Source: a virus. Taken from it: a stretch of 7,319 bases of DNA. A program made the position numbers and the translations under genes. Positions 1 to 7,319 of this stretch are shown here, piece after piece. The notes under the pieces were generated by a model. That model saw nothing but the letters and a program-made list of their open reading frames with translations, ran no database searches and was not told the origin of the DNA. Each line of letters opens with the position of its first letter. Positions within the stretch are counted from its first letter, which is position 1. The stretch is taken from positions 1-7,319 of IMG/VR virus record IMGVR_UViG_3300002520_000061. One strand, given 5' to 3'.

Positions 1-99
1 GGCCGAGCATTAAACATAAACACTCGACATTATGCGCAGTCACCACACATTGTGTTGTGGCCGCGCTTCCAGGTACGCGCTTTTACAGGATGAAATGCT
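1..99. repeat. Left copy of the exact 99-nt terminal direct repeat (circularisation overlap)
   Basis: Bases 1..99 (ggccgagcattaaacataaacactcg...ggatgaaatgct) are identical to 7221..7319. The window ends exactly at the end of the repeat. Confidence 0.95.
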
Positions 100-129
100 G
101 ATGCCGATAAGTAGCTTTATCGGCATCAG
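98..129. other. Perfect 13-bp-stem hairpin in the large intergenic region (packaging signal or minus-strand origin candidate)
   Basis: ctgatgccgataa (98..110) pairs perfectly with ttatcggcatcag (117..129), leaving a 6-nt loop. On the coding strand it lies just downstream of the last morphogenesis gene and its terminator. Confidence 0.5.
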
Positions 130-136
130 AGATAAC

Positions 137-169
137 AAAGAAAACGGCGTGGCCCAAGGGCCACGCCGT
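137..169 (-). terminator. Rho-independent terminator after the Zot/pI-like gene
   Basis: An 11-12 bp GC-rich stem, acggcgtggcc (144..154) with ggccacgccgt (159..169), has a 4-nt loop. On the minus strand it is followed by TTTTCTTTGTT (plus-strand aacaaagaaaa, 134..144). It sits 28 nt past the stop codon at 197. Confidence 0.75.
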
Positions 170-196
170 CGGCGTTAGTGCGCTCAGCCCGCTATC

Positions 197-1528
197 TCAC
201 GCCGACGGCGTGGTTAGACTGGCTAAGGTGGTGACGTTCTCGGGCATGGCAAGGCCACCATTTTGTTTGGGGGCTGGCGTCACAATACGAGGCTGACAGT
301 TAACAGTAATGGCGCGGCCATTGCGGTCTGTGACCACCGAATAGCAATCGCCCAGGTAATCGACCTTATACCCAAGGTTCACCAAGTCATCAGAGTTAAA
401 CGCAAGTTCATCCTTGCCACGCATCCCTGTAAACAAAACCAGCCCCTCAAATCGTCCCGCATAAATCGCGCCACTGGCACCAGTGCTAAACAGCTCGGCA
501 ACGCCATACGGCATCACGAAAGCAGACTGAGGGCTCCCGTTGCCAGCATTCGAGTTAGAAACAGACACAGCCACAGGATCAGCAGACGCAGCAGAACCTT
601 CTTGAGCAGCCACAGGCTGCCCACCTTCAGGTAATGCAGGGTCAGCCGCAAACTTTGCATAAAGAAGCCAGCCCCAGCAGACAAACACGAGCGGTATAAC
701 GACAAACAGGACAAAACGAACCTTAAACGAGGATAACGGGCCGCTAGATTGCCCAGATTTGGTAACAGAGCCTGTTTGAGTGGACTTATATAGCATGTGC
801 ACAGCCAGCGGCACACGCCGCTTAAACGTGACGCTCTGCTTGGTCGGGATGCCGTTTTCAAGGGGGTTGTGCTCATAGATGCGGGGTTTCCGTCTGGAAA
901 GAAAAAACGAATCTTTGCTGGAATAAGCAAAGGCCACTTCACAGCAGGCCCGAACGGGCCGAGGGATAGAGGTAATATCGGGCGTTGCAAACACCACATC
1001 CCAGTTATAGTGACGGTGACGCATAAACGATTCTTTGGGGCTGGTCGGATACATAATCTGGCCCCGTTCATCGAAAACCACCCTCCCCGTATCATCGGTG
1101 TCACACTCTTCAATAGTCTCGGGTTTATAACTGGCAAGAACGTCTTTAAAGAGCTGGATAAAGTCAGCAGGTAACACATTGCTATAGGTATCAATCGGCT
1201 TTAGGTTGTATTCCTCCTGCCCCTTAAATACATCTCTATCATATATATCCTGACATTCATCAATAAAGACGAATGCGCCAATGGGCATCCAGTGATGCCA
1301 GCGCCGCCAGAGTTCTTGATATTTCGGGTCTTGCGAACTGACGCGAAACAATTTCGCGGATTCGGGGAACTTCTCACCGAGAAATTCCTCGATTTTATGC
1401 TTGGGCCACATGCCCGCCGCGTTCGTGACAACGAGGCGGCCAGCGCGAAGCGCAGGAAGCAGGCGAAACCAGATTACAGAGCTGGATTTATAAGAGCCGT
1501 TGTGACCGTGTTCAATGACGATTGCCAT
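197..1528 (-). CDS. Zot/pI-family phage assembly ATPase (zonula occludens toxin-like P-loop NTPase)
   Basis: 443-aa ORF. The N-terminus MAIVIEHGHNGSYKSS carries a Zot-type Walker A (GxxGSYK[ST]). FVFIDECQ is a Walker B candidate. A single TM segment (FVLFVVIPLVFVCWGWLLYA) is followed by a C-terminal domain of about 150 aa. It is the last gene of the structural block and forms a TAAATG junction with the upstream gene. Confidence 0.88.
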   Translation of the reverse strand: MAIVIEHGHNGSYKSSSVIWFRLLPALRAGRLVVTNAAGMWPKHKIEEFLGEKFPESAKLFRVSSQDPKYQELWRRWHHWMPIGAFVFIDECQDIYDRDVFKGQEEYNLKPIDTYSNVLPADFIQLFKDVLASYKPETIEECDTDDTGRVVFDERGQIMYPTSPKESFMRHRHYNWDVVFATPDITSIPRPVRACCEVAFAYSSKDSFFLSRRKPRIYEHNPLENGIPTKQSVTFKRRVPLAVHMLYKSTQTGSVTKSGQSSGPLSSFKVRFVLFVVIPLVFVCWGWLLYAKFAADPALPEGGQPVAAQEGSAASADPVAVSVSNSNAGNGSPQSAFVMPYGVAELFSTGASGAIYAGRFEGLVLFTGMRGKDELAFNSDDLVNLGYKVDYLGDCYSVVTDRNGRAITVNCQPRIVTPAPKQNGGLAMPENVTTLASLTTPSA

Positions 1529-1930
1529 TTACCACCCCATGATATTCATGACAAAGCGTGTGATGTAGACGTTAATCAACAGGTTAAGCGCATTGGCAAA
1601 ACCAAGCTCTTGAAGACCCCAACGAACGCCGCTAGGTAATTGCGATATGGCGGCTGAGAGATAAGCCGCGATATTAATATCAGTCGCTATTTGCTGGGCA
1701 ACCAGATAGGCAAACTTAATCATATGGAGCTTGGCTGTTAACATCGCCAAGGTGTAATACTCTACACCCCACGCAACAAAACGATGAAAAATGCCGGGCA
1801 CTTCCTCAGTGATGGCATAGTGCAAATCGTTGAGTTGCTGGCCTACATAGTCCAAGAAAGATGATGAATCATCAGCAGCAAAAGCAAGCGATGGCAGAAA
1901 GAACAGAGCCCAAATAATCAAGTTACGCAT
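1529..1930 (-). CDS. pVI-like minor coat / virion-cap protein (position of ace in CTXphi)
   Basis: 133-aa ORF with a hydrophobic N-terminus (MRNLIIWALFFLPSLAFA) and further hydrophobic segments. It sits between the pIII-like and pI-like genes. It overlaps the pIII-like stop by 8 nt (ATGCGTAA). The function is assigned by synteny only. Confidence 0.6.
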   Translation of the reverse strand: MRNLIIWALFFLPSLAFAADDSSSFLDYVGQQLNDLHYAITEEVPGIFHRFVAWGVEYYTLAMLTAKLHMIKFAYLVAQQIATDINIAAYLSAAISQLPSGVRWGLQELGFANALNLLINVYITRFVMNIMGW

Positions 1931-3179
1931 TTTTACGACCCCCCATCAAAATTGAAAAAGCAAGCAAAACAGCAAGGAACCAAATGGCCATTTTAGGGCC
2001 GGAATTAAAAAACAATTCGAGGTTAGATTTGCCACTCAAATCAACCCTAACGCCATTTATATCGTGATAATCATTATTGTAAGTGCCAGTGATAGTTAAT
2101 TCCTCAGGCGCAAAAACTGACTTAACATCATTCATAGCGTCAGATATTTCAGTGTCTTTATTCTCTATTTGTTTTTTAACGTCATCAATGGATTCGGTAG
2201 AAAACACCTTTGACAAGGCAGAGCCAGAACTGCCGGATGGCTTGTTAAAAGAACAGAGAGGCCCCTCGCATGGTTTATCACCCCCCTCGCCTCCCCCTTG
2301 ACCATTACGCAATAGCTCCTCAATAGATTCAAGCGCAGAAACCATATTGCCAGCTTGCGCAGCTGACATCTCAGTATTCTGACCTATTTGATGCAATTTC
2401 CCCCATAAGCCGTCAGTGTTACTAACAACGCGAAGATTTGCATTGATTAACGAGTTAAGATGGTTTTGAATTTGCGCCAAATCAAAACTGTAATCAGGTG
2501 AGCTCATATTCTCAAGCTGACCAATTAATCTACGTTCTTTAGCATCCCAATAATCGGAGCTTAGAACCTGCTTGTTATTAAGCGTGGTCAGGTGAAAATT
2601 GGTTGTTTCGCCAGTTTGAGAAATTGAACCTGTTATACCCTGAGTATAATTTCCAATACGCTTTAAATCCTGACTGGATTCAGAGAGGTATTTAGAGGCA
2701 TCAAAAGAAAAAGATTCAAACTTCCTTGAGAAATCCTTAATGTCTCCAGAAACTTTTTCAGAGGCCACACGAACGTTATTTGAAACAACGTTAAAGCCCT
2801 TACCTAAATCGGCATGGCTATTTTGACCAACCCACAGCTCGCCCATATTAACAACACCATTGCCACCTGTGGCGGTGCCATCCTCACCAACAGGAGGGTT
2901 TGGATCTTTCCCAGGGCCGTTATTATCAGTAGGGGTACACTCTTGGCCGCTAGAAAAGTAAGGGCCGCGGGTAGGAGGAACGGCGTTAGGCAGCTCAACA
3001 CAAACAGAGCCATTATCACCCCCACCGCAATAGGCATAACAACCGCCCAGTGTAGAACCCGAATAAACATAGCAAATGGGGTTTGGTGAAACGATATGAG
3101 CAGAGCCGTAATTTACGCCGGGGGCACAGCCAGCGAACGCGGCAAAAGGGGAAAAAAACAAAGGTAAGAGATAACGCAT
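1923..3179 (-). CDS. pIII-like adsorption / minor coat protein; start re-assigned to Met13 of the listed ORF
   Basis: 418 aa counted from the ATG at 3179 (MRYLLPLFFSPFAAFAGC...). It has a signal peptide ending AFA/GC. The N-terminal domain carries 6 Cys and is followed by a Gly/Pro-rich linker (TDNNGPGKDPNPPVGEDGTATGGNG) and a second Gly-rich stretch (NGQGGGEGGDKPCEGPLC). The C-terminal TM anchor is MAIWFLAVLLAFSILMGGRKNA. AGGTG lies 5 nt upstream of 3179. The listed start at 3215 lies just upstream of the terminator hairpin, so that reading frame would run through it. Confidence 0.8.
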   Translation of the reverse strand: MRYLLPLFFSPFAAFAGCAPGVNYGSAHIVSPNPICYVYSGSTLGGCYAYCGGGDNGSVCVELPNAVPPTRGPYFSSGQECTPTDNNGPGKDPNPPVGEDGTATGGNGVVNMGELWVGQNSHADLGKGFNVVSNNVRVASEKVSGDIKDFSRKFESFSFDASKYLSESSQDLKRIGNYTQGITGSISQTGETTNFHLTTLNNKQVLSSDYWDAKERRLIGQLENMSSPDYSFDLAQIQNHLNSLINANLRVVSNTDGLWGKLHQIGQNTEMSAAQAGNMVSALESIEELLRNGQGGGEGGDKPCEGPLCSFNKPSGSSGSALSKVFSTESIDDVKKQIENKDTEISDAMNDVKSVFAPEELTITGTYNNDYHDINGVRVDLSGKSNLELFFNSGPKMAIWFLAVLLAFSILMGGRKNA

Positions 3180-3192
3180 GGCGGCACCTAGT

Positions 3193-3213
3193 AAAAAGGG
3201 GGCCGAGGCCCCC
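3193..3213 (-). terminator. Rho-independent terminator between the coat-gene block and the pIII-like gene
   Basis: The minus strand reads GGGGGCC-TC-GGCCCCC followed by TTTTT (plus strand aaaaa 3193..3197, gggggcc 3198..3204, ggccccc 3207..3213). An attenuating terminator after gene VIII is a known Ff feature. Confidence 0.75.
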
Positions 3214-3217
3214 ACAT

Positions 3218-3298
3218 TCAGGAGGTGAACACCCCCGACAGAAACGCAGCCCCAAACACAAACGCGCCAGTGGCTGCTAGGATGGCGGCTACGAGCAT
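3218..3298 (-). CDS. Unlisted 26-aa hydrophobic micro-ORF (small minor-coat or membrane peptide candidate)
   Basis: My translation of the minus strand gives ATG CTC GTA GCC ... TCC TGA = MLVAAILAATGAFVFGAAFLSGVFTS*. The ATG lies 3 nt after the coat stop and in the same frame (TAA GTC ATG). The ORF ends 4 nt before the terminator hairpin. No clear SD is present, so coupled re-initiation is plausible. Confidence 0.45.
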   Translation of the reverse strand: MLVAAILAATGAFVFGAAFLSGVFTS

Positions 3299-3301
3299 GA
3301 C

Positions 3302-3529
3302 TTACTTACGCAGCCAGCTAACGATCATGCCAAGGGCAAAGCCGAGCGCAGCAACACCGATAACACCAGCAGTCACAAGACCGTAGTTTTCCTGACCAGT
3401 TGCAATAGCCGCTTCGATTGCAGTCTTGGTATCCGCAAAAGCGGGCGCGGCCATCAGAGAGGCAGCGGCCACTGCGGGAACGGTCGCTTTTTTCATGCCA
3501 GCGGCAAACAGCTTATTAATCTTTTTCAT
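3302..3529 (-). CDS. Major coat protein (pVIII-type) precursor
   Basis: 75 aa. The signal peptide ends AAPAFA|D. The roughly 43-aa mature peptide is DTKTAIEAAIATGQENYGLVTAGVIGVAALGFALGMIVSWLRK. It has an acidic N-terminus, a hydrophobic core and a basic C-terminus, the classic inovirus coat layout. A GAGGG RBS lies 7 nt upstream. An alternative start is Met12 at 3496. Confidence 0.9.
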   Translation of the reverse strand: MKKINKLFAAGMKKATVPAVAAASLMAAPAFADTKTAIEAAIATGQENYGLVTAGVIGVAALGFALGMIVSWLRK

Positions 3530-3545
3530 GATATTTCCCTCAAAG

Positions 3546-3803
3546 TTAACGACTTATCTTTCTAGCGATAAGACCAGTAAAATAACCTGCCAAAAACAGC
3601 AGGATAAAATACAGAACAAACATGCCGAAATATTCGGGGTCAAACCCGAATAAATCGGTTACACCTAATACCTTGTCTAATTCCGTTGGAGTTAGCAGGG
3701 TATAAACTAACGACCCGTCCGCGCTTATTTGCGGGCAAACATCTAGATGCTCTACCCGAGTTATCCCTGTAGTGGAGTCAACAAAGAAGCACGGACGAGA
3801 CAT
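3546..3803 (-). CDS. Small membrane protein (possible pVII/pIX-equivalent minor coat or morphogenesis protein)
   Basis: 85 aa with one C-terminal TM segment (FGMFVLYFILLFLAGYFTGLIA) and a basic tail. It forms a TAATG overlap with the upstream gene. It sits immediately upstream of the major coat gene. Confidence 0.6.
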   Translation of the reverse strand: MSRPCFFVDSTTGITRVEHLDVCPQISADGSLVYTLLTPTELDKVLGVTDLFGFDPEYFGMFVLYFILLFLAGYFTGLIARKISR

Positions 3804-4120
3804 TAGAATTTGGCCTCTTTGGCTTGAGCACCTACAGAGGATTTACCAACGATACCAGAAACAATGTTACGGGTAAGGTCAGTCGGATTAGGCTGCACCT
3901 CCACATCAACCATTTCACCAATCTGACACATGGCAAATTGATTAAGGGCTGATGGCTCTAAATCAACCTCTTTAACTTCATAACCAAAGCCATGATAATT
4001 CATGGTCGCGGTAGTTACGGGCTTGATAGGTACAGCATAAGAAAACATGCACATGTCATATTGCTTGCCTGCTTTTGATGTACCGTGACGACGGGCGGCA
4101 CCAATAAACATTACTTTCAT
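3803..4120 (-). CDS. pV-like ssDNA-binding protein candidate
   Basis: 105-aa soluble protein in the gene V position, after the replication genes and before the coat genes. An AGGAA RBS lies about 9 nt upstream. The function is assigned by size and synteny only. Confidence 0.55.
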   Translation of the reverse strand: MKVMFIGAARRHGTSKAGKQYDMCMFSYAVPIKPVTTATMNYHGFGYEVKEVDLEPSALNQFAMCQIGEMVDVEVQPNPTDLTRNIVSGIVGKSSVGAQAKEAKF

Positions 4121-4139
4121 ATTTTAGGTTCCTATATTT

Positions 4140-4152
4140 GGTCACTGTTACT
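4140..4152. promoter_or_regulatory. Motif copy GGTCACTGTTACT in the 44-bp gap upstream of the pV-like gene
   Basis: It is intergenic (4121..4164), about 20 nt upstream of the pV-like start codon and next to its RBS. Confidence 0.6.
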
Positions 4153-4164
4153 TTATTTGGGCTG

Positions 4165-4587
4165 CTATTCCAATATGCGGCCATCTGGGTATTGCAGGAA
4201 TGCGCTAACAGAGTTCGCGTAAATCCCCACGTAAAACTCCTCTGCTTTGTCTTTATCGGCAAAGCGTAGGTGTTTAATCTCGGCGTCCATGGTTTCCCAT
4301 TGGACTAAATACGGGCCGTGTTCGGCGATTAACTTGTTACGTTCGGCGGCCATGCGAACATCAATACACATCTGGCGATTACAATAACCGTCACTGTTAC
4401 CGTTAATCGGCAGGTAACAACAAGGACAAATAGATTGAAGGGTCATCGCCTCCCCCAGTTTGCCAGGTGAAATTCGAATACTGGAACGAGACGGGCCACA
4501 GAACCGAACGGCGGGCAATCTCATTGCCTGCAATATATGGGCGTGTTTGGTCGCGCCCCGATGCTCAATGGATAAATAGTCAATCAT
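4165..4587 (-). CDS. Hypothetical Cys-rich protein in the RstB position
   Basis: 140-aa ORF with an ATGA overlap onto the Rep stop. A GAGGG RBS lies 7 nt upstream. It contains CPCC-x14-C-x4-C (CPCCYLPINGNSDGYCNRQMC), a possible zinc-ribbon-like element. A shorter form could start at Met48 (4446, preceded by GGGGGAGG). Confidence 0.6.
   Translation of the reverse strand: MIDYLSIEHRGATKHAHILQAMRLPAVRFCGPSRSSIRISPGKLGEAMTLQSICPCCYLPINGNSDGYCNRQMCIDVRMAAERNKLIAEHGPYLVQWETMDAEIKHLRFADKDKAEEFYVGIYANSVSAFLQYPDGRILE
4389..4401. promoter_or_regulatory. Motif copy CGTCACTGTTACC inside the 140-aa ORF
   Basis: It matches 12/13 to GGTCACTGTTACC. Here it is read in a different frame (GNSD in INGNSDGY). 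An extra half-site, GGTAACA, lies at 4413..4419. Confidence 0.5.
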
Positions 4588-5753
4588 GCTACGACCCTCA
4601 GTTGAAGTTTGGGCATTTGATACCAGCTAGGCGGCAAACATTCCTGACGATGAATCTCGGTGCAGGAAACCATTTTTACAGGGCTGAACTGGCTAATATT
4701 GCACGGACGAGCAATATCAATTCCAATTTTCCGAAGGCGGGCGCGGTGTGTTTGGATTTGCCTTCTTTCGAAGTCAAACTGATGGCCATGCATCCACTGA
4801 AAGGCATAAATAGCAGTGGTGTTTGCTGCTCGAGCAGAATCAACTATTCCAGCAGAAAGTAATTGTGTGGCAATGGTTTCAAATTTCATATTAGACACGC
4901 TCAGTTTTTTGTCTAGGCTGGTAAACTCCGACATTACGGTTTCGAGTCTGGAGTAGTCTGATTTGCCCCAATATTGCAAACCTTCACGCTGCAAATAACG
5001 ATATTTAAATTTCAGCTCATAGCGAACCAAGCCGACCGACCAACAATAGTCAATCACACGCTGCAAATGCTCAACTTCATCTGACTCTGAGCCAAAAGCC
5101 TTGGTTACTTTAGGTAATGAATGCAACTCCAATTCATTACCCTTGGCATACACACAAGGATATATTAACGCCGAATTATTTTTCTTTGACTTCCAATCAC
5201 AACCATATCCATTTGTGAATAAGTGAGGGATTGAGTTTCTATATGAAAGTGTAGATACCGCCGATATATATTTTTTTTCGTTCTCAGCACCAACAGTAAA
5301 GTTTTTAGTGGTATGCAACCCTTTGATGATGGCTCCATCAGCACCAATGCGCTGCATAGGGGAGCCACCTTCAAAAGAATCGTCTCTATAAAAAATTTGC
5401 GTGCACTTGGTGAACTGGGGAACGAAATCAAAACGCCCGTATACCTCTCTCAAGATCTCATTGAATTTGTGAACACACTGGTCAACGGTCGTAAATCCCC
5501 ACAGATTTTCGAGGCGACCCCAGCGGCTGGGATTGCCGCTCATAAAAAGACGATTCCCAGATGCGCGAATGAGCACGGAGTCACAGAAAGAACCCTTGTG
5601 ACTGTAGGCAGGAGACGCAATGCCATTGTCTTGAACAACCTCCCCTTGCTCGACAACAAGGCGAAGGTACGCATTGCCATCAAGCAACGGTAAAGGCTGG
5701 GCAAACGTCTGTTCTATCTCAAGCCAATCGAAGAACACAAAAGTTCCATCCAT
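4584..5753 (-). CDS. Rolling-circle replication initiator, gpII / RstA (Phage_CRI-like) family
   Basis: 389 aa. The N-terminal FFDWLEI and the SGNPSRWGRLENLWGF segment resemble, by recall, the (I)DWL and SGNPSK..GHN.FG / ASPAKVLQGHNVFG motifs of filamentous-phage initiators. It is the first gene of the operon and is divergent from the HTH regulator. Confidence 0.8.
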   Translation of the reverse strand: MDGTFVFFDWLEIEQTFAQPLPLLDGNAYLRLVVEQGEVVQDNGIASPAYSHKGSFCDSVLIRASGNRLFMSGNPSRWGRLENLWGFTTVDQCVHKFNEILREVYGRFDFVPQFTKCTQIFYRDDSFEGGSPMQRIGADGAIIKGLHTTKNFTVGAENEKKYISAVSTLSYRNSIPHLFTNGYGCDWKSKKNNSALIYPCVYAKGNELELHSLPKVTKAFGSESDEVEHLQRVIDYCWSVGLVRYELKFKYRYLQREGLQYWGKSDYSRLETVMSEFTSLDKKLSVSNMKFETIATQLLSAGIVDSARAANTTAIYAFQWMHGHQFDFERRQIQTHRARLRKIGIDIARPCNISQFSPVKMVSCTEIHRQECLPPSWYQMPKLQLRVVA

Positions 5754-5844
5754 GCATACTGTTTGGTGGCTTTATACACCTGAGTCCTCATGCATGCAAC
5801 ACTGAGTGTTAAAATGTGCACACAAGGACACAAAGGGCCGCATA
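5754..5844. promoter_or_regulatory. Divergent promoter/operator region between Rep and the XRE regulator
   Basis: On the minus strand, TTGCAT (5799..5794), a 17-nt spacer and TATAAA (5776..5771) lie just upstream of the Rep ATG. On the plus strand there is an extended -10, TGTTAAAAT (5807..5815). The inverted repeat AACAC-tga-GTGTT (5798..5810) overlaps both promoters. The palindrome TGTGCACA lies at 5816..5823. Confidence 0.55.
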
Positions 5845-6174
5845 ATGCAGCACATAAGCGATAACATAAAACGTATACGCAATGAGGCAGGGCTGAGTCA
5901 GCAGGAACTTGCAGATAGAGCTGGGATATCAAAATCCCAAATCTGGAGGCTGGAAAAGGGAGAGCAAAAAAACCCCACCCTAGAAACACTCATACCGATA
6001 TCAACGGCACTTGGCGTATCTCTAGACGAGATCGTGTTTGGGGAAGAATCAAAAAACGCCACCTATTTATCAAAGGCGATAGAAGAGCTGGAGCCTGAAG
6101 ACAGGAAAGCTATACGGAAAATCATTAGGGGGTGGATCCTGATGAGTCACAATGAAAAGATTTTTGAAGAGTAA
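5845..6174 (+). CDS. XRE/Cro-CI-family helix-turn-helix transcriptional regulator (phage repressor candidate, RstR-like position)
   Basis: 109 aa counted from the ATG at 5845. MQHISDNIKRIRNEAGLSQQELADRAGISKSQIWRLEKGE is a textbook HTH_XRE N-terminus. AAGGG lies 8 nt upstream. The listed ORF begins at a GTG (5806) inside the predicted promoter and is unlikely to be the true start. Confidence 0.85.
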   Translation: MQHISDNIKRIRNEAGLSQQELADRAGISKSQIWRLEKGEQKNPTLETLIPISTALGVSLDEIVFGEESKNATYLSKAIEELEPEDRKAIRKIIRGWILMSHNEKIFEE

Positions 6175-6219
6175 AGATTGAGCAGTGCCCAAGGGGGGAT
6201 ACCGCGGGTTATTGCGGTA

Positions 6220-6248
6220 AAGTCCGGGAGTCACTGAACCCCGGACTT
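6220..6248. other. 9-bp-stem hairpin downstream of the XRE gene
   Basis: aagtccggg (6220..6228) pairs with cccggactt (6240..6248), leaving an 11-nt loop. The loop contains gtcactg, a half-site of the recurrent motif. Confidence 0.5.
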
Positions 6249-6259
6249 CAAAACGCCCC

Positions 6260-6289
6260 AAAACCCCCTGCCCCGCGCTGGGGGTTTTT
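6260..6289 (+). terminator. Rho-independent terminator of the XRE gene, possibly bidirectional
   Basis: AAAACCCCC (6260..6268), an 11-nt loop, then GGGGGTTTT (6280..6288) plus a further T. The A-tract and T-tract flanks allow termination in both directions. Confidence 0.65.
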
Positions 6290-6610
6290 CATGCCCAAGA
6301 CATAGCCAAAGACCAAGACAAGGCGAAGACCTCCACATGGGCTTGTCTACGACACGAAACAGGGGTTGTTACCACACGCGCCCCATAGCCTTCGGCTGGT
6401 CGCTCTGCCTGTGGCCTCAAAGACTGGTTTTGCAGGAAGGGGGGGTATTGCAGCTTTGCCTCTACGAGATCATGAATCACATCGAGGAGGCCGACACATC
6501 GGGGAATAGGTCCTCGGGACGCAAGCGCCCTGCGGAACGGCGTTTATCATGGCTCGCGCTGCTCACCATATGCAGGGAGGCAGCAGCGGATGGCGGCGGG
6601 ATATGGGGCC

Positions 6611-7102
6611 CTACGTGAGGGCCGCATCAAACACGCACTTAGCCAGGCTATCGAGGTCGGCGGCAGGCAACCCCAACGATTCGGGGGCGTTGGCCAGCAG
6701 TGTCTTGAGCGTGGCCATGTGGGCACGATTAAAGGTAACTGTTACCGTATCTTGAGCCTTGCGGGCGCGGTATCGGGCTTGTTTCTGTGCCGGGGTGAGC
6801 GCCTTGCCAGTCTTCGGGCGACCAACTGGGCGCTTTTTGGGAATGAGGTCGAGCTGTATTTCGGTCACTGTTACCTTATTTGCTACGTCATTTTGAGCGG
6901 TTTTTACGTCATTCTCGGGAACCCACAAGGCGAACTCTGGGCCGTTCTTGGGAGCGCCGGCAAACTTCCCAGTGCTCTTGATAACCTTCTTCTCGACCCC
7001 ACAAATCAGCACTATCCAGTGCTGTTTGTTCTGGGTCAAAACAGGCCAATGAGTACCCTCTTCGCAACCGATGCCGGATTTTGTAACAAGCAGTCTATCC
7101 AT
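6611..7102 (-). CDS. Hypothetical 163-aa protein with a basic putative DNA-binding segment; accessory/regulatory gene candidate
   Basis: A GAGGG RBS lies 8 nt upstream of the ATG at 7102. The composition looks like a natural protein, unlike the 178-aa antisense ORF. The central motif is KKRPVGRPKTGKALTPAQKQARYRARK. I recognise no family with confidence. A 27-bp palindrome lies 13 nt upstream of the start codon. Confidence 0.65.
   Translation of the reverse strand: MDRLLVTKSGIGCEEGTHWPVLTQNKQHWIVLICGVEKKVIKSTGKFAGAPKNGPEFALWVPENDVKTAQNDVANKVTVTEIQLDLIPKKRPVGRPKTGKALTPAQKQARYRARKAQDTVTVTFNRAHMATLKTLLANAPESLGLPAADLDSLAKCVFDAALT
6734..6746. promoter_or_regulatory. Motif copy GGTAACTGTTACC (perfect 6-1-6 palindrome) inside the 163-aa ORF
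   Basis: The core is identical to the core of the 27-bp palindrome. It encodes VTVT in DTVTVTF. Confidence 0.6.
6863..6875. promoter_or_regulatory. Motif copy GGTCACTGTTACC inside the 163-aa ORF
   Basis: It encodes VTVT in NKVTVTE. The extended match to the 4140 copy is tatttcGGTCACTGTTACCTTATTTG against tattt-GGTCACTGTTACTTTATTTG. Confidence 0.6.
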
Positions 7103-7114
7103 GATTTTGCCCTC

Positions 7115-7141
7115 TATTTATGGTAACTGTTACCATAAATA
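7115..7141. promoter_or_regulatory. 27-bp perfect palindrome containing the motif GGTAACTGTTACC (operator or origin candidate)
   Basis: tatttatggtaac-t-gttaccataaata has two 13-nt arms that are perfectly complementary. The core motif is at 7122..7134. It lies between the 163-aa ORF start and dif-like site A. Confidence 0.7.
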
Positions 7142-7149
7142 AAGTGATG

Positions 7150-7177
7150 GCTGCGCATAATGGGGTTTATATTCAAT
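7150..7177 (+). other. dif-like XerC/XerD site A (candidate attP half)
   Basis: gctgcgcataa-tggggt-ttatattcaat. By recall, E. coli dif is GGTGCGCATAA-TGTATA-TTATGTTAAAT. The XerC arm matches 10/11 and the XerD arm 9/11, with a 6-nt spacer. Confidence 0.6.
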
Positions 7178-7220
7178 GACACATACGTGTGCCCCCTGCC
7201 CCTTCGGGATTATCGCAGGG

Positions 7221-7319
7221 GGCCGAGCATTAAACATAAACACTCGACATTATGCGCAGTCACCACACATTGTGTTGTGGCCGCGCTTCCAGGTACGCGC
7301 TTTTACAGGATGAAATGCT
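7221..7319. repeat. Right copy of the exact 99-nt terminal direct repeat
   Basis: Identical to 1..99. No flanking non-phage DNA lies outside the repeats. Confidence 0.95.
7229..7260 (-). other. dif-like XerC/XerD site B, inverted relative to site A (also present as 9..40 in the left repeat copy)
   Basis: The plus strand reads attaaacataa-acactcgaca-ttatgcgcagt. Its reverse complement is actgcgcataa-tgtcgagtgt-ttatgtttaat. The XerC arm matches 9/11 and the XerD arm 10/11 to the recalled dif. The spacer is a non-canonical 10 nt, so the site is not a normal duplex dif site on its own. Confidence 0.55.

Follow-up and report, generated by a model that had tools for sequence, protein, structure and literature searches.

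The Omega repressor of pSM19035 and the ParR proteins of ParR/parC systems are small ribbon-helix-helix proteins that act on short repeats at several places in a replicon, including the regulator's own promoter; the units, 7 or 11 bp long, adjoin one another in intergenic DNA. Operators can also reside within genes: lac O2 in lacZ, O3 at the end of lacI, and gal OI in galE are auxiliary looping operators embedded in coding sequence at distances of tens to hundreds of base pairs from the promoter-proximal operator. Among rolling-circle replicons, CopG (RepA) of pMV158 is a small, dimeric ribbon-helix-helix copy-number repressor, which binds a pseudo-palindromic element over its own promoter and thereby excludes RNA polymerase (PMC2724298). 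The RepB-RCR_reg family (PF10723, "replication regulatory protein RepB", of ribbon-helix-helix type) likewise belongs to small rolling-circle replicons, where its genes lie beside Rep_1 and G5P-like genes (PMC10378824); no account of operators for PF10723 proteins turned up in a literature search. In the filamentous phages CTX and Pf4, the repressors RstR and Pf4r are helix-turn-helix proteins that act at the rep promoter, and superinfective Pf4 variants carry mutations in the repressor region (PMC8402870).

This work concerns a recurrent palindrome in a 7,319-nucleotide viral sequence (IMG/VR record IMGVR_UViG_3300002520_000061), referred to here as the window, which is a circular 7220-bp CTX-like Aeromonas inovirus. 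We propose from comparative sequence analysis that the five copies of this palindrome, some of them inside coding sequence, are probably operators of the phage's own 163-aa protein. The phage shares its kind and general module order with Pf4 and with the RstR/RstA region of the CTX phage: it encodes an RstB-like protein and Zot, integrates at dif, and has a divergent XRE repressor gene beside rep. The genes relevant to the argument are as follows.

Positions 3803..4120, minus strand: RstB-like ssDNA-binding gene, the first downstream of motif copy S5 (PF07459, E = 4e-9).
Positions 4165..4587, minus strand: gene for a 140-aa Cys-rich protein, carrying motif copy S4 (PHROG 31547, no function assigned there).
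Positions 4584-5753: rep, encoding an initiator of the Phage_CRI family.
Positions 5845..6174, plus strand: XRE-type repressor gene (HTH_3), separate from the 163-aa gene.
Positions 6611..7102, minus strand: encodes the 163-aa protein that we propose as the binder (open reading frame with a structure model; no Pfam, NCBIfam, or PDB sequence match).

The XRE gene, in opposite orientation, sits between rep and the 163-aa gene. Unlike RstR and Pf4r, the 163-aa protein would be an additional, unrelated regulator with other targets. An earlier annotation made from the letters of the window (the sequence-only reading) had listed five copies of the motif, and all five are present where it placed them.

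S5, positions 4140-4152, plus-strand sequence GGTCACTGTTACT: in the 45-bp gap between the 140-aa and RstB-like genes, ending 20 nt ahead of the RstB-like ATG.
S4, positions 4389-4401, plus-strand sequence CGTCACTGTTACC: inside the 140-aa gene, in another frame, read as G-N-S-D.
S3 (I2), positions 6734-6746, plus-strand sequence GGTAACTGTTACC: inside the 163-aa gene, read as V120-T121-V122-T123.
S2 (I1), positions 6863-6875, plus-strand sequence GGTCACTGTTACC: inside the 163-aa gene, read as V77-T78-V79-T80.
S1, positions 7122-7134, plus-strand sequence GGTAACTGTTACC: inside a 27-bp palindrome, with its end 20 nt ahead of the 163-aa ATG.

The 27-bp palindrome is real and spans 7115-7141, and both the reading frames and the copy spacings of 249, 129, and 259 bp were correctly reported. 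The proposed 13-mer, GGT(A/C)ACTGTTAC(C/T), fits four copies, but the copy at 4389 begins with C; the core common to all five is the 11-mer GT(A/C)ACTGTTAC. Recurrence by chance was gauged by dinucleotide-preserving shuffling, in which none of 200 shuffles gave any match to the 13-mer, and, for the degenerate 11-mer GTMACNGTKAC, 0.027 matches per genome are expected from base composition, compared with the five copies present. All five copies have the same orientation. Because A/T-rich bases flank each core on both sides, the full site is taken to be a palindrome of ∼25 bp. Upon hairpin folding, four of the five sites performed no better than shuffled sequences, the exception being S1; the sites are thus considered duplex-DNA elements rather than RNA or ssDNA hairpins. 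In their isolation (25-260 bp apart) and their location mostly inside genes, such 25-bp palindromes differ from the contiguous Omega and ParR repeats.

A scan of related genomes established that the site positions are conserved in ∼25 distinct relatives with regulator proteins of 40-96% identity. In these relatives, three sites lie over the promoter of the 163-aa gene homologue, one or two (encoding VTVT) within that gene, one (encoding GNSD) in the 140-aa gene, and one ending ∼20 nt ahead of the ssDNA-binding gene. S5 is kept across the window's subclade, 246-249 bp from S4, and the position of S2, whose codons fall where the N-terminal domain of the 163-aa protein meets its linker, is likewise kept.

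Since the in-gene copies encode conserved residues, one alternative is that the promoter-proximal copies are the only functional ones and that the others reflect a protein-level need for VTVT and GNSD, together with shared ancestry or gene conversion. VTVT is indeed kept at the protein level across the wider family, and recombination between copies does occur, as illustrated by a deletion in the window (see below). A need of the protein, however, cannot account for the fixed third codon positions. At S3, V120 is GTA in 20/20 sequences, V122 is GTT in 19/20, F124 is TTT in 19/19, and N125 is AAT in 20/20; GTA accounts for 14% of the Val codons of these phages, yet it is universal at V120. At S4, which lies in another frame of a different protein, Asn is AAC in 17/17, Asp is GAC in 17/17, and the following Tyr is TAT in 16/16, and in the flank of S2 the E81 codon is GAA in 14/14. 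The A/T-rich flanking codons (AAA, GAA, TTT, AAT, and TAT) are fixed as well, while the free positions of the motif, namely, the center and outer flank, do vary: the central residue of S4 alternates between S and G. Across 58 conserved codons of the 163-aa gene, the median pairwise third-base identity is 0.51, and the six highest values all fall in or beside motif copies. Third positions under the motif are fixed and those of other invariant codons (e.g., V40) are randomized; selection therefore acts on the DNA, as the sequence-only reading had argued from conservation across frames and noncoding DNA. Codon choice also tracks the local operator, with GTA/GTT accompanying GTAAC..GTTAC upstream sites and GTC/GTG accompanying GTCAC..GTGAC sites in plasmid homologues. 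One relative (L050) carries in-phase site arrays with 42/42/54-bp spacing, the copy number in the linker reaching five. With this evidence, we consider function at the promoter-proximal copies alone quite unlikely.

If the five copies are operators, the identity of their binder can be assessed by asking which gene the motif accompanies. The motif was found wherever a homologue of the 163-aa protein was found, including replicons with another Rep family, replicons without an XRE gene, and 2-kb plasmids. Gene-carrying phage units contained 72 sites in 80.9 kb, compared to a single site in the 58.4 kb of DNA alongside (other inoviruses included), and the motif was essentially absent from neighboring inoviruses that lack the 163-aa gene. 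A Rep_trans phage (L033) and Rep_1 plasmids (L017) have it, as does pAerI, a 2287-bp plasmid whose genes, according to an incomplete PLSDB gene table, are rep and a homologue of the 163-aa gene only. The XRE repressor is an unlikely binder, as many motif-bearing relatives have lost its gene or have another in its place. In agreement with the sequence-only reading, the divergent Rep/XRE region (5754-5844) contains no copy, even with 3 mismatches allowed.

This distribution also bears on the possibility that the copies are recognition repeats for Rep (pII/RstA type) or form part of a plus- or minus-strand origin or packaging signal. Rolling-circle initiators do bind repeats close to the nick site, and S1 is a long palindrome near the dif-like region. 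The motif nevertheless occurs with initiators from three families unrelated to one another (Phage_CRI, Rep_trans, and Rep_1), most sites are in coding DNA, four of five form no hairpin better than shuffles, and the long palindrome arose secondarily at a deletion junction and has no counterpart in relatives. A role in initiation or packaging is consequently very improbable, and the Rep and origin options raised by the sequence-only reading found no support.

Beyond co-occurrence, the palindrome and the protein change together. A coiled-coil subfamily of the 163-aa family has GTAACGTTAC in place of the usual motif. From the recurrent (G/S/R)NVT in its members, a GTAACGTNAC palindrome was predicted before looking; GTAACGTTAC was then found four times in one genome (L048) and five times in another (L049), with two copies over the promoter. 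The palindrome shifts from GTAAC-N-GTTAC to GTCAC-N-GTGAC to GTAACGTTAC in step with the protein subfamily. Co-variation between helix residues and the half-site center was also seen in a few related lineages, as a shift in preference rather than a clean code.

A further candidate binder is a DNA-binding protein of the host (Aeromonas), for example a nucleoid protein or a global regulator, recruited by phages and plasmids alike, with the 163-aa protein serving some other purpose. The close relatives all come from this one genus, and an H-NS C-terminal domain is fused to six members of the family, which hints at a nucleoid-protein link. Yet adjacent host DNA and gene-less neighboring inoviruses hold the single site in 58 kb noted above, the palindrome changes together with the 163-aa protein subfamily, and sites cover the promoter of the 163-aa gene in every lineage, all of which makes a host factor rather improbable. 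Co-occurrence and co-variation instead point to the 163-aa protein as the binder, in preference to XRE or Rep, as the sequence-only reading had suggested.

The 163-aa protein belongs to a family of putative regulators, hitherto undescribed, from filamentous phages and small rolling-circle plasmids. Residues 1-60 form an SH3-like beta domain, and a disordered linker separates it from an RGRP arm and a basic helix at 104-118; an extended VTVTF segment and a pair of helices complete the chain. In AlphaFold monomer models, the extended segment covers residues 119-125 and the helices cover 126-137 and 147-162, although a monomer cannot form a ribbon. The RGRP arm and basic helix are the family signature, followed in the 163-aa protein by a ribbon-helix-helix-like dimerization part, such that S3 encodes the predicted beta-strand (VTVTFNR). 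No significant match to Pfam (E <= 0.1), NCBIfam, or PDB sequences was obtained for this protein, Foldseek searches with the monomer models gave no significant match, and no HTH domain was detected, the HTH_3 protein being encoded by a separate gene. Within the family of 145, however, 8 members match PF10723 (two above the cutoff) and 3 match RHH_1 (PF01402). In PF10723-matching members that share the RGRP/basic-helix module, the match spans nearly the whole PF10723 length, and hhalign comparison of the window's module with the PF10723- and RHH_1-matching members gave 99.7% probability, with VTVTF aligned on their beta-strand.

These comparisons suggest a distant link between the 163-aa family and ribbon-helix-helix regulators of rolling-circle plasmids, PF10723 in particular. 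Both also occupy one genomic setting, small rolling-circle replicons with Rep_1 and G5P-like genes alongside. Each subunit of a ribbon-helix-helix protein has a beta-alpha-alpha order, and the dimer places its antiparallel ribbon in the major groove of a (pseudo)palindromic or repeated operator; the sites described above are candidates for palindromic operators of this type. Because direct database matches are lacking and fold searches were uninformative, the ribbon-helix-helix assignment of the 163-aa protein is a putative one that rests on topology and on an indirect profile link dominated by the N-terminal module. The protein also departs from PF10723 in matching neither that model nor any ribbon-helix-helix model directly, in its additional N-terminal SH3-like domain and long linker, and in its last two helices, which are divergent and swapped among relatives. 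It has no detectable sequence similarity to CopG.

A ribbon-helix-helix-like fold, a repeat cluster around the gene's own promoter (as in parC/ParR), and extra sites, including the in-phase 42/42/54-bp array of L050, would also suit a centromere-like or pairing array. The 163-aa protein would then be a ribbon-helix-helix centromere-binding protein of the ParG/ParR/omega type, or a single-protein stabilizer akin to pSK1 Par, holding or segregating the replicative form, with autoregulation as a side effect. No gene for a partner NTPase (ParA/ParM) was found in the 7.2-kb genome, nor in pAerI as far as its incomplete PLSDB gene table and ORF list extend. Moreover, these small replicons probably have a high copy number, the sites are scattered through coding DNA rather than gathered into one array, and the closest annotated relatives (PF10723) are replication regulators. 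We therefore regard a centromere as unlikely, and the partition option of the sequence-only reading found no support.

For the gene of the 163-aa protein, a promoter scan identified TTGCCT/TTGCAA-17-GATAAT with an operator in the spacer in pAerI, L045, and L042, an independent recovery of the same operator layout. This layout is established in the relatives: one site lies in the -35/-10 spacer, another 27 bp downstream, and a third 31-32 bp upstream. Placement of an operator within the spacer is analogous to CopG, and the proposed role, that of a small dimeric repressor of a rolling-circle replicon bound over its own promoter, would be shared with it. CopG, on the other hand, is co-transcribed with rep and controls it, while the 163-aa gene is separate, the Rep/XRE promoter has no site, and distal sites are located in coding DNA.

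Operators overlapping the regulator's own predicted core promoter are a feature of the relatives and not of the window. Alignment against five relatives (L013, L014, L036, L038, and L045) revealed a clean 59-bp gap in the window, the left flank of the 27-bp palindrome corresponding to operator U1 of the relatives and the right flank to U3. The palindrome is thus two operators fused, the scar of a 59-bp deletion that also took the third operator and the predicted -35/-10 elements. With the predicted promoter of the regulator gone, the circuit in the window may be inactive; the mutations in the Pf4 repressor region offer a possible parallel. The sequence-only reading had envisaged a second regulatory circuit touching both this promoter and the ssDNA-binding and structural genes. 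Coverage of the gene's promoter by sites holds for the relatives, but the promoter in the window itself is not intact. No convincing sigma-70 promoter adjoins S4 or S5, and what connects the sites with the ssDNA-binding and structural genes is their position.

Our proposed mechanism takes the operator to be a GTMAC-N-GTKAC core in a ∼25-bp palindrome with A/T-rich flanks. A dimer of the 163-aa protein would read the two GTNAC half-sites with its basic helices and beta-ribbon, and its RGRP arms would contact the A/T flanks. In the ancestral layout, as seen in relatives, one operator lies upstream of -35, one falls within the spacer of 17 nt, and one covers about +2 to +14; because these three operators cover its own promoter, the protein would repress its own synthesis. 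At operators in its own gene, in the 140-aa gene, and ahead of the ssDNA-binding gene, bound protein may bridge sites or block transcription within the rep-to-structural-gene transcription unit, such that expression of the ssDNA-binding and virion genes would be damped. In the window, recombination between two operators removed 59 bp, leaving one fused operator and no recognizable promoter for the regulator.

In-gene operators invite comparison with lac and gal. Unlike in those systems, it is the gene of the regulator itself that contains the in-gene operators; they encode the regulator's most conserved strand and are multiplied in the linkers of relatives, a trait of the whole 163-aa family. 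This suggests a more tentative proposal, which we hold to be possible but somewhat short of probable: that the design is self-encoding, the regulator's binding sites being at once the codons of its DNA-contacting strand (VTVT) and of its linkers. If so, the gene body would be an operator array of one to five copies, in phase in some relatives, and would provide autogenous roadblock or looping control. Evolution of the recognition strand would then be tied to that of the operator, and microhomology within the array would drive domain shuffling and promoter deletions like that of the window.

Because bases 1-99 of the window recur at 7221-7319, the genome is a circle of 7220 bp. Its genes and the five motif copies (S1 to S5) are arranged as follows.

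Genes and motif copies of the window
197-1528, minus strand: Zot (PF05707)
1529-1930, minus strand: pVI-like
1923-3179, minus strand: pIII-like
3302-3529, minus strand: coat
3546-3803, minus strand: 85-aa ORF
3803-4120, minus strand: RstB-like ssDNA-binding protein (PF07459)
4140-4152: motif copy S5
4165-4587, minus strand: 140-aa Cys-rich protein (sole match PHROG 31547, a family of unknown function)
4389-4401: motif copy S4
4584-5753, minus strand: pII-type Rep
5845-6174, plus strand: XRE repressor
6611-7102, minus strand: 163-aa ORF, the proposed regulator (no Pfam match)
6734-6746: motif copy S3
6863-6875: motif copy S2
7122-7134: motif copy S1

CTX phage has no equivalent of the 140-aa gene between rep and the ssDNA-binding gene, whereas the window has one there; in its product a Cys-rich motif, CxCC...C...C, is conserved and may be a zinc-binding site. 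The XRE and 163-aa genes converge on a G+C-rich stretch of 435 bp (6175-6610) with no convincing ORF and no Rfam match, as in the window overall, where the Rfam search returned no family. A terminator-like hairpin (6265-6284) stands at the start of this stretch, which is a candidate place for origins or a packaging signal. Two inverted dif-like sites about 85 bp apart (7150-7179 and 7229-7260, the latter equal to 9-40) sit beside the operator. Integrated relatives occur as tandem arrays adjoining a Lon-like protease gene, and their right junction, ...GTGGTGACTGCGCATAATGT|ATATTATGTTAAA, is a canonical dif site (L042:14990-15280; L038:15205-15490). From this junction we infer that window-type phages integrate at host dif by XerCD, in the manner of CTX phage.

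A plus-strand search with the core GT(A/C)ACTGTTAC recovered the five recurrent copies proposed in the sequence-only reading, at 4141, 4390, 6735, 6864 and 7123 inside its 13-mers. None of 200 shuffled window sequences contained a match, and for GTMACNGTKAC base composition predicts 0.027 matches per genome. The 13-mer as originally written describes four of the copies and fails at the 4389 copy, whose first base is C. The spacings of 249, 129 and 259 bp, the reading frames (VTVT twice, GNSD once), the 27-bp palindrome at 7115-7141 and the lack of a copy in the Rep/XRE divergent region were all confirmed. All five copies have the same orientation and A/T-rich palindromic flanks, and S5 occupies the middle of the 45-bp gap 5' of the ssDNA-binding gene. 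Palindromes of this kind could work as RNA or single-stranded DNA hairpins, and S1, in which two operators are fused, does fold better than shuffled sequence (z = -7.8). However, the other four sites score between -1.3 and +1.4, and a hairpin role is not supported.

To examine relatives, approximately 50 loci encoding 163-aa homologues were fetched and oriented with the regulator gene on the plus strand. Conservation of the motif and its positions among related inoviruses, to which the sequence-only reading had tied its interpretation, was found: sites recur at the same places. Three sites (operators 1 to 3) lie 5' of the regulator gene, with start-to-start distances of 31-32 and 27 bp, the third ending 20 nt before the ATG. 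One or two lie within the regulator gene, at the codons for VTVTE and VTVTFNR (in relatives with both, the distance between them is mostly 129 bp, and 105 bp in L009), and the 140-aa gene holds one. Relatives in the window's subclade have a further site that stops about 20 nt short of the RstB-like ATG and is 246-249 bp away from the copy in the 140-aa gene. In most members of a second subclade this site is missing, and that subclade instead has one roughly 300 nt inside rep, read in the same register (GHCD). Tabulated position by position, 43 distinct upstream sites gave the full site as A-W-T-T-A-Y-G GTAAC N GTKAC C-R-W-W-A-A-T; it extends beyond the core and forms a palindrome of some 25 bp whose arms are A/T-rich. 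Viral contigs were scanned for exact matches to the central 21 bp of the palindrome, and none was found. An apparent preference for GTAAC-N-GTGAC in the gene-sense orientation was dropped, as it involved only about three independent site positions and was not significant.

In some relatives, a second, paralogous regulator gene (168 aa) lies just 5' of the first (L037:3727-4233, L036:8794-9300, L009:7129-7254). Its operators are separate and differ in their flanks (AAAGTAAC-N-GTTACTTT), a hint that paralogous regulators tell sites apart by their flanks. At another locus, L050, three sites lie upstream and five VTVT sites lie in the gene (728-999). Of these five, the first four are spaced 42, 42 and 54 bp, in helical phase, within the predicted linker; the arrangement resembles an operator array embedded in the codons of a disordered stretch of the protein.

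The distribution of the motif bears on which protein binds it. Strict sites number 72 in 80.9 kb of regulator-bearing phage units versus 1 in 58.4 kb of adjacent DNA, which takes in other inovirus prophages; neighboring inoviruses without the regulator lack the motif. Binding by a host factor is unlikely given this near-empty flanking DNA and the fact that the motif changes with the protein subfamily. A phage with a Rep_trans initiator (L033), Rep_1/Mob plasmids (L017) and the 2287-bp plasmid pAerI all carry the motif; the PLSDB gene table of pAerI, which is incomplete, lists only rep and a 94-aa homologue. The Rep-binding or origin role offered earlier is contradicted by this independence of initiator family, and the partition-like role is not supported either, as the partner NTPase is absent. 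Relatives without an XRE gene, or without the 140-aa gene, retain the motif, and XRE was rejected as binder on this distribution. Overall, the motif tracks the 163-aa gene family and nothing else, and its distribution and its change with protein subfamily favor the earlier proposal that the 163-aa protein, rather than XRE, would be the binder. In pAerI (L046, NZ_MK907532.1), a small ORF (MSVIKKKPRSLSLTPEVEDKLLKLCDQLGVNPHAYLLNEV...) that lacks annotation spans the point where the record begins, from 2077-2287 into 1-40; it has a typical ribbon-helix-helix pattern, with a distal operator copy (27-37) at the end of the ORF.

Covariation between protein and site was seen at two levels. Among short plasmid-type homologues, the helix before VTVT reads EKQA where sites are GTAAC/GTTAC and ERQAK where they are GTCAC/GTGAC, a correspondence that is suggestive only, because the lineages are few. 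For the second, an exhaustive profile search gave 562 cluster representatives of the family, among which many coiled-coil members contain a recurrent (G/S/R)-N-V-T that would encode GTAACGTNAC, a palindrome without the central base. This forecast was checked in two phages, and GTAACGTTAC was found four times in L048 and five times in L049. Each has two copies 26 bp apart over a promoter, at least one in-gene copy at GNVT and one near a dif-like site. On the basis of these copies, different dimerization domains appear to pair with different half-site spacings, and for naming the binder we rank this result as stronger than the helix-residue pattern.

The 163-aa homologues are almost all from Aeromonas, and every one is annotated as hypothetical. 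The window protein has no sequence match in Pfam, NCBIfam or the PDB, PHROG returned only families of unknown function, PDB searches with two family profiles gave chance-level matches, and whole-genome megablast and tblastn of the protein against deposited phages found nothing. A Shewanella homologue used as query retrieved one unannotated swan-cloaca phage only. In its AlphaFold model, the regulator comprises an SH3-like beta domain (residues 1-60), a disordered linker, a helix (104-118), an extended VTVTF segment and two further helices. AlphaFold models place helix 104-118 within the invariant segment RGRPxTGxALxxAxKQARYRAR. The N-terminal domain and last two helices exist in several unrelated versions that are freely combined among relatives, with junctions at the two in-gene sites. 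Foldseek searches with full-length and C-terminal models gave weak SH3-like matches for the N-terminal domain and none for the DNA-binding part, a PcfF (ribbon-helix-helix) hit at E = 9.8 being discounted.

Of 145 family members, eight match PF10723 (RepB-RCR_reg) along almost its full length, two of these exceeding the cut-off, and three match RHH_1. When the window module was aligned with these members by hhalign, the probability was 99.7%, a score dominated by the conserved N-terminal part, with VTVTF aligned to their beta-strand and the two helices to the corresponding helices. On small circular replicons, PF10723 proteins have been reported with Rep_1 and G5P-like genes as neighbors (PMC10378824). 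From the profile matches, the alignment and this neighborhood, the regulator is probably a divergent relative of PF10723 ribbon-helix-helix regulators that carries an additional RGRP/basic-helix reading head. More than 500 sequence clusters contain the module; they come from Aeromonas, Shewanella and other bacteria, where inoviruses and plasmids down to about 2 kb carry it, and it has no family name in the Pfam, NCBIfam and PHROG libraries searched. In several members (P0184, P0208, P0224, P0225 and P0265), it is fused to an H-NS C-terminal DNA-binding domain, and VTVT motifs are present in excess of the usual ones; long coiled coils form the end of other members.

In-gene copies could reflect protein constraint alone, with VTVT kept for its residues. 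Across 20 distinct homologues, whose proteins share a median of 60% pairwise identity, third-base identity was scored at 58 conserved codons. The median third-base identity was 0.51, and the top six codons all belong to the motif copies or their flanks.

Six conserved codons with the highest third-base identity
N125: AAT in 20/20, flank of the VTVTFNR copy
F124: TTT in 19/19, flank of the VTVTFNR copy
V120: GTA in 20/20, in the VTVTFNR copy
K118: AAA in 17/17, flank of the VTVTFNR copy
E81: GAA in 14/14, flank of the VTVTE copy
V122: GTT in 19/20, in the VTVTFNR copy

Invariant residues outside the motif are randomized at the third base (e.g., V40: GTT 4, GTG 6, GTA 6, GTC 4), GTA accounts for just 14% of valine codons across the large genes of these phages, and the motif's free positions (center and outer flank) vary. 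In the 140-aa gene, where the motif is read in another frame, Asn is AAC in 17/17, Asp is GAC in 17/17 and Tyr is TAT in 16/16, and the central residue (S/G) tracks the central base (A/G) exactly. Short plasmid homologues with GTCAC-N-GTGAC upstream sites encode the same two valines as GTC (13/13) and GTG (11/13). The relatives compared are not phylogenetically independent, but synonymous sites elsewhere in the same alignments are near random. Neither the fixed synonymous positions nor the copy in a second frame fits protein constraint alone; as the sequence-only reading had argued, these patterns indicate that the DNA itself is under selection at the in-gene copies.

Directly 5' of the regulator gene in pAerI, L045 and L042, a promoter scan predicted TTGCCT or TTGCAA, a 17-nt spacer and GATAAT. 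The central operator lies within the spacer, the next starts about 8 nt past the -10 element and the first is just 5' of the -35 element, a layout that appears to be that of classic autorepression by promoter occlusion. Alignment of the window with five relatives revealed a clean 59-bp gap that fuses operator 1's left flank with the right flank of operator 3 (window 7115-7141 versus L013:126-205 and L045:4153-4232), with the remaining operator and the predicted -35/-10 elements gone. Since the gap joins these flanks, the 27-bp perfect palindrome is best read as a derived junction. Operators 1 and 3 share about 21 bp, so recombination or slippage would account for the deletion. The closest relative, L045 (protein 96% identical), has all three operators. 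Thus, the earlier claim that the motif marks the gene's own promoter applies to relatives, where operators cover the predicted promoter, and not to the window, where no sigma-70-like promoter is left upstream of the regulator gene. Assembly collapse is an unlikely source of the gap, because the 21-bp repeat is far below the 99-bp terminal overlap, assumed to equal the assembly k-mer. An exact look-up of the window protein, for recurrence of the deletion in other samples, gave no record. The sequenced phage may be a natural regulatory mutant without normal control of the regulator.

The distal sites S4 and S5 lie inside the rep-to-structural-gene transcription unit, at no recognizable promoter, and no convincing sigma-70 promoter was found beside either. 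The second distal site differs by subclade (before rstB or inside rep), yet both subclades keep the one in the 140-aa gene, which suggests that a minimum of two distal sites is selected for, in line with cooperative bridging. Bound regulator could then loop or block transcription into the ssDNA-binding and virion genes; binding, the role of the distal sites and the sign of regulation are all proposed here from sequence. In function, such a system would resemble CopG-type and omega-type ribbon-helix-helix repressors and looping operator arrangements; by ancestry, the regulator would be a distant branch of PF10723. Unlike these systems, it has an added reading head and N-terminal domain and targets away from the rep promoter. 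The main difference is that operators in coding sequence, including codons of the regulator's own conserved strand, are a family-wide trait. The protein, site and arrangement were not described in the literature searched (Aeromonas inoviruses, filamentous-phage ribbon-helix-helix regulators and PF10723), and searches with motif strings returned only estrogen- and antioxidant-response elements.

In Ff phages, the ssDNA-binding product helps replication shift away from copying the duplex and toward making single strands for virions, and the S5 target immediately precedes the ssDNA-binding gene. Loss of regulator control in the window phage, if true, could bear on its abundance as a free circle. 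With in-gene operators, a regulatory DNA element would dictate synonymous sites and even the choice of residues in a disordered linker. CTX-type filamentous phages have been studied mainly via one repressor at the rep promoter; a second control layer is here made concrete as a defined protein, the putative binder, with a 25-bp site and five mapped targets.

Follow-up and report, generated by a model that had tools for sequence, protein, structure and literature searches.

Regulation in filamentous phages that integrate at dif is understood mainly for CTXphi, through RstR and LexA, and for Pf, through Pf4r. Among small replicons, CopG of pMV158 is the ribbon-helix-helix (RHH) repressor of a rolling-circle replicon; it carries Thr residues on its recognition strand and represses the promoter of its own operon via a palindromic element that overlaps this promoter, and we know of no operators inside the CopG gene. 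RHH antitoxins and ParG-like proteins, which also have the RHH fold, likewise regulate their own expression, have repeated sites and carry a flexible basic arm at the N terminus. A DNA-binding protein with a site in its own coding sequence has a precedent in parS, which lies inside spo0J/parB genes. CTX-type hairpin attP sites, as in CTXphi, are known to need no phage factor. The lysogeny module of Vibrio CTX-I inoviruses combines the regulator XafT and a repressor with the dif-like attP (PMC12715192).

This study considered a 163-aa protein encoded next to the dif-like attP of an inovirus. The window, the whole stretch of 7,319 nt that was analysed, is the complete circular inovirus genome (7,220 bp plus a 99-nt terminal overlap). 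Its genes, including those for coat and adsorption, are on the minus strand with one exception, the plus-strand repressor gene, and the sole match of ORF140 was PHROG 31547, a family of unknown function (E 6e-50). The coordinates of the discussed features are collected in Table 1. Combined, the results make it likely that the 163-aa protein is a two-domain RHH-like regulator, fixed in a module of Aeromonas inoviruses, which represses its own promoter via a set of operators, and that the window is a deletion variant of this arrangement.

Table 1. Positions of genes, protein segments and DNA sites in the 7,319-nt window
Feature	Position	Strand	Remarks
Zot-like assembly protein gene	1528..197	-	
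RstB-like single-strand-binding gene	4120..3803	-	
ORF140	4587..4165	-	Between rep and the RstB-like gene
Phage_CRI/G2P replication protein gene (rep)	5753..4584	-	
RstR-like HTH_3 repressor gene	5806-6174	+	Convergent with the 163-aa gene, divergent from rep
163-aa regulator gene (P0001), including stop codon	7102..6611	-	ORF and translation, 142 homologous clusters, dN/dS
Residues 1-62, predicted SH3-like five-stranded small barrel	6917..7102	-	AlphaFold2
Residues 63-90, predicted disordered linker	6833..6916	-	pLDDT <50 at 65-84
Residues 91-118, invariant basic arm	6749..6832	-	R-x-x-GRP-x-TG-x-AL, then KQARYRAR helix
Residues 119-163, predicted RHH-like module	6614..6748	-	Strand TVTVTF, helices 126-137 and 147-162
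Ribosome-binding site GAGGG	7110..7114	-	7 nt before ATG; read from the sequence
27-bp perfect palindrome, putative hybrid operator	7115-7141		O3 left flank and O1 right flank; 13-bp core 7122-7134
attP, two inverted dif-like sites (CTX-type pair)	7144-7162 / 7248-7266 (7144..7266)		Directly upstream of the operator; inverted repeat, 19-nt arms, 89% complementary
Candidate in-gene operator A	6863..6875		Encodes VTVT of the linker (VTVTE)
Candidate in-gene operator B	6734..6746		Encodes VTVT of the predicted recognition strand
Candidate distal operator inside ORF140 (4165..4587)	4389..4401		In an extended imperfect palindrome
Candidate distal operator before the RstB-like gene	4140..4152		About 20 nt upstream of the gene (4120..3803); AT-rich flanks

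The open reading frame on the minus strand, its translation and its good ribosome-binding site were present as the first-pass annotation of this DNA had described them, and the ribosome-binding site is kept in relatives as (G)AGGG or AAGG. Compared with 15 relatives, dN/dS was 0.12-0.35 (dS >1 in most pairs), which shows that the ORF is a genuine gene kept by purifying selection. The same annotation had called the protein an orphan in an accessory slot for cargo, and neither description survived: a search of 5.8 billion proteins with the whole protein returned 142 clusters at E <= 1e-3, every named one of which is Aeromonas or Aeromonadaceae, and the position of the gene is syntenically fixed in all relatives examined. 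The gene order is constant in chromosomes and circular contigs alike: first zot, from the same prophage or from its neighbour, or else host DNA, then the 163-aa gene, a convergent small repressor and rep. It holds though the phages differ in their coats, their Zot proteins and their repressors, which measure 46-135 aa and may or may not have an HTH. Within the regulatory and replication module of Aeromonas inoviruses, the 163-aa gene is a conserved core component. Nucleotide and protein searches against phage records gave no match, and literature searches turned up no account of this protein family or of what its small-plasmid homologues do. Additionally, A. veronii CP110364.1 (L030) carries a second, degraded copy of the gene at 2749-3141, frameshifted at both ends, in a truncated tandem prophage adjoining the intact copy; the degraded copy retains three upstream operators and both in-gene sites.

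The constant part of the family is R-x-x-GRP-x-TG-x-AL-(S/T)-x-A-(E/Q)-KQARYRAR, followed by (T)VTVTFNR and then by two helices. Columns R91, G94, R95, P96, T98, G99, A101, L102 and K107-R114 of the basic arm are invariant, and the only PHROG matches of the protein, all to families of unknown function, fell on this arm. The AlphaFold2 model of the 163-aa protein (mean pLDDT 75) has four parts, in which the arm contains a helix at 104-118 and is followed by a strand-helix-helix topology of about 45 residues (extended at 119-125, helices at 126-137 and 147-162) that was seen in both the full-length and the C-terminal models. When two copies of residues 86-163 were predicted together, an ipSAE of 0.43 was obtained vs. 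0.00 for the best of three controls; 20 of 30 solved homodimers reach this mark, as does 1 of 23 solved monomers, and the result may reflect the model's memory of solved RHH dimers. The partner pLDDT was 68, and contact agreement between runs was at least 94%. The lowest-error contacts (V122-V122', T121-T123' and V120-F124') place the two strands antiparallel in a ribbon whose centre is V122, and helix 2 packs across it. The C-terminal module is thus predicted to be RHH-like and to dimerise via the TVTVTF strand. Fold searches with the C-terminal monomer gave nothing above noise, as would be expected of a predicted module that forms its intertwined structure only with a second copy.

Sequence searches of Pfam, NCBIfam and PDB, run with the protein and with its family profile, returned nothing significant, which includes any RHH sequence model or solved RHH structure in Pfam and PDB. 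The 163-aa protein passed no RHH model, and neither it nor the six-frame translation of the window matched the PF10723, NF008671 or NF010256 models at E <= 1-10. A profile of the C-terminal half reached further, to 361 clusters at 50% identity, many of them stand-alone proteins of 90-100 aa. Among 55 distant relatives, 19 touched NF008671 (YbfE), five NF010256 (RepA2/CopB), four PF10723 and two RHH_1, while RHH_1 or RHH_5 was touched by three (E 0.0015-0.007). The best full-length matches of the intermediates were 2.4e-11 for NF008671 and 1.2e-9 for NF010256, with scores of 44 and 38 bits vs. curated cut-offs of 62 and 87, and none of the matches of the distant relatives reached its curated cut-off. 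The C-terminal profile (A2) aligned with the intermediate group (A4) in hhalign at 99.3% (E 5e-20) over 58 columns spanning the arm, the strand and helix 1. In the ESM Atlas, RepA2/PF10723 was the named cluster closest to the C-terminal half, at 0.76, which is taken as a lead only. With this link to the intermediates and no model passed, the 163-aa protein is, as judged from these alignments, a remote relative of the CopB/RepA2-YbfE regulators and not a member. The first-pass annotation had held that interest in the gene would fall if profile searches placed it clearly in a well-described family; what was found is this remote, transitive link, with no family model passed. Its suggestion that the central basic segment resembles those of small plasmid and phage regulators agrees with the alignments, in which the segment appears as part of such a DNA-binding regulator.

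Ahead of the arm, the barrel model has strands at 3-8, 18-24, 28-33, 36-41 and 56-60 with pLDDT 80-88. VIA-align compared it with SH3 domains and phage Bas11 Gp54 at Z 5-6.2 (47-57 residues aligned with the SH3 domains, 2.1-4.1 A rmsd), and Foldseek reached a probability of 0.96 but an E of 0.14. The fold search with the whole model returned generic SH3 folds alone (Z 5-6), and the ESM Atlas gave only small-barrel look-alikes for the N-terminal half. The SH3 likeness of the predicted domain is best read as a generic fold match without functional meaning. The first-pass annotation had recognised nothing in the N-terminal part, and the domain indeed matched no sequence family. It is also replaceable, as some relatives have an unrelated N-terminal sequence and others none at all. 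The linker contains the VTVTE segment and an insertion that is missing from 145-aa relatives (an alignment gap).

The candidate operator is the palindrome GTAAC-N-GT(T/G)AC. With at most two mismatches its core occurs at five places in the window vs. 0.14 expected (200 shuffles, none of which reached five). In more than 20 related loci, the DNA upstream of the gene has a fixed order of attP, O3, -35, a 17-nt spacer with O2, -10, O1, ribosome-binding site and ATG. In these relatives O3 is the palindrome with AT-rich flanks, upstream of a -35 element TTGCAA or TTGCAT; O2 is GGTAAC-N-GTGACC, inside the spacer; the -10 element is GATAAT; and O1 is GGTAAC-N-GTTACC, about 8 nt downstream of the -10 element and at about +1. 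The promoter reads TTGCAA-17-GATAAT with O2 in the spacer in L033, a close relative, and TTGCTA-17-GATAAT in plasmid pAhX22. In more than 20 loci and three plasmids, candidate operators overlap the promoter, one within the spacer (O2), one just before the -35 element (O3) and one just after the -10 element (O1). A reading of the motif as a LexA box was rejected by eye, as there is no CTGT-N8-ACAG. On the opposite strand of L033 (4179-4207), a second promoter-like site, TTTACA-17-CATAAT, overlaps O1 and O2 and points toward attP; the operator array in L033 may thus control divergent, overlapping promoters.

The motif is carried by all 27 distinct genes of the VTVTF type, with a copy before the gene wherever the locus has upstream DNA. 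In 11 loci the relatives are without the VTVT strand; the motif is missing from ten of these and occurs once in the other. Exchange of the HTH repressor leaves the motif with the RHH gene, and it is likewise found with the gene in plasmids without such a repressor; therefore the product of the 163-aa gene is the only constant candidate binder. From this co-occurrence we infer that the protein binds the motif, and it is most likely a DNA-binding repressor of its own promoter. The first-pass annotation had noted the palindrome before the gene and had taken the gene to be apparently autoregulated. The palindrome is likely the operator of the 163-aa protein, and autoregulation is well supported for the family, where the operators overlap the promoter in relatives; the window itself lacks this promoter.

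The plasmid loci extend this layout beyond phages. In the Aeromonas plasmids pAhX22 and pAerIV (2.3-2.5 kb) and in a 1.8-kb A. caviae plasmid record, the same arrangement with GTCAC-N-GTGAC cores precedes a stand-alone homologue, which has 88-92 aa in pAhX22 (2.5 kb), pAerIV (2.3 kb) and L051 and lies, in the first two, upstream of a HUH-type rep on the circle. These homologues indicate module exchange between small rolling-circle plasmids and inoviruses. They also bear on the suggestion that the main job of the protein is control of replicon copy number as in CopG/CopB, with a transcript that continues into rep and sets the dosage of Rep, and not a switch of lysogeny or production. That the plasmid homologues have the same promoter and operators upstream of a rep gene fits this suggestion, as do the annotation of the remote relatives RepA2/CopB and PF10723 as replication regulators and the location of the phage gene upstream of rep on the same strand. 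In the window, however, the convergent repressor gene and a terminator (a hairpin plus a T-run) stand between the 163-aa gene and rep, rep has its own divergent promoter region, and extra operators lie after rep, near the single-strand-binding gene. We therefore consider copy control an improbable main role, and repression of its own promoter within the inovirus module the preferred one.

In the window, the upstream site has a different form. The 27-bp perfect palindrome that the first-pass annotation had reported before the start codon is present, 12 nt away from it, and is real and perfect; it is actually a hybrid of two operators, in a copy without the -35 and -10 elements of the relatives. 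Its left flank is identical to O3 of L035 and L043, and its right flank to O1 of L033. The L033 protein and the 163-aa protein share 96% identity, and homology between L033 and the window starts at the core. The window is without the 59 bp that separate these flanks and carry the -35, O2 and -10. From the flank identities and the missing 59 bp, the palindrome thus appears to be a recombinant O3/O1 hybrid. No promoter-like site was found upstream of the ATG in the window, and by sequence comparison a small deletion has taken the gene's own promoter from the copy in the window. That assembly collapse produced this deletion was judged unlikely, the shared core being 13-14 nt vs. a terminal overlap of 99 nt. 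The 37-mer at the junction was found in no other viral contig. The intact ORF of the window may be silent, or it may be expressed by read-through from the zot operon or from host DNA in a lysogen. Downstream of the zot stop codon, the minus strand has two strong hairpins within 98-169 (98-129 and 144-169), of which the second, together with a T-run, resembles a terminator of the structural operon. Read-through into the promoter-less gene would need to pass both hairpins and attP.

The direct adjoining of attP and operator array is common to relatives, and the array begins about 10-25 bp from the second dif-like arm in both the relatives and the window. This closeness, together with the XafT lysogeny module of the Vibrio CTX-I inoviruses (PMC12715192), could point to a role in XerCD recombination at attP, as an architectural or accessory factor that would be either a functional analogue of XafT or a directionality factor. 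Such a role is highly improbable in our judgement: no Pfam family was matched, and DUF3653, the XafT family, was found neither in the 163-aa protein nor in 32 family members; the same gene-and-operator cassette occurs in tiny plasmids; and operators are also found far from attP. In addition, CTX-type hairpin attP sites are known to need no phage factor. Autoregulation by an RHH-like repressor remains the favoured reading of the array.

The two copies of the palindrome core that the first-pass annotation had seen within the coding sequence were found (A and B in Table 1). Wherever both sites occur, A is upstream of B by a fixed 129 bp; A is missing from sub-families without the VTVTE peptide. 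A VTVT peptide is always encoded as GTN-ACN-GTN-AC, and the presence of an in-gene core alone is without evidential weight; so only constraint at third positions and in the flanks counts as evidence. A synonymous-site test was performed over 50 conserved codon columns in 16 distinct genes, which share ancestry, though dS is >1 for most pairs. The third position was invariant in every gene scored at V120 (GTA, 15/15), V122 (GTT, 16/16), F124 (TTT, 16/16) and N125 (AAT, 16/16), and L145 (TTG) was likewise uniform, yet scored in nine genes only. The codon of T121, which matches the free N of the palindrome, is variable (A in ten, T in six), a control Val column contains T4 A4 C3 G4, and GTA makes up 13% of the other Val codons in the compared genes. 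The constraint at site B reaches into the TTT AAT flank and thus reproduces the O1 consensus with its AT-rich flank, a pattern that argues for the use of site B as DNA. A bolder reading, that this clade tuned the VTVT codons and their flanks into a working operator, with the repressor binding both within its own gene and ahead of the single-strand-binding gene, and that the window is a naturally derepressed variant whose promoter was deleted via operator-operator recombination, is offered as tentative and somewhat doubtful.

Two further candidate operators lie far from the gene. This distal pair, with its members 247-249 bp apart, is kept in eight loci (L006, L009, L029, L030, L031, L033, L043 and L052), which have the ORF140/RstB module in common. 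The first member is within ORF140, and the second is located about 20-30 nt before the RstB-like (PF07459) gene, at the same relative position in L030, L033 and L043, and in L048, which has a different, G5P-type ssDNA-binding gene, a site is found 27 nt before that gene. No promoter was predicted at the distal sites.

On its other side, the 163-aa gene is bordered by 436 nt of non-coding DNA, so that it lies between this stretch and the pair of dif-like sites. The non-coding stretch (6175-6610), downstream of the gene, is conserved beyond the gene itself, with a nucleotide identity of 87-97% in L030-L036, L043 and L052 vs. 51-77% for their proteins. It is probably a cis element (a minus-strand origin or packaging signal) or an RNA; Rfam returned nothing relevant in the window, including this stretch. 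The 436 nt also bear on another possible identity of the protein, an RHH antitoxin or a ParG-like centromere-binding protein, for which the autoregulation, basic arms and repeated sites of such RHH proteins could be cited. The stretch has no credible ORF, no toxin family was found anywhere in the genome, and the 7.2-kb genome encodes no ATPase of the ParA/ParF type, which leaves this the most remote of the identities considered here and a repressor of its own promoter the one that we retain.

The proposed mechanism for that repressor begins with the dimer. Two TVTVTF strands would pair antiparallel such that T119, T121 and T123 face the DNA, as suggested by strand alternation, with the invariant RGRP arm probably placed in the AT-rich operator flanks. 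The dimer would recognise GTAAC-N-GT(T/G)AC at O3 upstream of the -35, at O2 in the spacer and at O1 near +1, sites that bracket a sigma-70 promoter in relatives, so the protein should repress its own transcription, much as CopG and CopB do in plasmids. The operators in its own ORF and before the RstB-like gene could additionally restrain the shift from replication towards making ssDNA and virions, whether by roadblock or by looping and possibly through the SH3-like domain; these last steps are the weakest of the scheme. In the window, a 59-bp deletion between the identical O3 and O1 cores would have removed the -35, O2 and -10.

Overall, these findings suggest a probable second regulator with a defined operator for a whole group of Aeromonas inoviruses. 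The link to the copy-control cassettes of tiny rolling-circle plasmids supports an exchange of parts with the replication and regulation module of inoviruses. The synonymous-site constraint offers a testable case in which one DNA segment both encodes part of a protein and serves as a site to which that protein would bind, and nature has supplied, in the promoter-deletion variant, a mutant that could show how the regulator affects phage production. The system belongs to a familiar kind, that of RHH repressors, and stands out by the extra domain of the protein and the uncommon arrangement of its sites. The protein is best described as a probable autoregulated RHH repressor with two unusual features: the codons for its recognition strand hold a constrained operator, and the window carries a naturally occurring allele from which the promoter is deleted.

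Compared with described systems, the closest likeness is to CopB/RepA2 of IncFII plasmids (NF010256; PF10723, RepB-RCR_reg) and E. coli YbfE (NF008671, a LexA-regulated protein), with which the 163-aa protein shares the basic arm RGRP-x-TG...AE(K/R)Q, followed by a short strand and two helices, in what are likewise small regulators of small replicons. Unlike these, it has an extra N-terminal SH3-like domain and a linker in its predicted structure, and its putative operator is different, as is its host replicon, an inovirus. CopG of pMV158 (Pfam RHH_1) resembles it as an autoregulating RHH repressor of a rolling-circle replicon with Thr on the strand; however, there was no significant sequence match, just two of 55 distant relatives touched RHH_1 (E 0.007), and CopG has neither the basic RGRP arm nor the N-terminal domain. 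RstR and RstC of CTXphi and XafT of TLCphi and CTX-I vibriophages are positional analogues, as they lie next to a dif-like attP and a rep-divergent repressor (PMC12715192), but no similarity in sequence or predicted fold was found to these proteins, which are HTH or DUF3653 and not RHH, and the window already encodes a separate RstR-like HTH repressor. The promoter-deletion variant would be comparable to superinfective Pf variants, which are repressor-defective. Finally, parS in spo0J offers a precedent for the in-gene site from an unrelated protein family, whereas here the in-gene site falls on the very codons for the predicted recognition strand.

Follow-up and report, generated by a model that had tools for sequence, protein, structure and literature searches.

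The closest described counterpart of the locus analysed here is the attachment site of the filamentous phage CTXphi, in which attP1 and attP2 form a forked hairpin (Val et al. 2005 and Das et al. 2010, as reviewed in PMC4246890 and PMC3089051). In CTXphi El Tor, attP1 is AGTGCGTATTA-TGTGGCGCGGCA-TTATGTTGAGG and attP2 is AATGCGTATTA-TACGCCA-TTATGTTACGG; the two sites lie approximately 90 bp apart between ctxB and rstR, and the forked hairpin on the (+) strand is about 150 nt long (PMC4246890, PMC3089051). XerC alone exchanges one pair of strands, and replication completes the reaction (PMC4246890, PMC3089051). New CTXphi genomes arise by rolling-circle replication across neighbouring prophages (review literature including PMC4246890 and PMC3089051). 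CUS-1phi of E. coli and Ypfphi of Yersinia pestis, filamentous phages from outside Vibrio, are listed as CTX-type members and are reported to have attP features for single-strand integration at dif (PMC4246890, PMC3089051). The dif site of Aeromonas hydrophila has been predicted as ACCGCGCATAATGTATATTATGTTAAAT, 20 kb from the GC-skew switch (Carnoy and Roten 2009, PMC2731167), and an Aeromonas genome paper reported zot genes as not lying on recognisable prophage (PMC6955901). A literature search for CTX-type attachment sites in Aeromonas retrieved no paper on them.

The window, which is the whole stretch of 7,319 nucleotides analysed (positions 1 to 7,319 of IMG/VR record IMGVR_UViG_3300002520_000061), is the genome of a circular inovirus with a CTXphi-like gene set from which toxin genes are absent. 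Positions 1-99 are identical to 7221-7319, which corresponds to a circle of 7,220 bp with a 99-bp assembly overlap. The region at 7144-7266 very probably serves as attP for an Aeromonas phage that belongs to the CTXphi type of "integrative mobile elements exploiting Xer". The use of a single strand and catalysis by XerC only are proposed by analogy with CTXphi. The main features of the genome are as follows.

170-143, minus strand: terminator of zot, from a terminator search
197-1528, minus strand: Zot (gene I homologue), Pfam PF05707, E 4.5e-39; last gene before the attachment site
1529-1930, minus strand: gene-6-like DUF2523 protein, from Pfam
3302-3529, minus strand: major coat protein, PHROG 1859
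3803-4120, minus strand: RstB-family protein, Pfam PF07459, E 4e-9, and PHROG 929, E 4e-27
4584-5753, minus strand: G2P/RstA-type replication protein, from Pfam
5806-6174, plus strand: divergent helix-turn-helix (HTH) repressor, from Pfam

Pfam and PHROGs scans of the main open reading frames found no integrase, in agreement with an initial sequence-only reading of the window, and no XafT-like Xer activator (DUF3653). As a general rule, the coding strand of inoviruses is the packaged (+) strand. All structural genes are on the minus strand of the window; therefore, the minus strand should be the packaged one. In CTXphi, RstB is a single-strand-binding protein required for integration, and the RstB-family protein of the window may, by analogy, have a part in integration.

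The predicted host is Aeromonas and not a member of Enterobacterales, as every relative found comes from Aeromonas. The sequence-only reading had taken the XerC arm as more similar to enterobacterial dif than to Vibrio cholerae dif1, and as a hint of the host range. The arm is indeed unlike Vibrio dif1. The V. cholerae arm used for that comparison, GCGCATTA, is given in the literature as GCGTATTA. Megablast of the whole window produced 0 matches in 5,426 E. coli genomes and 0 among 50,697 phage records, and an enterobacterial origin was therefore dropped; only a plasmid collection pointed to Aeromonas, with nucleotide relatives that are Aeromonas "plasmids" of approximately 7 kb. A genome scan recovered two loci, both on Aeromonas genome contigs. 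Homologues of Zot, through which further prophages were reached, carry names from A. veronii, A. hydrophila, A. cavernicola and A. salmonicida, and Aeromonas phage MBa-2020a (CP062802), an unannotated GenBank record, is a relative of the window phage. In exact-protein look-ups, Zot was present on one 6.3-kb contig only, and ORF163 had no match on record.

Two inverted dif-like sites separated by 51 nt are located after zot and before the regulatory module. The components of the region are listed below.

7144-7266, minus strand (the predicted folding strand): whole forked-hairpin attachment region, attP(+), delimited by inverted repeats, DNA folds and covariation
7150-7177, plus strand: site A, attP2 counterpart, with XerC arm 7150-7160 GCTGCGCATAA, centre 7161-7166 TGGGGT and XerD arm 7167-7177 TTATATTCAAT
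7229-7260, minus strand: site B, attP1 counterpart, with XerC arm 7260-7250 ACTGCGCATAA, centre 7249-7240 TGTCGAGTGT and XerD arm 7239-7229 TTATGTTTAAT
7249-7250, minus strand: predicted crossover point, from the attR of L015 and the junction of L005 (described below)
7144-7149, no strand assigned: stem-base extension past the XerC-binding arm, pairs with 7261-7266
7261-7266, no strand assigned: partner of the stem-base extension, pairs with 7144-7149
7191-7223, minus strand: apical hairpin 1 of the three-way junction, GCCCCCTGC / GCAGGGGGC, a perfect 9-bp stem with an inner CCC/GGG stem
7179-7190, minus strand: apical hairpin 2, ACAC-GTAT-GTGT on the minus strand (ACAC-ATAC-GTGT on the plus strand), present in both folds
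9-40, minus strand: site B again, duplicated artificially by the 99-bp overlap of the assembly

The central spacer is 6 nt long in site A and 10 nt long in site B. The centre of the Aeromonas dif is TGTATA, and the first central bases of site B match its TGT and those of site A its TG. Given these spacer lengths, both sites would be expected, by analogy with CTXphi, to be poor substrates as duplexes. The XerD arm of site A, TTATATTCAAT, is the more degenerate of the two XerD arms. Site B of the window type is also present in L006, L009, L016, L107, L109 and L110. The dif-like pattern GCGCATAA N6-10 TTATRTT was found three times in the window, against 0.01 expected by chance. The perfect 12-mer CTGCGCATAATG at 7151-7162, with its complement at 7248-7259, has three matches against 0.05 expected, the third of which is the assembly duplicate; the apparent third dif-like site at 9-40 was rejected for the same reason, because window positions 1-99 duplicate 7221-7319. 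The outer arms of the inverted repeat (7144-7162 and 7248-7266) are 19 nt long and 89% complementary, which corresponds to two mismatches, and the inner arms (7165-7178 and 7228-7241) are 86% complementary.

The analysis reproduced the two inverted sites with their coordinates, the 51-nt gap, the 12-bp arm, the apical 9-bp stem, the 10-nt spacer of site B and the extension of the stem base to 7144/7266, all of which had been described from the letters of the window. The central bubble described as 3 x 7 nt is present; however, it is also readable as 2 x 6, since G7241 and C7165 can pair, and this pair covaries in relatives. The pairing of the XerD arms at 10 of 12 positions was likewise recovered, and the two imperfections that had been called mismatches correspond to G.T wobbles if the minus strand folds and to A.C if the plus strand does. 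Apical hairpin 2 had been missed. Folding of both strands as single-stranded DNA, the check proposed by the sequence-only reading, resulted in a forked hairpin at about -33 kcal/mol with a z-score of about -6.7 (-32.8 and -33.2 kcal/mol, z -6.6 and -6.8), and none of 200 shuffled sequences was as stable. The two strands of the window differ in folding energy by only 0.4-0.8 kcal/mol. The top of the fold is a three-way junction with two small hairpins. There was no Rfam match in the window and there were no terminator-like or promoter-like sites inside the hairpin, the zot terminator being positioned upstream at 170-143; the possibilities that the hairpin is a terminator, a promoter or a known RNA family were therefore rejected.

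Relatives of the window phage with Zot proteins 71-88% identical to that of the window (L003, L010-L013 and L015) are integrated at dif. The following prophages define the junctions.

A. veronii CP157875.1 (4.58 Mb), about 2.21-2.25 Mb: L010-L012, an array of three copies that ends in the published dif, at about 2.24 Mb
A. hydrophila LYZG01000001: L013, with left structure, dif and adjoining host genes the same as in L010-L012
A. cavernicola: L003, with attL at 4650, inverted site A at 4800 and attR at 11446
Metagenome contig: L015, a tandem pair with Zot 88% identical to that of the window

The left junction of these prophages has a host XerC arm and a long spacer, after which come a XerD arm, the loop and site A in inverted orientation. 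The right junction consists of the phage XerC arm, the dif centre and the XerD arm TTATGTTAAAT, and is a regenerated dif, with the centre TGTATA or, in L003, TCTATA. The Aeromonas dif is ACCGCGCATAA TGTATA TTATGTTAAAT, and this sequence at the right junction equals the independent prediction for A. hydrophila (PMC2731167), on which the identity of dif and the terminus position rest, the fetched flanks being mostly prophage. In A. veronii, each of the three copies is preceded by ACCGCGCATAA-TGTCGTTCAGCA-TTATGTTGAGG and an inverted short-spacer site, and the last copy is followed by exactly the published dif and then by lon-like, fabA and rmf genes. In A. cavernicola, the left end has the host-type XerC arm AATGCGCATAA and a 9-nt spacer, whereas the right end has the phage-type arm ACTGCGCATAA followed by TCTATA-TTATGTTAAAT. 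The arms of host and phage differ here (AAT in the host, ACT in the phage), and attL has the host version and attR the phage version. The junction between the two copies of L015 contains a 10-nt spacer and an inverted site A, and its right end reads ACTGCGCATAA-TGTATA-TTATGTTAAAT before an Aeromonas-like flank.

The right end of L015 enables the crossover to be positioned in the window. Its attR is alike to the window minus strand at 68 of 70 nt up to ACTGCGCATAA, after which it continues as dif TGTATATTATGTTAAAT. Since the identity ends at the XerC arm and is followed by dif, the crossover maps to window 7250|7249; the shared TGT limits the resolution to the arm and the three central bases next to it. 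In the relatives, the crossover lies on the XerC side, and tandem arrays occur. The sequence-only reading had placed integration at dif with junctions within 7150-7260, and the prophages of the relatives are at dif, with junctions inside this interval. Integrated copies of this exact phage were not found by exact look-ups of Zot and ORF163 or by a metagenome scan, and the scan for the window's own site B recovered two short free forms only and no attL. The expected junctions of the window phage would be attL GCGCATAA TGTCGAGTGT TTATGTTTAATGCTCGG, after non-phage sequence, and attR CAATGTGTGGTGACTGCGCATAATGTATATTATGTTAAAT.

The structure of the prophages also bears on which of the two sites is used. 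Site A, with its 6-bp spacer, has the normal 11+6+11 geometry, and its first central bases TG match dif; it could thus be the real attachment site, used as a duplex in the manner of VGJphi or TLCphi, with site B incidental. It is extremely unlikely that this is the case. Site A is intact and internal beside attL in every prophage examined, and at the right end dif is bordered by phage sequence that flanks site B and not site A. Moreover, the Pfam and PHROGs scans detected no XafT-like activator, and the XerD arm of site A is the more degenerate one. A role of site A as a VGJ-type duplex attP was therefore rejected on the prophage structure, being contradicted by the junctions of the relatives.

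Other relatives have mosaic structures at the same position. In L005, Zot is identical and so is the flank as far as CATAATGTC, beyond which a different attachment and regulatory module follows. This is a mosaic breakpoint at the crossover, the pattern expected from rolling-circle replication across neighbouring prophages. In L009, a site B module of the window type is present in an array context, joined to a different upstream element; the chromosomes of A. veronii and A. hydrophila have a homologue of this element on the left side of attL. The closest relative of the window phage, L001, was recovered as a "plasmid" and is a natural deletion from which the whole attachment region is absent; a diverged site was sought in it and rejected, the region being simply missing. 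By contrast, pAerXII (L002, NZ_MK962692) contains an intact site and yet was deposited as a plasmid, so the presence of the site does not force integration.

These free forms are relevant to the possibility that the hairpin serves mainly another single-strand function, as a complementary-strand origin, packaging signal or terminator, and that its similarity to dif is a relic in an episomal phage. Ff phages use (+)-strand hairpins as minus-strand origin and packaging signal, the two apical hairpins are conserved and covary without a stated role in Xer recombination, and several relatives were recovered as circles of approximately 7 kb or as "plasmids". However, L001 replicates and persists without the region, which argues against an essential role in replication, and nothing terminator-like or Rfam-like was detected in the region. 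Both arms are close to the Aeromonas dif, the TGT/TG match needed for XerC exchange is kept, and close relatives are integrated at dif. This explanation is therefore very unlikely. A second function of the apical part is compatible with the region being a CTXphi-type attachment site.

The prophage junctions cannot separate a folded-strand substrate from a duplex one; therefore, a comparison across elements was used. A scan of viral contigs for long-spacer sites recovered 87 contigs. An inverted short-spacer partner is present within 260 nt at 68 of the 100 long-spacer sites in all fetched loci, and most of the sites without a partner are at contig ends. The long spacers in the fetched loci are 9-13 nt, and the loops belong to three length classes of about 34, 46-55 and 91-95 nt. 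For 13 members of the window's class, RNAalifold produced a consensus of 38 pairs, 14 of which have compensatory changes. The consensus contains the stems of both the XerC and the XerD arm, the bubble between them and the three-way junction with two hairpins. Pairing is maintained in 97.1% of cells in the 13 relatives, in comparison with 87.8% in column shuffles (none of 500 reached the observed value) and 35-50% in a control with slid partners. Apical hairpin 1 is conserved with compensatory changes (helices 3 and 4), and the stem of apical hairpin 2 (helix 5) covaries between ACAC/GTGT, ACCC/GGGT, TCCC/GGGA and CCCC/GGGG. Past the XerC arm, the stem base pairs over 3-6 bp in free and tandem forms, with a lineage-specific sequence (GTGGTG/CAYCAC, GCCACA/TGTGGC and TGCG/CGCA in other lineages).

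The conserved fold is biased towards one strand. On the complementary strand, where the wobbles become A.C, pairing falls to 89.4%, in comparison with 97.1% on the minus-type strand. In 49 distinct elements, the positions in the arms that are not Watson-Crick pairs are G.T in 84 cases and A.C in 7 on the strand that contains site B as the top strand. The search pattern, which fixed site B to the consensus, alone predicts a G.T excess of only about 9:6. Among 43 elements assessed, the site-B-top strand coincides with the coding strand in 36 and with the opposite strand in 1, and its DNA folding energy is the lower one in 45 of 52 elements, by a mean of 2.2 kcal/mol. The covariation and G.T counts include related sequences, which overstates their significance, and the search pattern had fixed site B; the counts are therefore supportive and not a formal proof. 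The comparison supports a conserved fold biased to the packaged strand and favours, on sequence grounds, a folded single strand over two independent duplex sites.

The main competitor of the folded strand is a reaction similar to that of VGJphi, in which XerC and XerD recombine site B as a duplex, in the replicative form, with dif, and site A is a bystander or sequesters the recombinases or blocks excision. Recombination of duplex site B with dif would result in exactly the prophage junctions observed, and CTXphi itself was at first explained by a duplex model, until integration of the single strand was demonstrated (PMC3089051). However, spacers of 9-13 nt would put the two recombinases out of register, and the 12-bp attP1 of CTXphi is no substrate as a duplex, according to the review literature (PMC4246890, PMC3089051). 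The duplex model does not account for the retention of the inverted partner, and it predicts neither covariation of the stem outside the binding consensus nor the G.T bias of the packaged strand. It is therefore considered unlikely. The reading of the region as a CTXphi-style attP, put forward from the sequence of the window, is thus supported by the architecture, the position, the absence of an integrase, the prophages of relatives and the covariation.

The integration of the window phage may proceed as follows. On the packaged (+) strand, site B would anneal with the complement of site A. Positions 7260-7250 and 7150-7160 would form the XerC-binding duplex arm, with site B as the top strand and the complement of site A as the bottom strand; the central region would be partly unpaired, and the XerD-binding duplex arm (7239-7229 with 7167-7177) would include the two G.T wobbles. 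The stem would be capped by the three-way junction with its two small hairpins. As in CTXphi, host XerC and XerD would bind this pseudo-dif and bring it into synapsis with dif on the chromosome, ACCGCGCATAA TGTATA TTATGTTAAAT, and XerC would cut the top strands of both partners at the boundary of the arm and the central region (window 7250|7249) and swap them. The shared TGT would stabilise the phage strand in dif, and the shared TG the dif strand on the complement of site A, whereas XerD would probably remain inactive because the central bases on its side mismatch. The resulting pseudo-Holliday junction would be resolved by replication. On the left, the host XerC arm would be joined to the 10-nt spacer and the XerD arm, with the loop and the inverted site A behind them, and nothing in this product could serve as a duplex site. 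The right product would combine the phage XerC arm with the dif centre and XerD arm into a working dif, a product structure seen in the relatives. Integration would thus be one-way, and more elements could stack at dif. New genomes may be produced by rolling-circle replication across tandem copies, with modules shuffled at the crossover. Binding of the fold by XerC and XerD, the irreversibility and the help of RstB are suggested by the analogy with CTXphi.

The apical part may contribute to this process. It is conceivable, if rather doubtful, that the three-way junction with two covarying hairpins in the short-loop class is a functional module and more than a spacer. Such a module could be a nucleation clamp, a binding site of a host factor, or a priming site for the complementary strand that times the access of XerC and XerD before conversion to the duplex. 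A conserved GCCGATAA-N6-TTATCGGC hairpin is located just upstream. If the module is real, it would mean, together with this hairpin, that CTX-type sites carry extra, so far undescribed cis-elements, and that unrelated Aeromonas elements exchange a cassette of attP plus regulator as one unit at the XerC crossover.

The window is a new example of a known mechanism, and the understanding of the mechanism itself is unchanged. It extends the CTXphi-type strategy, with a single strand and XerC only by analogy, to Aeromonas, a genus with pathogens of fish and of humans. The exact prophage borders and the Aeromonas dif are provided, which helps annotation and the study of mobile elements in this genus; they explain the tandem and mixed arrays at the replication terminus and the mosaicism at one precise point. 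The occurrence of G.T rather than A.C at imperfect stem positions is a strand signature that could be used for the automatic annotation of such sites, and the two-site architecture occurs in at least three loop-length classes in public viral contigs.

Three Aeromonas relatives, pAerXII, p6_SCLZS52 (NZ_CP091182) and MBa-2020a, share the phage backbone of the window. pAerXII and MBa-2020a have the same two-site architecture, with no attachment site annotated in the deposits, whereas p6_SCLZS52 is without the site altogether. The three were deposited as plasmids or as unannotated partial phage.

VGJphi and TLCphi also depend on host XerC and XerD and integrate at dif without an integrase. However, these types have one duplex site of 28-29 bp and integrate reversibly. 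A VGJ-type attP is a single duplex of approximately 29 bp that is split by integration; the window has two inverted sites, and the short-spacer one is intact in prophages. TLCphi needs XafT and starts with XerD, at a site whose XerD arm is degenerate, whereas the window lacks a XafT-like protein, and the right junction of its relatives keeps the dif centre and XerD arm together, which indicates a crossover on the XerC side. CUS-1phi and Ypfphi differ from the window in loop length, spacer lengths and arm sequences. The class with GGTGCGCATAA arms, spacers of 10-11 and 5 nt and a loop of about 34 nt probably represents the CUS-1 type, and 638 of 5,426 complete E. coli genomes contain a match to it. 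The remainder of the window shows no similarity at the nucleotide level to genomes of E. coli, the host of CUS-1phi.

The differences from CTXphi include the host, Aeromonas, and the absence of toxin genes. The XerC arm of the window is GCGCATAA, of the Aeromonas and E. coli type, in place of GCGTATTA, and its loop is 51 nt long, in comparison with about 90 nt, and folds compactly into a three-way junction whose two hairpins covary. The XerD arms are also different; those of the window, TTATGTTTAAT and TTATATTCAAT, are paired through two G.T wobbles. Both loci have two inverted dif-like sites, with a long centre of 12 bp in CTXphi and 10 in the window and a short centre of 5-7 in CTXphi and 6 in the window. 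In both, the core genes end on one side of the region and an rstR-like regulatory module lies on the other. In both, too, the coding strand carries the long-spacer site in its 5' to 3' orientation, and the initial bases of the centre agree with those of the host dif. The window phage has RstA-, RstB- and RstR-like genes and, like CTXphi, no integrase, and the prophages of its relatives have a dead attL and attP2 on the left, a regenerated dif on the right, and tandem arrays. Aeromonas relatives with long loops contain exactly the XerD arms of CTXphi, TTATGTTGAGG and TTATGTTACGG; the module is therefore homologous and not merely similar. With inverted sites, long and short centres, a predicted (+)-strand fold, no integrase and central bases that match dif, the window locus shares these features with the CTX type.

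The first 99 bp of the window are repeated exactly and in direct orientation at its end (positions 1-99 and 7221-7319), and the window therefore represents a circular genome of 7,220 bp whose ends overlap in the assembly. The presence of two copies of site B in the window is solely a consequence of this overlap.

Strong mosaicism characterizes the whole phage family. A related locus, L005, encodes the same Zot protein as the window and shares its flank as far as CATAATGTC (L005:6243-6348 compared with window 7260-7150). Past CATAATGTC, L005 has a spacer and an XerD arm unlike those of the window, and a long loop. The cassette comprising attP and regulatory elements is swapped precisely at the predicted XerC crossover. 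On the packaged strand, the gene that comes first after the attachment site is part of this swappable cassette:
6611-7102, minus strand, ORF163.
ORF163 has no Pfam match, gives only weak matches to PHROGs families of unknown function, and had no exact copy among the records searched.

A palindrome recurs in the window, and one of its copies adjoins site A, immediately upstream of ORF163:
6734-6746, 6863-6875, and 7122-7134, palindrome GGTAACnGTnACC.
4140-4152 and 4389-4401, weaker copies of the palindrome.
The window contains eight strand-matches to the motif, compared with 0.04 expected, and the motif is also present in relatives (L001 2500-2575 and L003 4815-4885). A phage regulator probably uses the palindrome as its operator. 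The nearest relative of the window by nucleotide sequence is L001, the A. caviae plasmid p6_SCLZS52 (NZ_CP091182), with approximately 90% identity across the matched 70% of the window. The entire attachment region is missing from L001 (2426-2594), where the zot terminator directly joins the operator-like repeats. This natural loss of the attachment region fits the recovery of L001 as an episome.

The interval from the zot terminator to the XerC arm of site B contains a small hairpin, which was found in 43 of the 111 fetched loci:
window 103-124, hairpin GCCGATAA-N6-TTATCGGC.
L003:4272 and 11413, L010:3007, L013:2798, L009:5315, and others, the same hairpin.
Its carriers include the unrelated Rep_trans-type element described below, and one of the A. 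cavernicola copies precedes attL by 360 nt. In A. cavernicola, the regenerated dif (L003:11446-11473) has the centre TCTATA instead of the TGTATA of A. hydrophila and A. veronii. The resident prophage has TGTGCGTGA in site B and TCCAGA in site A; thus, the second base of the dif centre is matched by the site A side and not by the site B side.

Another class of attachment sites has GGTGCGCATAA arms, spacers of 10-11 and 5 nt, and a shorter loop:
L026:956-1063 and some 20 further viral contigs like it, class with a loop of approximately 34 nt.
Among the complete genomes of E. coli, 638 of 5,426 have matches to this class, at 372 chromosomal and 475 plasmid places; those in plasmids may be partial matches to plasmid Xer sites.

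In A. veronii and A. hydrophila, a second filamentous-phage-like element, encoding a Rep_trans replication protein and RstB in the opposite orientation, is located directly to the left of the CTX-type prophage:
L010:1-3750, L013:1-3540, L009:2839-6060, and L041:503-8823, second, Rep_trans-type element.
A site in L041 with a 7-nt spacer, ATTGCGCATAA TGCGACG TTTTGTTAAAT, may be the VGJ-type junction of this element. The positioning of the second element next to the CTX-type prophage means that the dif site of Aeromonas carries mixed arrays of integrative mobile elements exploiting Xer, as does dif1 of V. cholerae.
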